From Candidatus Kaiserbacteria bacterium (GTDB lineage Bacteria; Patescibacteriota; Minisyncoccia; Phycocordibacterales; Phycocordibacteraceae): 64,000 nt of DNA. The stretch covers positions 26,258 through 90,257 of the forward strand of contig JARIGM010000035.1 in the NCBI GenBank assembly GCA_029288865.1, in the 5' to 3' direction. Below, piece by piece: positions 1-64,000 of this stretch (position 1 is its first letter; every line of letters begins with the position of its first letter). The notes beneath the pieces were generated by a model, which saw only the letters and a list, made by a program, of their open reading frames with translations, was not told the DNA's origin and made no database searches. Both the position numbers and the translations under genes were made by a program.

Positions 1-692
1 GCGCGTTCCAGTACTTCATCAAGTGGGGTCACCGCACCGATCTCCACCTTTACGTCTTCGGCTGTACGCTCGCCGATTGCGAGCTGGAACTCACTTCGCA
101 CATAGTCGATGATGTTCTCGTTAAAACGATCGCCCGCGACGTGCGAGCTCTTTGACGAAACAGTCCCACCGAGGGCTAAGACTGAAATGTCTGTCGTACC
201 TGCGCCGATGTCGAGCACCATCGTGCCCACTGCCTCTGTGATCGGAAGTTTCGCGCCGATCGCACCAGCTGTCGGTTCTTCGAGGATGAACACTTCGCGC
301 GCGCCTGAAGTCATCGCAGCATCGCGCACCGCACGGCTTTCAACGTTCGTAACACCGGTCGGCACACCAACGACGACGCGTGGACCGAGCAATCGAGAGC
401 GATCTCCTTGTGCCTTTTGTATGAAATATGCGAGCAGCTCCTGGGTCACTTCGAAGTCTGAGATGACTCCATGCTGGAGCGGACGGACAGCGCGGATATG
501 CGGCGGCGTTTTGCCGAGCATTACCTTCGCTTCCTTCCCCACTGCTACCACCTGTCCCGTCTTGTCATTCACTGCCACAACGGATGGCTCGTTCATCACG
601 ATGCCGCGGCCGCGCACGTACACGAGCGTATTTCCAGTACCGAGGTCGATACCGATGTCACTTGAGAAAAGATTTCGTGTCCACTTAGCCAT
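1..692 (-). CDS. MreB/Mbl-like actin homolog (paralog, N-terminal part; 3' end beyond window start)
   Basis: Hand translation of the minus strand from ATG at 690-692 gives MAKWTRNLFSSDIGIDLGTGNTLVYVRGRGIVMNEPSVVAV..., the canonical MreB N-terminus with phosphate-1 loop. Its start is 2 nt from the proS stop, so it is operonic. Not in the ORF track because it runs off the window. Confidence 0.8.
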   Translation of the reverse strand, partial: MAKWTRNLFSSDIGIDLGTGNTLVYVRGRGIVMNEPSVVAVNDKTGQVVAVGKEAKVMLGKTPPHIRAVRPLQHGVISDFEVTQELLAYFIQKAQGDRSRLLGPRVVVGVPTGVTNVESRAVRDAAMTSGAREVFILEEPTAGAIGAKLPITEAVGTMVLDIGAGTTDISVLALGGTVSSKSSHVAGDRFNENIIDYVRSEFQLAIGERTAEDVKVEIGAVTPLDEVLER

Positions 693-693
693 A

Positions 694-1974
694 TTATTGC
701 GGGAGCAGTTCTTCGCGATCTACACGGATCACTTCACCAGTTGCGCGAGATACCACCTCGAGCGTCTTACCTTCGAGCGCTTCCTTTCCGACGACGATGC
801 GATACGGAATACCGATGAGATCGCTATCCGCGAACTTCTCTCCTGCACGCGCATCGCGATCGTCATAAAGCACTGAAGCACCGCGAAGAGTGAGGAGATC
901 ATAGAGCTCATCGGCATATGAAACCGCATCTGCATTATTCGGCATAGCGTTCACGAGATGATACTTGAATGGTGCGATCGATTCTGGCCAGACGATTCCC
1001 TTCTCATCCGAGAGAAGCTCGACGACCGTGCCCATCAAGCGCCCAAGACCGATGCCATACGCACCATTCACTGGAATTTGATCTTCACCATTCTCATCCT
1101 TAAACGTTACTCCTAGTTCTGAGGTGTATCGCGTTCCGTACTTGAATATATTTCCTACCTCAATAGACTTTGCTTCTCGTAACGACTCACGCGTTATGCC
1201 GAGTCCTGCAAGAATGTCATCCTGCAATACCTCTTCATTTACCGCGATTCCTTTTTCATCGTTGATATAAATTATGTCCTCTCCTGCATCGCAGATAGTC
1301 TGGAATTCGTGACTAAATTTTGAGAACATGCCGCCCGAAGCAAAAGTCACAAATGTCTTATCGCCAATACCGGCGCGCTCATAAACATTCTTATATGCTT
1401 GTATTGCTTTCTCGTAGAACGCATCCAGATCTTCCTGATTACGATGATACGAATACATATCCTTCATCAAGAATTCTCGGCCACGCATGATGCCTGACTT
1501 TGCGCGCAATTCGTTACGAAATTTCGTTTGGAATTGATACGTAACCCGTGGCAGGTCACGATATGAAGAGATGTATTCACGAAGCATGCGTGCCATCGGT
1601 TCTTCGTGAGTACAACCAAGCCCGAGTTCAGAATCGTTCTTTAATTTTGTCTTGAACCAAACATCAACTTTCTCGTCATCCCATCGATTACTCATCTTCC
1701 ATATTTCTGGATCCTGGAGTGCACTCAACAAAACCTCCTGTCCTCCGATAGCATTCATCTCCTCCCGAATTATTTGTCGGATATTATCCATAACCCGGAG
1801 TCCGAGTGGCAGATAGTCATACACACCTGCCATTTCTTTACTTACAAATCCAGCACGAATGAGTAGCTGCGCGTTCTTGGAGACCTCATCTGAAGGAGCT
1901 TCTCGTCGAGTTTTGGTGAAGAGTTGTGATTGCCGCATACGAGGTATTGTACGGCGAAACCTCCTCAGGAGCAA
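694..1974 (-). CDS. proS: prolyl-tRNA synthetase (short form without editing insertion)
   Basis: 426 aa with class II aaRS motifs and ProRS-like N-terminus (QSQLFTKTRREAPSDEVSKNAQLLIRAGFV). The C-terminal anticodon-binding region is conserved. Confidence 0.85.
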   Translation of the reverse strand: MLLRRFRRTIPRMRQSQLFTKTRREAPSDEVSKNAQLLIRAGFVSKEMAGVYDYLPLGLRVMDNIRQIIREEMNAIGGQEVLLSALQDPEIWKMSNRWDDEKVDVWFKTKLKNDSELGLGCTHEEPMARMLREYISSYRDLPRVTYQFQTKFRNELRAKSGIMRGREFLMKDMYSYHRNQEDLDAFYEKAIQAYKNVYERAGIGDKTFVTFASGGMFSKFSHEFQTICDAGEDIIYINDEKGIAVNEEVLQDDILAGLGITRESLREAKSIEVGNIFKYGTRYTSELGVTFKDENGEDQIPVNGAYGIGLGRLMGTVVELLSDEKGIVWPESIAPFKYHLVNAMPNNADAVSYADELYDLLTLRGASVLYDDRDARAGEKFADSDLIGIPYRIVVGKEALEGKTLEVVSRATGEVIRVDREELLPQ

Positions 1975-1983
1975 AGCGTTGAG

Positions 1984-3087
1984 CTAGACAAACAGCTTGA
2001 ATATGTCGTGCGCAGAAACCACGACCATAAGGATGAGCAGGAGTACGAATCCGACAGCGTTAACGCGTTCCGCGATCTTCGGATTTATAGGCTTACGGGT
2101 TGCTGCTTCGATGAGCACGAACAAGAGGCGACCGCCATCGAGGGCTGGCATCGGGATGAGGTTAATGAGTGCGAGATTGATGGAGATGAGGCCAGTGAGG
2201 GTGAGGAGGGCACCAAAGCCTGTATCAGATGCCTGCCCTACCGCCTTCGCGATGCCGATCGGTCCGCTCACCTGTGAGAGGTCTGCCTTGAAAAGGAATA
2301 TGTTCTTGAAGAAATCATAGAGACCGATTGCAGTCTCCTTTGTCATCTCCCAGGTGTAGCTGAGACCTTCGAGCGGCGCTTGGAGTATTGGCGTCTTCAC
2401 GGTGCCGATCGAGGCAAGTGCAATGCCGAGACCAGGGTGAGTCGGCTCGCTTGGAATGGTTCCCTTCTTTGGGGTCGCAACGATCTGCATTACGTCTGTT
2501 CCGCGACGGACTTGAAACTGCATCGGCGTCTCTTCCGTGTCTTGCCCGATAAGCATAGCTAAGCCTCCAGGATTATTGCCTGCATAGCTCATCGCTTGGA
2601 CCTTGGTACTGGTCGTAGCGGAAAGGATCTCGTCGCCACGCTTGAACCCAGCAATATCTGCTGGACCGCCCTTCGTCACATCGGCGAATACGATTACCGC
2701 ATCTTTGCTCGTCGAGAGCTGTTGAGGAGTGAGCACCTGCTGCGTGCCAATGATGAGCGCAATCGTGAGCACTATGTAAGCGAAGAGCACGTTCATCACT
2801 ATTCCCGCAACCAACGTAAGGGCCTGAAGTAGCTTGGACTTCGCTGTGAATGCCTCCGCACCTTCGGCACCATCCTCGCCATAGATACGCACGAAGCCAC
2901 CGAATGGCAGCCAGTTCAGTGTGTATTCAGTTCCTTTTATCGTCGCGATCGTGAGTGCGCGCGGCGGATAGCCGATACCAAATTCATCCACGCGCATGCC
3001 GGACAGTTTGGCCACGACGAAGTGTCCGATCTCATGCACAAGGATCAGCACGACAAGCACGAGTATGAAAATCAGGACGCCGATCAT
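1984..3087 (-). CDS. rseP: site-2 protease RseP family zinc metalloprotease with PDZ domain
   Basis: HEIGH zinc motif at the N-terminus, multiple TM segments, a PDZ-like middle region and a C-terminal LDGG motif. Confidence 0.8.
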   Translation of the reverse strand: MIGVLIFILVLVVLILVHEIGHFVVAKLSGMRVDEFGIGYPPRALTIATIKGTEYTLNWLPFGGFVRIYGEDGAEGAEAFTAKSKLLQALTLVAGIVMNVLFAYIVLTIALIIGTQQVLTPQQLSTSKDAVIVFADVTKGGPADIAGFKRGDEILSATTSTKVQAMSYAGNNPGGLAMLIGQDTEETPMQFQVRRGTDVMQIVATPKKGTIPSEPTHPGLGIALASIGTVKTPILQAPLEGLSYTWEMTKETAIGLYDFFKNIFLFKADLSQVSGPIGIAKAVGQASDTGFGALLTLTGLISINLALINLIPMPALDGGRLLFVLIEAATRKPINPKIAERVNAVGFVLLLILMVVVSAHDIFKLFV

Positions 3088-3090
3088 GAC

Positions 3091-3642
3091 TTAAGAGCTA
3101 ATTTCGTCGTGCTTCTTTTTCGCAAGCGCATCGAGTGCAGCTGTGCCAGCATCGACCCGCTTCTGCACGTCTTCTTTCAAGCGGAAGATCTCGTCTTTGC
3201 TGATGCCGCCATCTTTTTCTGAAGCTTCGATCGACTTGATCGTTTCTGCGCGGTGGCCACGAAGCGTCACCTTTGCCTGTTCTACTTTATCGTTCGCGAG
3301 CTTGAGGAGCATGCTGCGGCGTTCAGCTGTGAGCTCAGGGAAAAAGACCCGAAGCCCTTGATCATCCACAGAGGTTGAGATGCCGAGATCGGCTTCCATG
3401 ATCGCTTTCTCGATGCTCTTTGTGATGCTCTTATCCCATGGCGAGATGCGGAGCGTGCGCGCGTCTTCGATAGTGACCGACGCGACCTGATTGATTGCAG
3501 TGCGAGATCCGTACACTTCTGCTTTCACGCTATCGAGCAGCATCGGAGAAGCGCGCCCTGTGCGAATACTCGTGAACTCGCGCGTAAGCCACTCCTCTGT
3601 TTCTTTAATTTCCTTGTCGAACGGTCCGAAGTCGTATGCCAT
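3091..3642 (-). CDS. frr: ribosome recycling factor
   Basis: 183 aa with typical RRF sequence throughout (…VKAEVYGSRTAINQVASVTIEDARTL…). Confidence 0.9.
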   Translation of the reverse strand: MAYDFGPFDKEIKETEEWLTREFTSIRTGRASPMLLDSVKAEVYGSRTAINQVASVTIEDARTLRISPWDKSITKSIEKAIMEADLGISTSVDDQGLRVFFPELTAERRSMLLKLANDKVEQAKVTLRGHRAETIKSIEASEKDGGISKDEIFRLKEDVQKRVDAGTAALDALAKKKHDEISS

Positions 3643-3658
3643 ATGTAGGTGTAGTGTA

Positions 3659-4357
3659 TCAAAGGCTGGCAGGCATCACCAGCAAAACATGCTCGAAGAT
3701 GAGCTTGAGGGGTGCCGAGCGTTCGTGGAGGATTGGTAAGAATGTTTCAAGATCAGTGAGGAACTGACGGAATTCTCTCTTGCGTTCTTGCGCGATTTCC
3801 TTCAGCCATGCTGCATGCGTGGTGACGATAAGCCCCTCGATAAGTTGCAGCGCGGCAAGTCGTGCGGCCTGCTTCTCGTCATCTTTATCAGACTTCGCCC
3901 GATCAAGCAGCTTCGAGACAATCTTCTCACGTTCGGCTGGCGATACATCGAGGAATTCGCGCGCGCCATGACCGACTGAATTATGGGACGCACCGCGAGA
4001 CGGAAGGACGAGCAGGCGTGAACGGAGTGTCGGCAAGAGCATCCCTTCTGCCGGAAGCACGAGAATCACGACCGTGCCGCTCGGCGGCTCCTCGAAGAAT
4101 TTCAAGAGCGCATTCTGCGCCTCATGGAAGATGCGGGCTGCCGACACGATGAGCACCTTGCGATCTCCACGGGTCGGAGCTAATTCTCCAAGGCTTTGCA
4201 GACGGCGTGCGTCATCCACAGACAAAAGCCCATGCCGCAATGTCATCACATCTGGGTTGCCGTGCTGTGCGAGTTCGAGCTCAGTCTCCGCAAACGCGAG
4301 CGCAGCCGCAATCCCCTCTTCTATGTCTCCTGTTATGAAATACGCGTGGTGCGCCAT
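3659..4357 (-). CDS. holB: DNA polymerase III delta-prime-like clamp loader subunit
   Basis: N-terminal MAHHAYFITGD motif (HAYLF-type) without a Walker A GKT, then an AAA+ lid region. 232 aa. Confidence 0.6.
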   Translation of the reverse strand: MAHHAYFITGDIEEGIAAALAFAETELELAQHGNPDVMTLRHGLLSVDDARRLQSLGELAPTRGDRKVLIVSAARIFHEAQNALLKFFEEPPSGTVVILVLPAEGMLLPTLRSRLLVLPSRGASHNSVGHGAREFLDVSPAEREKIVSKLLDRAKSDKDDEKQAARLAALQLIEGLIVTTHAAWLKEIAQERKREFRQFLTDLETFLPILHERSAPLKLIFEHVLLVMPASL

Positions 4358-4422
4358 TCCTTGATTCTACCCCAAGCGAGCGGATAGTGCTGACGGACAG
4401 ATCCGATAGAACTATCCGCGAG

Positions 4423-5445
4423 CTACTTCTTCGAGATGATGCTCTTCTTATACGTATCCAAATGCCGCAGCGCGATACCGGTGCCGCGCGCGACACAGAA
4501 GTACGCATCGGTCGCGAGGTTTGCGGTGACACCAGTGCGACGATAAACGAGCTCGGGAAGAAGTTTGAGCTGCGAGGTGCCGCCCGTGAGGATGATGCCG
4601 TTGTCGATGATGTCTGAAGCGAGTTCTGGCGGCGTGTCCTGGAGCACGCGGCGTACAGCGCCCATCATCTCGCGAAGCTCGCGATTCATTGCCTGCACGA
4701 CTTCGTTAGTCTTTAACTCCACCGTGCGCGGAAGTCCCGATACAAGATCACGACCCTTCACCGCCATCACCTCTTCTTCCGTAACCGGAACGGCAGCGCC
4801 AATCGTAATCTTGATGTCTTCAGCGGTCTTATCGCCGATCGCGAGATTGTACTGCTTCTTTGCATAGTCGATGATCGCACGATCGAGTTTGTTGCCGGCG
4901 CATTTTACAGATGTCGATGCAACGATGCCGCCGAGCGAGATCACTGCGACGTCGATCGTGCCACCACCGATGTCTGCAACCATGCGACCCATCGGCTCAT
5001 GGATCGGGATTCCTGCACCGATCGCAGCGAGAATCGGCTCCTTCACGACGAACGCATCTTTTGCACCTGCTTTCACTGCCGCTTCGATTACGGCGCGCTT
5101 TTCAGTTGAAGTGACGCCTGCTGGCACGGAGATAAGTACGGTCGGCTTGAAGAGATTGAACCGGCCAAGCGCCTTGCGCATAAAATAGCGGAGCATCGCT
5201 TCGGTCACGCGATAGTCCGCGATGACGCCGTCCTTCATCGGACGATATGCAGTGATGCTGTCCGGCGTGCGTCCCACCATCTGCTTTGCCTCGACGCCGA
5301 TCGCCACGACCTTGTTCGTTTCAGTCGAAACTGCTACCACTGACGGCTCGTTCAGCACGACTCCCTTTCCCGGCACGAACACAAGCACATTCGTCGTTCC
5401 CAGGTCGATGCCGAGTTTTGGTGAGAAGGCTGCCATTTCCCTCAT
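4423..5445 (-). CDS. mreB: rod shape-determining protein MreB
   Basis: 340 aa, full actin-fold ATPase motifs (IDLGTTNVLV…, DIGGGTIDVAV…). Confidence 0.85.
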   Translation of the reverse strand: MREMAAFSPKLGIDLGTTNVLVFVPGKGVVLNEPSVVAVSTETNKVVAIGVEAKQMVGRTPDSITAYRPMKDGVIADYRVTEAMLRYFMRKALGRFNLFKPTVLISVPAGVTSTEKRAVIEAAVKAGAKDAFVVKEPILAAIGAGIPIHEPMGRMVADIGGGTIDVAVISLGGIVASTSVKCAGNKLDRAIIDYAKKQYNLAIGDKTAEDIKITIGAAVPVTEEEVMAVKGRDLVSGLPRTVELKTNEVVQAMNRELREMMGAVRRVLQDTPPELASDIIDNGIILTGGTSQLKLLPELVYRRTGVTANLATDAYFCVARGTGIALRHLDTYKKSIISKK

Positions 5446-5536
5446 ATAATACCTGGTTATCCTGCAGAGACAAATTTCACAAACACTTCATAACCGCTTG
5501 AGGTTTATTTTAGGTCCGATCTGGTTGCATATACCC

Positions 5537-5926
5537 ATGAAGCAATTCCTCGCGTGGATCGGATTAAAGATTCGTCTCGACTCGCAACGTACCAAGCCCC
5601 CATCCGTGCGCGAGGGCGAGATCTGGTGGGCGAGCCTCGGCGAAAACATCGGCACGGAAATAAACGGTAAAGGCCGTTCGTTCGCCCGACCGGTCTTAAT
5701 TTTGAAGCGTCTGTCCCAAAACACTTACTTCGCAATACCTACAAGCACTCAGCTTCGAGAAGGCGACTGGTTCATACCGATCCAATACGCGACCTATTCA
5801 GTTGTGGTGTGTTTACATCAAGCTCGAACCATCGATTACAGAAGAATCGACAAGAAACTTGGAACATTATCGCAAGCTCAATTCCAATTGGTAAAAGAAG
5901 GATTGGGACGATTGTATGGATTATAA
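5537..5926 (+). CDS. PemK/MazF-family endoribonuclease toxin (orphan, no adjacent antitoxin ORF)
   Basis: REGEIWWASLGENIGTEINGKGRSFARPVLIL… and …ARTIDYRRIDKKLGTLSQAQFQLVKEGL align with MazF/EndoA ([42 protein letters not shown]). First in-frame ATG chosen; a hairpin follows at 5935-5960. Confidence 0.6.
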   Translation: MKQFLAWIGLKIRLDSQRTKPPSVREGEIWWASLGENIGTEINGKGRSFARPVLILKRLSQNTYFAIPTSTQLREGDWFIPIQYATYSVVVCLHQARTIDYRRIDKKLGTLSQAQFQLVKEGLGRLYGL

Positions 5927-6055
5927 AAATGAACTCCCGTGCCTTTCGGCCGGGAGACTGTGGGAGCAAGCCCGTGCAGAACAAGTCTGCTCACGTATTA
6001 TATACAATACTGTACCTAGCATCAAGCACTAACGGTTCTGGTATACTAGGCGGAC

Positions 6056-7390
6056 ATGTCACAAGAACACGGCACAACAAAAGAAGAGGAGAAAAAGAAT
6101 TTCGTAGTCGAAGGAGGCCATCAGCTTTCAGGAAGCATCGTCACGAACCGTTCGAAGAACGGTGCGGTCGCCTTGCTTGCCGCATCACTCCTTAATAAAG
6201 GCACGACTCGCCTGAACAAGGTGCCGCATATCGAGGAAGTGCATCGCCTCATCGAAGTATTGCGTTCGATCGGCGTCACTGCCGAGTGGGATGACCACGA
6301 CCTCACCCTTACACCTCCTGCAGAAATCTCGCTCGACACCATCGATCGTGTCGCAGCTGCAAAGACCCGCAGCATCCTCATGTTCATCGGCGCCCTCATT
6401 CACCATTTCCCTGCATTCGATATCCCGCAATCGGGCGGCTGCACGCTCGGACTTCGTTCTGTGCGCCAGCACCTCTGGGCGCTTGAGCGATTCGGCGTCT
6501 CGATCGAAACCCTGACGGACCACTACCACGTGACGCATGATGACCTCTCGCCTGAAACGGTCGTTTTGTACGAAGCGAGCGATACCGCAACGATCAACGC
6601 ACTGCTTGCAGCAGCGCGCATTCCCGGCACGAGCACGATAAAGTACGCATCAGCAAACTATCAGGTGCAGGAGGTGTGCGGGTTCCTCCAGCTGCTTGGC
6701 GTCGACATCCAAGGCATCGGCACCACGACGCTTATCGTGACCGGCGTGCCAGAGATCTCCAAAGACGTAACCTACACCGTCGCAGAGGACCCGACTGATG
6801 CTATGTTTTTCATCGCAGCAGCAGTGAGCACTCATTCATCTCTCCTCATCGAGCGCGTGCCGATCGAATTCCTTGAAGTCGAATTGAATGTACTCGAGAA
6901 GATGGGTCTCCACTACACGGTCCGACCAGTCGGGCTTTCAGAGAACGGCATCACGAAACTCGCCGATCTTTCTATCGAACCATCGGAGCTTGTCGCATTT
7001 CCAGAAAAGATTCACGCTCGCCCCTACCCTGCTCTTAACATCGACAACCTTCCGTTCTTTGCTGTTATCGCAACGCAAGCTGAGGGCACCACACTTATTC
7101 ATGACTGGTCCTACGAGAAGCGTGCCATCTATTACACCGAGCTCGATCGTCTCGGTGCAGACACCGTCCTCATGGATCCGCACCGCATCCAGATAACCGG
7201 GCCACGGCATCTCCGCGGCGCTGAGCTCGTTTCTCCGCCCGCGCTCCGTCCTGCTACCATCCTGCTCATCGGTATGCTCGCTGCCCAAGGAACCTCGATT
7301 CTACGCAATATTTACAGCATCAATCGCGGATATGAAGATATCGTGACGCGTCTCCGCAGCATCGGCGCACAGATTACGGCTACTTCGTAG
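6056..7390 (+). CDS. murA: UDP-N-acetylglucosamine 1-carboxyvinyltransferase
   Basis: 444 aa EPSP-synthase fold with MurA-typical N-terminus (GGHQLSGSIVTNRSKNGAVALLAASLL) and C-terminal region. Confidence 0.9.
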   Translation: MSQEHGTTKEEEKKNFVVEGGHQLSGSIVTNRSKNGAVALLAASLLNKGTTRLNKVPHIEEVHRLIEVLRSIGVTAEWDDHDLTLTPPAEISLDTIDRVAAAKTRSILMFIGALIHHFPAFDIPQSGGCTLGLRSVRQHLWALERFGVSIETLTDHYHVTHDDLSPETVVLYEASDTATINALLAAARIPGTSTIKYASANYQVQEVCGFLQLLGVDIQGIGTTTLIVTGVPEISKDVTYTVAEDPTDAMFFIAAAVSTHSSLLIERVPIEFLEVELNVLEKMGLHYTVRPVGLSENGITKLADLSIEPSELVAFPEKIHARPYPALNIDNLPFFAVIATQAEGTTLIHDWSYEKRAIYYTELDRLGADTVLMDPHRIQITGPRHLRGAELVSPPALRPATILLIGMLAAQGTSILRNIYSINRGYEDIVTRLRSIGAQITATS

Positions 7391-7431
7391 CGCGCCCGCG
7401 GTTTTTCTGATACGCTTGCCGTATTCATCAT

Positions 7432-8220
7432 ATGGAACAGACCCGCACATTTCTCAGCAAGCACATCATTCTCATCCTTCTTGCGATCGTGGTTGCGCTT
7501 GTCGGCGCAACCTACGCGCTCGGCTATCGCATCGAGCCAGGAGGCATCGCTCGCGTCGGCACGCTCACTCTCACTGGTCTGCCTGTGGGCACGACTATCT
7601 ATACTGAGGAGACATACCGTATGACCGTAAAGAAAGCCGGCGATGTATCGCTTGAACTTGGCCCCGGTAACCACTCCGTCGTCGTGAATGCGCCGAATGA
7701 TTACCCGTGGAGCACGATCGCCCGTATCACGTCCAATCAGGAAATGCATGTGACTCCGCTTCTCGTGCACATGAATCTAAAAGTCGCGCAGCTCGATGGC
7801 GCAGATAAGACTCTAGCGATTCGTGCAATTGCAACCTCGACGCTTCCAACACCTCAAGCGCCACTCTCTACGATGAACGGCTGTGTGAACGTATACGTGA
7901 GCAACAATCAGGTGATCGCTACTGCCGCGACCAGCACTCCAGGATGCACGCCTCCGCCCTATCTCTGTGCAGGTGGAACATGCGCTGAGACCATCATCTA
8001 TGCGCCGGTAGCGCATCTGACGAATGTATTCCTCTATCCCGGTCGCCAAGACGCGCTTGCAGTCGCATTCGGCGGCACGCTGTATGCGCTTGCGATTGAT
8101 CCGTCGACTCCACAGTTTTTCGCGCCGCTCGTACGTGGCGCAACCGCGCACTATGGCCAGCTTTCAGACGGCAGCATCGTGGTTCAGGACGGGACTACCG
8201 TCGCAAAGATCGGTTTCTAG
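7432..8220 (+). CDS. hypothetical membrane-anchored secreted protein
   Basis: N-terminal TM helix (ILILLAIVVALVGATYAL), a Cys-containing extracytoplasmic domain, no recognisable family. Confidence 0.4.
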   Translation: MEQTRTFLSKHIILILLAIVVALVGATYALGYRIEPGGIARVGTLTLTGLPVGTTIYTEETYRMTVKKAGDVSLELGPGNHSVVVNAPNDYPWSTIARITSNQEMHVTPLLVHMNLKVAQLDGADKTLAIRAIATSTLPTPQAPLSTMNGCVNVYVSNNQVIATAATSTPGCTPPPYLCAGGTCAETIIYAPVAHLTNVFLYPGRQDALAVAFGGTLYALAIDPSTPQFFAPLVRGATAHYGQLSDGSIVVQDGTTVAKIGF

Positions 8221-8259
8221 ATAAGTGCACGCTGACGCGGGCAAGAGTAGAATGGAGAC

Positions 8260-10068
8260 ATGTACGTCCTCCAGGTCATTCCTCTTGCGCGAACTGCACC
8301 ACCTGAGCCGCTCACGTATCGCAGCAAGGATGTGTTCATTCCCGGCGCACTCGTCGAAGTATCGCTTCGTAAGACGACCGTACTTGGACTCGTCGTCGCC
8401 TGCGAACCGGTGCAGCATGCGAAAGCAGCCCTCAAGACGGCAGATTTTAGTATTACAAAAAGCGTGCTCCGCGAGCGTGGCGCATTGCCGCCCGCGATCC
8501 GGACTGCAGCGATCATCGTCGCGACCTATCATGCAACTACCATCGGCGCTGTGCTGGCGAGCCTCGTCGTACCCATCATTCCTGAAGAGATTCCTTCCCG
8601 TCTCAGCAAAGGTGAGGAATTTTCCACAATCGCGATCGAAGATCCACGGAAAGACCGCGAAAAGAAATATGAGAAACGATTTGGTGAGGGAATAACACTG
8701 CTTGTAGTTCCGACCCTTGCAGAGGCACGATCTTTTACAGAGCGATATAAGTCTCTGAAGCCACTCGTTATCACCAGCGCGCTCACCCAAAAGAAACGAG
8801 ACGCTGCTGTCGCACTCGCGTGCTCAAGCGATGCGCCGATGCTTATCATCTCGACACCAAGCTATGCCTTCCTGCCGATTCCACGATTGTCGGGAATCAT
8901 CATCGAGCGGCTCAGTGCCGGCGGATACGTGTTCCCTAAGCGTCCATATATAGACATGCGCATCGCGCTCACCGAGCTCGCACGAGCGCGCGAGCTTCCG
9001 ATCGCTTATGGCGACTATCCGCTTCCGCTCGAGTATCGCAGCAAGCCTGCGCTTCCGCTCAAGCATGCGCCGAATGCTCCCGCGAAAATCTTGGATGCGA
9101 GCACGCTCCGTGAAGAAGGCACAAGATGGCTGGCCGTACCGGCACCGATTCGCGACGAAATGGCACGAATCTTGAAAGATAATGGCACAGTCGGGGTGCT
9201 TGCAGCACGCCGGGGGTATGCGCCGTCCGTCGTATGTCGGGATTGCGGGACGACCGTCACGGACGACTATGGCCGTGCGCTTTCGCTTTCGATTGCGAAT
9301 GACAAAAGAATATTTCGCTCTGCCGATGGTCGCACTATCGAGGACATTGGCGGCAAGAAAGTGCTCTGCAAGAAGTGCGGCAGTTGGAACCTCCAGCCGC
9401 TTGGCGTGGGCATCGAACGCGGCGGCGAAGAGCTTGCAATTGCATTTCCTGATGTCGAACTCATCCAAATAGAAAGTGACACACGTTCGGCAAAACTGCA
9501 CAAACAACTTTCAACTCCGCCGAGTGCCGGAAGAATCATCATCGGGACTGAAGCCATGCTCCCCACACTCTCGATCGATACTCCGCTTTCTCTCGGCATC
9601 ATCGCATCCGCAGATTCACTGCTCGCGTTGCCGTTCTGGCGTGCCCGGGAACGATTCGTGCGCGTGGGGCTCATGCTACGCGAACGCAGCGAGCGAATGT
9701 TCCTTGTCACGCGCCGTATGGAAGACACTGCGCTTTCAGGCATCTCCAACCCGACAACTTCTACTTTCTGGGAAGAAGAACTCGGCCTTCGCAAGCTGCT
9801 CAGCTATCCGCCCTTCGGCACACTGGTCGTGTTCAATGCGGAAGGTTCAGCAGAGCGCATTGAATCCGCGCAACGGTATATCAGCGAGGTATGTGCACCG
9901 CACCCTCTCATCACGCTTCCGCCGCGCGGAATCGCAAAGAATATGCTTCGCGGCACGAGCGTGCTCCATGTTCCCGCAGGAGCATGGCCGGATGCAGCCC
10001 TCGCCGAGAAGCTCGCAACCCTTCCGCCGTTTGTCCGCACCCACATCGATTCAGAAACATTCTTTTAA
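8260..10068 (+). CDS. priA: primosomal protein N' (PriA)-like, apparently lacking helicase Walker A/B motifs
   Basis: The N-terminus (MYVLQVIPLARTAPPEPLTYRSKDVFIPGALVEVSLRKTTVLGLVV) matches the PriA 3' DNA-binding domain. CxxC…CxxC zinc knuckles are present (CRDCG…CKKCG). No GxGKT or DEAH box was found by eye. Confidence 0.65.
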   Translation: MYVLQVIPLARTAPPEPLTYRSKDVFIPGALVEVSLRKTTVLGLVVACEPVQHAKAALKTADFSITKSVLRERGALPPAIRTAAIIVATYHATTIGAVLASLVVPIIPEEIPSRLSKGEEFSTIAIEDPRKDREKKYEKRFGEGITLLVVPTLAEARSFTERYKSLKPLVITSALTQKKRDAAVALACSSDAPMLIISTPSYAFLPIPRLSGIIIERLSAGGYVFPKRPYIDMRIALTELARARELPIAYGDYPLPLEYRSKPALPLKHAPNAPAKILDASTLREEGTRWLAVPAPIRDEMARILKDNGTVGVLAARRGYAPSVVCRDCGTTVTDDYGRALSLSIANDKRIFRSADGRTIEDIGGKKVLCKKCGSWNLQPLGVGIERGGEELAIAFPDVELIQIESDTRSAKLHKQLSTPPSAGRIIIGTEAMLPTLSIDTPLSLGIIASADSLLALPFWRARERFVRVGLMLRERSERMFLVTRRMEDTALSGISNPTTSTFWEEELGLRKLLSYPPFGTLVVFNAEGSAERIESAQRYISEVCAPHPLITLPPRGIAKNMLRGTSVLHVPAGAWPDAALAEKLATLPPFVRTHIDSETFF

Positions 10069-10093
10069 TATCGTGGTGTGATATAGTCCTCGC

Positions 10094-10693
10094 ATGGCAC
10101 AGCAGTCTAAAATCGAAGCGCTTCCTATAGTCCAATCCGGTGACCCCGTCCTCCGCGAGGTCGCATTGCCCGTGCCGCCATCCATGTTCGGAACTCCCGA
10201 ACTCCGCACCATCATCTCCCAGATGGAAGCTTCACTTGATAAGGAACTCGATGGCGTGGCGCTTGCTGCTCCACAGATGGGCATCTCGCTCCGCATCTTT
10301 ATCGTCCGATACGATCGCACCAAACCACCCGAAGAAGATGCGAACGGTCGCACGATTGAGCGGCCGGCTGAAGTCGGCGTTTTCATAAATCCACAGTTCG
10401 TGAACAGTTCTCGCCGACGTCTCGAGATGGACGAAGGCTGTCTCTCAGTGCGCGGCCTGTATGGCACGACGTATCGCCATGAACGCGCCACGGTCCGTGC
10501 TTATGATGTCGAAGGGCGCGTCTTCGAACGCGGCGGCGGCGGACTCATCGCGCAGATATATCAGCACGAGACCGATCATCTCCAAGGCATCCTGTTCATA
10601 GACCACGCAGAAAATATCGTGGAAGTGCGTCGCAAGGAAAATAACCAACTCGAAGAAGTTCCCGTAGAGCTCGTCGAGGAAGACGCTGCTTAA
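10094..10693 (+). CDS. def: peptide deformylase
   Basis: GxGxAAxQ, EGCLS and HExDH motifs are all present. Confidence 0.9.
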   Translation: MAQQSKIEALPIVQSGDPVLREVALPVPPSMFGTPELRTIISQMEASLDKELDGVALAAPQMGISLRIFIVRYDRTKPPEEDANGRTIERPAEVGVFINPQFVNSSRRRLEMDEGCLSVRGLYGTTYRHERATVRAYDVEGRVFERGGGGLIAQIYQHETDHLQGILFIDHAENIVEVRRKENNQLEEVPVELVEEDAA

Positions 10694-10698
10694 ATACC

Positions 10699-11562
10699 AT
10701 GGCTACGCCTATCTCATTCGTTTTCTTCGGCACGCCACGCTTCGCAGCGAAGGCGCTGGATCAGTTCGTAGCAGCAGGGCTTGTGCCCGAGATCATCGTA
10801 ACGGCACCAGACAAGCCAGCGGGCCGAGGCCTCACCCTCACGCCTCCAGCCGTAAAAGAATGGGCCATCGCGCACGACATTCCCTATATCCAACCGGCTT
10901 CGCTCAAGGAAATTCCTTCTGAGCTCACCGCAAAAAAGTTTGACGTATTCGTGGTCGCTGCATACGGCAAGATCCTCCGCTCTGACGTGCTCTCCCTCCC
11001 GACGCACGGCTGCGTGAATCTGCACCCATCATTGCTTCCTCGCTTCCGCGGAGCATCGCCGATCGAGAGCCAGATTCTTGCAGACGAGAAACCGGTCGGT
11101 GTATCGGTCATGCTCATGGACGAAAAGATGGATGAGGGCCCGATACTCGCGCAGATGCCGCTCACGATCGCGAACTGGCCGATCAGCCGCGAGATCCTCA
11201 CCGAACTCCTCGCCATCCAAAACGGTAAGCTCGCAGCCGATGTATTGCCGAAATACCTGAGCGGCGAGATCATGCCTGTACCGCAAGATCACTCCCTTGC
11301 TACCTATACCAAAAAGATCAGCAAAGCGGATGGCGAACTCGATCTCGCCGCGCCTGCATACCAGAACTATCTCAAATACCTTGCCTACGATGGTTGGCCA
11401 GGTACATTCTTTTTTGTACAGAAAAATGGCGCACCAATGCGAGTGAAGATCACACAGGCCACATATGCGAATGACACGTTCGAGATTGAACGTGTCATTC
11501 CAGAAGGAAAACCCGAACAGCTAGCTCGCGAGTTCTTCAAATCCACGGGCCAAGTCCTTTAG
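10699..11562 (+). CDS. fmt: methionyl-tRNA formyltransferase
   Basis: N-terminal formyltransferase domain (FFGTPRFA…; SLLPRFRGASPI) and the def-fmt operon arrangement. Confidence 0.9.
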   Translation: MATPISFVFFGTPRFAAKALDQFVAAGLVPEIIVTAPDKPAGRGLTLTPPAVKEWAIAHDIPYIQPASLKEIPSELTAKKFDVFVVAAYGKILRSDVLSLPTHGCVNLHPSLLPRFRGASPIESQILADEKPVGVSVMLMDEKMDEGPILAQMPLTIANWPISREILTELLAIQNGKLAADVLPKYLSGEIMPVPQDHSLATYTKKISKADGELDLAAPAYQNYLKYLAYDGWPGTFFFVQKNGAPMRVKITQATYANDTFEIERVIPEGKPEQLAREFFKSTGQVL

Positions 11563-11907
11563 CACAGCACCACCTTTCACCATCATGGTGCGGTGATACT
11601 GTTTGGACTTTCTCAGTTCGTTTTCCAGTTCACTTATGGACGCGCCGAGAGCCGTTTCGGGCTTCTCACCGGTCGATGTGGCGTGGAAGCGCTTGCCGTC
11701 ACAGTCGAGGTTGATCTGGACTCGCCAGACATTCCCCTGCTGATGAGCTTCGCTCACCTTCCCCAACTCCACATATACTTTCGCAACGCTCTTCCGATGT
11801 TCAAGATATTTCTTCAGGCTGTTCAGCTTTTTCGTTGCTATTGCGGTGACTTTCGTCGTTACTTCTTGCGCGTCGCTTTTTCGTGATGTCGTAAAATATA
11901 TCTCCAT
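11521..11907 (-). CDS. hpf: ribosome hibernation promoting factor / RaiA family
   Basis: MEIYFTTSRKSDAQEV…VYVELGKVS… follows the HPF/YfiA pattern. Start taken at the second Met. Overlaps the fmt 3' end convergently by about 40 nt. Confidence 0.7.
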   Translation of the reverse strand: MEIYFTTSRKSDAQEVTTKVTAIATKKLNSLKKYLEHRKSVAKVYVELGKVSEAHQQGNVWRVQINLDCDGKRFHATSTGEKPETALGASISELENELRKSKQYHRTMMVKGGAVLKDLARGFEELAS

Positions 11908-11963
11908 ACGAAGCAACAAATATTATGCACGATTTGCACTATGACACATACAAGTTAAAGGAT

Positions 11964-12374
11964 TCATGAAGACGACTTCAGGAACCGTTCACCTTGATAT
12001 CCGGGCTTTTTTACGGGCTTAAGCCATCCTTCTTCCTCCCCTTCTGCACTGCCCACGAGCAGTCGCCGGTACAGGGCTGCTGAGGCTTCATCATAGAGCG
12101 GCGTGTAGTGAACAAAATATCGTTCAGCGCCATCGGCTGCTTTTTCGCGAGTGACCATTTGTATGCGATAAGCGTTATATTGCCCCTTCGCGTTGGGACG
12201 GAAATGGTACACGGTGCCACGCGGCACTGCTGCAAGCAATGTGCGATGCGCTTCTTCAGCATCAGGGCCGCCCGCAAGCGCTACCCGCTCGAGTGCCAGA
12301 TATCCCGCATGGAGCTCAGAAAGCCGAGCGAACTCTTCGTCCGAGCACGATACGATACGCAGGACGGATGGCAT
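11964..12374 (-). CDS. hypothetical protein
   Basis: 136-aa ORF with coding-like composition and no recognisable motifs. Confidence 0.4.
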   Translation of the reverse strand: MPSVLRIVSCSDEEFARLSELHAGYLALERVALAGGPDAEEAHRTLLAAVPRGTVYHFRPNAKGQYNAYRIQMVTREKAADGAERYFVHYTPLYDEASAALYRRLLVGSAEGEEEGWLKPVKKPGYQGERFLKSSS

Positions 12375-12395
12375 AGGTACAGTATACTCCTCGCC

Positions 12396-12875
12396 TTATG
12401 CTTTGCGTACTTTCTGGTATTCGTTCCAAGTAAGCCAGAGCGTTACGAGATCGAAAAGCGTAATGAGGATGGTTGGAATCGCATGCGTGCGATAAATATC
12501 GATACATTGCGTGAGTATGAAGATGCCAACCACGATCATGAGGCCGACATACGCCCACAGCCGGTTCCGGAAGAGTTCCCAGACCAGTACGAGCTGGATG
12601 AGTCCGCGGAATGCGAGATACGCGCCGATGATGAGCTGATTGCTCGCGATAAGCCAGTGCAGGCTTGTGATGAATACTTGCACAAGCGAATCGTCGAGAC
12701 TGCCATCGATATCTAACTGGCTCACAGTAAGGGCAAGGTGGAGAATGAATGCGTTCGGAATAAGTGCAATGAATATGCCAGCCAACACTTCAGCGAACGC
12801 GCCAAGCGCTCGGATGACGAGGCTGATGCGGAAAAGTTCGTATACGGTGCGACTTGTCCCACGGGGTTGTTCCAT
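12396..12875 (-). CDS. hypothetical membrane protein (DUF2127-like, 4 TM)
   Basis: Four hydrophobic helices; start at MEQPRGT. A hairpin terminator lies upstream at 12933-12962. Confidence 0.4.
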   Translation of the reverse strand: MEQPRGTSRTVYELFRISLVIRALGAFAEVLAGIFIALIPNAFILHLALTVSQLDIDGSLDDSLVQVFITSLHWLIASNQLIIGAYLAFRGLIQLVLVWELFRNRLWAYVGLMIVVGIFILTQCIDIYRTHAIPTILITLFDLVTLWLTWNEYQKVRKA

Positions 12876-12975
12876 CGTGGCATTTTCGCACACTTCCGGT
12901 ACTGAGGCGAGGAACTAGACATTAGTTATAAGAAAAGCCCCGGATCGAAATCCAGGGCTTCAGTTGCTGGTCATG

Positions 12976-13224
12976 TTAGAACCCTTCGCGCGTCCACCCT
13001 TCTTTTTCACTAAGAAGGTCGATATCAAGCGCATCGGTATGCACTCCGACCTCGGGAATACTGTCCGGATCGAAGGGATCGAACCCGACCCAATCGATGA
13101 GGTAGTAGTCACCATAGATGAGCAGGTTCTCACCCAGATGAGGTCGCCATTCCCGTTCGACAATTCGCGAGAGAGAACGACCGCCACCATGCTCGATAAC
13201 TGAAACTTTGTACTTAGAAGACAT
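12976..13224 (-). CDS. small hypothetical protein (82 aa) at the 3' end of the VOC-MFS operon
   Basis: ATG at the complement of 13222-13224, preceded by a GGAGG RBS. Protein MSSKYKVSVIEHGGGRS…; followed by a terminator at 12933-12962. Confidence 0.45.
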   Translation of the reverse strand: MSSKYKVSVIEHGGGRSLSRIVEREWRPHLGENLLIYGDYYLIDWVGFDPFDPDSIPEVGVHTDALDIDLLSEKEGWTREGF

Positions 13225-13282
13225 TGAAACCTCCCGTTTGGCTGAAGTGTATAATAGATGAAAATATCTATTTGTCAAATAA

Positions 13283-14716
13283 CTACAAACTCCCGGAGTG
13301 AGCTGTTTCCAAGGACTCGGGCTCCCGAAGACCAGTGGCAGCAAGCAGTACGGCAATTGCAGCAGATAAAGCGGCAACGAGAAAGGCTGCATGGTATCCA
13401 TTCGCGAGTGCGGCGAGATGATCGTGTCCTGTAGTGACCGCTTGCATCGTACGAGAAGCAGCAAGACTCGCGAGGATGGCAAGACCAAGCGCGCCACCCA
13501 TCATGAATGACGTGTTCACGATACCCGATGCTATGCCCGACTCATGCGGAGCGACATCGCTCATCGCAGCGAGCAAGACCGGATTCAACGCGATACCCGC
13601 GCCAATACCCAAGAGGATCATCGCTGGAAGAATATCGAGTATGAAGTGCGCGTCTACCGGTGCTCGCGCGAGCAACAAGAAGCCAAGCGTCGCGAGCGTC
13701 AGCCCGACAGCGAGCGGTCGCTTGATACCGAATCGCGTAACGAGCTTCGCAGAGATGCTAAACGAAAGCACAGCCATGACGAGGTTTGCGGGAAGGAATG
13801 CGAATCCAACCTGGAGCGGACTATACCCAAGGACCAACTGCAGATACAGCGCAGAAAGGAAAAACCATGCAAACATCGCCGCAGCCCAGAGCATGCCAAT
13901 CACATTCGCAGTTGCGAGATTGCGGAGCTTGAAAAGGTCGAGGGGGATGAGCGGCGACGGCACGCGCATCTCGATCGCGAGAAACGCTCCGAGCAATACG
14001 AATGCAGCTGCCAAAAGTCCGAGTGTCTGAAGTGACATCCACCCTGTAGCGTTGCCGTTCACGATCGCATATACCGCGAGCATGAGGGACGACGTGATCG
14101 TCACTGCGCCGAAGATATCAAGATGCACGGTCTCTGGTCGGATATGCGCGGACGGCAAGAGTCGGAGTGCAAGAATGAACACAGCGATCCCGATCGGCAG
14201 ATTCACGAGGAAGATCCAATGCCAGTTTAGAAAACCCGTGAGGAGGCCGCCGAGCAATACGCCAATGCTTCCGCCACCAGCACCTACAAATCCGAAGTAC
14301 CCCATCGCTTTCGCGCGCTCAGCCGGTTCCGTGAACAGATTCATCATGAGTGAGAGCGAGACAGCAGAGACGATTGCCCCGCCGAATCCTTGGACTGCTC
14401 GAGCAGCGATGAGCAAGAATTGCGTCGTCGAGATTCCGCACACGACAGACGCAAGCGTGAAGAGCACCAGCCCGATCAAGAAAAGCCGGCGATGTCCGTA
14501 CAGGTCGCCCAACCTTCCCCCGAGCAACAAAAAGCCGCCGAAGGTGAGCACGTACGCATTCACCACCCATGCGAGGGATGACTCCGAAAAGCCGAGACTC
14601 GTGCGAATCGAGGGCAATGCCACGTTCACGATGGTCGTGTCGAGCACGATCATCAACGTTCCCAAGCAGAGAGTAATGAGGGCGAGCCAGCGCCCTGAGC
14701 GTGTAATGTCTGTCAT
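13283..14716 (-). CDS. MFS transporter, DHA2 (EmrB/QacA) drug:H+ antiporter family, 14 TMS
   Basis: MFS signature motifs (GRLGDLYGHRRLF) and about 14 predicted TM helices. Start at MTDITRSG. Confidence 0.8.
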   Translation of the reverse strand: MTDITRSGRWLALITLCLGTLMIVLDTTIVNVALPSIRTSLGFSESSLAWVVNAYVLTFGGFLLLGGRLGDLYGHRRLFLIGLVLFTLASVVCGISTTQFLLIAARAVQGFGGAIVSAVSLSLMMNLFTEPAERAKAMGYFGFVGAGGGSIGVLLGGLLTGFLNWHWIFLVNLPIGIAVFILALRLLPSAHIRPETVHLDIFGAVTITSSLMLAVYAIVNGNATGWMSLQTLGLLAAAFVLLGAFLAIEMRVPSPLIPLDLFKLRNLATANVIGMLWAAAMFAWFFLSALYLQLVLGYSPLQVGFAFLPANLVMAVLSFSISAKLVTRFGIKRPLAVGLTLATLGFLLLARAPVDAHFILDILPAMILLGIGAGIALNPVLLAAMSDVAPHESGIASGIVNTSFMMGGALGLAILASLAASRTMQAVTTGHDHLAALANGYHAAFLVAALSAAIAVLLAATGLREPESLETAHSGSL

Positions 14717-14724
14717 AGGCAAAT

Positions 14725-15150
14725 TTACGAAGCGGAAAACTCGACCGTCCACTCGATGCCGTATTTGTCGCGGAACATGCCAAAGTATGTGCCCCACGGA
14801 CTGTCGCTCATCGGCATTTCGGTAGAACCTCCCGCCGAGAGGCCATTGAATATACGCTCTGCCTCTTCCCTGCTCTCCGCGGTGACAGCGATCTTGCTGC
14901 GATTCTCGTTCTCGCTCACCGTGCCCATGAACGACGGCACATCGTTCGCCATCAGGACGTTATTCGTGCCGATTGGCAATTCGATAAGCATGATTTTCTT
15001 GCCTTCCGCCTCTGAGACGTGAACTCCAGAACCTGCGAGGTCTTTGAAACGGATTATCTTCGTAAACTCGCCACCGAACACTGACTTATAAAATGTAAAT
15101 GCTTCTTCGGCGTTGCCGTTAAAGTTGATCCAGGGATTTATCGTAGCCAT
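14725..15150 (-). CDS. VOC family protein (PhnB/glyoxalase-like)
   Basis: 141 aa resembling the 3-demethylubiquinone-9 3-methyltransferase-like VOC domain (MATINPWINFNGNAEEAFTFYKSVFGG…). Confidence 0.7.
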   Translation of the reverse strand: MATINPWINFNGNAEEAFTFYKSVFGGEFTKIIRFKDLAGSGVHVSEAEGKKIMLIELPIGTNNVLMANDVPSFMGTVSENENRSKIAVTAESREEAERIFNGLSAGGSTEMPMSDSPWGTYFGMFRDKYGIEWTVEFSAS

Positions 15151-15211
15151 GCCATCACTATATCAGGAACGGCAGGACAATGAGAATCGGAGGTTCCGTA
15201 CACAATAACGC

Positions 15212-15910
15212 TTAGCTGCTCGCGCGTATCGCGTTGAAGGATTGCCATGAGGTGCGAAGAATCACGAGCGTCATGCCGAGGCCGATGAGCGGATCGGCGA
15301 TCGGAAATCCCCACGCGACGAATGCCGCACTCGCGATTACCGATAGGCTCACGAGCCCATCCGCGCGGGCGTGCATGCCATCGGCAGTGAGTGCAGGACT
15401 CCCGAGATGCCTCCCGCCCCGCAAGCGAATGATCGCTGCAATCTCATTTCCCGCGAATCCGATGAGTCCCGCAATGGTCAACCCGACAAGGTTCGTGACT
15501 GGCTGCGGATGCAAAAGGCGAGCCAGCGCTTCAACTCCCACGAGAATTGCGCTCAGGAGGATGATGGCCGTCACGAAATATCCAGATGCCCGTTCTGCCT
15601 TTCGGCTGCGAAGCAGGAATGCAGCACCGAGCGGAATCGCCGTCAACGCATCGCCGAAGTTGTGGATGAGGTCGGCCAGGAGCGAAAGCGAGTTCGTGCT
15701 GAAGAAAACGTATGCCTGCAGCGCTGACGCGACGATGAGGACGGCGAGGCTCCAACTCACGACTGTCACTCCCTCTCGCGAACGCGTGATGCTTTCGTCG
15801 AGAAGCCCGTGGGTGTGACCGTGCGCTTCATGCTCATGGTCGTGCTCATGTCCATGCTCGTCATGATGATGCTCATGGTCGTGGTCTTCGTGCGTGTGGT
15901 GTTCAGACAT
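15212..15910 (-). CDS. cation diffusion facilitator family transporter (His-rich N-terminus, short form)
   Basis: His-rich N-terminal tail (HEDHDHEHHHDEHGHEHDHEHEAHGH) and a CDF TM core with HNFGDALTA and HARADGL motifs. No C-terminal cytoplasmic domain. Confidence 0.7.
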   Translation of the reverse strand: MSEHHTHEDHDHEHHHDEHGHEHDHEHEAHGHTHGLLDESITRSREGVTVVSWSLAVLIVASALQAYVFFSTNSLSLLADLIHNFGDALTAIPLGAAFLLRSRKAERASGYFVTAIILLSAILVGVEALARLLHPQPVTNLVGLTIAGLIGFAGNEIAAIIRLRGGRHLGSPALTADGMHARADGLVSLSVIASAAFVAWGFPIADPLIGLGMTLVILRTSWQSFNAIRASS

Positions 15911-15951
15911 GATGTGATCGGTAATCGGTCTAGTATATCAGGTCGCGCTTC

Positions 15952-16257
15952 CTATTTCATCGTACGTCGGCTCAGCACGAATTTCTGCGACGGGCTCGGC
16001 TTCTTATCCGTCCGGTGCGTACACCCGACCCAACAGCACGGACGGCGGATTCCCTCTTTGAGTTCTGAGACGACTCGGCGCACATGATCCGCCCGCGTGT
16101 CTGCGGTCTTCACGGAGATCGTCCAGCAGATCCATTCGTTCCGCGCGAGCGGCGTGATGTCCTCCCACACCCGTAGCGCTGCCGCATCTGATACGAGAGC
16201 TTTTCGCACGTCGGTCGGCAATGGATGCGCGACCCCGCCCGAGATCTTTGTTGCCAT
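15952..16257 (-). CDS. YdeI/OmpD-associated family protein
   Basis: MATKISGGVAHPLPTDVRKAL…WICWTISVKTADTRADHVRRVVSEL is typical of the COG4430 YdeI family. Start at the internal Met. Confidence 0.55.
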   Translation of the reverse strand: MATKISGGVAHPLPTDVRKALVSDAAALRVWEDITPLARNEWICWTISVKTADTRADHVRRVVSELKEGIRRPCCWVGCTHRTDKKPSPSQKFVLSRRTMK

Positions 16258-16339
16258 GCAACTAGTATACAAATAATTGACACACAAAAGAAAACCGCCC
16301 CTGCGCAGCCGAAGGGACGGTTCTTTTCTTGAAGTGCGG

Positions 16340-16718
16340 TTAATGCGCCAGACCTTGCGTGATGACGGAGTCAGGAATGAGCTGCATCGAAGCACCCGTG
16401 ATCGCCCAGCCCTTGTTCTCTGGATCCTTGCTGAAATCGCTCATGGCAGCATCGCATGCCTGCTTGAGGTTCCCCGCGATTATCCAGCTCGAGGACGATC
16501 CGTAGGTGTGATTGCCAACGATGCCGGGATTCAGAGGAGCTCTCATGAAGACGTAGTAGTAGAGCCACTTCGGATTCGGATGCTTAGAAGTGGGTGCGGG
16601 AATGCCCGACTCAGTATTGTTAATGCAATCGCGCAACCGGGTAACCGGTGCGTTTTGCGCCTGAGCGACGGACGACAACGAAACGACAGCCAGAGCTGCT
16701 AACAGAATCATGCGCATG
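16340..16718 (-). CDS. hypothetical secreted protein (signal peptide)
   Basis: MRMILLAALAVVSLSSVAQA signal peptide and a GAGGG RBS. A probable terminator lies downstream at about 16296-16330. Confidence 0.45.
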
Positions 16719-16898
16719 ATATTTCCCTCTTTTTGAATGCCCAGATATTGGGCGGACAATCCTAAATGGAAAGTACACTATTTTATATAACTTGTCAAAG
16801 CTTCATGGAATATGAAGTGATACTCGAACTCGTACGTAAAACGACAAATAAAAGCGCCCGGAGCTTACATGCTCCGGGCGTACTGTGCAACTACCCTA

Positions 16899-17960
16899 TT
16901 AAGAATCGAGGGTTTGTACCTGCTTATAAATGATGCGCGATATCTCCGCGATATTAGTTTCAAGGCCCTTAATGTCGTCACCAGTCCCCTCAGTCATGAT
17001 ACATAACAAGTAGGGATGCGCTGGATAATACACAATTCCACAGTTGTGTATCTCTTTACCCACTGTCGTATTGTTATTGTCTACCAGCCTGACTTCTCCA
17101 AACTTCTGTGCCACCACCACCCCATTCGGAACACCGCTGTCTATCCCTTCGGTAAAATCACTTTCGGAAAGCAGCTGCAGTGCCCGCTCTGAATCTGATC
17201 GACTTAGATACGTCGCGTTGTACAGAGCACGAAGGAATATAGAGTAATCAGAAACAGTAATAGTATCTTTGTATTGGACTGCGACGCTCGGATCAATGCC
17301 GAGATCGTTGAAGGTCGCAACGTATGCATCAATATTATTTGTATCAGTGAGGTTTTGGGCCAGAAGTTGTACGGCATTGTTGTCAGAAAAACGAATCATA
17401 TGTTCGATTAATTCTTCGACTGTATATTGCTTGCCTGGAACTAGCTGAATGGATGATTTGATCTCCTCAACGCTGTCGGTGTCCATCGTTCCTTTATAGG
17501 TAATCAATCTCGTTAAGATGGCAGGATCGGACTCTGATATTTTGTAATAGGTCATCATCAGCGGCACTTTGTTTAAGCTCGCCGGTGTATACAGCTCTTT
17601 TGGATTGATGACAAATCCGCCGGGTCTATTAATATCTCGGAAATCGACGGATGCTCTCACAAGGCCGTTCTTCTTTTGGCTGTCTATATACGTCTGAACA
17701 GCATCTTTCATACTGCTGTATTGTTGCGCATCGTCAACACCTTTAATTCCAATGAGCGGATCTATGAACTTATAACCCAAATTAGTCTTTGAAAGACTGC
17801 TCTCGCGTAATGCTGTAACTTTTGACAATGCAGCTGGGGTTAGTGCAAAAAAGACGATCATACCCGAGACTAGGGCGCCCACGACAAAAGACCCAAATGC
17901 AACAATAATAAGTTTCTGTTTGCCATTCAATTTGGTGTCCGGCAACGCGACTTTTTTCAT
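16899..17960 (-). CDS. membrane-anchored serine hydrolase, class A beta-lactamase / PBP fold
   Basis: N-terminal TM helix; SxxK (ASLNK), SDN (RFSDNNA) and KTG-like (KFG) motifs in the canonical order. Encoded in an AT-rich stretch; terminator at 16854-16880. Confidence 0.6.
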   Translation of the reverse strand: MKKVALPDTKLNGKQKLIIVAFGSFVVGALVSGMIVFFALTPAALSKVTALRESSLSKTNLGYKFIDPLIGIKGVDDAQQYSSMKDAVQTYIDSQKKNGLVRASVDFRDINRPGGFVINPKELYTPASLNKVPLMMTYYKISESDPAILTRLITYKGTMDTDSVEEIKSSIQLVPGKQYTVEELIEHMIRFSDNNAVQLLAQNLTDTNNIDAYVATFNDLGIDPSVAVQYKDTITVSDYSIFLRALYNATYLSRSDSERALQLLSESDFTEGIDSGVPNGVVVAQKFGEVRLVDNNNTTVGKEIHNCGIVYYPAHPYLLCIMTEGTGDDIKGLETNIAEISRIIYKQVQTLDS

Positions 17961-18071
17961 AATACTGAGAGCTATAGTATAGCATCATGTTTAGATCTCT
18001 TCATGATTCAAATACTCAAGCGTTGTGAGTAAATTACTCTTAGTCGGGCAGCTGAGTGCTACGATTACTGC

Positions 18072-19799
18072 ATGCGCAAGAATATTCTCGGGAAAGGAAC
18101 TTTGGTGATTCTCTTATTAATATCCTATGTTTATAGCGCGCCGCACGCTTTTGCTTTTATTGGTTCCGGAAATTATCTATGGACCAAGCAAACTGCAGCT
18201 GGCGCTCGTACATGGCTCAATATCGTTTCGTCCTCTGACGGCTCCATACTCGCTGCTCCTGACCTGAACGGCTACATCTACGTCTCCACTACTACGGGAG
18301 CTACGTGGACACCCGAGACATCAGCTGGATCGCGTATATGGGCTACGATGGGCATGTCATCGAATGGTGCGGTCATGGTAGATGCCGCACAAGGCTCTGA
18401 CATCTACGTTTCCACAACCACGGGCGCCACTTGGACTGATGAGACAGGTCCGGGAGCCAAGACATGGATCGCTACCGCAGCTTCCTCGAACGGAACCGTT
18501 ATGGCGGCAGCGCCTGACAGCGGGGACATCTACGTCTCTACCACTACTGGCGCGACATGGACCGATGAGACAGGGTCCGGCAGCAGGTCATGGGAGACGG
18601 TCGCGGTTTCAGGAAACGGGTCCGTCATCGTTGGAGCTGTATGGGGTGGCGACCTCTACGTCTCCACAACCACGGGCGCTACATGGACGCATGTGACGTC
18701 GATCCCAGCTCAGGACTGGGTCAATGTCGCTATGTCTTCGGACGGCTCGCACATCGTCGCCGTTTCCTATTCTGATTCTACCTTTACCACTACCAACGGC
18801 ACGGTATGGATTTCGACCGATTCCGGTGCGACGTGGACACAGAATACAAATATTGGATTGAACGGATGGTACGTGGTAGGCGTTACGCCAGACGGGCAGG
18901 AGATTGGCCTCGGAGCAGGCAACGTGTATGGAAATATAAACCCTACCCCGCCGGCACTGGGTCACTTCTATACGTCAATGGATGGTGGCGCTCACTGGAC
19001 AGAGGAAGCACAACTCGGTCAAGATGCGTGGAACGGCGTCGCATTCTCTTCTGATGGCAAACATCTGGCGGTGGTGAGCAGCGATATATGGACTGGTATC
19101 GAGACGTACGGGTCGCTGCCTGGAGTCTTTTCTCCTCCCGTGGCGCCAACGCTTCAGGTGAGCGTGCAGAGCAGCACGTCTGCGAGCGTTCAGCTTTCAT
19201 CGCTGCAAGATAATGGCATATCCACGATCGGTTACGCCTATGCAGCAAGCGGCGTTGCGACTACTACGCGTTCATTCCCTGCCGGCGGACAGACCTCTCT
19301 CAGCGGTCCTATCATCGGACTCTCGTGCGGTACAACTTATTCGATCTGGGGATTTGCCACAAACACTCTCGGTACGACTAATAGCACTACGCAGACATTC
19401 ACTACCCAAGCGTGTGCCGACGGTCAGACGCCACAGAACAATTCCAGTACGGGATTAAATGGAGGAGCTTCGCAGGCGCCGTCGCCAACCATCAAGCTTG
19501 CCACCTCGCATCCTGCGACGGCCGCTGCAACCACTACTCCGGCCGCAACATCGACCCCTGTCTTCCCATCGAATCTCAAGAAGGGTGATAGCGGTGAAAA
19601 AGTCATCGCGCTCCAGGACTTTCTTATTCGGCTCGCAACAGGTCCGGCCGCAGCAGCACTCGCATCATCCGGAGCATCTGGATATTTCGGCACGCTCACC
19701 AAGGCGGCGCTTGTAGAATTACAGAAGACTGCCGGCATCAGCCCCGCTTCCGGATACTTCGGACCGTTCACGAGGTTGTATATACGTTCACACTTTTAG
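18072..19799 (+). CDS. secreted BNR/Asp-box-like repeat beta-propeller protein with C-terminal peptidoglycan-binding domain
   Basis: Signal peptide; at least 4 tandem 43-aa repeats containing YVSTTTGATWT (BNR-like S-x-D/T-x-G-x-T-W) plus divergent copies; Thr/Pro-rich linker; C-terminal PG_binding_1-like segment (LKKGDSGEKVIALQDFL…GYFGTLTKAALVELQ). Confidence 0.65.
   Translation: MRKNILGKGTLVILLLISYVYSAPHAFAFIGSGNYLWTKQTAAGARTWLNIVSSSDGSILAAPDLNGYIYVSTTTGATWTPETSAGSRIWATMGMSSNGAVMVDAAQGSDIYVSTTTGATWTDETGPGAKTWIATAASSNGTVMAAAPDSGDIYVSTTTGATWTDETGSGSRSWETVAVSGNGSVIVGAVWGGDLYVSTTTGATWTHVTSIPAQDWVNVAMSSDGSHIVAVSYSDSTFTTTNGTVWISTDSGATWTQNTNIGLNGWYVVGVTPDGQEIGLGAGNVYGNINPTPPALGHFYTSMDGGAHWTEEAQLGQDAWNGVAFSSDGKHLAVVSSDIWTGIETYGSLPGVFSPPVAPTLQVSVQSSTSASVQLSSLQDNGISTIGYAYAASGVATTTRSFPAGGQTSLSGPIIGLSCGTTYSIWGFATNTLGTTNSTTQTFTTQACADGQTPQNNSSTGLNGGASQAPSPTIKLATSHPATAAATTTPAATSTPVFPSNLKKGDSGEKVIALQDFLIRLATGPAAAALASSGASGYFGTLTKAALVELQKTAGISPASGYFGPFTRLYIRSHF
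18279..19000 (+). repeat. intragenic tandem repeats (about 129 nt / 43 aa, 4 close copies plus 2 divergent copies) encoding BNR-like blades
   Basis: IYVSTTTGATWT(P/D)ET(S/G)… recurs with period 43 aa in the translated ORF. Confidence 0.7.
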
Positions 19800-19870
19800 C
19801 AGGCGAAAACTTATTACTGCCGCATTATCGTAAAGAAAATACTTTTTCAGAGACTCTTCCCTTTTTGAAT

Positions 19871-19898
19871 GCTCCACTGGCTAGAGGAGGTTCGAACG
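19871..19898 (-). repeat. inter-cassette direct repeat copy R1 (distal boundary of cassette array)
   Basis: gctccactggctagaggaggttcgaacg. Nearly identical to copies at 20667-20694 and 21162-21189. Extended identity with R2 continues through tgtatgtaaaaa(a)gaaaa to about 19915, and the left flank ctcttccctttttgaatgctcc matches the half-copy at 21821-21844. Confidence 0.75.
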
Positions 19899-19911
19899 TG
19901 TATGTAAAAAA

Positions 19912-19956
19912 GAAAACCGCCCCTCCGTCGAAACGAAGGTTTGGTTTTCGTTTCGC
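19912..19956 (-). terminator. hairpin terminator downstream of cassette gene C
   Basis: Stem cgaaacgaa…ttcgtttcg, 12 nt after the stop at 19968. Confidence 0.5.
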
Positions 19957-19967
19957 CGAAGTAGCGG

Positions 19968-20471
19968 CTATGCCCGATCAACGTCAGGATTGTTATGCAG
20001 GTTCAGTCTCGTCACGACGTCAGAAGGAGCTTTGGCCAACAGCCGTTTCGCAACAGCCAGGATATCGGGGAATTCTTCTGCATTGTGTGTTGATTCTGTG
20101 ATGTTCACACACCAGCGTTTAATCTCGATACGAACGCCTCCGAAATTCCACGTCTCTTCCCAAGCTCCACGTGTAAAGCAAATATAGGCAACCAATTCCG
20201 GGCCACGGTTGCGCCCTTGAGGCATGTTTGGATCATCGCTCATCGCAAACGGCGTCGTCTCGATTTTGACCAGACGCAAGTCCATATTATCCGGAATGGG
20301 ATTGTGCCCAGGTTGTAGAATTTCTTCTTTAGTCCAGAGACGGTATTTCCGGAAATACACTCGTTCTCCCCGCACGTGTTCGAGATACATATGAAGAATC
20401 TCAAGCGCAGTAGATCCAGTGTTGCCCAAGTCTACTTTCGGCAAACGAACCCAATCCAATTTACTGAACAT
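19968..20471 (-). CDS. hypothetical protein (cassette gene C, 167 aa)
   Basis: Start at MFSKLDW, preceded by a GAGGGG RBS. No recognised family. Own promoter-like region and a 5' leader inverted repeat. Confidence 0.5.
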   Translation of the reverse strand: MFSKLDWVRLPKVDLGNTGSTALEILHMYLEHVRGERVYFRKYRLWTKEEILQPGHNPIPDNMDLRLVKIETTPFAMSDDPNMPQGRNRGPELVAYICFTRGAWEETWNFGGVRIEIKRWCVNITESTHNAEEFPDILAVAKRLLAKAPSDVVTRLNLHNNPDVDRA

Positions 20472-20525
20472 TTCAATTACCCCTCTCGGGTAATGCCGTA
20501 CGGAATTGTACAAGCAACTGTCATC

Positions 20526-20573
20526 TCGACAGTCTTTTAGTGGCAAAGCGGATTGTCAGTAAAAGACTGTCGA
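20526..20573 (-). promoter_or_regulatory. perfect 14-bp inverted repeat (tcgacagtctttta / taaaagactgtcga) with 20-nt spacer in the 5' leader of cassette gene C
   Basis: The arms are exact reverse complements. The element sits 55-100 nt upstream of the gene C start, between the putative promoter and the RBS. Confidence 0.55.
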
Positions 20574-20666
20574 GAAAGGTTGCCTGGCTCTACTGGGGTA
20601 TACACTAAATATGCTTCTCAGCAGCTGAGTTGAATCCAAGTATTATATACAACACTATTATATAAA

Positions 20667-20694
20667 AGTAAAGTGCTCCGCTGGCTGGAGGATG
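20667..20694 (-). repeat. inter-cassette direct repeat copy R2
   Basis: gctccgctggctggaggatgttcgaacg, followed on the minus strand by a promoter-like TTTACT-17-TATATA. Confidence 0.75.
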
Positions 20695-20711
20695 TTCGAA
20701 CGTGTATGTAA

Positions 20712-20745
20712 AAAGAAAAACCCGTCAGCCTTGCGACTGACGGGG
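20712..20745 (-). terminator. intrinsic terminator downstream of cassette gene B
   Basis: cccgtcag ccttgcga ctgacggg hairpin with a flanking A/T run. Confidence 0.6.
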
Positions 20746-20774
20746 AGTTGTCTGAGCAGCCCGAGCTGTGAACT

Positions 20775-21080
20775 TCAGGCGGGGATGCCCATGCGCGGGT
20801 CAACCCTCTCGAGGATCGGGTCGTCGTCGGAGATGAACGACCGCTCGGGGATCTCGGACGCGAAGAGCTTCTTCGCGGCGGCGATGCCCATGAGAGTAAT
20901 GATGGCGACGATCTGGTCGTGCTCCTCGTGATCGAAGATCTTGATCACGGTCCAGGACTGGCGGTCCCGACCCGGCATCCGATCGAATTGCTGCCCGATC
21001 TTGGGCGAGTCTTCGTTGCTGACCTGCACCAGCTCGATCTTGTTCTCGAACTTGGCCAGAAGGAAGATGCTGCGGTTCAT
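20775..21080 (-). CDS. hypothetical protein (cassette gene B, 101 aa)
   Basis: AAAGGA RBS; a near-consensus sigma70 promoter immediately upstream; no recognised family. Confidence 0.5.
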   Translation of the reverse strand: MNRSIFLLAKFENKIELVQVSNEDSPKIGQQFDRMPGRDRQSWTVIKIFDHEEHDQIVAIITLMGIAAAKKLFASEIPERSFISDDDPILERVDPRMGIPA

Positions 21081-21132
21081 GATGGTATCCTTTCTTGAAA
21101 AGCCAGGATTCTGGCGATGGAACTTCCGTATC

Positions 21133-21161
21133 TATATTAGCACGTATCATGATTTATGTCA
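21133..21161 (-). promoter_or_regulatory. near-consensus sigma70 promoter (TTGACA-17-TAATAT) driving cassette gene B
   Basis: Minus-strand reading is agcTTGACAtaaatcatgatacgtgcTAATATagatacgg. The -35 hexamer abuts repeat copy R3 directly. Confidence 0.65.
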
Positions 21162-21189
21162 AGCTCCACTGGCTAGAGGATGTTCGAAC
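21162..21189 (-). repeat. inter-cassette direct repeat copy R3
   Basis: gctccactggctagaggatgttcgaacg. Confidence 0.75.
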
Positions 21190-21213
21190 GATACTGATAG
21201 GAAATAAGTAAAG

Positions 21214-21247
21214 AAAAAACCCGTCCTTCATGGAAAAGCGGGTTTTT
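21214..21247 (-). terminator. intrinsic terminator downstream of the NADAR gene
   Basis: aaaaacccg tccttcatggaaaag cgggttttt. Confidence 0.7.
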
Positions 21248-21264
21248 AAATACAGTTAATATGA

Positions 21265-21729
21265 CTACCGAAGCGGTGGTAATTTGTCCCGGATCTCCAT
21301 GAGAATCCGACAAAATAACTCCGCCGGTAGGGATGTATCAGGAGACTCGGGTCCGACGTCATGATACAACTCTAGTCCTGTTGTCGCGTGTAACGCTTTT
21401 CTGGCCATATCGTTCTGGGCAAACTTCGCGTTAATCGCGATAGCTATGAGCATGCGATGCTGGTCGCTTCCATAAGGATCCGAGCGTCCATCCCACCAAA
21501 TCCGCTTTCGTTCTGCGAAGGTGCCATATTCTTTTGCTCGTTTTCCCCACGATAGGAATGCTTCTTTTCGTCTGGCGTCATCCTCAGGAAATTTTATTCC
21601 CTGAATGAATCCCTCTGCCGACGCACAGAATTCATTGCCAATCTTAAAAGGGATACAAGGAAAGTTACTAAGGATGTGTGCTCGCCAATCGGTCGAGCCA
21701 CTGGTTACATTGATTCGTTCTACTGTCAT
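21265..21729 (-). CDS. NADAR domain protein (YbiA-like, DUF1768; a family reported to act on ADP-ribose linkages)
   Basis: ILSNFPCIPFKIGNEFCASAEGFIQGIKF…GPESPDTSLPAELFCRILMEIRDKL matches the NADAR pattern (FSNF…F…EH.FQA.KF…N.LG..LM..R..L). GGAGG RBS. Confidence 0.65.
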   Translation of the reverse strand: MTVERINVTSGSTDWRAHILSNFPCIPFKIGNEFCASAEGFIQGIKFPEDDARRKEAFLSWGKRAKEYGTFAERKRIWWDGRSDPYGSDQHRMLIAIAINAKFAQNDMARKALHATTGLELYHDVGPESPDTSLPAELFCRILMEIRDKLPPLR

Positions 21730-21820
21730 GAGAACCTCCTATTCTAGCCGGACTATATCACCAATGAGAAAAAATTGATATTTCAAGAATGTGATCTCTT
21801 TTTGGAACCGGAGCGTTTTC

Positions 21821-21844
21821 CTCTTTTCTCCAATGCTCCGTGGG
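21821..21844 (-). repeat. truncated half-copy (R0) of the cassette repeat between tRNA-Asn and the first cassette
   Basis: ctcttttctccaatgctccgtggg matches the left part of R1 (ctcttccctttttgaatgctccactgg) but lacks the ctagaggaggttcgaacg half. Confidence 0.5.
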
Positions 21845-21882
21845 TAAGCAAAGCTTGCCCGCCGTCGCCTCGCTCGAATACA

Positions 21883-21908
21883 AAAGACCCCTAGGAAGGG
21901 GTCTTTTG
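21883..21908 (-). terminator. terminator hairpin immediately 3' of tRNA-Asn
   Basis: aaaagacccct agga aggggtctttt, followed by a T-run on the minus strand. Confidence 0.65.
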
Positions 21909-21922
21909 TATTGCTCACTCGG

Positions 21923-21994
21923 CTCCGCGGGTAGGATTCGAACCTACGACCAACTCGTTAACAGCGAGCCGCTCTACCACTGAGCTACCGCGGA
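21923..21994 (-). tRNA. tRNA-Asn (anticodon GTT)
   Basis: Minus-strand cloverleaf folded by hand: acceptor TCCGCGG/CCGCGGA, D-arm GCTC AGTGGTA GAGC, anticodon stem-loop GCTCG CTGTTAA CGAGT (GTT), T-arm GTAGG TTCGAAT CCTAC, discriminator G. Confidence 0.85.
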
Positions 21995-22118
21995 ATATCT
22001 GCACCGCCCTTCACTGCCCTCTTGCAGGCGGAATGGGCGGTCCGGGCACGTAACCCGGACGTTTATCATTCTAGCGGAAATTCCAAGTTCAGCAACTACC
22101 TATCCCGGGTAAATAGAA

Positions 22119-22146
22119 AGGCCGAGAGAGCATACTCTCTCGGCCT
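22119..22146 (-). terminator. intrinsic terminator after the HTH gene
   Basis: ggccgagagag cata ctctctcggcc, a perfect hairpin followed by a T-run on the minus strand. Confidence 0.65.
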
Positions 22147-22167
22147 TTGGTGTCACATCGGGAAGGA

Positions 22168-22527
22168 TTAGGGTTTGCGACGATCTGTGGTCGGAATATG
22201 TTCAGAGTAGGTTCCTGTCGCGAGTTCATCCTGTTGGAGCTGTGCTCCAGCGTGTACGATCGCGACCCGGAAGCCGACTGCCCTCGCAAGCTTGAATGCC
22301 GTCAGAAGAGCAGGACGTTTGGTGTCGCGCCAGGCAAACTTCACAACAGTAGTTGTGCAGAGTCCGGCTTCGGCTGCGATGATCTCGAAGTTCCTATTGC
22401 GCTTATTGTGCGCATGCCATACGGCGCCCCGCAAATCATCCAACCACTTTTCGTAATCGTAATCGATGGTATGGACAGGAACCGCTGGTACTTCCTTTCC
22501 CACGACTTTTAAATGAACTGATGCCAA
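22168..22527 (-). CDS. putative HTH DNA-binding regulator (TTG start)
   Basis: AAAGGAGG RBS 6 nt before the TTG. Helix-turn-helix-like segment EIIAAEAGLCTTTVVKFAWRD; divergent from ORF 22684. Confidence 0.45.
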   Translation of the reverse strand: MASVHLKVVGKEVPAVPVHTIDYDYEKWLDDLRGAVWHAHNKRNRNFEIIAAEAGLCTTTVVKFAWRDTKRPALLTAFKLARAVGFRVAIVHAGAQLQQDELATGTYSEHIPTTDRRKP

Positions 22528-22683
22528 GACGTTCCTCCTTTGATGGATCTTGTCTCTACTAAATTAGAACACATCAATACTAATGTCAATTAAAATGTAA
22601 GCTTTTCTCACATGCTAAAATCGAACATATGCCGCGCGCAGGGACGCCCCCCATCCGCTCGAAGCAAGTATAGTCTCCATGAT

Positions 22684-23199
22684 ATGAGAAAGAAAATTGT
22701 TACCGTGAACGACCGAATGCAGCACGATTACAAGTACGAACTTATCGAAGAGCCGGGCAAGAATTTCCATCCTGAATTCAAGCCGGATCTGACACCGAAA
22801 GAGATGCTCGCGCTTGGCGTGTTCGGTGGTGTGTATATGCGCGATTGCACGAAGGAATTCCCGGCCGATTGGTTCACGCATGCCAAATTCCAGGTGAAAG
22901 ATTCGTACGTGCACGATCCGAAGATCAACTTCTTTAAGGTAAACGCGAGCCAGCCGCTTTCAGTGTGGAAGAAGAAAGGCTGGATTCATAAAGACGATCC
23001 GCGCGGATGGTTCCAATGGTATTGCCGCTACTACATGGGCCGTCGCAGCGAGGATGACGAGCGACAGATCAAGCGATGGAAAGCGATCCGCCGTCATGCA
23101 TACCAGATACGGTATAACTGCAAACCCGGCGACATGACCTGCCGTCCGGTCCAGCGCCAAGCTTTGCTACACTGGGCATACGATAGCCGCGGGATGTAG
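22684..23199 (+). CDS. conserved hypothetical protein (Trp-rich; GWFQWYCRYYMGRR motif)
   Basis: 172-aa ORF with conserved-looking aromatic motifs that I cannot assign to a named family. Start uncertain (22612 TTG / 22684 ATG / 22717). Confidence 0.4.
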   Translation: MRKKIVTVNDRMQHDYKYELIEEPGKNFHPEFKPDLTPKEMLALGVFGGVYMRDCTKEFPADWFTHAKFQVKDSYVHDPKINFFKVNASQPLSVWKKKGWIHKDDPRGWFQWYCRYYMGRRSEDDERQIKRWKAIRRHAYQIRYNCKPGDMTCRPVQRQALLHWAYDSRGM

Positions 23200-23290
23200 A
23201 ACTTCTCGCAACAAGTGACAATATACTTGCGCATATGGCATAATCGCAGCGGACGCAATTATTCAGCACATCATCATATGGAGAGTCGCC

Positions 23291-23653
23291 GTGAATCCCT
23301 CACGACTTTTATCGCCGTCCCGCGGACGCATTACTGCGGGACCGAGCACGTTGGAGCTCCTCGCATCCTTATCCAAATACAATACCCCGGAGGCAGTTGA
23401 ACACGCAGTAGATATTGTGTGTGCGTTCAACAACCGAGAAGAGACGCTTCGGGTCCAAGTGGTGGCATTAATTCATCGTCCCAACCCGCCCGAACAATGG
23501 GACATCGGCGGATACACTGTAAGCTCCCTTCCGAGTCATGAACCCCGAGCACTCACGGCAACCTATAATGCTTTGGATCGCCGAGGCGCAATGAAATTCT
23601 TGGAAGCTGATTTCGCCGGTTTTGATATTGAAGCGTTGCATTCAAGATACTGA
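23291..23653 (+). CDS. hypothetical protein (GTG start)
   Basis: GGAGAG RBS 6 nt upstream of the GTG; terminator at 23694-23719. Confidence 0.35.
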   Translation: MNPSRLLSPSRGRITAGPSTLELLASLSKYNTPEAVEHAVDIVCAFNNREETLRVQVVALIHRPNPPEQWDIGGYTVSSLPSHEPRALTATYNALDRRGAMKFLEADFAGFDIEALHSRY

Positions 23654-23748
23654 TCTTTGGTTCCCGAAAACATTCTTACGAGTGAAAACAACAGAGCCGC
23701 CCTTCCACAAGGCGGCTTTTTGTATGCGAAATGGTACGATAGAAATAT

Positions 23749-24657
23749 ATGCAAAAGATCATCCCGCACCTCTGGTTTGACAAGGAAGCGAAAGAAGCTG
23801 CCGACTTTTATACCTCGATATTTCCTGAGTCTCGCATAACTCACCACTCCGTCATCCGCGACACGCCCTCTGGAGATTGCGACATCCTCGCATTCGATCT
23901 CTGGGGATATTCTTTCAAGGCCATAAGCGCCGGTCCCATATTTAAGCTCAATCCATCCATCTCATTCATGGTGAACTTCGATCCGTCGCGAGATCCGAAC
24001 GCGAGAGTCCTGCTCGACGAGATCTGGAGCAAGCTTATGGATGGAGGCACTGCACTCATGCCGCTCGATGCATATCCGTTCAGCAAGAGATACGGATGGG
24101 TGCAGGATAAGTTCGGCGTGTCGTGGCAGCTCATCCTCACGAATCCTGAGGGCGAACCGCGTCCATCAATCATTCCTTCTCTTATGTTTACAAAGGACTC
24201 GTTCGGAAAAGCCGAAGAAACAGCGGATTTCTATATCTCACTCTTTGATAATTCGAAACGCGGCACGCTTGCCCGCTACCCTGTCGGCTCAGGACCCGAA
24301 GCCGAGGGCAAGGTTATGTTCTCAGACTTCATGCTTGCGCATCAGTGGTTCACGGCAATGGATGGCGCAGGCCCGCACAACTTCGCATTTAATGAAGCGT
24401 TGTCGCTCGTCGTGAATTGCGAGAATCAAGAAGAGATCGATCATCTCTGGGAGAAGCTTTCTGCAGAGCCTGCATCCGAACAGTGCGGATGGCTTAAGGA
24501 TAAATATGGCGTGTCATGGCAGATCGTACCCTCTGCGATGGACGAGATGATGAGTAGCGGGACTCCCGAACAGCTCATGCGCGTGACAAAGGCATTCCTG
24601 GCGATGAAAAAGTTCGATATCGCTGCACTGCAGCAGGCGTTTGAAGGAACCGCATAG
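23749..24657 (+). CDS. VOC family protein with tandem PhnB-like (3-demethylubiquinone-9 3-methyltransferase-like) domains
   Basis: Two internal repeats of the PhnB-like fold (…KDKFGVSWQLIL… / …KDKYGVSWQIVP…). Confidence 0.65.
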   Translation: MQKIIPHLWFDKEAKEAADFYTSIFPESRITHHSVIRDTPSGDCDILAFDLWGYSFKAISAGPIFKLNPSISFMVNFDPSRDPNARVLLDEIWSKLMDGGTALMPLDAYPFSKRYGWVQDKFGVSWQLILTNPEGEPRPSIIPSLMFTKDSFGKAEETADFYISLFDNSKRGTLARYPVGSGPEAEGKVMFSDFMLAHQWFTAMDGAGPHNFAFNEALSLVVNCENQEEIDHLWEKLSAEPASEQCGWLKDKYGVSWQIVPSAMDEMMSSGTPEQLMRVTKAFLAMKKFDIAALQQAFEGTA

Positions 24658-24785
24658 CGACGGGCACACGGTGATGAATAGTTGACAGCTAGTCAACTAT
24701 ATGATAAAGAGCTAGTAGCGGAGACGAGATCCGCAAGCCCTCATCATCAGACGCCTATATTCTAGGCCACAAAAGGAGACCTCCC

Positions 24786-25328
24786 ATGTTCTGGTTTTTT
24801 CTGCGTCGTGCCCTTGTTTTTGCGATTTCAATTGCTCTTGCTGCGTGTGTGTCACATGCAGCTCCTGCATTCGCCAAACAAACACTACACCCAGAAAGAA
24901 CGACATGGTTCGCGTGCGCGCGAACTGAACTCCCCAGAGCCCTGGAACGATATGACTTCCTGCTCGAAGAGAGCGCCCATGATGCCGGCATCTCGAAAGA
25001 TGTATTGATCGGCATCATGATGACCGAAAGCCTTGGTAACGCCAAAGCACCCGGCGGTCTCATGCAGACCCGCGACTCAGTGAAGGATGCCCTCGGCATC
25101 GCCTGTGACGAACGTCACGCCAGCTGCAGCATCATGCTTGCAGCGCGCTACGTGCGGTATCTGTCTGACAGGTACCATTATTCGTTCGAGAGAACGATCG
25201 TCGCATACAACCGCGGACCCTCCGGGGCTCGCAAAGTATCCGATCCTTCGCGGGATCAGTACTATACGCGCGTGTCATATATCATGCACTCGCTCAATCC
25301 CCGGTCCGAGCTCGCTCTGGCCGACTAA
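24786..25328 (+). CDS. lytic transglycosylase domain protein (SLT family), signal peptide
   Basis: Signal peptide, SLT catalytic motif region (IMMTESLGN…GGLMQ) and AYNRGPSG; terminator at 25361-25390. Confidence 0.65.
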   Translation: MFWFFLRRALVFAISIALAACVSHAAPAFAKQTLHPERTTWFACARTELPRALERYDFLLEESAHDAGISKDVLIGIMMTESLGNAKAPGGLMQTRDSVKDALGIACDERHASCSIMLAARYVRYLSDRYHYSFERTIVAYNRGPSGARKVSDPSRDQYYTRVSYIMHSLNPRSELALAD

Positions 25329-25418
25329 CCTCGTACCTTTTTCTTTTTTGTTCCTATCTTAAAACCCCCTTCGCTTGCGGAGGGGGTTTTGCTATCCCCA
25401 CCAGTCAAAAATACTGCC

Positions 25419-25958
25419 ATGCTATCCTCCGAGGATATGGAAAACCTTTACGACTTCACCGTGCCCGTGTTTATCAATCAGCTTAACGGCCTCAAGAACG
25501 TGCTCACCAAAGCAGAGGCGCATGCAAAAGAAGCCGGCCTGGACGAAGCGACACTCCTCAACGATGCCCTTATCGCTGATATGTTCCCGCTCAAGAAGCA
25601 GGTACAGCTCTCGAGCGACCATTCCAAGGGCACCGTCGCACGTCTCAGCGGCAAGGAAAATCCGAAGATGGAAGATACTGAAGCGACATTTGCCGAACTT
25701 CAGTCACGACTCGATAAGACCATAGAATTCATCCAGAGCGTCAGCCAAGCTGATTTCGTAGGCGCGGAAGAACGTCAGATCATTCTTCACTACTATCCTG
25801 GAAAATATATGCTCGGCAAGGATTACGCTCGATTCTATGCGCTCCCCAACTTCATGTTCCATGTCACGACTGCATACGGCATCATTCGCAAGAATGGCGT
25901 ACAGATCGGCAAAGCTGATTTCGCGAACGAACTTCCGTTCCACGAGCTTCCGAATTAG
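25419..25958 (+). CDS. DUF1993 family protein
   Basis: Resembles the DUF1993 helical-bundle family; terminator at 25983-26010. Confidence 0.5.
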   Translation: MLSSEDMENLYDFTVPVFINQLNGLKNVLTKAEAHAKEAGLDEATLLNDALIADMFPLKKQVQLSSDHSKGTVARLSGKENPKMEDTEATFAELQSRLDKTIEFIQSVSQADFVGAEERQIILHYYPGKYMLGKDYARFYALPNFMFHVTTAYGIIRKNGVQIGKADFANELPFHELPN

Positions 25959-26037
25959 TTTTTAAAATATAGAGGAAATGAAAAAGACGGCTCATAAGAG
26001 TCGTCTTTTGCGTTACGATGACGTAAAAAGAAAGAGC

Positions 26038-26226
26038 GGTCCCAGCTCTCATTAGCTACCACGGTGGCAATATAATGCGCGATGCGCTAAATGCCCAGCA
26101 CGATGCAACCTGCGAGACTTCATTGTATAGGATACAGACACTTCCCATCAGCAAAGAACACCAGATCATCTAACGTGCACCCTTGATTAAGCTATTAGCA
26201 CCGTAGCTCTCCAAAGAGCTGGGACT
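26038..26226 (+). other. long imperfect inverted repeat (about 28-bp arms, about 132-bp spacer) in the 400-bp leader of the large secreted-enzyme gene
   Basis: ggtcccagctctcattagctaccacggtg (26038-26066) is nearly the reverse complement of caccgtagctctccaaagagctgggact (26199-26226). Confidence 0.5.
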
Positions 26227-26360
26227 TTCAATACTCTACTCCTCCGGACTCGGCAGTCAAGCAGTTTACCCACACGCACCTCGTCTTCATGTTTGAAATT
26301 CGGCTAGAATTATTCATAAGGTCTTCACGATCTCATGATTAGTCACAACCATTCCCTTTT

Positions 26361-29300
26361 ATGCCCAGCAGATTGTCTTATTTCGGAACAGCGCCGCTTC
26401 TCATCGCGCTGTTTGCAAGCAGTGCGCTCTTAATTTTCCCTTCGCTCTCGCAAGCTGAGACGGGAGCCACGCTCGGCCAATACGCCATCAAATCAGTATC
26501 AGCGCAGCAATACATGGCGCTGCAATACGGCGTGTCGCGTGTCGACAACCAGGTCGTTGATTACTTCGGCGATGGGACGAATCCGTTCCAACAATTTTCT
26601 GTTGTGCGAATGGGAAGCACCCAGTATGAATTGCGCGACAAGCCGAACGGCCTCTGCCTTACCGCAACTACAGCTGGCATCGTGCAAGAGAATTGCACCG
26701 GGAGCAACAATCAGCTCTTTATCTTGAACAAGCAGTCGGACGGTTCATATCAGATCGGCAATGGAAACAAGTGCGTAGTAGTCCCTTCGACGTTCGCAAG
26801 CGTCGTAACAGGTGATTGTAGTTCAAACGCCTCATGGACGTTCGTTCCAGAGAACGGCAGCGCGAGCTTAAACCTATCAGCATCGAATACGACTTCAAGC
26901 TCAGTATCTGTTTCTTCTTCAGGTACTCCGACTCCGACAAGCACGGATGTGGCTCCGAGCTCAAGCAGCATAGCTCCAGGACAATATGCCCTTAAATCCG
27001 TACCGTTCCAGCAATATATGGCGCTTGCCTATGGAGCATCGCATACGGATTATCCAGTGGTGGATTACTTCGGCGATGGTACGAATCCGTTCCAGCAGTT
27101 CGTACTCACAGACATGGGTTCCGGCCAATTCGAACTTAAGGAGAAGACAGGCGGACTCTGCGTAAGCATAACCAGCAATGGAGTACTTCAAGAGAATTGC
27201 ACCGGCGCAGGCACGCAACTGTATTCGCTCACTAAACAATCGGATGGTTCATATCAGATCAAGAATACTGCTTCGGGAAATTGCCTCACAGTCCCTTCAA
27301 CATTTTCAAATGTTACGGCTGGATCGTGTGACGCAAATGCTGATTGGTTTCTGTTGAGTCGAAACGGATCAGTGACAACTCCTTCCACAACTCCCGTCGC
27401 TTCAACTCCCGCCGCAACGACGCCGACATTCAAGTCTGGCGATCGCGTGATGACAACTGACTCGGTGAACGTGCGTGCAGCTGTCTCAACTGTTGGACAG
27501 ATTCTCGCAAAAGAAGCACGCGGAAAGACCGGCACTGTTACTGATGGTCCTTCTCAATCCAATTCGTATACCTGGTGGAATATCGCCTATGATGACGGCG
27601 CTGCGGGATGGAGCGTTGAGTCTTATCTGGCCGCAACTACGATTCAGAAACCTGCTCCTGTTACTCCTGTCACCGTTCCTGCACCCGTGACCCAACCTTC
27701 CTCGAGTGAGACTCCAGTCACGCAGCCAACGACGCCGACATTCAAGTCTGGCGATCGCGTGATGACTACTGATTCAGTAAATGTGCGAGACGGCGCATCC
27801 GCGCAGAGCGCAATTCGTGGCAAAGCGCTAAAGAACGCAACCGGAACCGTTACTACCGGACCAGTACAATCAGGTAGCTATAAGTGGTGGAAGATCGACT
27901 ATGACAACGGACTGAGTGGCTGGAGCGCCGAATCTTATCTCACAGCAACCACGATTCAGAAGCCGGTGACGACCCCTTCAACACCGACGACGCCAGTAAC
28001 TACCCCATCGAGCTCCACTGATTCATCGCAGAGCGTAACGACTGTAGTCCCAAAAAACTTCCGTCTCATGACACTCGGCGACTCGATGACACAAGGATAT
28101 GGTGGAGCTGATGTCGGAGGATATCGCGGCCCCCTCTATCAGGCACTGCTTTCAGCGGGCTATGCTCCCCAGATGGTCGGTACCATCTCGTGCGGCACCT
28201 CAAGTCTCTTGCCTGCAAACCAGCAAAATTGTGACGGAGTCGGCGGCAACACCCTTGCTCAGATCGATGCTCGCGTAAAGACCGGCATCGTCACGACAAA
28301 TAATCCGGACGTCGTACTGATTCTCGGCGGATTCAATTCGATCTATTACACCTACGACTCGACCCAGACGGATCTCGATAATCTCCAGCAGATCATCGAA
28401 GACGTGCACGCGCAGAAGCCAAGCGTTCATATCATCGTCTCTTCACTCGTGGGAAGCACCCAGTGCTGCAACACGAATAAGATTGCGGAGTACAACGCTG
28501 GCATCCCGGGCGTCGTAGCGAAGCTGAAGGCTCAGGGTTATGCGATCACCTACGTCGACATGTATCCGGTCGTGCCAAGCAATGACCTCTACGATTACGT
28601 GCATCCGAACAGCGATGGCTACCGCCTCATGGCAGCAACATGGCTGAACGCGATTAAGGCGATCGTGCCGCTCACAACGACCACATCGGTGAATACAACA
28701 TCGTCATCATCATCGACGATCGCCTCAGCGTCATCGTCTAAGAATCTCGACTTGACCGGCTATAAGCTCACATTCGATGATGAGTTTAATAAGCTCGACA
28801 TCTCCGATTCCACGACTTACGACGGATCGAATTGGTACACGCACAACGAGCAGTGTTGCATGATGACCACCGATGGTTCTGGCACGGCGATGGTCGGCCT
28901 CTCAAGTCCGCAGAATCCGTATTCGATTCTCCCCGGCGGAGGACTGAATATACGATTACAGAAAACTAATAACACCTGGACATCAGGTGTTATTACGTCT
29001 GTCGACAATTCGGGCAAAGGATTCTCGCAAAAGTACGGCTACTTCGAGATGAAGGCCAAACTTCCTGCCGGCACTGACACCTGGCCAGCTTTCTGGCTTT
29101 TGAATACTGCCGCCAAAAGCAGTAATGCGCCTGCAGGAGAGGCTGATATCGTCGAATACATCGCAAACCCGGGCTTCCGGAATTATATCGTCTCCACACT
29201 CCATGATTGGAGCAATGGAACTACCCCATCGGAGAACCACGTCCCGGTCTCATCGGTCCCCAGCGATGGGAACTATCACACGTACGGTATGAAGTGGACT

Positions 29301-29480
29301 CCTGATACGATCACCTTCTACTACGATGGAGTCCAGACAGCTCAGACCTCGACACCTACAATCATGCACCAGCCATACTATATGCTCGCAGACCTTGGAA
29401 TCGGTGCTGGTTGGCCGACGGATAAGACCCCATCAACTAACGACATGCAGATCCAATACATCCGTGCGTATTCCAACTAG
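26361..29480 (+). CDS. secreted multidomain cell-wall-active enzyme: 2x ricin-B lectin, 2x SH3b, SGNH/GDSL hydrolase, GH16 beta-glucanase
   Basis: Signal peptide. Two beta-trefoil lectin repeats (QYMAL…NGLCLTATT…QENCTG…). Two SH3b copies (FKSGDRVMTTDSVNVR…WW(N/K)I(A/D)YD…GW). GDS motif (LGDSMTQGYGG) and DxxH (DYVHPNSDGY). GH16 catalytic ExDxxE (GEADIVE). Confidence 0.75.
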   Translation: MPSRLSYFGTAPLLIALFASSALLIFPSLSQAETGATLGQYAIKSVSAQQYMALQYGVSRVDNQVVDYFGDGTNPFQQFSVVRMGSTQYELRDKPNGLCLTATTAGIVQENCTGSNNQLFILNKQSDGSYQIGNGNKCVVVPSTFASVVTGDCSSNASWTFVPENGSASLNLSASNTTSSSVSVSSSGTPTPTSTDVAPSSSSIAPGQYALKSVPFQQYMALAYGASHTDYPVVDYFGDGTNPFQQFVLTDMGSGQFELKEKTGGLCVSITSNGVLQENCTGAGTQLYSLTKQSDGSYQIKNTASGNCLTVPSTFSNVTAGSCDANADWFLLSRNGSVTTPSTTPVASTPAATTPTFKSGDRVMTTDSVNVRAAVSTVGQILAKEARGKTGTVTDGPSQSNSYTWWNIAYDDGAAGWSVESYLAATTIQKPAPVTPVTVPAPVTQPSSSETPVTQPTTPTFKSGDRVMTTDSVNVRDGASAQSAIRGKALKNATGTVTTGPVQSGSYKWWKIDYDNGLSGWSAESYLTATTIQKPVTTPSTPTTPVTTPSSSTDSSQSVTTVVPKNFRLMTLGDSMTQGYGGADVGGYRGPLYQALLSAGYAPQMVGTISCGTSSLLPANQQNCDGVGGNTLAQIDARVKTGIVTTNNPDVVLILGGFNSIYYTYDSTQTDLDNLQQIIEDVHAQKPSVHIIVSSLVGSTQCCNTNKIAEYNAGIPGVVAKLKAQGYAITYVDMYPVVPSNDLYDYVHPNSDGYRLMAATWLNAIKAIVPLTTTTSVNTTSSSSSTIASASSSKNLDLTGYKLTFDDEFNKLDISDSTTYDGSNWYTHNEQCCMMTTDGSGTAMVGLSSPQNPYSILPGGGLNIRLQKTNNTWTSGVITSVDNSGKGFSQKYGYFEMKAKLPAGTDTWPAFWLLNTAAKSSNAPAGEADIVEYIANPGFRNYIVSTLHDWSNGTTPSENHVPVSSVPSDGNYHTYGMKWTPDTITFYYDGVQTAQTSTPTIMHQPYYMLADLGIGAGWPTDKTPSTNDMQIQYIRAYSN
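27417..27787 (+). repeat. intragenic duplication of SH3b-encoding segment (near-identical about 59-nt cores at 27417-27475 and 27729-27787)
   Basis: acgacgccgacattcaagtctggcgatcgcgtgatgac… is repeated almost exactly. Confidence 0.7.
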
Positions 29481-29553
29481 TCCGTGACACTATAGATACG
29501 GTGTTGTATTCTGAATCGGGCCTGTTTTTGCTCTTCACCATGAAAGGAACCGC

Positions 29554-30078
29554 ATGGAGACGCACGGAATCTACCTGTACCATATGGTGCCGGACAACCT
29601 GAGGGGCGACACCTTGTATCCTCTCAATCTACTTCAAAAGACGTATCCCGCCGAATATGAAGCCGCGAAACGGAGATATGTTGGTCGTGAGCATCTGCTG
29701 ACCCAACGTATCGCAGCACTTGATTGCTTCTGGGGTGACGTATTGTTCTTAACGCCGTGTCATCCGGCACGCATTGCCAAGGCATTTCAGGAAATAGGCC
29801 TCGAGCTCGATGCCGCGTTCTATGAGATCGACGCTACAAAGCTCGCCCCTGATAAGGCAGCGATCTGGCTGGGAGTTGGAGATCCGAATGACCTAGCTAC
29901 TTATGTGGCATATAAGCCTGAGACTCTTAAGCAATACGATCTGGTAACAAGGCAAACCTCGGTCAGATACCGACAAGCGAAGGAAGCCGGACACAAACCC
30001 TACCTCTTTGAGGACGCGCCACACGTGCTTTATCGCGGTCCTATTGAAGTACCTTCCCGTACGATCGTTCTCTCCTAA
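29554..30078 (+). CDS. hypothetical protein with weak DarT/DUF4433-like N-terminal motif (possible ADP-ribosyltransferase)
   Basis: GIYLYHMVPDNLRGDTL is close to the DarT N-terminal motif IYHITHIDNLKGIL, and GDVLFLTPCHP is close to DYVPFYFCPRSP, both recalled from memory. An acidic FED lies near the C-terminus. Terminator at 30092-30124. Confidence 0.45.
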   Translation: METHGIYLYHMVPDNLRGDTLYPLNLLQKTYPAEYEAAKRRYVGREHLLTQRIAALDCFWGDVLFLTPCHPARIAKAFQEIGLELDAAFYEIDATKLAPDKAAIWLGVGDPNDLATYVAYKPETLKQYDLVTRQTSVRYRQAKEAGHKPYLFEDAPHVLYRGPIEVPSRTIVLS

Positions 30079-30124
30079 ATCCGATCGCCTGAAAACGCGC
30101 AGTCCTTCGGACTGCGCGTTTTCT

Positions 30125-30610
30125 TTATTCAGTATCGAGTGATTTGCGGCGGAACTGGCTCACATTCTGCAGCACGAACATCACGAGCCCGAGCGAGCCG
30201 ATAATCTCGATAAGGAGCAGTCCGCGACCAGCGATCGTTGCAGGTAGGTTGATCGGATTGAACACGAACACCAGGACACTTGTGAGCATGAGACTTATCG
30301 GGTCAAGCGAGAGATCGGGGAAGCTTGCTGGCTGAGCCAAACACAGGAACCAGTATTGAAACGCAAAGAACACCAAGAACTCCAGAATCACAAGCGAAAG
30401 TATCATGAACATGTTCATGCTTCCCTTCACTTCCTCCACAGCCTCTGTCGCGACAAAGATCGTTACAATAATTCCTGCAATGGACGCTGCAAGGATCACC
30501 CCTTCGGCGACCGCCACAGGCGTATGGGTGAATATCAGCAGGCTTTCCGCCACTATCAAAGCAGCAGTTCCGAGAAGCGAATGTGAAAGCTTAAATTTTC
30601 GACGTTTCAT
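30125..30610 (-). CDS. hypothetical membrane protein (4-5 TM)
   Basis: Hydrophobic helices throughout; no family assigned. Confidence 0.45.
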   Translation of the reverse strand: MKRRKFKLSHSLLGTAALIVAESLLIFTHTPVAVAEGVILAASIAGIIVTIFVATEAVEEVKGSMNMFMILSLVILEFLVFFAFQYWFLCLAQPASFPDLSLDPISLMLTSVLVFVFNPINLPATIAGRGLLLIEIIGSLGLVMFVLQNVSQFRRKSLDTE

Positions 30611-30654
30611 ATGATATGTAGTATAGTGTATCTACACCTAATTCATAAATCATC

Positions 30655-30792
30655 ATGGGAGCAAACGCACATGGAGTAAGTCCGAAAAAGATCCGCAAAT
30701 CGCCTCAGAAGACCGCGAAGCGCCTCGCAGCCAAGGCTGTCATGCTCGCAGCGAAGTCGACCGGAAAGAAGCGGATGGGAGCAGGCAAATAG
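30655..30792 (+). CDS. possible small Lys/Ala-rich basic protein (45 aa)
   Basis: ATG…TAG ORF MGANAHGVSPKKIRKSPQKTAKRLAAKAVMLAAKSTGKKRMGAGK, followed by a clean terminator at 30806-30832. No obvious RBS. Below the ORF-track size cut-off. Confidence 0.25.
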   Translation: MGANAHGVSPKKIRKSPQKTAKRLAAKAVMLAAKSTGKKRMGAGK

Positions 30793-30834
30793 GCCGCCTC
30801 AAGAGAAAACCCTCGAATATTCGAGGGTTTTCTC

Positions 30835-30863
30835 TTGACAACATATTTTGTGCATAGTATCAT
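30835..30863 (+). promoter_or_regulatory. sigma70-like promoter for the cold-shock gene (TTGACA-17-TATCAT)
   Basis: tcTTGACAacatattttgtgcatagTATCATtag, about 90 nt upstream of the csp start (a long 5' UTR is typical of cspA). Confidence 0.55.
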
Positions 30864-30955
30864 TAGTGAGTCATTCGCAGTGCTGGCAATGAGATCGCAT
30901 CGAACTCCAGCTCCTGCACTTGATATTTATCAGGTGCATCGCCCCCAATTGTATG

Positions 30956-31153
30956 GATAATGGAACTATTGTCGCTCTCAATGAAAAAGGCTTCGGCTTT
31001 ATCAAGCGAGAGGGACAGGAAAAGGATCTTTTCTTTCACACGAACGAGCTCACGAACGTCCAGTTCGATGAACTTCGCGAAGGTGACAAGGTTACCTTTG
31101 ACGTCGCAGAAGGCCCAAAAGGCTTGAACGCAGTCAAGGTCACAAAGATCTAA
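30956..31153 (+). CDS. cspA: cold-shock protein (CspA family)
   Basis: MDNGTIVALNEKGFGFIKREGQEKDLFFH… with RNP1/RNP2-type motifs; terminator at 31163-31186. Confidence 0.85.
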   Translation, partial: DNGTIVALNEKGFGFIKREGQEKDLFFHTNELTNVQFDELREGDKVTFDVAEGPKGLNAVKVTKI

Positions 31154-31200
31154 TCTCCGTAAGAAAGCGCCCTCGCGGCGCTTTCTTCATTTCAATACGT

Positions 31201-31644
31201 ATGACAACACAACACACTTTCACAATCAACGTTCCCGTCTCGCAAGCATACGAAGCAGCCTCCACGCTCGGCGGCTTGCGCAGTTGGTGGACCTCAGATA
31301 TCCAAGGAAGCCCAGACAAGGACGGCGAACTAACGCTCGGCTTCGGCGACGGCCGCGGCTGGACCATGCGCGTGACGCAGCTGAAGCTCAACAAGTGGAT
31401 CATCTGGACTATCATCTCCTCCACGTTCCTTTCGGAAACGCCATGGACGCCGACCGATCTTTCCCTCCGCTTTCTCGAAGCTGACGGCTACTCCACCAAG
31501 CTCATACTTGAATACGAAAGCCGCCCGGACATCGAGGCGACCTTCGCACCCGAATGGAAGAAGTCCATCGAAAGCCTCGTACTCCTCTGCGAAACCGGCA
31601 AAGGCACGCCCGCAACTCCTAAGCGCGAAAAGAAAGTCATTTAA
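31201..31644 (+). CDS. SRPBCC/AHSA1-like domain protein
   Basis: Activator-of-Hsp90-ATPase-like / polyketide-cyclase-like fold pattern (…LRSWWTSD…G…F…W…). Confidence 0.55.
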   Translation: MTTQHTFTINVPVSQAYEAASTLGGLRSWWTSDIQGSPDKDGELTLGFGDGRGWTMRVTQLKLNKWIIWTIISSTFLSETPWTPTDLSLRFLEADGYSTKLILEYESRPDIEATFAPEWKKSIESLVLLCETGKGTPATPKREKKVI

Positions 31645-31647
31645 AGA

Positions 31648-31676
31648 AAAGCCCGCCAAAAACTCGACGGGCTTTG
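31648..31676. terminator. bidirectional terminator between convergent genes
   Basis: aaagcccg ccaaaaactcga cgggcttt flanked by A and T runs. Confidence 0.6.
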
Positions 31677-31694
31677 TATTTTATTGCTTCGAAA

Positions 31695-32408
31695 CTATTG
31701 AGGCTTCGTCAGCAGCTCCCAATTCCCTTCGGGAATTTTAGGCTTGAGAGCCACAGAACCACCCTTACATAAAGGGCAATCCTCGGGATCCCATATGTCC
31801 ATAGGATGATCGATGAGCGCGATGATCCGCTTTCCATCGATCTCCTTCAGGCCGGAGCGATTCACCAGCACCAGGCAGAACGGCAAGAGCTCAGCTCCAA
31901 GTTCCCGACACGCCTCGGTGGCGAATCCGACGCTTCCACCCGTCGTGATGACATCTTCGCAGAAGAGCACCCGCTCGCCAGGCCGCACCGTATTGGTAGG
32001 ATCGTTGAACTCCATGCCGACGACGATGTCCGCTTCCTTGACCTTTACAGGCGAAGCCCATTCGCAATGCCGACGGCTGGTACGCACCCGTGAAATTGTG
32101 CCGGCAAGGAACTCGGCAAGATCCGTCGCACCCGTTGCAGGTCCGACCACGCGATCGATCAATTCCAGATCGCCTCCCATCGTAGAAAATAGATGGATGA
32201 GGTCCCAGGCGGCCTCTTTAAGCGCTTGTTTGTCTACGACGACCTTTTTACTATTGAAGTAACCGCGGGAATGCTTGAGTGAAGCGAGCTCAGCATGAGG
32301 ATGAGAAGGATCGTCATCATGGATCCATAGCGCTCCCATGTCTTGGTACACGCCGATCCATTTTTTCCGCAACATTGCTTGCAGCTCGGAGTAATCTGAT
32401 TCAGACAT
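31695..32408 (-). CDS. phosphoribosyltransferase family protein (orotate-PRT-like)
   Basis: PRPP-binding motif VLFCEDVITTGGS; GAAAGG RBS before MSESDYS. Confidence 0.6.
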   Translation of the reverse strand: MSESDYSELQAMLRKKWIGVYQDMGALWIHDDDPSHPHAELASLKHSRGYFNSKKVVVDKQALKEAAWDLIHLFSTMGGDLELIDRVVGPATGATDLAEFLAGTISRVRTSRRHCEWASPVKVKEADIVVGMEFNDPTNTVRPGERVLFCEDVITTGGSVGFATEACRELGAELLPFCLVLVNRSGLKEIDGKRIIALIDHPMDIWDPEDCPLCKGGSVALKPKIPEGNWELLTKPQ

Positions 32409-32556
32409 ATGATGCCTTTCGAGGTTAGGGTTCAGAGTTCTACGCACTCTGCCGTTACCCTACGCGAGATTCGCGACTCGAGCAACTGAGGGCTTCAGGG
32501 AGTCTTAATACGAGATGCTGTAGAGTACGGCATTACTCATGTAATGCATCATCACC

Positions 32557-33057
32557 ATGAATGACCTACGGACACTGTACCTGACTAAACTTAAGAAACT
32601 GCTCAGCATCGAAGAGCAGATTATCGCTGCGCTTCCGAGCCTGATCGAGAGCGCGACAAATGGCATGCTTAAGAAAGGCCTTACGGACCATCTCGAAGAG
32701 ACACGTAACCAACGCGCCCGATTGCATCAGATTCTGACGGCACAAGGTGAAAGCCCCGCTCCCGAACTAGATCGTGCGTTCCAGACCATGCTCGCAGAAT
32801 CGGAGACAGAGCTCGGCACGATCAGCGATCCGAACGTGAAGGACGCAGCAATCATCGCATCCTCGCAAGCCGTGGAGCATCTGGAGATGGCGAAATACGG
32901 CACCGCTGTGGAGTGGGCAAAATCGCTCAATTTCGATGAAGACGCAAAACTCTTGAAGGATACACTCGGCGAAGAAGAAGCTGCGGATAAGAAACTCTCG
33001 AAGGTTGCTGAGGGTGGCATGCTCAGCCCGAGCGTAAACGACGCTGCAGCAGAATAA
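32557..33057 (+). CDS. ferritin-like DUF892 (YciE/YciF) stress protein
   Basis: MNDLRTLYLTKLKKLLSIEEQIIAALP… is typical of YciE/YciF. Confidence 0.7.
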   Translation: MNDLRTLYLTKLKKLLSIEEQIIAALPSLIESATNGMLKKGLTDHLEETRNQRARLHQILTAQGESPAPELDRAFQTMLAESETELGTISDPNVKDAAIIASSQAVEHLEMAKYGTAVEWAKSLNFDEDAKLLKDTLGEEEAADKKLSKVAEGGMLSPSVNDAAAE

Positions 33058-33105
33058 TGCAATAGTTCAGCTTGAAGTCCAGTGAAGCATGTCTATACTT
33101 AATAC

Positions 33106-33723
33106 ATGCTTCATTCTTCTACGAAGACCCGCAAGAAGCGCTCGCCACAAGCGAGCGCTGTCTTGGAGCAACTCTTCGAGCCCAGCAGCACTACGATCGA
33201 CCCGCAATTCCTCATCGAATACCTGGGCGGCGTAACATACGCCACGAATGAAAATGTGCTCGGTGCGATCAAGGATCACATGCGCATAACTCCCGGCGAA
33301 ACGCTTACCATGCTCGTTACGTCCGCGGGCGGGCCGAGCGGCACTGCCATGAGCTTTTATGACACCATCCGTACTATCCTTAAGCCGAAGCTCGTTACGA
33401 TCGGGAGTGGCGACGTCGATTCTTCCGGCATCATCATCTTTCTCAGCGGCAAGACTCGATTCGTAACACCTCACACTACCCTTCTGTTCCATCCGGCAGG
33501 ACGCATGTTCTCAGCGGATAAGCGATACACTGCCACTGAAATGGCAGCTATGCTCGCCGAGGATGAATTAAAAGACGCACAGTATGCGTCGATCGTCGCA
33601 GAGAATTCTCATGGCCATCTTTCTACGGATGACGTGCTTGAGCTTATGGAAACACACACGGTTCTTACCCCATCGGATCTTGTTGCGTACGGCTTAGCTG
33701 ACGGTATTCACACGGCAGTTTAA
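33106..33723 (+). CDS. ClpP/S14-family serine peptidase-like protein
   Basis: TSAGGPSGTAMSFYDTIR resembles the ClpP SPGG…YDTM region; …LFHPAG… resembles HQP. C-terminal YGLADGI. Confidence 0.5.
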   Translation: MLHSSTKTRKKRSPQASAVLEQLFEPSSTTIDPQFLIEYLGGVTYATNENVLGAIKDHMRITPGETLTMLVTSAGGPSGTAMSFYDTIRTILKPKLVTIGSGDVDSSGIIIFLSGKTRFVTPHTTLLFHPAGRMFSADKRYTATEMAAMLAEDELKDAQYASIVAENSHGHLSTDDVLELMETHTVLTPSDLVAYGLADGIHTAV

Positions 33724-33795
33724 CCAGTTCTTAAGGTTGGGTTGCATATAGTATGTCAGTTCGCGCGACATTACCAACTGTAACTGCATCTATAT

Positions 33796-34020
33796 ATGCC
33801 AAACAACAATTCACAAGGAGGTAACAGCAAGGGTGACACCAGCAAGCGCGGTTTCGCTTCGATGGACCCGGAAGAACAGCGCGAGATCGCTAGCAAGGGC
33901 GGCAAGGCAGCGCACCAGAAAGGTACTGCACATGAGTTCACGTCTGAGGAAGCTCGTGAAGCAGGACGCAAAGGCGGCGAAGCAAGCCATGGAGGCGGTC
34001 GTCGGAGCGAGAACGAATAG
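33796..34020 (+). CDS. KGG-repeat general stress protein (YciG-like)
   Basis: Repeated KGG/RKGG motifs in a hydrophilic 74-aa protein; strong terminator at 34059-34107. Confidence 0.7.
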   Translation: MPNNNSQGGNSKGDTSKRGFASMDPEEQREIASKGGKAAHQKGTAHEFTSEEAREAGRKGGEASHGGGRRSENE

Positions 34021-34058
34021 TGTCTCTGCCGTACGCTAAAATAGGTTCACCGGATGAG

Positions 34059-34107
34059 GCCCTGCCCTGCATTTCCGTTCGGGAAATGCAGGGCAGGGCT
34101 CTTTTTA
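34059..34107 (+). terminator. long perfect-stem intrinsic terminator
   Basis: gccctgccctgcatttcc gttc gggaaatgcagggcagggc followed by tcttttta. Confidence 0.75.
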
Positions 34108-34201
34108 TAGGCTAGTCGCCGTACTGCTGAGCTATTGCTTTTCTATAATTTATGTGTTACAATCATGTTCGGTTCGCGTAAAAGACGTATGGAGGAACCT
34201 C

Positions 34202-34591
34202 ATGATTCAACGGCTACCGCCTAGACTGACGGTTGAAGTACATAACAAAAATGTGGAGATTATACTAGGTGATCGGTACATCGAGATCCTATATAAGTTT
34301 ACCCTTCACGAACTAAAAGAAGAATGCTCTGATACTCTGTTCTTATCGTGGAAGCCCATGATGGATTGGACGTACGTAGACCGGCCGGCCTTTGATCCGT
34401 CTCCTGAGGAATACCTCATGCGACCAAGCACCGATAGCCATACCGCGCTCTTCCTTTATGTGCCCGAGGCCTGCCTGCATTACAAAAAACCCTTAGTGGT
34501 TTACGCAAGCGCACCCGTCAAGCGCGACATTGCTGGAATCGTGAAGGGATATACGATTTTCCTTAAGGAACAATCCCCTTTACTTCTCTGA
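34202..34591 (+). CDS. hypothetical protein
   Basis: GGAGG RBS before MIQRLPPRL; 129 aa; no family assigned. Confidence 0.4.
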   Translation: MIQRLPPRLTVEVHNKNVEIILGDRYIEILYKFTLHELKEECSDTLFLSWKPMMDWTYVDRPAFDPSPEEYLMRPSTDSHTALFLYVPEACLHYKKPLVVYASAPVKRDIAGIVKGYTIFLKEQSPLLL

Positions 34592-34663
34592 TACCATTTG
34601 ATCTTTCAGGTCCCGCACTTGTGGCGGGACCTTTTCTTTTTGTGCTATCGTGAGGCTATATTT

Positions 34664-35482
34664 ATGACTGAGCCAAGCGAACTCAGAATCGCGTCTTGGA
34701 ACGTATATGTATTTAATGAAAAGATCGATGAAGCAGTGGCATTCATCGAGAAACTAGACGCAGATGTGCTCTGCATGCAGGAAGTTTCGGAAACTCTTCT
34801 GAAACGACTCGAATCACTTCCCTATCACATGCTGAGCGCCATCGATCGGACCTGGCAACTCGACGCGTGGCGACCGTCTCGCGGCGAAGCAACGATGTAC
34901 GTAGTTATCCTCAGCAAGCATCCGATACTCTCGCATGAGAAATATCTGCATCCTCCCCTGCCAAGCACGACTCCATGGCAGACACATCTGTATTATTTCG
35001 CGCGATACATAGTGGGCATGTGGCGCGGAGGTCCTGGTCGCGATTCCGAATTTCTTAAAGCCGAAATACAGCTGGGCGAAGACACTGTGGAGGTCTGGTC
35101 CGCGCATCTCTCGCTTTTCACTCCCGCAATCCGTTCACGCGAGTTCGCGACACTCGCATCCCATCTAAACCCCGACAAGAAGACGATCGTCTGTGGCGAT
35201 TTCAATATCCTCGATTCATGGCGCGTGAAGCTCATCAACTGGTTGCAGGGCGGGCGAATATGGGACGCACTGCCGTGGTCGAACGAACGCACCCATATCC
35301 AAGAATCATTCAGCTCAGCCGACCTTACGAATCCGCTCGCAGGGACAGTGACTCACCCAATTGCGCACTCACAGCTCGACCATATCCTCGTCTCGAACGA
35401 CCTCGCGACGCGCGACGCACATGTTATACGAGAACTGCATGGCTCTGATCACTACCCCGTCGAGCTCACAATCTCGCTCTAA
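34664..35482 (+). CDS. endonuclease/exonuclease/phosphatase (EEP) family protein
   Basis: N-terminal …IASWNV…, central CMQE, C-terminal GDFN…SDH(Y/L)PV. Terminator at 35488-35513. Confidence 0.65.
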   Translation: MTEPSELRIASWNVYVFNEKIDEAVAFIEKLDADVLCMQEVSETLLKRLESLPYHMLSAIDRTWQLDAWRPSRGEATMYVVILSKHPILSHEKYLHPPLPSTTPWQTHLYYFARYIVGMWRGGPGRDSEFLKAEIQLGEDTVEVWSAHLSLFTPAIRSREFATLASHLNPDKKTIVCGDFNILDSWRVKLINWLQGGRIWDALPWSNERTHIQESFSSADLTNPLAGTVTHPIAHSQLDHILVSNDLATRDAHVIRELHGSDHYPVELTISL

Positions 35483-35534
35483 AAGAAAAACCCTCGCGTT
35501 GCCGCGAGGGTTTAGAAAGATCAATTCAAACGAT

Positions 35535-36278
35535 TCAGGACAGATGCTCGAATGCGATCAGATAGGCTTTATGCAAGTCGCCAATTATGTGTAACTGGCT
35601 GATCTGGTAGGTAATGATATTCCCGTTCTCACCCCTCTTAAGAAGTAATACAGGAACCCACTCGTTCTGAGATGGAAATGAAGCGATTCGTCCTTCAGGG
35701 AGTAACGTCTGGTAGTCAGCGAGGACATCGAACGCCCGAGTTCCGAACAGTTCCAGTCCTGTCTTTTCTAGAAAATTCACGCACACTGTACCCGCATGAT
35801 GGCCTTGGACGAAAAAGAACCGGACCCGATAGCGCTTGCTATTAGATTTGTCGACGACTTCGAAGCGGAGATTCTTCTCCTCTTCAAAACCTGGATGAAC
35901 CGGTAATTTGTTGCTGATAGCCTCATAGCACAGAAGGGCTACATTCCGCGAACGGATTATTTCCGAGACCTCCTCCTGAGTCATTCCCGCTTTACGTACC
36001 GAAAGAAGGAATTCGTGCATGAGCCCCGAAGAGATGCCGCTTATAGGAACGATTGGCTTCTCTTCAATACGGCCTTGATCAGTTCTGGCGCCTTTGATAG
36101 CAGCGCATATCAGCTTGGCCAGCCTATTCTCCCTTGAAGCAGCTACCGCAGAGAAAGTTTCTTTCGTGAAGCCGGCGCCTGTAAGCGCGAGCGTCAGACG
36201 ATGCAACTCCCCCGTATCAAGATCAGTCGCCTGTTGAGGTCTGTTATTTTTACGGTCACTCACGCGATCTGCGCACAT
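35535..36278 (-). CDS. hypothetical protein (247 aa)
   Basis: ORF with coding-like composition; no recognised motifs. Confidence 0.4.
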   Translation of the reverse strand: MCADRVSDRKNNRPQQATDLDTGELHRLTLALTGAGFTKETFSAVAASRENRLAKLICAAIKGARTDQGRIEEKPIVPISGISSGLMHEFLLSVRKAGMTQEEVSEIIRSRNVALLCYEAISNKLPVHPGFEEEKNLRFEVVDKSNSKRYRVRFFFVQGHHAGTVCVNFLEKTGLELFGTRAFDVLADYQTLLPEGRIASFPSQNEWVPVLLLKRGENGNIITYQISQLHIIGDLHKAYLIAFEHLS

Positions 36279-36358
36279 GACGATCTCCTGTATTTGTTTT
36301 GTTCACCTCGGCCTATCCGAAGCAAGGGCACTCTGCCGAATTATATTATAGCTTTTAT

Positions 36359-36811
36359 CTATACATTTGTCAAAACGTGCTTCACGCAGCGGCAGCCGAT
36401 GGGCTTAATGTGTTCATCGAAATATTCTTTGCCATAATCATAGTTGAGCTCCTCCCCTGACTTGATCGCGCGCTTGGCAAGGACGAACACGCGCTGCTTA
36501 TGGATTTCTACCTCGCAGTTCGGGCGGCACGAATGATTGATATAGCCCGCTTTGTTGATGCGCGGCTTGCCATCGATCGTCTTCGTCTTCGTGACCTGGA
36601 ACAGATACTTGCTGCGGCTCGTCGTCTCCTCTTCTTTGGAGATCACGCGGCCCACATACTCGATGATGCATGCTCCTTTCGGGATATCTTCTCCTGCGAA
36701 GAGTCCGATGCCCGCTCCTGGTGCTGAGCGACGGACTATGAGTTTGAAATCGCCCGGTTCGAACTTGCCTTTCTTTTTTTCTGTCTTCTTTTCGGGCGTC
36801 TTTGTGGTCAT
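36359..36811 (-). CDS. SET-domain protein (putative protein-lysine methyltransferase)
   Basis: NHSCRPNC and ELNYDYG SET-fold signature motifs, a Cys-rich post-SET region (CRC), and a Lys-rich N-terminal tail. Confidence 0.7.
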   Translation of the reverse strand: MTTKTPEKKTEKKKGKFEPGDFKLIVRRSAPGAGIGLFAGEDIPKGACIIEYVGRVISKEEETTSRSKYLFQVTKTKTIDGKPRINKAGYINHSCRPNCEVEIHKQRVFVLAKRAIKSGEELNYDYGKEYFDEHIKPIGCRCVKHVLTNV

Positions 36812-36839
36812 GGATTGAATGATGGTATAACAAGAGGAC

Positions 36840-37196
36840 ATGATTGCCAATCTTTCTTCCCTTCTGGGTCAATTCAACAGCCCATGGGTCTTCCTCGGAT
36901 TCTTCGGGCAGTTCGTCTTCTTCATGCGTTTCGCCGTGCAGTGGATCGCGTCAGAGCGCAAGAAGCAGATCGTCGTGCCGATGGCCTTTTGGTACTTAAG
37001 CATCGGGGGATCACTCATCATCCTCGTCTATTCGATTCACATCAAGGACATCGTCTTCATCACGGCGCAGTCCTTCTCGCTCTTCGTGTACCTCCGCAAC
37101 ATCATGCTGCAACGAAATATCGACCGAAGAGAGAATCAGCGCGAGCGAACTTCAGCGAGCGTGAGCACTGATTCGGACACGACCGGCACGAACTGA
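36840..37196 (+). CDS. lipid-A-disaccharide synthase N-terminal domain (LAB_N) membrane protein
   Basis: Three TM helices with W/F-rich LAB_N pattern. 3' end overlaps the convergent GT39 gene by about 60 nt. Confidence 0.5.
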   Translation: MIANLSSLLGQFNSPWVFLGFFGQFVFFMRFAVQWIASERKKQIVVPMAFWYLSIGGSLIILVYSIHIKDIVFITAQSFSLFVYLRNIMLQRNIDRRENQRERTSASVSTDSDTTGTN

Positions 37197-38563
37197 ACGC
37201 TCGGATACTCCGCAGTGAGTTTCTGAGCATCGCGCGTGTTGTAAAGCACATACGAGCCGGGAGCGGGATGCGAATATGCGCTGAGCCACGGCGGTTGCAC
37301 GATGCCATTGTAGTACATGACGCTGCCGAGTGTGGTGACGTTGTATACGTAAAAAGTAGGAGCATGGGCGGCACGGAGGTAATTGCCGATCGCCTGCTCC
37401 TCATATGCAAGGCTCACTTCTGGACCGTAGTCTGGATTTAAATGGAATCCGTTGTAGATCGAATACCCGAGACCAATGGCGAGCAATGCGACACCCAGGC
37501 AACAGAGCGCGAGGCGCTCGTTCTTTTTCATGTGCTGCACGAGTGCGAAGCTCATGATCGCGAGCGCGACAGCCATGAACGGATACAGTGGTATGAGATA
37601 CGAGATGGCCTTCGTTTGAGTGATGAGACAAATCGCAAGTACGCTGCCTGCCCCAGCAAGTGCTGCGATATATCCGGCGCGAAGCTCACGGGTCATGTGA
37701 TGGCGGAGGAATGGGTAGAAGAGAATGCTCGCGAGGAAGAGCTCAGACCACGGTGCGGCGAACCACGCGAGGAAGGCGAAATATCCGGAGTTCGTCGTGC
37801 TCACGATGAACAGCTGCCCTGCCACGCGATCCAATACCTGCACACCGACGTATTCGTGCCAGAACGCGAGACCGAATTTTACAGTCTCGTATATGTGCCA
37901 CGGCAATACGATGAGCAGCAATGCGGCGAGCCCGCCCCACGCATACGAATGCCGGAATATGCGGAACTCACGCAGGTACGGCGCAACTGCGACGATAGCA
38001 GCGATCGCATAGAGCACGAGCGGACCCTTTGCGAGAATGGCGAGCCCAAGGAACGCACCAAGCCATATGAGCCAGACACGGCGCGTGCGTGCTTTAAAGA
38101 ATGCATAGAGCGCGAGCATGTCTAAAAGAGACGCAAGCGTATCGAATCGAACTTCCCGAGCAGGCTCAAGAAACGCACTCGTGGCGAGGAGGATGCCGCC
38201 GCCAAAGGCCGCGGCGTATCCATTCCCTGTCACCGCATATACGATCATCATCACCACGATCACTGCGAGAAAGCCCGCAGCAGCAGCCGGCATACGGTCC
38301 GCCGTTTGCACGTCAGGCATGATCGTTTGCGACGCGCCCATCAGCCAGAAAAGAAGCGGCGGCTTTCGGAAATAATTCACGCCCAAGAAATGCAACGAAA
38401 GGAAGTCATGATTCGTGAAGCTCTCGTGGACTACCTCTGCATAGGTCGCTTCGTCATAGTCCTGGAACGGCTCTGCGCCAAGCCGATAGAAAAAGAGCAC
38501 GCCGCTCAGGACCACAACGGCTGCCATAAGCGCCACTGCGCTTTTTGGAATCTTGCTCAACAT
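37136..38563 (-). CDS. glycosyltransferase family 39 (ArnT/PMT-like GT-C)
   Basis: Many TM helices; an extracytoplasmic DE motif near the N-terminus (FQDYDEATYAEV) typical of ArnT/PMT. Confidence 0.7.
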   Translation of the reverse strand: MLSKIPKSAVALMAAVVVLSGVLFFYRLGAEPFQDYDEATYAEVVHESFTNHDFLSLHFLGVNYFRKPPLLFWLMGASQTIMPDVQTADRMPAAAAGFLAVIVVMMIVYAVTGNGYAAAFGGGILLATSAFLEPAREVRFDTLASLLDMLALYAFFKARTRRVWLIWLGAFLGLAILAKGPLVLYAIAAIVAVAPYLREFRIFRHSYAWGGLAALLLIVLPWHIYETVKFGLAFWHEYVGVQVLDRVAGQLFIVSTTNSGYFAFLAWFAAPWSELFLASILFYPFLRHHMTRELRAGYIAALAGAGSVLAICLITQTKAISYLIPLYPFMAVALAIMSFALVQHMKKNERLALCCLGVALLAIGLGYSIYNGFHLNPDYGPEVSLAYEEQAIGNYLRAAHAPTFYVYNVTTLGSVMYYNGIVQPPWLSAYSHPAPGSYVLYNTRDAQKLTAEYPSVQFVPVVSESVLTLAEVRSR

Positions 38564-38591
38564 TTGCCTAGTATATCGGAAAACAAAATAG

Positions 38592-38635
38592 AAAACCTCC
38601 CTGATCTCGTAATTTTTGGAGATCAGGGAGGTTTT
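38592..38635. terminator. long bidirectional hairpin terminator
   Basis: aaaacctccctgatctc gtaattttt ggagatcagggaggtttt. Confidence 0.75.
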
Positions 38636-38646
38636 CTATTTTGTTA

Positions 38647-39285
38647 TTAGAACTTCGCCATCGGGAGATGCTGGCTTCCCTCCACGAGCTTCGCGAGGTC
38701 TGCCTGCGTCTTCGGCATGTGCTGAGGGTCGACGAATCCGACCACGTGAATGTTCACTCCCACACATGCGCCGAGGGCGATACTTGGGTTAAGTAAACGG
38801 CTTCCGAGCGTGACCTTATCGGTCGGGTCGAGAAGGATGTCCACCTTGTTGTGCATGCGAGCATTCATCGCGTCACCAATCACGCGGTAACCGATAAGGT
38901 GCTGGACGCTGGAGTAGCCACACGAAGCGCCACCCGTCGAATCAGGACCGTCGACAGCAATGATCGTGCCGTACGGAAGTTTCGATGAGAGGTCGCTTGA
39001 GCGAGCAGCAATCACTTCGGGATTAGAGTACACACCGATGGCCGTATAAAACGGAGAACCATCAGTCTGGCCAGGCACCGCATTATACGAGGTGAGCGTT
39101 ACCGACATGGCGGTAGTCGCTGCGGGGGCCTGAATTGTACTAACCGGGGTGGTCGTCATGCCCAGGATTCCGATCGAGTTCGTGGTTACCGTACTCGTAG
39201 AGATCACCTGTGCATTGGCCGTAAGAGGCGCTAAGACACTATTGGACAAAATGAGTAAGCCAATTAAGGCTATTTTTTTGTGCAT
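38647..39285 (-). CDS. 3D-domain protein (MltA/RlpA-like cell-wall lytic domain), signal peptide
   Basis: Signal peptide, Thr-rich linker, then a 3D-domain pattern (SYNAVPGQTDGSPFYTA…D…D). Confidence 0.55.
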   Translation of the reverse strand: MHKKIALIGLLILSNSVLAPLTANAQVISTSTVTTNSIGILGMTTTPVSTIQAPAATTAMSVTLTSYNAVPGQTDGSPFYTAIGVYSNPEVIAARSSDLSSKLPYGTIIAVDGPDSTGGASCGYSSVQHLIGYRVIGDAMNARMHNKVDILLDPTDKVTLGSRLLNPSIALGACVGVNIHVVGFVDPQHMPKTQADLAKLVEGSQHLPMAKF

Positions 39286-39588
39286 AAGTGAGCGAAGCAA
39301 AAAAGCAAAAGTACAGGCGTTATCGGCGTGTACTTCGGGATTTCTGATTCACTCTTAATTACAAGCCTATACCCGCCGAGGCAATTTGTCAAGCGTTTAA
39401 GAGGCATTTTGGAGGTGCCAGGGCAGAAAATATGGCCTATTTATTGGGTAATTTTGCGGACAGGCGGCCAGAAGCCAGAGGCGCAGATTTGGCATTATTT
39501 CACTATATTTACGTAGCTTGTCAAAAACTCAGAAATATCTCATTTCCTCTCCAGGAAGATTTGATTGCGGAAATCTTATGCTCGATTT

Positions 39589-40626
39589 ATGGACTTCCCG
39601 TCGGTTATCGAGCTCTTCGAAACAGTACTAAACGACGCCTGCGCGGCCAGTGCTTCGGATATTCACCTCTGCCCCGGGAATCCAGACCTACTCGTGCGGC
39701 TTCGCGTGCATGGCGCACTCCGCGACGTGTCCCGACTGCCTATGCAGCTGCATCCTGAGCTGCTTGCGCGCATCAAGATACTCGCGCAGCTACGGATAGA
39801 TGAACACTTGATGCCGCAAGATGGTCGATTTTCGTTCGAGCTGCCCGATGGCGCACGGGTCGATGTGCGCGTTTCACTCACGCCGACGCACCATGGCGAG
39901 CAGGCGGTGCTGCGCTTGCTCCGTCTGCATGCGGAACTGGAAACCCTGAAGGGCCTCGGGCTTCGCCGTGAGTATCGGGCAGTGATCGAAGCGGTGCTTG
40001 GGCGGCAGACGGGCCTCGTGCTCGTGACCGGCCCGACCGGCTCCGGCAAGACGAGCACGCTCTATGCCCTGCTCCGACTGCTGAACACGCGCGACATCTC
40101 GATCATGACGATCGAGGACCCGGTCGAGTATGAGATGCCGGGGGTAGCGCAGATCAGCGTACATCCCGCTGCAGGCTTCTCGTTCGCGCATGCGCTCCGA
40201 AGCGTCATGCGCCAAGATCCAGACGTTATCATGGTCGGCGAGATTCGCGACCGCGAGACTGCCGAACTTGCCATCCATGCTGCACTCACCGGTCACCTCG
40301 TGCTCGCCACGTTCCATGCGAATGATGCGCCCGCTGCCCTGCTCCGGCTCATCACGATGGGCGTCGAACCGTATCTCGTCGCATCGACCGTCGAGCTCGT
40401 GCTTTCGCAGCGACTCGTCCGCACGAAAGACGAACGTGCACGCATCGGCATCTTCGAGCTGCTTCGTTTGAATGCGGCGATGCGCGAGGTTATCGCACGC
40501 TCCGGAAGCAAGGATGCACTGCTCGCATGTGCAGATAACGCATCGTATTGGCCGCTCGCCCATGATTGCCAGGCGAAACTCGAACGTAACCTTCTTTATC
40601 CGCCAGATGTTCAGAGATATTTATGA
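39589..40626 (+). CDS. pilB: type IV pilus assembly / T2SS ATPase (PilB/GspE family, short form)
   Basis: Walker A GPTGSGKTST, Asp box DPVE, Walker B IMVGEIRD, His box ATFHAN. Confidence 0.8.
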   Translation: MDFPSVIELFETVLNDACAASASDIHLCPGNPDLLVRLRVHGALRDVSRLPMQLHPELLARIKILAQLRIDEHLMPQDGRFSFELPDGARVDVRVSLTPTHHGEQAVLRLLRLHAELETLKGLGLRREYRAVIEAVLGRQTGLVLVTGPTGSGKTSTLYALLRLLNTRDISIMTIEDPVEYEMPGVAQISVHPAAGFSFAHALRSVMRQDPDVIMVGEIRDRETAELAIHAALTGHLVLATFHANDAPAALLRLITMGVEPYLVASTVELVLSQRLVRTKDERARIGIFELLRLNAAMREVIARSGSKDALLACADNASYWPLAHDCQAKLERNLLYPPDVQRYL

Positions 40627-41675
40627 AGCTCGCCCGCATGAATACGCGAGACAAGATACTATTGTTCGAGCGATTATCCCTCTATCTGAGCGCGGGTATG
40701 CCCATACTCGGCGCGATCGCATCCTTGCGACAAAGTGCAAAACGCGCATCCACCCGAGCTGTCCTCGTAGCATGCGAGGATTCGCTTCAGCGCGGACATC
40801 CGCTTTCCGAAGGGCTTGCCGCAACACCCCGCACCTTCGATGCCTTCACGATCGGACTTATCGCTGCTGGCGAATCGAGCGGCAACCTCGCAAGCTCGCT
40901 CAAGCGGATTGCCGAAACGCTCGCTCAACGCAGTGCGCTCTCAGAGCGGATCATAAGTATCTGCATCTACCCTGCCGTCGTTCTGCTCGCGACAGCGGGC
41001 CTCGGCGGCTTCCTTATATTGTATGTATTTCCCAAGATGCTGCCGGTGCTTGAAGGATTCCACATCTCCTTACCCTGGCCCACGCGCTTATTGATTGGGA
41101 TCGAGCATATCCTCGAGCATGACTGGATTGGCATCGCACTCGCCTGCGGCGCACTCGTGATTTCTTCGAGCGTCCTGATACGACGTGAAGCCGTGCGGCG
41201 TCGAATCGAAGCGATAATGCTTCGAATTCCGATTGTCGGAAATGCATATCGCACGTACGCCGTCGCGCGACTGTTCCTCGTTCTTTCCATGACCTACGAA
41301 TCGGGCATCTCGATCCTTCCTGCATTCGCGATAACCGAATCGACTCTTACGAGTTCGCTCTATCGCGAAAGCCTTCGAGCCATAAGCGCGAGAGTCGGGC
41401 ATGGAGAGAGAATCGCTGATGCATTCAATGCTACCCCACTGCTTTATCCAGACATTGCGTTTCAATTGATCGCAACCGGCGAAGCGACCGGCACCCTCCG
41501 ACAAAGCTTCACGCACATCGCCGAAATCAGCGCGAACGAGCTCGGCATCATCACTCGTACGGTTTCAGTACTGATAGAACCGGCACTGATGGCGTGCATG
41601 GGGCTGGTCGTCGGCACGATCGCGCTCGCCATCGTTATGCCGATCTATCAGATAACCGGGAGTCTCTCCGCATGA
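40623..41675 (+). CDS. pilC: type IV pilus platform protein (PilC/GspF family)
   Basis: Duplicated GspF domains and three TM helices; overlaps the pilB stop. Confidence 0.8.
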   Translation: MKLARMNTRDKILLFERLSLYLSAGMPILGAIASLRQSAKRASTRAVLVACEDSLQRGHPLSEGLAATPRTFDAFTIGLIAAGESSGNLASSLKRIAETLAQRSALSERIISICIYPAVVLLATAGLGGFLILYVFPKMLPVLEGFHISLPWPTRLLIGIEHILEHDWIGIALACGALVISSSVLIRREAVRRRIEAIMLRIPIVGNAYRTYAVARLFLVLSMTYESGISILPAFAITESTLTSSLYRESLRAISARVGHGERIADAFNATPLLYPDIAFQLIATGEATGTLRQSFTHIAEISANELGIITRTVSVLIEPALMACMGLVVGTIALAIVMPIYQITGSLSA

Positions 41676-43126
41676 CTATGCACGGATTCTCGACTCTTGA
41701 GGTGATGATCTCGATGGTGGTGCTTGCTGCGACCTTCAGCGCTTGTGCGCTCATCCCGCTCGCGCTTCCGGCTTCGCTCGCGAATGGAGAGCGGAGCGTG
41801 AACGAAGCCTGGAAGCTCGAAGATGCTATGGACCAGCTGCTGCATGGCGCCAGGCTGGATTTTGCGGCCACACTCGGCCAACATACGCCCGGCATGGCTC
41901 TCGCCACGAACGGGTTCGACGTGCTTGCTACTGCGAGCAGCACCTGGACCGATGTGCATGGCATGCCGCGCACCATGACACTCGCTGCGCTCGCATCCGA
42001 TCTGCGCCGCGATCATACGCCTGATCCATGCGGATCTACGAATCCTTCCGCATGGGTTCATTCGTCGCTGAGTTCGTATGCGTTCGATTCGCATCCATTC
42101 ACGAGCCTTGCCGTCTCCAGCTCGACGCTCGTGGCGCTCGTATCCGCTGCCCTCTCGGCAACCGATCCGACCGTATTCATATTTGATATCTCGAGCTCGA
42201 CACCAGCATTGCGGTCCGCCATCGATCTTTCGCCGTCCACGAAGCGCGGCAGCGCAGCTGCGGCGCTTTCGGGGAATTACGCCTACATCGCGAGCGCCGT
42301 GCAGCCGAATTTTTCCACGTGTTCCGTCTCTTCCGCCTGTACGCAATTGCAGATTCTCGATATCCACGATCCCGCGCATCCCCAGATCCTTTCATCGCTG
42401 AAATTACCGACTCTTTCTCCACCTTATGCGATCGGCACTGGCGGCCAATCCTCTGGACAAAGCATCGCGTATGCAAATGGAAAGGTATATCTCGGTCTCG
42501 TAAAAACTGGATCACCGCAAGGAGAGGAGTTCAACATCATCGACGTGCATGATCCCGCGGCACCCGCGTGGATCGGCGGTTACAAGATCGGACGCACGGT
42601 CACTGGCATCCTCGTGCGCGGTATCTATGCATATGTCACGACCGACGACCCGAACCAAGGCCTGCTGATATTGAATGTGCGCGACCCGTCCCATATCGTC
42701 CTGCTCGCAAGCTATCGGACGCAGGGCTCGAGCATCTATACCTACGCACAAGATATCGGCATCGCGAGTAGCACGCTCATTATCGGTCGCACGTATGCAC
42801 CCGGCCAACCAGAACTACTCCTCTTGGATGTCTCGACCATCACTGCTCCTGCACTCTCGAGCAGCATCGAGACTGCCGCCACCTCATCACCATGGAATAT
42901 AGACGGAGTGATCGAGACTCCCGAGATGGCGTTCGTGGAGCGAGATGCAGCCATTGATTTCTGGTCTATTGCAGATCCGCTCCATCCGTTGCAAAGTGCG
43001 CCGCCACTTTCCCTTCCGCCTTCGACCGGCGGCACGGCGCTTGCATGCGCGAACGGTGTGCTCTACGCAAGCTCGGTCTCGAGCACGAGCACGGGGTATG
43101 TATCAGTAATTCGCGGTTCCCTATGA
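41672..43126 (+). CDS. large pilin-like protein (484 aa) with class III signal peptide
   Basis: MTMHG/FSTLEVMISMVVL prepilin motif (G-F-S-T-L-E). Start overlaps the pilC stop (ATGA). Confidence 0.55.
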   Translation: MTMHGFSTLEVMISMVVLAATFSACALIPLALPASLANGERSVNEAWKLEDAMDQLLHGARLDFAATLGQHTPGMALATNGFDVLATASSTWTDVHGMPRTMTLAALASDLRRDHTPDPCGSTNPSAWVHSSLSSYAFDSHPFTSLAVSSSTLVALVSAALSATDPTVFIFDISSSTPALRSAIDLSPSTKRGSAAAALSGNYAYIASAVQPNFSTCSVSSACTQLQILDIHDPAHPQILSSLKLPTLSPPYAIGTGGQSSGQSIAYANGKVYLGLVKTGSPQGEEFNIIDVHDPAAPAWIGGYKIGRTVTGILVRGIYAYVTTDDPNQGLLILNVRDPSHIVLLASYRTQGSSIYTYAQDIGIASSTLIIGRTYAPGQPELLLLDVSTITAPALSSSIETAATSSPWNIDGVIETPEMAFVERDAAIDFWSIADPLHPLQSAPPLSLPPSTGGTALACANGVLYASSVSSTSTGYVSVIRGSL

Positions 43127-43473
43127 GTCCTGTCCGCTGCCGCGCGTTCAGCATGCTTGAAGCAATCGTCTGCCTCAGTCTGAGCGCCATGCTGCTGAGC
43201 GGCTTCTCGTCTATCCACTATGCACTTAGAGAGTCGCTCGCGCGCACGACGACAAAGAGTGTTCTTGAGAACGAACGACTGCTGCTGTTCGACGAAATTC
43301 TGCATGAACAACCAGCCAGCGTGAGCCCATTCGTCTATGAACGAGTATTCACACTCGCGACAAGCTCCGATGGCTCACCTGTACGCACGGTTCATATCGA
43401 ATTATCGGCAACGACGAGCACGGGCAGAGTGCTCACCTCATCCAGCACGCGCACGCTATGGAACAGCATATGA
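43123..43473 (+). CDS. pseudopilin-like protein
   Basis: CRAFSMLEAIVCLSLSAML N-terminus (prepilin-like with Ala at -1); ATGA overlap with the preceding gene. Confidence 0.4.
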   Translation: MSPVRCRAFSMLEAIVCLSLSAMLLSGFSSIHYALRESLARTTTKSVLENERLLLFDEILHEQPASVSPFVYERVFTLATSSDGSPVRTVHIELSATTSTGRVLTSSSTRTLWNSI

Positions 43474-43877
43474 ACGGATTCATCGGCATCATGAGCGCGA
43501 TTCTCATTTCTGCTTTCATGACAGCAGCCATGCTTTCCGCAAGTGCCAATGCATTCGCGACACGCTTCAATCAGCTCCGCCATATCGATGAAGTACGCAG
43601 CTCGGTGGGCGCTTATTCCTGCGCCTTCGCTGCGCTCGAGAAGTTTGAGGAGGACAGCTCCTATGATCCACATGAGAGCATGCTCGGACTTCCGTTCGGG
43701 AATCCAAGTGACGGCTGTCTCGTGCATTCGCTCAGCGTAGGGACGAGTTCACTTTCGCTCTCGCTCGAGTATCGCTCCGGGATGGCGACGAGTTCTGTTG
43801 CCGCTACTGCGCATCTGAATCCTGATGGCACCCTTTCACCCGGACCCTTCATCTTTGGCACGAGTACGCCGCCATAA
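43470..43877 (+). CDS. pilin-like protein (divergent N-terminus)
   Basis: MNGFIGIMSAILISAF hydrophobic N-terminus; ATGA overlap. Confidence 0.35.
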   Translation: MNGFIGIMSAILISAFMTAAMLSASANAFATRFNQLRHIDEVRSSVGAYSCAFAALEKFEEDSSYDPHESMLGLPFGNPSDGCLVHSLSVGTSSLSLSLEYRSGMATSSVAATAHLNPDGTLSPGPFIFGTSTPP

Positions 43878-43929
43878 CGTACTCGTGCTTATCCATAACC
43901 ATATTCCTATGCTCCACCACTATAAGAAG

Positions 43930-44433
43930 ATGCTCGCGCGGAACGCGCGAGGCTTCACGCTCATCGAGATCCTCGTCGTGATCGGTATGCTGGCGATCCT
44001 CTCGACGATTGTACTCGTCGCCGTGAATCCGCTCCGTCAATTCGCGCAAGCCCGCAATACGCAACGCCAGAATGACGTTGCTACAATCCTGAACGCCATC
44101 AGTGAACGTATCGCCGACAACGGCGGCATGTTCCGGCCTACCGGCAACACGGACGGCTGCTCCGTACAACTTCAGCCTGATCCGACGAGCATGAGCAAAG
44201 CCAGCTTCGATATTCGCTCCTGTCTGGTACCGACCTACGTATCCGAGCTCCCGCATGACCCGAGCTCCGGCAGCAATACCTGCCACTCCTCGACTTGCTC
44301 GGGGACTGACGAGTCCTACGACCTTGGCTATACTGTTTCTCAAGATAGCGCCACGAACCGAATCACAGTGTGTGCCCCGGAAGCTGCTGAGTCAGCACTC
44401 CCAGGAAGTACCAAATACTGCGTGAGTCGCTGA
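43930..44433 (+). CDS. pilA: type IV pilin (major pilin candidate)
   Basis: Canonical ARGFTLIEILVVIGMLAIL prepilin N-terminus with C-terminal Cys pairs; alternative start at 43909. Terminator at 44436-44469. Confidence 0.7.
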   Translation: MLARNARGFTLIEILVVIGMLAILSTIVLVAVNPLRQFAQARNTQRQNDVATILNAISERIADNGGMFRPTGNTDGCSVQLQPDPTSMSKASFDIRSCLVPTYVSELPHDPSSGSNTCHSSTCSGTDESYDLGYTVSQDSATNRITVCAPEAAESALPGSTKYCVSR

Positions 44434-44435
44434 GA

Positions 44436-44469
44436 AAAGGCCCCGAGACGTGCTGTTTCGGGGCCTTTT
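44436..44469 (+). terminator. intrinsic terminator after pilin operon
   Basis: aaaaggccccgagacg tgct gtttcggggcctttt. Confidence 0.75.
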
Positions 44470-44547
44470 CTTCTCTCTGAACCGGACTTCATGTAGACTT
44501 CATGGAGCTCATGCGTAAATGATGAGGTATTCATAAAGACGATTGCT

Positions 44548-45225
44548 ATGCGTATCTTGATTGTTGAAGATGAGGCGAAGCTGGCAGAAGCCGTGAAGAA
44601 GGGCCTCGAGCTCAAAGGCTTCACGGTGGACTGGCTTGCAGACGGCGAGAAGGCACGCACCCGTATCCTGCTCTACAAGAACGAGTACGACCTCGTGCTG
44701 CTCGATCTAATGCTGCCGGATGTGGATGGCGCGACCATCTGCCGCGACGCCCGGGAAGCGGGCGTGATGACGCCGATCATCATGCTCACTGCCCGTGACG
44801 AGATCGAGTATAAGGTGGACTTGCTCAATAGTGGTGCGGACGATTATATAACCAAACCGTTCGCGTTCGACGAACTCATCGCCCGCATCCAAGCGGTACT
44901 CCGCCGTCCGAGCGATGCTCTCCCCGGGACGCTGTCGATCCGCGATATCGAGCTCGACACCGGCAAGCACACCGTCACCAAGGGCGGACAGCCGATCTCG
45001 CTCACCCTCAAAGAGTTCTCGCTCCTCGAGCTGTTCTTGCGACACCCGAATGAGGCGCTCCCTCGCGAGCAGATCCTCGACCATGTGTGGAGTTTCGACT
45101 TCCCTGGCTTTAGCAACGTGCTTGATGTACATATGAAGAACCTTCGCAAGAAGCTCGATACCTATGAAGAATCCGACCCCCTATTTGAAACGATTCGCGG
45201 CGTGGGTTACCGCATTAACGGATAG
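44548..45225 (+). CDS. OmpR-family response regulator
   Basis: Receiver domain (DLVLLDLMLPDVDG, TARDE…K) plus a winged-helix output domain. Confidence 0.85.
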   Translation: MRILIVEDEAKLAEAVKKGLELKGFTVDWLADGEKARTRILLYKNEYDLVLLDLMLPDVDGATICRDAREAGVMTPIIMLTARDEIEYKVDLLNSGADDYITKPFAFDELIARIQAVLRRPSDALPGTLSIRDIELDTGKHTVTKGGQPISLTLKEFSLLELFLRHPNEALPREQILDHVWSFDFPGFSNVLDVHMKNLRKKLDTYEESDPLFETIRGVGYRING

Positions 45226-46297
45226 TTACCAGTTCAATCCGTTCGTCCAGGCAACGGTGAACATCATCGTCATCTTGTTCGTGCTCACCATATCGCTAAT
45301 CGTGATATCCGGCTGGGCCGTGCAATACGCGCAGCGCAATACGGTGGGGTCTATCCAGCACCACATCCAGCAGGTCGTCCAAGGAACGCCTGACGCGAGC
45401 GCATCCCTTCCCCAAGCGATCCAGACCGTCCGCGACCGTACCCTCATCTACGTGTTCGCCGGGCTCGTCGCGCTCATTACGCTCTTCGCCTTCCTCTTGA
45501 TCCGCTTCGCGCTCTCCCCCACCAAAGCCTCGATGCTCATGCAGCGACGATTCATCGGCAACATCGCGCACGAACTACGCACGCCGCTCGCCGTCATGAA
45601 GACGAGCACGGAGGTGACGCTCATGGATCCGACGCTCCCGCCGGACGTGCGCGATACCCTCAACGAGAACATCACGGAACTCAACCGCATTTCCGAGATC
45701 ATCAACAACCTCCTCTCCTTCGACATGCTCATCCAGCCGCGTCGTATGAAGACCGAGCCAATCGATCTGGGCATGGTCGCGAATGTCGTGATGCAACGCC
45801 ATGAAGCGCTCGCTGAGTCGCGGAACGTCGGACTTCGCATGAACGTCAGCGGTCACCGCTATATCATCGGCAATGCCAGCGCCATGGAGCAGGTTGTGAC
45901 GAACCTCATGAAGAACGCCATCAACTACACGCCGTCAGATGGTAACGGGATGGTGGAAGTGCGCGTCGACAATGATTTCCAGAATCGCGTCGTGGTATCC
46001 GTGATCGATAACGGCATCGGTATCGCCCAGAAAGACCTCTATCGCGTGTTCGAGCCGTTCTATCGCGGCGATACGTCGCGCACGCGCGGCGTCGGAACGG
46101 GGACCAGCGGTCTTGGCCTTGCGATCGTGAACGAGATCGTGCGTATGCACCACGGCAGCATCAATATAAAAAGCGTCGTTGGCGAAGGCACGACCGTCTC
46201 GATCGCCTTCCCGCCGACCCCGACGCCATCTGAAGCGGTCGCGAACATCTTCGATACTGAAGATTCAGTCAACGAAGTCTCGATCGATTTCTCCTAA
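45164..46297 (+). CDS. sensor histidine kinase (2 TM, HisKA + HATPase_c)
   Basis: H-box HELRTPL; N, G1 and G2 boxes (NAINYT, DNGIGI, GLGLAIV). Overlaps the RR by about 60 nt if the first ATG is used. Terminator at 46409-46454. Confidence 0.8.
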   Translation: MKNPTPYLKRFAAWVTALTDSYQFNPFVQATVNIIVILFVLTISLIVISGWAVQYAQRNTVGSIQHHIQQVVQGTPDASASLPQAIQTVRDRTLIYVFAGLVALITLFAFLLIRFALSPTKASMLMQRRFIGNIAHELRTPLAVMKTSTEVTLMDPTLPPDVRDTLNENITELNRISEIINNLLSFDMLIQPRRMKTEPIDLGMVANVVMQRHEALAESRNVGLRMNVSGHRYIIGNASAMEQVVTNLMKNAINYTPSDGNGMVEVRVDNDFQNRVVVSVIDNGIGIAQKDLYRVFEPFYRGDTSRTRGVGTGTSGLGLAIVNEIVRMHHGSINIKSVVGEGTTVSIAFPPTPTPSEAVANIFDTEDSVNEVSIDFS

Positions 46298-46541
46298 GCA
46301 GCATCTTCACATTCACTTCATGCGAGCGCGCGTATGATACGCGTACGTGAGATCAGGCAATCGAGTTACAAGTAACCGTCGAGGCTATGAGTAAAAAACG
46401 AGGATGATTGGCCGGGAGAGTTCCTTCACCAAGGAGTTCTCCCGGCCTTTTTTATTTCTCCCTACGGATACCATTGCCGTAGATACCAGGCACCTTATAC
46501 GAACCATTTATATAAATAGAAGAGTCCTGCATTGCAGGACT

Positions 46542-47222
46542 CTAATTTAAGGCGAAACAGGGTTGCCAAGAAGTGTTTACCACTTCATATCCTTGCTCCA
46601 CGAGAAGGTTTCGTATGCCAGGAATATGACTCGCTCCCCAGTAGGTAACGATGTTGGAATGGGCGGCATATTTTAAGATGTACTGCACCGCAACCTGGTT
46701 CCTGTAGTCACGAATAATGAAAAGTTCTCTTATCTCGTTATCTGAGTTCCCGAATGTAGTGAAAATTGCCTCCACGAGTCGAGACACTTTTTGTATCATT
46801 CCGTCCCAATCATGAAGAACGGTTTCGTCTAATGAACGTAACCCCGGGGTGAGTCTCTTCCATTCTTCGGTCGTTAAGTCGGCAAGGATCCAGGATGGCG
46901 CGGGATATATTCTGGCCTGCTGAAACGCGAGACCAAACGGTTCAAGAGCCATATCGAGAGCCTTCCATTTTTCCTTAAGTAGAGGAACGAGAGGAAGACT
47001 TGCCGGGAGGTCGAGGCCAAGGTGGCCATCCACTGATTCATATAAAACGAGGTATCCATTCCGTTCATACTCGTCGAGCTGACGCGTGATTGAATCGTAA
47101 AATGCTGGCGACCCCACGTGCGAAACACCCATAAGCACCACTTTCCGCGAACCTTTGCACAACTCAATGTGCGGAGTATGCACTATATTTTCCTGTAACA
47201 ATGTACAATCCGAGACAAGCAT
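46542..47222 (-). CDS. TraB/GumN-family-like protein
   Basis: …VVLMGVSHVGSPAFY… and …YWGASHIPG… resemble TraB/GumN GTxH motifs. AT-rich gene. Confidence 0.4.
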   Translation of the reverse strand: MLVSDCTLLQENIVHTPHIELCKGSRKVVLMGVSHVGSPAFYDSITRQLDEYERNGYLVLYESVDGHLGLDLPASLPLVPLLKEKWKALDMALEPFGLAFQQARIYPAPSWILADLTTEEWKRLTPGLRSLDETVLHDWDGMIQKVSRLVEAIFTTFGNSDNEIRELFIIRDYRNQVAVQYILKYAAHSNIVTYWGASHIPGIRNLLVEQGYEVVNTSWQPCFALN

Positions 47223-47345
47223 GATTATCCCTTCTTTTCTCGAAGATTACCTAATGACATAATAACACACACCTATAAAATGTCGAACTGTATGTTTGGT
47301 TCAGTATTGGAAGCTTCTTCTCTTAAAGAGAAAGAATATTTCTCT

Positions 47346-48215
47346 TTAGATTCCCGAGAGTAAAAGGAGTGAGACACCGCCTGCGGCGATGCAGTACCAG
47401 GCGAAGATCGTGAGCGTGCTTGTCTTAAAAAAGCGCGTGAGGAACATCACGGAGAGATATGCGGCGATGCCCGACACGAGCGCGCCGACGAAGATCGGCC
47501 CGACTGGGAAATCTGCATGCAAAAGTTTCGGGAGCTTGAGGACTGCTGCTGCGAGAATGATCGGCGTCGCGAGGAGGAACGAGAAGCGCGCAGCGCTTTC
47601 GTGATCAAGTCCTGCGAGCAAGCCTCCTGCGAGCGAAGCACCGGTGCGAGAGAATCCGGGGATGAGCGCCAGCGCTTGCATGAGGCCGGCGCCGAGCGCC
47701 GGAAGCCATGGCAGCTTCGCGATCGCCGCATCGCCGCTCAAGCGAAGATTCTCATAGCGGCGGCGCTGTCGCTTCACCATCTCGATGCCGTAGAGCAATA
47801 CGCCGTTCAGGATAAGCGCGCATGCCACGAGTTGCGGCGCTGCGAATAGTCCTTCAACCTTTTTCTGCAATATGATGCCGAGCAAGCCAGCCGGAATCGT
47901 TGCAATAATGAGCACCCACACGAGCCGCGCGTACGTGTCAGAAGGATCGATACGGCGCGCGATGATCGAACGGATGAATCCCAAGAACATCTGGTACCAG
48001 TCCTTCCAGAAGAATGCGAGCAATACGAGCGCGGTCGCGAAATGCGTCGCGACGAGGAATACCACGAAATACGCGCCATTCTGATCGAGCTGCCAATGCA
48101 GCAGCGCCGTGATCAGGACGGAGTGCCCGAGGCTTGAGATCGGAAAGAGTTCCGTGCAGCCTTGCACGAGTCCGAGGAAAATAGCTTGTCCGTACGTGAG
48201 CATATCGCTATACAA
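47346..48215 (-). CDS. uppP: undecaprenyl-diphosphate phosphatase
   Basis: LVQGCTELFPISSLGH and the C-terminal PGxSRSG motif region. Confidence 0.8.
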   Translation of the reverse strand: MYSDMLTYGQAIFLGLVQGCTELFPISSLGHSVLITALLHWQLDQNGAYFVVFLVATHFATALVLLAFFWKDWYQMFLGFIRSIIARRIDPSDTYARLVWVLIIATIPAGLLGIILQKKVEGLFAAPQLVACALILNGVLLYGIEMVKRQRRRYENLRLSGDAAIAKLPWLPALGAGLMQALALIPGFSRTGASLAGGLLAGLDHESAARFSFLLATPIILAAAVLKLPKLLHADFPVGPIFVGALVSGIAAYLSVMFLTRFFKTSTLTIFAWYCIAAGGVSLLLLSGI

Positions 48216-48219
48216 TACA

Positions 48220-48993
48220 CTATGATTTGAGGCCAGCTCCCTTTCCGAAGAGGTAGAGTGTGAGTACGAGGAGCGCGACGATGAAGGCTGTCATGACGCC
48301 GAAGCTCACCCCGACGGAGACATCGCTGATGCCGAGGAAGCCGTAACGGAATGCATTCACCATATACAGGATCGGATTTGCGAGCGAGAGGTAGCGGAAG
48401 AATACTGGCAGCTTGTCGATGGAATAGAAAACGCCTCCAAGGTACGTGAGCGGCGTGAGCACGAATGTCGGGACGATGTTGATCGCATCGAACGTCTTCG
48501 CGTAGATACCGTTCAAGAGGCCGGCGATCGAGAACAGGATAGACGTGAGCAAGACAGCGCCGAAGATCACGAGCAGATTGAAGATCACCAAGTGCGTAAA
48601 GAAAAGCGAGACGCCGAGCACCAGCACCGCGACGATGAGCGCACGCACGACGCCCCCAGTGACGAACCCTGCGACGATCACCCAGTTCGGAAGCGGCGAG
48701 ACGAGCAGCTCTTCGAGATACCGCTGCATCTTCGCGCCGAAGAAGGTCGAGACGACATTGGTGTATGCGTTCGTGATCACGGCCATCATCACGAGGCCCG
48801 GCACGATGAATTGGATGTATGAAAAGCCGTGCGTCGGCGGAAGCTGCGAACCGATGAACGTGCCGAATATCGCGAAATAGAGCCCCATCGTGATGACGGA
48901 CGGCAGCAAGGTCTGCATCCAGATGCGGAACACGCGCAAGACTTCTTTCCGCACGATGGTGAGATACCCGATGATGGTTGGTGATCGAAACAT
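48220..48993 (-). CDS. ABC-2 family transporter permease
   Basis: Six TM helices in the ABC-2 pattern; operonic with the ATPase. Confidence 0.7.
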   Translation of the reverse strand: MFRSPTIIGYLTIVRKEVLRVFRIWMQTLLPSVITMGLYFAIFGTFIGSQLPPTHGFSYIQFIVPGLVMMAVITNAYTNVVSTFFGAKMQRYLEELLVSPLPNWVIVAGFVTGGVVRALIVAVLVLGVSLFFTHLVIFNLLVIFGAVLLTSILFSIAGLLNGIYAKTFDAINIVPTFVLTPLTYLGGVFYSIDKLPVFFRYLSLANPILYMVNAFRYGFLGISDVSVGVSFGVMTAFIVALLVLTLYLFGKGAGLKS

Positions 48994-48994
48994 A

Positions 48995-49918
48995 TTATTT
49001 CTTGGTGAGTTCTAAGAACACCTCTTCGAGGCGGCTGCCGCTGTTGCGGATATTCACGATGCCGAGCCCGATCGACGAGATCTTGCGGAGCACGTCATTC
49101 GCCGTGTCGCCATGCTGGAGACGCACCTCGAGCGTCGTCTCATCGTGCTTCTTGATCGGGTAGCCACGCAAGAGCTGCAGCTCCGCTTGGCGGATCGGCT
49201 CTACCGTATCGACGAGGAGCGTTACGCCGGAAAGATTAGTGAGAAGATCCTTCACCGTTCCTTCGCGGATGATCGCGCCCTGGTCGATGATCGCAACGCG
49301 ACGGCAGAGCTGCTCAGCCTCTTCGAGATAGTGCGTGGTGAGGATGATGGTCGTGCCGTCGTTGTTCAGCTCGCGGAGGAAGGTCCACATGCTGCGGCGA
49401 AGCTCGACGTCGACGCCAGCCGTCGGTTCGTCCAAAAGAAGCACCTTTGGCTCGTGGATGAGGGCTCGCGCGATCATGAGCCGACGCTTCATGCCGCCTG
49501 ATAGCTGATTGGACGCAGTGAATCGCTTGTCCCAGAGCTCGAGATCCTTAAGGAGCTGCTCGGCGCGCGGCAACGCTTCTTTGCGCGGAATGCCGTAGTA
49601 GCCGGCCTGGTTCACGACGATATCGATCACCTTCTCGAACCAGTTGAAATTGAACTCCTGCGGAACCACGCCGATAAAGCTTTTCGCTTTGTCGTGGTCC
49701 ACGTCGATCGAGACGCCATTCACCGAGATAGTGCCGCTGGTCTTATTCACCAGTCCCGAGAGGATACCAATTAACGTTGATTTTCCGGCGCCATTCGGGC
49801 CGAGAAGCGCCATGAACTCTCCCGCCGGTACCGTGAGAGATACGCCCTTTAGCGCCTCAACTCCGGTCTTGTAGACTTTCTTCACTTCCCCGATCTCAAT
49901 TGCTGGAATCTTAGCCAT
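48995..49918 (-). CDS. ABC transporter ATP-binding protein
   Basis: Walker A GPNGAGKST, signature LSGGMKRRL, Walker B LLLDEPTAGVD. Confidence 0.85.
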   Translation of the reverse strand: MAKIPAIEIGEVKKVYKTGVEALKGVSLTVPAGEFMALLGPNGAGKSTLIGILSGLVNKTSGTISVNGVSIDVDHDKAKSFIGVVPQEFNFNWFEKVIDIVVNQAGYYGIPRKEALPRAEQLLKDLELWDKRFTASNQLSGGMKRRLMIARALIHEPKVLLLDEPTAGVDVELRRSMWTFLRELNNDGTTIILTTHYLEEAEQLCRRVAIIDQGAIIREGTVKDLLTNLSGVTLLVDTVEPIRQAELQLLRGYPIKKHDETTLEVRLQHGDTANDVLRKISSIGLGIVNIRNSGSRLEEVFLELTKK

Positions 49919-50011
49919 TTTTACAAGTATAGCTGAAAAGGAGGGTATTTAGCAAAATTGTGTATTACCCACTCTATGTTCGAGTGATGATGGGGTATTC
50001 TATATATAAGT

Positions 50012-50365
50012 ATGTCCTTTCTTCACAACCACCACACGGAAGATCGCCCTTGGGGATCGTTCGAGCAATTCACACTGAACGAGGCCTCGACCGTGAAGAT
50101 TCTCCGCATGAATCCGGGCCAACGATTGTCCTTGCAGCGCCACGAGCACCGGTCTGAATTCTGGAAAGTGATCGAGGGAGACGGCATCGCGTATACCGGC
50201 ACAGAAGAGCGCGCCGTGCAGCTGGGAGACGAGATCGAGATCGAAGTGGGTGCCGTGCACCGCCTCACCGGCGGCGAGCACGGCTGCGCCGTGCTCGAGA
50301 TAGCATTCGGCGAATTTGACGAACAGGACCTTCAGCGACTAGAGGACGATTTCGGAAGAGCATAA
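50012..50365 (+). CDS. cupin domain protein (mannose-6-phosphate isomerase type II C-terminal-like)
   Basis: RMNPGQRLSLQRHEHRSEFW…GD…H motif set. Confidence 0.6.
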   Translation: MSFLHNHHTEDRPWGSFEQFTLNEASTVKILRMNPGQRLSLQRHEHRSEFWKVIEGDGIAYTGTEERAVQLGDEIEIEVGAVHRLTGGEHGCAVLEIAFGEFDEQDLQRLEDDFGRA

Positions 50366-50371
50366 CAGACC

Positions 50372-51529
50372 ATGGAGTACGTGACATTCTTCATCCTCGT
50401 CCTCATCGCCTTCGGAGTGAGCGGCATGTTCCTCTGGGGCGCATGGCATGCGCTCACCGATCCGTGGACACGACGGCATCAGATCGAACGGCTCCGGGAG
50501 ATATTCTCGCTCAAACGCCATGACGCGAATCCGCTCATGGGCCCGGGCCGCTATGAGTTCGAACAGGCAGCAGTGATGAATCCCGCTGCGGTGCATGACG
50601 GCGACGAGACGCATCTCTTTTACCGCGCCATCGGCGCGGATGGCGTCTCCCGCATCGGCTACGCATCCTCGAAAGACGGCATCACGATCGATAATCGCCT
50701 TCCCTACCCGGTGTTCGCACTCGAAGGACCGGATCCTCATCTTGCAGCGCTTCGTCGCGCATACGCGGAAAAGAATTATCCTGAGCTCGTCGCATCGGGC
50801 GGCAGCTGGGGCGGCACGGAAGACCCACGTGCCGTGATCATCGAAGATCGCATGTATCTCTCCTTCTCAGCTTTCCATAATTGGGATTCGGTTCGCATCG
50901 GCGTCACTTCCATCGCAACGTCGGACCTGAAGAAGCGAAAGTGGAATTGGTCGCGTCCCGCGTTCTTGTCTGCGCCGAATCAGGTGCAGAAGAACTGGGT
51001 ACTCTTCCCTGAAAAGATATTCGGCAAGTTCGCGATCTTGCATAGCCTCTATAACGGATCTCGCGAACGTGTTTCGGTTGATTATCTCAACACGCTTGAT
51101 GGTCGTGAGCCATACATAAACAGCTCACGTAACGACAGCTCGGATGGGACTGTTTGGGATAGTCGCATGCGCGGCGCAGGGTCGCCCCCGATCAAGACCG
51201 AGAAAGGCTGGCTGCAGTTCTATCACGCGAACGACAATGCCGAACCACATAAATATAAAGTCGGCGCGCTCTTACTTGATCTAAACGATCCGACGAAAGT
51301 CATCGCTCGCTCTCCAGTACCCGTACTTGAACCAAATGCGCGCTATGAAGCAGACGGCGCAAAGCCAGGCATCGTCTACGTCTCGGGCGCGACCGTTCAT
51401 GACGACCAACTCACCGTTTACTACGGCGCTGCAGATGAGACTGTCTGTGCTGCAACTGCTTCTCTCTCGAAGTTTGCGAACGAACTATCCGAGCATAAGC
51501 CGGTAACGCTCACCCCAGCATTCTCCTGA
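50372..51529 (+). CDS. GH130 family glycoside phosphorylase-like protein with N-terminal TM anchor
   Basis: NPAAV…LFYRA…S.IG.A.S.DG and further GH130 (DUF377) pattern. Confidence 0.65.
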   Translation: MEYVTFFILVLIAFGVSGMFLWGAWHALTDPWTRRHQIERLREIFSLKRHDANPLMGPGRYEFEQAAVMNPAAVHDGDETHLFYRAIGADGVSRIGYASSKDGITIDNRLPYPVFALEGPDPHLAALRRAYAEKNYPELVASGGSWGGTEDPRAVIIEDRMYLSFSAFHNWDSVRIGVTSIATSDLKKRKWNWSRPAFLSAPNQVQKNWVLFPEKIFGKFAILHSLYNGSRERVSVDYLNTLDGREPYINSSRNDSSDGTVWDSRMRGAGSPPIKTEKGWLQFYHANDNAEPHKYKVGALLLDLNDPTKVIARSPVPVLEPNARYEADGAKPGIVYVSGATVHDDQLTVYYGAADETVCAATASLSKFANELSEHKPVTLTPAFS

Positions 51530-51530
51530 T

Positions 51531-53444
51531 ATGTTCAGCGTCTTCCGCTCTCCCGAGAATCCATTCATCACGCCGAGCCGCTCGCGAGCCTTTGAAGCGA
51601 TCGGCGCATTCAATCCTTCCGTTGTCGCGACGAAAGGAAAGAAACACATCTTCTATCGCGCGATGTCGGAGCCTGACGCGATCCGTACACCAGGTCGCGG
51701 ATTCTCAACTGTTGGGTATACAGAATGGCGCGATGGCGAAGAATGTGATCCCGGCAGACAGATACTGACGCCCGTCGAAGGATGGGAATCTTATGGCTGC
51801 GAAGATCCACGTGCGACCTTCTTCGAAGGAAAATGGTATGTCTTCTATACTGCGCTCGGCGGCTTCCCGTTCGGACCCGACAATATCAAGTGTGCCGTTG
51901 CGATCGGCGATGCTCCTGACTCGCTCATCGAGCGGCACCTCATGACGCCGTTCAACGCAAAAGCAGCGACGCTCTTCCCTGAACGCATCGACGGCGACGC
52001 CGTGCTCTTGCTCACTGCACACACTGACTGGACAGCTGATTACCCGCGTCCGACGATCGGCATCGCTCGCTCGAAGAACATCGAAGATTTCTGGAGCGAG
52101 GCATTCTGGAATGACTGGCATGCGAACCTTCTCGATCACGCATTTCCTGACGTGCGTCGTGCAGATTCAGAGCACATGGAAATCGGTGCTGCGCCTGTCC
52201 TCACCGATTTCGGCTGGCTGCTCGTCTATTCGCACATCCAAAATTATTACGACGAGCACGCACGCATCTTCGGCGTCGAAGCGTTGCTTCTTGATCGCAA
52301 CGATCCGATGCAGATCATCGGCAAGACTGAGCATCCGTTCCTCGTGCCAGAAGAATCATATGAAAAGTACGGCATCGTCTCGAACATCGTCTTCCCGACC
52401 GGCGCGACGATCGAAGGCGATCAGCTGACCGTCTTTTATGGCGGCGCAGACACTGTATGTGCAACCGCGACGCTTTCACTTGTCGGCCTCCTCTCAAGCA
52501 TGCACGAGAACACGCGACTCTCGCTCGTCACCCGCGTCAGCGATACGCCGATCATCTCACCTGATCCTTCGCACCCGTGGGAGTCATGGTCCGTATCGAA
52601 TGCTGCAGCGATCGATATTGATGGATCAGTGCATCTACTCTATCGCGCAACGAATGAGAATAACTATTCACAGCTCGGCTATGCTCGACTCGACGATGCG
52701 ATGAACGTCGACATGCGGATTGCCGAGCCGGTGTACGGTCCGCGCATTCCGGAAGAGTCGCATGGCACGGAAGATCCACGACTAACGCTAATCGATGGCA
52801 CGGTCTATCTCACCTACACCGCCTTCGACGGTTCGCGTGCTCGCGGCGTGCTCGCTTCTATCGTACCTAAAGACTTGAGTACGCAGCGTTTTGAATGGTC
52901 TGCTCCACAGCTCATCACTCCTGAGTATGAAAACGATAAGGATCTTGCGCTTTTTCCTGAACGGATCGACGGCAAGGTCGCGCTCTTGCATCGCATCGAT
53001 CCTGACATGTGCATCGAGATGTATGACGAATTCCCGCCGAATCACGTGATGAATCGAAGCGTGGAATTCATGTCACCGCGCCCGGGCATGTGGGACGGGG
53101 TGAAGATCGGCGCAGCTGCACCACCGATTCGTACGCCTCAAGGATGGCTCATGATCTATCACGCCGTCGGTATGGACTTCCACTATCGTCTGGGCGCAGC
53201 GCTTTTAAGCCCGGATGCTATGACAGTCCTTGCGCGGACCGCATCCCCTATATTCGAATCAGTATTGCCATGGGAGAAGGAAGGAGTGGTGAACAATGTC
53301 GTGTTCTCCTGCGGCATGGTCGTGCGCGATGACACTATTTACCTGTATTATGGTGGAGCTGATAAGCACATCGGCGTCGCGACCGTTTCGCTTCCGGAAT
53401 TACTACGACGCCTGAGCTCTCCCGATTCATCTCATGTTTCTTAA
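51531..53444 (+). CDS. tandem double-GH130-domain protein
   Basis: Two consecutive GH130-like domains (FNPSVV…IFYRAMSE… and SNAAAIDIDGSVHLLYRATNE…). Confidence 0.65.
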   Translation: MFSVFRSPENPFITPSRSRAFEAIGAFNPSVVATKGKKHIFYRAMSEPDAIRTPGRGFSTVGYTEWRDGEECDPGRQILTPVEGWESYGCEDPRATFFEGKWYVFYTALGGFPFGPDNIKCAVAIGDAPDSLIERHLMTPFNAKAATLFPERIDGDAVLLLTAHTDWTADYPRPTIGIARSKNIEDFWSEAFWNDWHANLLDHAFPDVRRADSEHMEIGAAPVLTDFGWLLVYSHIQNYYDEHARIFGVEALLLDRNDPMQIIGKTEHPFLVPEESYEKYGIVSNIVFPTGATIEGDQLTVFYGGADTVCATATLSLVGLLSSMHENTRLSLVTRVSDTPIISPDPSHPWESWSVSNAAAIDIDGSVHLLYRATNENNYSQLGYARLDDAMNVDMRIAEPVYGPRIPEESHGTEDPRLTLIDGTVYLTYTAFDGSRARGVLASIVPKDLSTQRFEWSAPQLITPEYENDKDLALFPERIDGKVALLHRIDPDMCIEMYDEFPPNHVMNRSVEFMSPRPGMWDGVKIGAAAPPIRTPQGWLMIYHAVGMDFHYRLGAALLSPDAMTVLARTASPIFESVLPWEKEGVVNNVVFSCGMVVRDDTIYLYYGGADKHIGVATVSLPELLRRLSSPDSSHVS

Positions 53445-54189
53445 CCCATTCCCGCAGTTCATCATGTTCGATCTCGATAACACGCTTGCAGTAAGTAAGC
53501 AGCCGATCGATGCAGAGATGGCGAGCATTCTTGCAAATCTAATGAGGCGTACCCGTGTGGGAATAATCTCGGGAGGCGGTTTAGAGCAGCTCGAGAAACA
53601 AGTTGCTGCACAATTGCCTCCGCATGCTGATATGCAGAGATTGTACCTGCAGCCCACTTCAGGTGCTGCACTCTATACATTTGATGGTATGTGGAAAAAG
53701 AAATACGAAGAGTCTCTCTCTGATGACGAGGTGCGTCGCATCGAAGACGCGATTGAGACTGCAGTCCAAGAAACAGGTGTCGTTGATACGGCAACGCCTT
53801 CATACGGTGAGCGTACTGAGTCGAGAGGTGCAGAAGTCGTATTCTCTGCGCTCGGGCAGCAAGCGCCATGGGAAAAGAAAAAGCTATGGGATCCTGAGAT
53901 GAAAAAACGACACCTCTTGCAAGACGCACTGATACATCTACTTCCCGGCTTCGAAGTTAAAATCGGCGGATCCACTTCTATCGATGTAACGAAGCGTGGT
54001 GTGAACAAGGCGTTCGGCGTACGTAAGATCAGCGAGCTCTTCGATATCGCGATCGGCGATATGCTGTATGTGGGAGATCAGCTCTCGAATGGCGGCAACG
54101 ACGAAGTCGTGAAAGAAACTGGCATCGCGACCCATGCCGTGAGCGGCCCTGATGAGACGAAACAATTTATTACTAACCTGCTTGCGTAA
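53434..54189 (+). CDS. HAD-IIB family hydrolase (sugar-phosphate phosphatase-like)
   Basis: HAD motif I FDLDNTL; C-terminal GD…NDE motif. Confidence 0.65.
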   Translation: MFLNPFPQFIMFDLDNTLAVSKQPIDAEMASILANLMRRTRVGIISGGGLEQLEKQVAAQLPPHADMQRLYLQPTSGAALYTFDGMWKKKYEESLSDDEVRRIEDAIETAVQETGVVDTATPSYGERTESRGAEVVFSALGQQAPWEKKKLWDPEMKKRHLLQDALIHLLPGFEVKIGGSTSIDVTKRGVNKAFGVRKISELFDIAIGDMLYVGDQLSNGGNDEVVKETGIATHAVSGPDETKQFITNLLA

Positions 54190-54196
54190 TAATCCT

Positions 54197-55870
54197 ATGA
54201 ATACGAACTTGCTCGACGAACTCAAGAAAGATGTGCGCGGCGAAGTGTCCGATGCGCAAGCAGAACGCGATTTGTATAAGCACGACACGAGCATCTTTGA
54301 GCTCACGCCGGAGCTCGTCGTGTATCCGCAAGATGCGGCGGATGTCTCGGCAATCGTGAAGAATGTAAAAGCAGCAAAAGAACGTGGCGAGAACGTGTCG
54401 ATCACGGGACGATCTGCAGGAACGGATATGTCAGGCGGTCCGCTCACCACATCCGTCGTTGCAGTATTCACGAAGCATATGAATAAAGTACTCGAAGTCG
54501 GCGACGGATACGCGATCGCAGAACCCGGCGTATACTACCGCGACTTCGAAAAGGCGACGCTTGCGAAAGTCGAGCACGGTTTCGGACAGATCCTTCCTTC
54601 CTATCCGGCATCTCGCGAGCTCTGTGCGATCGGCGGCATCGTGAACAACAACTCCGGCGGCGAGCGCACGCTCAAATACGGCAAGACCGAGAACTACATC
54701 GCCGAGACCGAGATGGTGCTCGCAGACGGTAGCATCGTAACGTTCAATGACCTCACGCCGGACGAGCTCGCACAGAAAAAGCAGCAGCAGGATTTCGAAG
54801 GCGAGATATACCGCAAGATGTCCGAACTGCTCGAAATAAATAAGGAAGTCATCAAAAATGCGAAGCCGAAAGTATCGAAGAACTCTGCCGGCTATGCGCT
54901 CTGGAACGTGATAGACGAAAAGACGGGCACGTTCAATCTTGCCCGACTCATCTGCGGCGCACAAGGCACGCTCGGCCTCATGACAAAAGCGAAGCTCCGC
55001 CTCGTGAAGGAAGAGACGCATCGTGCGATGCTTGTAATTTTCCTTACAGATCTGAACGTACTTCCTGAGATCGTGCGACGCATCTTGCCGCTTGATCCGG
55101 AATCATTTGAATCGTATGACGATCAGACATTCAAGCTTGCCGTGAAGTTCATGCCGCAGATGCTCGCTCAGATGGGCCTCATACAAGCGGCCGAACTCGG
55201 CATTTCCTTCTTGCCGGAAGTCGGCATGGCGATTACGGGCGGCATTCCGAAACTCATTCTCATGGCTGAATTTTCAGAAGACATGGCCAAGCAAGCGGCC
55301 GATAAAGCGAAGGCTGCGCAAAAAGCATTGGATGGACTCGACCTCACTACGAGCGTAAAGAAGAACGAGCGCGCCAGCGCAAAGTATTGGAAGGTCCGTC
55401 GCGAAAGTTTCGCGCTCCTTCGCAAACATTCGAAAGGCATGTATGCAGCACCGTTCATCGACGACTTCGTCGTGCCGCCATCATCCTATCCGCAGTTCTT
55501 GCCTGAGCTCAATGCGCTGCTCAAGCAATACGAGAAGCAATTTATATATACGGTCGCCGGACACATCGGGAATGGAAATTTCCACATCATCCCGCTCATG
55601 GATCTCAATAATCCTGAAGTCCGCAAGGTCGTGCTCGAGCTCGCTCCGAAGGTATATGAACTCGTAATCAAGTACGGCGGCACCACGACCGGCGAACACA
55701 ACGATGGTATTATTCGGACGCCCTATCTCCCAATGCTCTTCGGCGAAGAGGTCGTGAAGCTTTTCGAAGAGACCAAGAACATCTTCGATCCACTCAACAT
55801 CTTCAACCCTGGAAAGAAAGTTCACGGAACCTTCACCGACATCCAAAACGACATGCTCACACACGTGTGA
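54197..55870 (+). CDS. FAD-binding oxidoreductase (FAD-linked oxidase, GlcD/D-lactate dehydrogenase-like)
   Basis: FAD_binding_4 pattern (RSAGTDMSGG…) and a C-terminal FAD-oxidase_C-like region. Confidence 0.7.
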   Translation: MNTNLLDELKKDVRGEVSDAQAERDLYKHDTSIFELTPELVVYPQDAADVSAIVKNVKAAKERGENVSITGRSAGTDMSGGPLTTSVVAVFTKHMNKVLEVGDGYAIAEPGVYYRDFEKATLAKVEHGFGQILPSYPASRELCAIGGIVNNNSGGERTLKYGKTENYIAETEMVLADGSIVTFNDLTPDELAQKKQQQDFEGEIYRKMSELLEINKEVIKNAKPKVSKNSAGYALWNVIDEKTGTFNLARLICGAQGTLGLMTKAKLRLVKEETHRAMLVIFLTDLNVLPEIVRRILPLDPESFESYDDQTFKLAVKFMPQMLAQMGLIQAAELGISFLPEVGMAITGGIPKLILMAEFSEDMAKQAADKAKAAQKALDGLDLTTSVKKNERASAKYWKVRRESFALLRKHSKGMYAAPFIDDFVVPPSSYPQFLPELNALLKQYEKQFIYTVAGHIGNGNFHIIPLMDLNNPEVRKVVLELAPKVYELVIKYGGTTTGEHNDGIIRTPYLPMLFGEEVVKLFEETKNIFDPLNIFNPGKKVHGTFTDIQNDMLTHV

Positions 55871-55904
55871 TGACAGGACTCACCGCAGAGTATACCCTGC
55901 ATCT

Positions 55905-56468
55905 ATGCCTGATGAGCCGAGCGATGCAGAACTGATCGAAGCGATTCGCGAGGGAGATGATAGCGCGCTCGATACCCTCGTGGCTCGCCACTTGCCTGCT
56001 GTCTATGCCTTTTGTCTGCGATTCACCGGCAATGCTGACGACGCGCAAGATGCTGCCCAGGAAACATTCTTGAAAGCATGGCGAAGCTTGGGACGATTCG
56101 ATACGAAGAAATCATTCCGCACCTGGCTCTTCGCTATCGCGCGCAACGCGGCAACCGATCTGATGCGTAAGCGTCGACACGTACCATTCTCTTTCTTCGA
56201 TTCTGCGGATCAAGACACTTCCATCGCCGATACCATTCCTGATGAGGAACCGACAGCAGACGAGCTCTTCGACGAACGAACGCGAACGGAAGATGTGCGC
56301 ACTGCACTAGAGACACTTAAGCCACGCGAGCGTCTCATTCTTTCCATGCGGTATGAGGAAGAATTTTCCTTCGAAGAAATCGCCCAGGTTCTCCGCATCC
56401 CCGCTGCTACCGTGCGTAGCCTCCATCGGCGAGCACTCGCGACACTCCGTATGATGTTAGCTAAATAA
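55905..56468 (+). CDS. RNA polymerase sigma-70 factor, ECF subfamily
   Basis: Region 2 (DAAQETFLKAWRSL…FRTWL) and a region 4 HTH (FEEIAQVLRIPAATVRS). Confidence 0.8.
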   Translation: MPDEPSDAELIEAIREGDDSALDTLVARHLPAVYAFCLRFTGNADDAQDAAQETFLKAWRSLGRFDTKKSFRTWLFAIARNAATDLMRKRRHVPFSFFDSADQDTSIADTIPDEEPTADELFDERTRTEDVRTALETLKPRERLILSMRYEEEFSFEEIAQVLRIPAATVRSLHRRALATLRMMLAK

Positions 56469-56584
56469 CTGCCCGTTCAATACAATACTTGACAAAATGT
56501 ATTATATAGTTGTATAATGTACCCGGATCGAGACTATCTCGATACTTGATTCTTACATCACAGGCACAGGCACAGGAGCCTCTC

Positions 56585-57643
56585 ATGAAATCTCTTGCTC
56601 TCGGCGCAATGACTCTCTTTTTGGTTGCTGTCGCTATCAGTGGTTGCAATCAAAACGACTCGTCCTCTTCGCCGCAAGCGACAAACACGATGACCAGTGC
56701 TGAATGGTCCTCGTATGAAGTTGCTGAATCGGCTTCCTCCGTCTCTGCCTCATCGGCCTCCTCGTCGTCGGTACTCGCGGATAAGTTCCGCGAAGCACAT
56801 GACCGCGAGACTTCGCTCGATGTTGCGGATCTGGAGACAGAAATCGGAAAGGCATATTACGAAGTCCCCAAGTCAGACGATCTCGTGTCGTCCATCAAGA
56901 CATACCTTGAGCTCAAAGGAAAGATTCCGGGAATCAACTCGGACATTGATCGAGCCGTGCACAAGCTCGCTCATACTCCTGAGTTCGAGTATATGGAAGA
57001 ACTTTGGGACAAAGGGATTGGACGCGATATTCTACGGCCGGTCCTGGAAAAGCGCTATCAGGAAGAAGTGCGGCAGATCATTAAGGCCGGCTTTCTTCCC
57101 GGGAAGCGCTACAAGAAGATCTCTCGAACCCAGGCGGAAGCACTCAACGGTTGCAGTCCAACCGTAACCGACGGGCAGTTCGACCATGAAGGTCTCTACC
57201 GGTTGGCCCTGCGCCTTCATCCAAACGCGCCGGATACCAGCCATTGGCGTCTTCTCACGGCCGATCTCGATGTCGCCGACTTCTGGTCGAGCGATGGCTG
57301 TGAAAGTGATGGCGTCTACAATTCGAAGATGGAAAACCCTGATTTCGACTATCAGACATACGTCGATCTGGGGCTTCCGAAGGATGCTCATGACCTTATC
57401 CTCCAAGCAGTCAACGAGGCCTACTATACGGTCAAGAATTACACTGTCGTCTCCGTCGACCTCGAAGAAATTCAAGCTAACAAGTTCTTTAAAATGCTGA
57501 CGAGGGACGAACAAAAGGCCTTCTACCTGAGACACGCCAAACTGGCGGAACAGGCGAAGTATTATTGGAAGGCTGCAGACCTCTACCAGGCTGCCGGCAG
57601 CAAGGACATGGCAGCTAAGATGAAAATCCTCGCTGCCAAGTAG
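56585..57643 (+). CDS. hypothetical lipoprotein
   Basis: Lipobox LVAVAISGC after a signal peptide; Ser-rich linker. Lies downstream of the ECF sigma gene; terminator at 57670-57700. Confidence 0.5.
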   Translation: MKSLALGAMTLFLVAVAISGCNQNDSSSSPQATNTMTSAEWSSYEVAESASSVSASSASSSSVLADKFREAHDRETSLDVADLETEIGKAYYEVPKSDDLVSSIKTYLELKGKIPGINSDIDRAVHKLAHTPEFEYMEELWDKGIGRDILRPVLEKRYQEEVRQIIKAGFLPGKRYKKISRTQAEALNGCSPTVTDGQFDHEGLYRLALRLHPNAPDTSHWRLLTADLDVADFWSSDGCESDGVYNSKMENPDFDYQTYVDLGLPKDAHDLILQAVNEAYYTVKNYTVVSVDLEEIQANKFFKMLTRDEQKAFYLRHAKLAEQAKYYWKAADLYQAAGSKDMAAKMKILAAK

Positions 57644-57856
57644 CTTGCGTCTTTGTCGCGCTCAAACTTAACCCTCTTCTTCGAAGAGGGTTATTTTTTA
57701 TACATTACCATTGACAATAACGTGGGTATGTTCTAAATTAATAGAGTCGCATATCGTGCGGCTAAGTCGGGACATGAGTTCCGATGATTGATCTTTGGAA
57801 ACGGAACCCTTAACGGTTCAAACTTATAAGGGTTCCCCTCAAAAGGAGAGACCCGC

Positions 57857-58555
57857 GTGTTTACATTTCACTTCGACATACAGCTGACTCACGATCAAGT
57901 GATAGCTCTGACGACAGCGTTCATAATCGTATGCATCTTCCTGATGTGGCGATATGTTTTAGGACCGATTTGGTTGCCAGCCTTTGTGCGATATATCAGG
58001 GCCTGGTATTCCGGCCTCGGCAAAAACAAAAAATCGACGCAGTCACGTCGTCAAACACTCGACCTTTCAGAAGGTCACGTTCCTGGCGCGATTACTCCGC
58101 AGCCGGAAGCAATAGCAACACCAGCGCCTCGCGCTGAAACCGCTCTTGTTCCTGCGGCTGAAGATATTCATGCCGAGGAACCAGTGGTTGCTCCACTTGA
58201 TTCGAGCCGACGAGAAATTGTCGGCCCGCACGGATCCGTATGGATCGAACGGTTACTGATCGTCCCGGCACACTTTTGCCCGGCCACCAGCGAACCCTTC
58301 TTTGCACCGGTACTATATAATCCGGTGACAAATGCATTCATGTCGCATCCGACGAGAAAGTTTTATGGGACTGCCGCTTGCTGGCTTCGAATCTACCGTA
58401 AGACTATAGACGTCCCTGCACACATCGATTCCGATGTTGAGAGCCAGAGGATCCAACCTGTCTCTGGCAGCAAGAAGCCTCACCTCCGAATCTGCGGTGC
58501 ACCGTATGCACTTGATCGGTACTATGAGGTCAGCGCTGTGGCAGCTGCTGAATAA
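57857..58555 (+). CDS. hypothetical membrane protein
   Basis: One or two N-terminal TM helices; terminator at 58587-58617. Confidence 0.35.
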   Translation: MFTFHFDIQLTHDQVIALTTAFIIVCIFLMWRYVLGPIWLPAFVRYIRAWYSGLGKNKKSTQSRRQTLDLSEGHVPGAITPQPEAIATPAPRAETALVPAAEDIHAEEPVVAPLDSSRREIVGPHGSVWIERLLIVPAHFCPATSEPFFAPVLYNPVTNAFMSHPTRKFYGTAACWLRIYRKTIDVPAHIDSDVESQRIQPVSGSKKPHLRICGAPYALDRYYEVSAVAAAE

Positions 58556-58651
58556 CACACGACCGTAAGAAAAAGATCACACCTGGCCCCGAACTACTAT
58601 GTTCGGGGTTCTTTTTTGCAACGAAACGGCATCGAGGTGCGTATATAAGGC

Positions 58652-59062
58652 ATGGGAAGGACAAGCCAGCAGATTTTCTCACCAACAGCGCGCGAAACCG
58701 TGCCTGCACATCTTTGCGAGCAGATCTGCAGCACTATCGCGCGCGAGCGCATACGTCGCGAGCGTATGCGGCTGGCCGTCTCTTCCCTCTTTGGCACAAG
58801 CTCCCTTGCGGGGCTTGTGTTCGCTCTGCCCGCGCTCATGAGCGCAGCGAGTGCGAGCGGTTTCGTGAGCTATTCGCAGCTCCTGCTCACCGACACCGAC
58901 TTCGCAGCGACGAATATTCGCGCCTTTATCATACCCGTGCTTGAAGCGCTGCCTGGTGTCGAAGTTATGATCACGCTCTTCCTCATCGCCGTGTTCCTCG
59001 TTTCGCTTCGCAACTTCGCTCGCAGCCTTTATTACAAACCGCTCGCTTTCCAACATTCATAA
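58652..59062 (+). CDS. hypothetical membrane protein
   Basis: Hydrophobic helices; weak support. Confidence 0.3.
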   Translation: MGRTSQQIFSPTARETVPAHLCEQICSTIARERIRRERMRLAVSSLFGTSSLAGLVFALPALMSAASASGFVSYSQLLLTDTDFAATNIRAFIIPVLEALPGVEVMITLFLIAVFLVSLRNFARSLYYKPLAFQHS

Positions 59063-59071
59063 TTTATTTCC

Positions 59072-59575
59072 ATGACCAAAGCCTCGCTCACCGTATTTGT
59101 CCGTTCACGATTGTTCGCTGGAATTGTAACAGGGATTGGCATCATGCTCATCGTGATTTTCATATTCGAAGCAGGCGTGTTCGTGGGATTCCATGAAGCG
59201 CAATTCTCATCCCGATGGGGAGAGAATTATCAGCGGAATTTTGGCGGACCGATAATGATAACGCGCGGGGACATGCCCGAGTTTGATCACTCACTGCCAG
59301 AAGCGCACGGCGCCTTCGGAACCGTAGTAAGCGTGAGCAGCACGACACTCACGATCCTCGGATCGCAGAAACAGGAGCAGAAAGTCGTACTCACTGACGA
59401 CACGGTGGTTCGCGATCATGAGACCTCGCTCAAACCTTCAGACCTGAAGAGCGGCATGTTCGTGGTTGCGATCGGTGATCCGGACGATTCAGGCGAGGTG
59501 ACAGCGAAGCTTATCCGCGTCATGCCAGCGCCTCCTGCTCAGACAATGACCACGAATTCGACCTGGGGCCAATAA
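59072..59575 (+). CDS. hypothetical membrane-anchored protein
   Basis: N-terminal TM helix; immediately precedes the efflux operon. Confidence 0.4.
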   Translation: MTKASLTVFVRSRLFAGIVTGIGIMLIVIFIFEAGVFVGFHEAQFSSRWGENYQRNFGGPIMITRGDMPEFDHSLPEAHGAFGTVVSVSSTTLTILGSQKQEQKVVLTDDTVVRDHETSLKPSDLKSGMFVVAIGDPDDSGEVTAKLIRVMPAPPAQTMTTNSTWGQ

Positions 59576-59578
59576 TCT

Positions 59579-61546
59579 ATGAAGACTTTCTTCGCTTCAA
59601 CTATGAATCGCTTTCGTCATGCCGCCGCTCATATCGGCACATTCACGAAAAATCATAAGATCATGAGCGGTATCATCGTGTTACTGATTCTTGGCTTGGG
59701 ATACTGGGGAATTTCTGCACTCGCAAAAGGCAATGCAGCGACTATGTATAGCCTAGCGCCTGTTACTGAAGGAGAGCTCGCTGTCACGATCACAGACAGC
59801 GGAACCGTATCCGCAGAACACCAGCTTTCGCTTTCACCAAAAGCATCAGGCACGATTACATCAATCAATGCAGTTGCCGGCCAACAAGTTCGGGCCGGAA
59901 CGATCATCGCAACAATCGATGCAAGTGATGCGAACGATTCGGTGACAAGTGCTCGCCAAAATGTCGAGAGCGCGCAGATTTCATACCAGCAAGCGATCAC
60001 ATCCTCAAATACCAGCATTACCGGTGATCAGAATACGCTCCGTACTTCCCTTACCACGGCTTCAAATGCAGTCACCACGACATTCACTCAACTACCAACC
60101 ATCGTCACCGGTATCGATGGCGTATTGCATAACCTATCAACTCTTCCAGGGTATACGGCAGAGAAAAATCTCGAAGCTTATTCGAACTACATCAATACAG
60201 TAGAAGCGCATACGCAACATGATAAGATTGCGAGTGAGTACCAGTCGTCACTCAGCGCCTACCAATCAACGCAAAACGCCTACGCTTCATACGACGTAAC
60301 GAATGCTACTGCCGATCAGACAATTTCCATCTTGAATTCAACACTCTCTGCACTACAAACAGAAAATCAATTGTTGCGCGATACGCTCACTTTCTTAAAT
60401 TATATAAATAGCCAAGTTATCGGTGCTGGACACGTAGTTCCTGCTGACCTCACGTCGCAGATAAGTACGGTCACTGGATATATAAATACTGTATCGAGCG
60501 ACATCACCTCGATCCAAAGTGCGAAAACCTCGCTCACCAATGCGCAAGCATCGCTTAGCTCCGATACGCAATCGCTTAATGGTTCGTCGATGTCTCTCTC
60601 GGTCCAATCGGCGCAACTGAATCTCCAGAAAGCGCAGCAAGCGCTCGCGCAAGCCGAACGAACTGAGGAAGACTACATCGTGCGGGCGCCATTTGATGGC
60701 ACGATTGCAAGTGTGGCCGTTAAGAAATACGATCCAGCATCGAGCGGTACTGCCGTGGCTGTACTCATCACGAAAGAAAATTACGTGACCCTGTCGGTGA
60801 ACGAAGCTGACGCGGCTGCGATCGCAGTTGGACAAAAAGCATCGATCACCTTCGATGCGATCGATAACCTAACTGTCGATGGCACCGTCGCAGAAGTCGA
60901 TCAAGTCGGCACAGTGAGCCAAGGCGTCGCGACCTATACCGTGAAGGTCGGATTCGATTCCCAGGACTCGCGCATCAAGCCAGGCATGACCGCAGAAGCG
61001 ACGATCACGACGGCTGATGCTGCAGACGCAATCCAGGTTCCCGCTGCAGCGGTTCATACGAGTGGCAACGCTTCGTACGTGGAAGTCGCGACTATGACCG
61101 GCACATCGACGCAAGCAGTAGGTGCGAACCGCCAATTCGGGAACGGCACGAGCACGCCGCGCTTCCGTATGGCATCGTCTACATTCGCTGGCGGTGGTGC
61201 TGCAAGCTCTACCTTCGGCGGGGGACGTACATTCGCCTCTCGCGCCCTCAGCGTACCTGCGAGCAGCGTGAAGATCACGCGAATCCCTGTTACGCTCGGC
61301 ATCTCCAATGACACGATGGTGCAGATCACGAGTGGTCTCCATCGCGGACAACTCGTCGTCACAGGCACCACGAGTGGAACAGCGAAGTCAGGCACGAGCT
61401 CGACCGGCAGTATCTTCGGACTCTTCGGCGGCGCTGCACGTCGCCCAGCGACTGGAGCAGCTGGCGCTGCAGGCGTCGGAGGCGCTCGCACATTCCAGGG
61501 TGGAGGCGGAAATGCAACATTCAGAGCTGGACCGGTTGGCGGCTAA
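59579..61546 (+). CDS. efflux transporter periplasmic adaptor (HlyD/MacA-like membrane fusion protein) with long coiled coil and Gly-rich C-terminal tail
   Basis: N-terminal TM, a biotinyl/lipoyl-like beta domain (…SGTITSINAVAGQQVRAGTIIATID), a long Ser/Thr/Gln-rich helical insert, beta-barrel domains, and a C-terminal GGGAASSTFGGG low-complexity tail. Confidence 0.7.
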   Translation: MKTFFASTMNRFRHAAAHIGTFTKNHKIMSGIIVLLILGLGYWGISALAKGNAATMYSLAPVTEGELAVTITDSGTVSAEHQLSLSPKASGTITSINAVAGQQVRAGTIIATIDASDANDSVTSARQNVESAQISYQQAITSSNTSITGDQNTLRTSLTTASNAVTTTFTQLPTIVTGIDGVLHNLSTLPGYTAEKNLEAYSNYINTVEAHTQHDKIASEYQSSLSAYQSTQNAYASYDVTNATADQTISILNSTLSALQTENQLLRDTLTFLNYINSQVIGAGHVVPADLTSQISTVTGYINTVSSDITSIQSAKTSLTNAQASLSSDTQSLNGSSMSLSVQSAQLNLQKAQQALAQAERTEEDYIVRAPFDGTIASVAVKKYDPASSGTAVAVLITKENYVTLSVNEADAAAIAVGQKASITFDAIDNLTVDGTVAEVDQVGTVSQGVATYTVKVGFDSQDSRIKPGMTAEATITTADAADAIQVPAAAVHTSGNASYVEVATMTGTSTQAVGANRQFGNGTSTPRFRMASSTFAGGGAASSTFGGGRTFASRALSVPASSVKITRIPVTLGISNDTMVQITSGLHRGQLVVTGTTSGTAKSGTSSTGSIFGLFGGAARRPATGAAGAAGVGGARTFQGGGGNATFRAGPVGG

Positions 61547-61555
61547 TCATCCCGT

Positions 61556-62272
61556 ATGATCGAAGCGCGCGACATCGTAAAGACCTACCACACCGGCGAC
61601 ATCGTCACGAATGCGCTTCGCGGCGTCACGTTCACGATCAAGGACGGCGAGTTCGTCGCGATCATGGGTCCGTCCGGTTCCGGCAAGTCCACGCTCATGC
61701 ACATCATGGGATGTCTGGATACGCCGACCTCTGGCACGTATCTCTTGGATGGTGAAGACGCCTCGAAACTTTCTGGCGATGCGCTCGCCGACATCCGCAA
61801 ACGCAAGATCGGCTTCGTGTTTCAATCCTTCAACCTTCTTCCTCGCACGACCGTGCTCCGCAACGTGATGCTCCCGCTCACGTACGCCCGCGTTCCGATG
61901 GCAGAACGTGAGCAGCGTGCTCGTGCCGCGCTCCTAGCAGCCGGCCTCGACGAATCTCGTTTTCATAATAAATCCAATCAGCTTTCAGGCGGTCAGATCC
62001 AACGCGTTGCGATCGCCCGTGCGCTCGTGAACGACCCCACACTGATTCTTGCCGACGAACCGACCGGCAACCTTGACTCCAAGACGACTGAGATCGTGCT
62101 TCACACCTTTAGCAGACTAAACGAAGAGCACGGTCGCACGATCGTTCTGATTACACACGAGCAAGACGTGGCCGAGCATGCGAAGCGCATCATCCGCATC
62201 AAGGACGGCGCGATCGTGAGCGACAGCACGGATCACGTACGTCGCATCGCGCGTGATCTCCCTATCGAATAA
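61556..62272 (+). CDS. ABC transporter ATP-binding protein (MacB/LolD-like)
   Basis: Walker A GPSGSGKST, signature LSGGQIQRVAIARAL, Walker B ILADEPTGNLD. Confidence 0.85.
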   Translation: MIEARDIVKTYHTGDIVTNALRGVTFTIKDGEFVAIMGPSGSGKSTLMHIMGCLDTPTSGTYLLDGEDASKLSGDALADIRKRKIGFVFQSFNLLPRTTVLRNVMLPLTYARVPMAEREQRARAALLAAGLDESRFHNKSNQLSGGQIQRVAIARALVNDPTLILADEPTGNLDSKTTEIVLHTFSRLNEEHGRTIVLITHEQDVAEHAKRIIRIKDGAIVSDSTDHVRRIARDLPIE

Positions 62273-62274
62273 TT

Positions 62275-63489
62275 ATGACACTCCGCGACCTCTTTCAAGA
62301 AACTACGACCTCTCTCGACGCGAACAAAGTGCGCTCTGGTCTTACTATCCTCGGCATCGTGATCGGCATCGCATCAGTGATTGCGATGGTCGCGATCGGC
62401 AACGGTGCTCAAGCATCGATCCAATCAAGCATCAATTCGCTCGGCTCGAATCTTCTCACTATTCGTGGCGGCGCAAGCTCGAGCAGCGGCATCCGCGGAG
62501 GATTCGGCTCGGCACGGACTCTCACGATCGACGACGCGAATTCCCTTACAGCGGTCGCAAACGTATCGGGCGTCGCGCCGGAAGTCGGCGGGAATTACCA
62601 AATCGTCGTGAAGGGTTCGAACGCGAATGCAACCGTCGATGGCACGACCGCTTCCTATGCGACGATTCACAACCTCACGATCGCAGACGGTACGTTCCTC
62701 ACCGATAGCCAAGTGCGCTCAAAATCAAAAGTTGCCGTTCTTGGTCCGACGGTTCGCGATGACCTGTTCGGCGCTGGCGCAGAAGCAATCGGCCAGTCTG
62801 TGCGCATCAACGGCACACTCTACACAGTGATCGGAGTGAGCGCATCGAAAGGCGGTTCAGGATTCGGCAGTACCGATGAGGAAGTATTCATTCCGATCGG
62901 CACTGCGCAGCAATATCTTTCCGGCAGCAAATATGTCTCATCCATTGGCGTGCAAGCAGCGAGCGCTGACAGCATGACGCAAGTTCAGGCGGACATCACG
63001 AATCTGCTCCTCGCTCGCCACAAGATCAAAGACCCGACGAAAGCAGATTTCAGCATCATCAATCAAGCCGATATTCTTTCGACCGCATCATCAATCACCG
63101 GCACCTTTACAGCACTCCTCGCTGCGATCGCGGGAATCTCGCTCGTCGTGGGCGGCATCGGCATCATGAACATGATGCTCACGACCGTTACCGAGCGCAC
63201 CCGTGAAATCGGCCTGCGCAAAGCGATTGGTGCGAGCGAAGCGGATATCAGCAATCAGTTCCTGCTTGAATCATTAACGCTTACCATCATCGGCGGCGCT
63301 GCAGGGATCACACTTGGATGGTTTATCGCGTTTGCAGTTTCCGCAAGCGGAATACTCACTGCCGTCGTATCGCTTTCGTCGGTCGCACTCGCCTTCGGCG
63401 TCTCAGCAGGGATCGGCATCATCTTCGGCTGGTACCCGGCTCGCCGTGCCGCGCGAATGAACCCGATCGAAGCACTCCGCTACGAATAA
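62275..63489 (+). CDS. ABC transporter permease (MacB/FtsX-like)
   Basis: N-terminal TM helix, a large periplasmic domain, and a C-terminal FtsX 3-TM bundle; terminator at 63494-63522. Confidence 0.8.
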   Translation: MTLRDLFQETTTSLDANKVRSGLTILGIVIGIASVIAMVAIGNGAQASIQSSINSLGSNLLTIRGGASSSSGIRGGFGSARTLTIDDANSLTAVANVSGVAPEVGGNYQIVVKGSNANATVDGTTASYATIHNLTIADGTFLTDSQVRSKSKVAVLGPTVRDDLFGAGAEAIGQSVRINGTLYTVIGVSASKGGSGFGSTDEEVFIPIGTAQQYLSGSKYVSSIGVQAASADSMTQVQADITNLLLARHKIKDPTKADFSIINQADILSTASSITGTFTALLAAIAGISLVVGGIGIMNMMLTTVTERTREIGLRKAIGASEADISNQFLLESLTLTIIGGAAGITLGWFIAFAVSASGILTAVVSLSSVALAFGVSAGIGIIFGWYPARRAARMNPIEALRYE

Positions 63490-63493
63490 AATA

Positions 63494-63522
63494 AAAAGGC
63501 CGGCAGTTAGCCGGTCTTTTTA
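63494..63522 (+). terminator. intrinsic terminator after efflux operon
   Basis: aaaaaggccggc agtta gccggtcttttt. Confidence 0.75.
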
Positions 63523-63608
63523 TTGTTGCCCCACTAATTTGTGGGCGACACCCTCATCTCTTTCAGTATATCGTTTGTCCTAAGTCGATGTCAATAATAG
63601 TCTATACC

Positions 63609-63665
63609 GGCGGAGGGAATCGAACCCTCAGAGCCCTTGATGAGGGCTATCCCCACACGCACCCA
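63609..63665 (-). other. tRNA-like 3' fragment (T-arm + acceptor 3' strand + anticodon-like hairpin) without a matching 5' acceptor strand
   Basis: Minus strand reads …AGCCC TCATCAA GGGCT CTGA GGG TTCGATT CCCTC CGCCGGT A. No complementary ACCGGCG 5' strand was found within 200 nt. Confidence 0.25.
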
Positions 63666-63789
63666 CAAATCTTGCTTTTTTGCAATGTCTGTAGCATAGT
63701 ACGTATAGCTCGTCCGTCTCCTAGCTTCGAAGGGTAATTCCTAGACAGTTCGGGTCAGCGAGGTTATCAGTTCAATTCATCCAAGCCAC

Positions 63790-64000
63790 ATGGCAACATC
63801 AAAGCTCTATGTCGGCGGTATTCCCTACCGCTCAACTGAAGATGACATCCGCGCTGCTTTCTCGGAAGCAGGCGAAGTAGTCTCAGTAAGCATTATTATG
63901 GACCGTATGACCGGCCGCTCACGCGGATTCGGCTTCGTCGAAATGGCTGACGAGGCGCAAGCCCAGGCAGCTATCGACCGTTGGGACGGAAAGGAACTCG
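63790..64000 (+). CDS. RRM-domain RNA-binding protein (5' part; continues beyond window)
   Basis: MATSKLYVGGIPYRSTEDDIRAAFSEAGEVVSVSIIMDRMTGRSRGFGFVEM… contains the RNP2 (LYVGGI) and RNP1 (RGFGFVEM) motifs. Confidence 0.7.
   Translation, partial: MATSKLYVGGIPYRSTEDDIRAAFSEAGEVVSVSIIMDRMTGRSRGFGFVEMADEAQAQAAIDRWDGKEL

Follow-up and report, generated by a model that had tools for sequence, protein, structure and literature searches.

Locus organization

The stretch of DNA analysed here (the window, 64,000 nucleotides) carries three small minus-strand genes downstream of a tRNA-Asn(GTT) gene, arranged as three units and four cores with no recombinase (Table 1). The first gene, g1, is Phage_30_3/NADAR-like (Pfam PF08010, E 6e-15), with a match to phrog_652 and a weak match to TIGR02464. 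The second, g2, is an orphan with a GC3 of 0.90, and a search for a family match to g3 found none. Homologues of the window cassettes were not found among the other loci of the site family described below. The original prediction gave each gene its own promoter and its own terminator. All three genes are present at the predicted lengths, and all three are followed by a hairpin with a T-run; those before R2 and R1 were called by scan, and the one before R3 was seen by eye in the sequence, where the scan made no call. The promoters are borne out for g1 and g2, which have scan-called sites, but not for g3, where the scan found TATAAT boxes in an AT-rich stretch and called no -35. The window was also expected to be free of recombinases. 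In agreement, tblastn and a family HMM run against six-frame ORFs (best E 0.65) found no serine recombinase in the 64 kb, and a heuristic motif scan of the window found no tyrosine-recombinase box II motif.

Table 1. Features of the tRNA-Asn array in the window.
Feature	Position	Strand	Description
tRNA-Asn(GTT)	21921-21994	-	ARAGORN and Rfam
Putative attB-type (B) left half-site + core	21922-21944 (+ strand numbering)	-	last 23 nt of tRNA-Asn; minus strand GGTTCGAATCCTACCCGCGGAGC
Core of tRNA-Asn end	21922-21927	-	CGGAGC
Non-coding unit	21835..21920	-	~86 nt; tRNA terminator hairpin, then GAGCGAGGCGACGGCGGGCAAGCTTTGCTTACCCACGGAGC, then tRNA-end copy
tRNA terminator hairpin arms	21877-21892 and 21897-21912		within the ~86-nt non-coding unit
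tRNA-end copy (proximal half-copy)	21835-21848	-	core CGGAGC at 21835-21840
Cassette 1	21163..21834	-	promoter-like site, g1, terminator-like hairpin with T-run, R3
g1 promoter-like site	21741-21770	-	TTCTCA-18-TAGAAT; scan
g1	21265-21729	-	154 aa; Phage_30_3/NADAR-like
g1 terminator-like hairpin + T-run	about 21212-21243	-	seen by eye
R3	21163..21190	-	putative attP-type (P) left half-site + core; core 21163-21168; minus strand CGTTCGAACATCCTCTAGCCAGTGGAGC
Cassette 2	20675..21162	-	promoter, g2, terminator, R2
g2 promoter	21134-21162	-	TTGACA-17-TAATAT; scan; abuts R3 directly
g2	20775-21080	-	101 aa; orphan
g2 terminator	20721-20744 plus T-run	-	precedes R2; scan
R2	20675..20702	-	putative P-type half-site + core; minus strand CGTTCGAACATCCTCCAGCCAGCGGAGC
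Cassette 3	19871..20674	-	AT-rich region, long leader, g3, terminator, R1
Inverted repeat	20524-20575	-	23-nt arms, within the long g3 leader
g3	19968-20471	-	167 aa
g3 terminator	19917-19936 plus T-run	-	precedes R1; scan
R1	19871..19898	-	putative terminal P-type half-site + core, attR-like
Convergent gene	18072-19799		575 aa

The pattern GCTCCRCTGGCTRGAGGAKGTTCGAACG has exactly three copies in the window, R1 to R3, all on the strand of the tRNA. Shuffled controls gave 0 copies of the 28-mer in 100 shuffles, so the predicted repeat is real. A pattern search placed R1 exactly where it had first been located, R2 8 nt away from its first position (20667-20694) and R3 1 nt away (21162-21189). 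R1 and R2 have 49 nt in common at 90% identity, slightly more than the roughly 45 bp first claimed, and the similarity of R3 to them is limited to the 28-mer. The window copies have CG before TTCGAAC instead of GG. R1 abuts the flank leading into a convergent 575-aa gene, and therefore no cassette gene follows it, as had been noted.

The half-copy predicted between the tRNA and the first cassette also proved real. It ends a non-coding unit of about 86 nt, and its minus strand, CTTACCCACGGAGC, matches the tRNA 3′ end, CCTACCCGCGGAGC, at 12/14 positions. As read from the sequence, it is without the GGTTCGAA motif. Cassette 1 begins directly after its core. A homologue of the 86-nt unit occurs in the related contig L019, after the last repeat of the L019 array and away from the tRNA.

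The site family in related genomes

The proposed search of related genomes for the 28-mer found more arrays, with cassette variation and a linked large serine recombinase (LSR). The motif GGTTCGAACaTCCTCcAcCCAGCGGAGC gave 215 profile matches on about 100 contigs and is present in 6 MAG contigs and 96 metagenome stretches. All six genome records with the motif are Parcubacteria/Paceibacteria MAGs. Arrays hold up to 10 copies, in one orientation within each contig or locus and with none opposite. Inter-site units number 136, with a median of 791 nt; exactly one ORF is present in 85 of them. The motif is strictly co-oriented, yet 51/208 ORFs lie on the opposite strand. Where a locus bears a tRNA, tRNA-Asn(GTT) is upstream of the first repeat on the same strand in 21 of 24 cases. 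Conservation of the site has sharp limits at -2..+25, and the right side is unconserved in cassette sites. The distance from a terminator to the site that follows it is constant, and promoters, where detected, start 0–8 nt past the core. Restriction, reverse-transcriptase, toxin-antitoxin-like and NADAR-like genes are among the cargo. The arrays often contain a covarying structured element, about 135 nt long, with a tRNA-type site at its end.

Crossover position and linked recombinase

Comparison of related contigs confines the crossover to CGGAGC (+20..+25), the last 6 nt of both the repeat and the tRNA end. Comparisons of contigs with 97% identity or more gave about 25 right-hand breakpoints, of which 13 map to +25..+28 of a site or to the tRNA end. 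Homology between L094 and L101/L079 begins at +20. One cassette stands directly after ..CCGTCGGAGC of the tRNA in L035 and directly after ..GGCGGAGC of the repeat in L070; L027 and L039 show the same relationship. Cassettes common to otherwise unrelated arrays (78–96% identity; for example L035/L070, L007/L081 and L019/L030) have both ends at cores. Core position 20 is variable (C/T), which places the central dinucleotide within GGAGC. Within CGGAGC, strand exchange probably occurs at GG or GA.

An LSR is the only type of recombinase found at the junctions and was present in 5/100 loci. The L074 and L037 proteins contain Resolvase (PF00239), Recombinase (PF07508) and Zn_ribbon_recom (PF13408) domains; this combination lies next to a junction in related loci and is absent from the window. 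The LSR genes are on the opposite strand, and their final codons read through the site. The tail LRRQDSNLRP of the L074 LSR corresponds to the reverse complement of the tRNA end, and the tail LRWVEDVR of the L037 LSR to that of the repeat. One type of LSR element (copies about 79% identical) joins the tRNA at its left end in L074 and the repeat in L093. Four further homologues from this LSR family (55–65% identical) overlap a convergent tRNA-Asn with their 3′ ends in 10/10 untruncated loci. The repeat stands at the far end of four LSR elements (L074, L040, L104 and L109). LSR-bearing elements have a conserved right arm, TTGAGCGTA, at positions 16–24, as expected, and the cassette sites, unconserved to the right of the core, show one of the two half-sites of an LSR site. 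In L074, L104 and L109 attR consists of P arm, core and host flank, and by analogy R1 appears attR-like.

The repeat and the tRNA end differ by a shift of the same motif. The spacing from TTCGA to xGGAGx is 15 nt in 138/140 repeats versus 10 nt in all 21 array-adjacent tRNA-Asn genes, that of the window included, and the repeat sets GGTTCGAA exactly 5 bp farther out from the core than the tRNA does. With the centre set at GG of CGGAGC, GGTTCGAAY occupies positions 11–19 in the tRNA and 16–24 in the repeat. In a structurally characterised serine integrase, the zinc-ribbon-domain motif is found at 11–19 of attB and 16–24 of attP (PMC3783163). Judged by sequence, the 5-bp offset is the signature that distinguishes attP from attB half-sites of LSRs. 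Only the 6-nt core and the displaced GGTTCGAA are shared between repeat and tRNA, short of the ~18–20 bp of a direct copy.

Interpretation

The locus is likely a stack of single-gene cassettes at tRNA-Asn, in which the 28-bp repeat represents the attP-type left half-site and core of a tRNA-Asn-specific LSR family of Parcubacteria-type CPR bacteria. The tRNA-Asn 3′ end would be the matching attB-type half-site, with the 9-bp GGTTCGAAY and CGGAGC common to both. DNA with a P half-site at its right end would insert just after the tRNA core or another core. Every insertion would leave P plus core distally and move older insertions away from the tRNA, and the window array would run from the tRNA-end-like core on its proximal side to the terminal R1, which adjoins the host flank. 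Cassettes that carry no LSR may be inserted and excised in trans by the LSR of a co-resident element, and by analogy with the site family as a whole the window cassettes may be mobile in trans at present. Such trans-mobilised cassettes would resemble CIMEs, ccr-less SCC units and integron cassettes.

In a canonical LSR att site both half-sites can be recognised, and canonical LSRs depend on a directionality factor to recombine attL or attR. A relaxed rule is needed for serial insertion at an occupied tRNA. The left half-site alone may be sufficient, and recombination products would then stay substrates. Cassettes without a conserved right side may also be missing a needed P′ arm.

The original prediction of a site-specific-recombination cassette array anchored at tRNA-Asn, with a half-site next to the tRNA and a full repeat at the far end, agrees with the co-oriented arrays, the breakpoints at the repeat end, the shared cassettes and the linked LSR. 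Two options had been offered for it. Tandem integrative elements describes the class of mechanism, with an LSR as the enzyme, and integron holds as an analogy of layout only.

The same sites could be fossil scars, with the repeats being attR remnants of successive full-size LSR elements (6–9 kb) at tRNA-Asn, each reduced to the gene nearest attR. The window units would then be immobile leftovers that never moved as single genes. Several observations fit. The repeat terminates the full-size LSR elements named above, the window is without a recombinase and the conserved right arm of those elements is missing from cassette sites. In L031/L101, 2.4 kb from the right of the L074 element survive at 99% identity, and the LSR module has been exchanged at a breakpoint away from any site, so decay also yields LSR-less units. 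However, the units are uniform in length and mostly hold one ORF, detected promoters and terminators keep their set positions relative to the site, and cassettes common to unrelated arrays have both ends exactly at cores, which random deletion would not give. We consider this history unlikely and favour the stack of cassettes.

Tyrosine-integrase tRNA islands, either P4-type or tycheposon-like, would explain the repeats as displaced and degenerated tRNA-Asn 3′ fragments. The arrays do sit downstream of a tRNA gene, the repeat is like the tRNA 3′ end (GGTTCGAA ... CGGAGC), and L031/L101 have a mini-element between exact 24-nt duplications of the tRNA end. Yet the repeat is no decayed copy of the tRNA: it is 5 nt longer in 138/140 copies, and its own sequence is strongly conserved between divergent genomes. 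Neither the window nor any of the 114 loci gave a box II match in the heuristic scan, and the sole recombinase at the junctions is the LSR. This explanation is very improbable.

A shared operator had been named as the rival to a cassette system. More broadly, the 28-mer could be a regulatory motif (operator, activator site or UP-like element) placed immediately 5′ of each gene's -35 box. A good sigma-70-like promoter does lie 0–7 nt past the motif in the window, L002, L003 and L005. The idea fails elsewhere, since a promoter-like match within 70 nt follows only 22/167 sites (13%), an enrichment over the 3.9% background that is far from a general rule, with a spacing of 0–26 nt. R1, like many other copies, has a terminator or a convergent gene ahead of it, co-orientation is strict even where ORFs differ in strand, strain breakpoints lie exactly at the motif end, and the motif is found inside the 3′ ends of LSR ORFs. 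Its probability is smaller still.

A true integron, in which an IntI-type tyrosine recombinase acts on attC sites folded from single-stranded DNA, would account for co-oriented single-ORF cassettes of about 0.5–1 kb, each terminated by a conserved site, a crossover at the site end and a fixed proximal insertion site, but it is effectively refuted by the missing attC structure. The logo has no dyad symmetry, and the suggested attC-like fold is absent: on either strand, 40-nt windows around R1–R3 gave -1.2 to -3.5 kcal/mol, with z between -1.3 and +1.3. The heuristic box II scan of window and loci gave no IntI-like motif, two of the three window cassettes have their own scan-called promoter and all three a terminator-like hairpin, and the anchor is a tRNA end, not attI beside intI.

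The LSR-based cassette stack may extend to a broader reading, which we hold tentatively: a serine-recombinase counterpart of the integron in CPR bacteria (Patescibacteria). The tRNA-Asn 3′ end (B plus core) would be the fixed acceptor and the 28-bp P half-site the cassette tag, with one-sided recognition, LSRs acting in trans and the ~135-nt structured element supplying extra acceptor sites or acting as a regulatory RNA. If recognition is one-sided, B x P recombination would give back a B-type site and a P-type site. LSRs on co-resident elements could then capture, stack and later release, in trans, single-gene cassettes that express themselves, among them orphans of foreign composition such as g2. 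A serine recombinase that runs an integron-like cassette store through one-sided sites would be a convergent solution to gene capture and would bear on how cassettes are made.

In CPR bacteria, whose genomes are tiny, few mobile elements have been recognised, and the ways in which accessory genes are gained are poorly known. The site family marks a hot spot at the tRNA-Asn end where many Parcubacteria-type genomes stack diverse, mostly uncharacterised genes, and its 28-bp signature provides a search handle for such flexible regions in metagenomes. Serine integrases are used for genome engineering, and the sites offer a natural set of putative attB/attP pairs for a large uncharacterised clade of these enzymes (>4000 homologues).

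Comparison with known systems

Integrons resemble the arrays in their fixed proximal site, co-oriented single-ORF cassettes (0.5–1 kb) exchanged as units, conserved end site with crossover at the site end, and diverse, often orphan cargo that includes toxin-antitoxin-like pairs. Their enzyme is a tyrosine recombinase, not a serine recombinase, and it is fixed beside the array, which is not the case here, where the anchor is a tRNA gene. Integron attC is a hairpin, in contrast to the short half-site of double-strand type seen here. One Pc promoter serves all integron cassettes, whereas the scan called separate promoters for g1 and g2, and each of the three window genes is followed by a terminator-like hairpin.

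Tycheposons, other tRNA-linked island builders and CIME/ICE accretion share serial integration at a tRNA. As tycheposons integrate again and again at a tRNA, older elements are displaced inward, and partial-tRNA repeats and cargo units without an integrase stay behind (bioRxiv 10.1101/2020.12.28.424599). Tycheposons differ in mostly using tyrosine recombinases and true partial tRNA copies and in being multi-gene with replication modules.

Phage serine integrases (A118/LI, Bxb1, phiC31) have the same domain architecture as the LSRs found here and the same 5-bp shift of a 9-bp distal motif (attP 16–24, attB 11–19; PMC3783163). Phage sites comprise two related half-sites, and their attL and attR are inert without a directionality factor; the sites here look one-sided, and the arrays imply repeated use of one locus.

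Tandem att-bounded units, some without a recombinase, occur in the window and the site family, as in LSR islands. SCC/SCCmec elements (CcrAB/CcrC) are likewise inserted by LSRs at the 3′ end of one conserved gene, form tandem or composite arrays between att repeats and include att-flanked units without ccr. The SCC central dinucleotide is GA (bioRxiv 10.64898/2026.03.31.715619), and GA lies inside CGGAGC here. The SCC target is protein-coding rlmH instead of tRNA-Asn, and the elements are 20–60 kb instead of single-gene units. SCC half-sites are degenerate inverted repeats, three of four alike, whereas only the left half-site is conserved in the cassettes.

The ssrA islands of Dehalococcoides (DsiB, a CcrB-like LSR) differ from the arrays in host (CPR here) and in target, which is tmRNA rather than tRNA-Asn. 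Crossover takes place in the mid T-loop of ssrA with 20 nt in common with the target, compared with the very 3′ end (CGGAGC) and 6 nt here. The islands are multi-gene and have a six-gene integration module with a second small recombinase; the units here are single genes of ~0.8 kb, and no such module was seen. Both systems place tandem units downstream of a single small-RNA gene, have an LSR of about 540 aa on the reverse strand beside attL and end each unit with a repeat that combines a non-target motif with a piece in common with the target 3′ end. Some Dehalococcoides units are without an integration module and have been read as cis-mobilisable (PMC3146451).

Array structure

The 28-mer GCTCCRCTGGCTRGAGGAKGTTCGAACG occurs three times on the + strand of the window and in none of 100 shuffled sequences. 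The three copies, R1, R2 and R3, exist as originally predicted; the predicted positions of R2 and R3 were off by 8 nt and 1 nt, respectively, and corrected coordinates are listed in the table. R1 and R2 share a longer stretch of 49 nt at 90% identity. The three small minus-strand ORFs described next to tRNA-Asn(GTT), here g1, g2 and g3, are present at the predicted lengths. Along the direction of the genes, each unit consists of a gene, a GC-rich hairpin, a T-run and the site (ACATACA)CGTTCGAAC(A/C)TCCTC(T/C)AGCCAG(T/C)GGAGC, followed by the upstream region of the following gene. For g2, a near-consensus promoter, TTGACA-17-TAATAT, begins right after GGAGC. The repeat thus sits between a terminator and a promoter, which suggests that it functions as DNA. 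No gene follows R1, as had been noted, because R1 is the terminal, attR-like copy and abuts the flank of a convergent 575-aa gene. The tRNA was the sole match in an Rfam search of the window.

Coordinates of array features in the window and of elements in related loci
Feature	Position	Strand	Description
R1 repeat	19871-19898	+	GCTCCRCTGGCTRGAGGAKGTTCGAACG, sequence search
R2 repeat	20675-20702	+	GCTCCRCTGGCTRGAGGAKGTTCGAACG, sequence search
R3 repeat	21163-21190	+	GCTCCRCTGGCTRGAGGAKGTTCGAACG, sequence search
g3	19968-20471	minus	ORF, 167 aa
g2	20775-21080	minus	ORF, 101 aa
g1	21265-21729	minus	ORF, 154 aa
tRNA-Asn(GTT)	21921-21994	minus	
~135-nt mini-element	L031 1893-2027 (oriented coordinates); L101, L035, L025 (5 tandem copies), L087, L076, L012, others		
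P-arm variant sites	L070 3303, 3695, 5822; L027 1487		

The g1 product matches Phage_30_3 (PF08010, E 6e-15) and phrog_652, and weakly the NADAR-type TIGR02464. The GC3 of g2 is 0.90 versus 0.46–0.61 in neighbouring genes, and no homologue besides g2 itself was found among 5.8 billion proteins; g2 appears as a foreign or de novo ORF placed between a local-looking promoter and terminator. Domain and family profile searches returned no family match for g3. The long leader that separates the g3 start codon from the AT-rich region upstream contains an inverted repeat at 20524–20575 (23-nt arms, 91% complementary, 6-nt loop), potentially an operator or a hairpin of the attenuator type.

Repeat family and associated elements

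Related loci and contigs from genome (MAG), metagenome and recombinase-homologue searches are numbered L002 to L114. A motif scan of one genome per species identified six MAG contigs, labelled Parcubacteria group, Paceibacteria or unclassified bacterium, and a metagenome scan identified 96 stretches. A scan of viral contigs gave 0 matches, and the motif is therefore no obvious phage signature. A profile built from the repeat copies matched 183 copies, and 215 after iteration. All copies are co-oriented within each locus, with 0 opposite-strand matches in the profile search, and the largest array has 10 copies (L072). Among the 24 loci holding any tRNA, 21 have tRNA-Asn(GTT), which in every case precedes the first repeat on the same strand. 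The median length of the inter-site units (n = 136) is 791 nt, and 85 of them carry a single ORF of ≥60 aa; 157 ORFs are oriented with the repeats versus 51 opposite. Conservation is sharply limited to GG-TTCGAACaTCCTCcAcCCAGCGGAGC, with only a T-run on the 5′ side and mild A-richness on the 3′ side. Cargo of the other arrays includes HsdR, reverse transcriptases, kinases, toxin-antitoxin-like pairs and many unknown genes.

Some sites depart from the common pattern. Two sites lie 53 nt apart in L044 (924–1001), leaving a nearly empty unit. A distinct variant of the left half-site (P arm), TTCGAACATCATCCCATAGGCGGAGC (written ..CATCCCATAGG.. for L070 and L027), is present in L070, L027 and L039, which suggests that there are site sub-families, each of which may be paired with its own recombinase. 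A lone site in L006 (6504–6546) is directly upstream of a tpiA-pgk operon, whose start codon is 6 nt past a TATGAT box; here an array probably ends distally against core genes, and the transcript is possibly leaderless.

Several elements accompany the arrays. In four loci (L021 1658–2932, oriented coordinates; L082, L088 and L056), an RVT_1 reverse-transcriptase gene immediately precedes a site, next to type I restriction HsdR, and another is inside a recombinase-bearing element (L103 6166–8001). The reverse transcriptases may be defence cargo; a role in cassette making is pure speculation. A small protein of ~120–135 aa with zinc-finger and HNH-like motifs (..CxxCGY..HH..CxxCH..) is encoded upstream of arrays in eight loci, including L090 (172–579) and L005 (7241–7600), and has no significant Pfam match. 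A structured mini-element of ~135 nt, preceded by a terminator hairpin, was found in 60 copies that are always co-oriented with the repeats; it is absent from the window. Its two ends pair with each other in the manner of the tRNA-Asn acceptor stem, and its terminus is a tRNA-type (B-type) site. RNAalifold predicted 26 pairs, 18 with compensatory changes, and one hairpin loop has a GUA triplet in all aligned copies but one. The mini-element matches no Rfam family; it may represent a novel small RNA or provide the recombinase with a spare acceptor site.

Half-sites and crossover

The repeat and the tRNA-Asn region both end in CGGAGC, a shared 6-nt core. TTCGA is 10 nt from xGGAGx in all 21 tRNA-Asn genes and 15 nt from it in 138/140 repeats. 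The LI/A118 integrase has been characterised structurally: its zinc-ribbon domain recognises a 9-bp motif that lies at positions 16–24 in attP half-sites and 5 bp nearer the centre, at positions 11–19, in attB (PMC3783163). With the GG of CGGAGC taken as the centre, GGTTCGAAY falls exactly at 16–24 in the repeat and 11–19 in the tRNA. This offset fits the attP/attB rule and identifies the repeat and the tRNA end as putative P-type (attP-like) and B-type (attB-like) half-sites of one recombinase.

Breakpoints were compared between contig pairs at least 97% identical, with the T of TTCGAAC numbered 0. Right-hand breakpoints fell at +25 to +28 of the site or at the tRNA end in 13 of ~25 cases (e.g., L009/L047, L021/L056/L082/L088 and L074/L079/L101). 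The sequence after the repeat in L094 is that after the tRNA-type end in L101, with 100% identity from +20. In L035 one cassette comes directly after the core of the tRNA (..CCGTCGGAGC|ATTGACATTATG..), and in L070 the same cassette comes after the core of a repeat (..GGCGGAGC|ATTGACATTATG..); in both loci it extends to the next repeat. L027 and L039 have the same relationship at 100% identity. Cassettes with both ends at cores are common to otherwise unrelated arrays (L007/L081, 96%; L019/L030, 87%; L035/L070, 78%). Together, the breakpoints and shared cassette boundaries place the crossover inside CGGAGC and, since position 20 is variable (C/T), the predicted crossover is within GGAGC, where the repeat and the tRNA-Asn region both end.

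A non-coding unit of ~86 nt (21835–21920, minus strand) separates the tRNA from the cassettes of the window. It contains the tRNA terminator hairpin followed by ..GGGCAAGCTTTGCTTACCCACGGAGC, and 12 of its final 14 nt agree with the tRNA 3′ end. The L019 array has a homologous unit after its last repeat, so its cassettes sit between the tRNA core and the unit; the window cassettes are placed after the unit's own CGGAGC. Either the core of the unit is a secondary acceptor or the unit itself is the newest insertion, and in both cases insertion took place at a core.

Recombinase

In five of the 100 short loci there is a gene for a protein whose domains (Resolvase, Recombinase and Zn_ribbon_recom) make it a large serine recombinase (LSR). 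Its gene is always on the opposite strand, directly right of a site. The final codons of the LSR ORFs in L074 (78–1691), L037 (63–1814; both oriented coordinates) and L103 to L114 cross the attachment site. The tRNA-Asn end, read as its reverse complement, gives the L074 tail ..LRRQDSNLRP, and the repeat gives the L037 tail ..LRWVEDVR.. in the same way. Because the ORF crosses the site, the last 10–20 residues are set by the junction partner of the element, and the C-terminus would differ between integrated and excised states. One type of LSR element, with left end aagatagaactcttagag..., has two copies that are ~79% identical; in L074 this end adjoins the tRNA, in L093 a repeat. The L074 element is 8.9 kb long and its far end is a repeat. 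The family has >4000 homologues at E ≤ 1e-20, and names, where given, are Patescibacteria. In four homologues (55–65% identity), the 3′ end of the gene overlaps a convergent tRNA-Asn(GTT) in 10/10 untruncated contexts, and L104 and L109 have a repeat at the far end, 6.5–7.3 kb away.

LSR-bearing elements have a conserved TTGAGCGTA at 16–24 on the other side of the core, the P′ arm, within the LSR coding region. No symmetry was found between the P arm and this LSR-proximal P′ arm, and the site alignment revealed no conserved P′-arm equivalent on the right side of cassette sites. We infer that cassettes would be moved in trans by the LSR, with the non-conserved right arm tolerated. A second AGGTTCGAACC is found inside the LSR gene 3′ end (L074 about 175–185; L103, L104, L107 and L109), at a constant ~58 nt to the right of the core. 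This palindromic 9–10-mer, which the half-sites also contain, encodes (K/R)FEP and is either a putative third binding site or merely a conserved peptide.

Alternative explanations

The serious rival reads the units of the window as immobile scars left by decayed full-size elements. Such decay does happen, as in L031 and L101 compared with L074. However, the single-gene units are uniform and whole cassettes were exchanged at cores between unrelated arrays, which argue for units that moved as units.

An operator or UP-element was rejected, as a promoter-like match follows only 13% of sites, at variable spacing. The repeat is not the truncated 3′ end of another tRNA; it lacks a T-stem partner upstream and exceeds a tRNA end by a constant 5 nt. 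A dif/Xer-like 28-bp site was rejected from sequence because the arms are not inverted repeats. The original prediction likened the array to an integron or to tandem integrative elements and named an attC-like fold as a check. The integron reading does not hold in the strict sense: the fold is absent, and a heuristic regex scan found no tyrosine-recombinase box II motif. The regex was used because the Pfam scan of all locus ORFs reported only the 25 most frequent families and could miss rare tyrosine recombinases.

Relation to known systems

No description of a tRNA-Asn array system was found in the searchable literature on serine recombinases of Patescibacteria, on integrons in CPR bacteria and on cassette arrays at tRNA-Asn. 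Among described systems, the Dehalococcoides ssrA islands (PMC3146451) and SCC composite islands (bioRxiv 10.64898/2026.03.31.715619) come nearest: in both, LSRs build tandem arrays at the 3′ end of a single gene, and some units lack a recombinase. In contrast to these, the target here is the very end of tRNA-Asn, site and target have only 6 nt in common, cassette sites are one-sided, and units are shrunk to single self-contained genes, which gives an integron-like layout.
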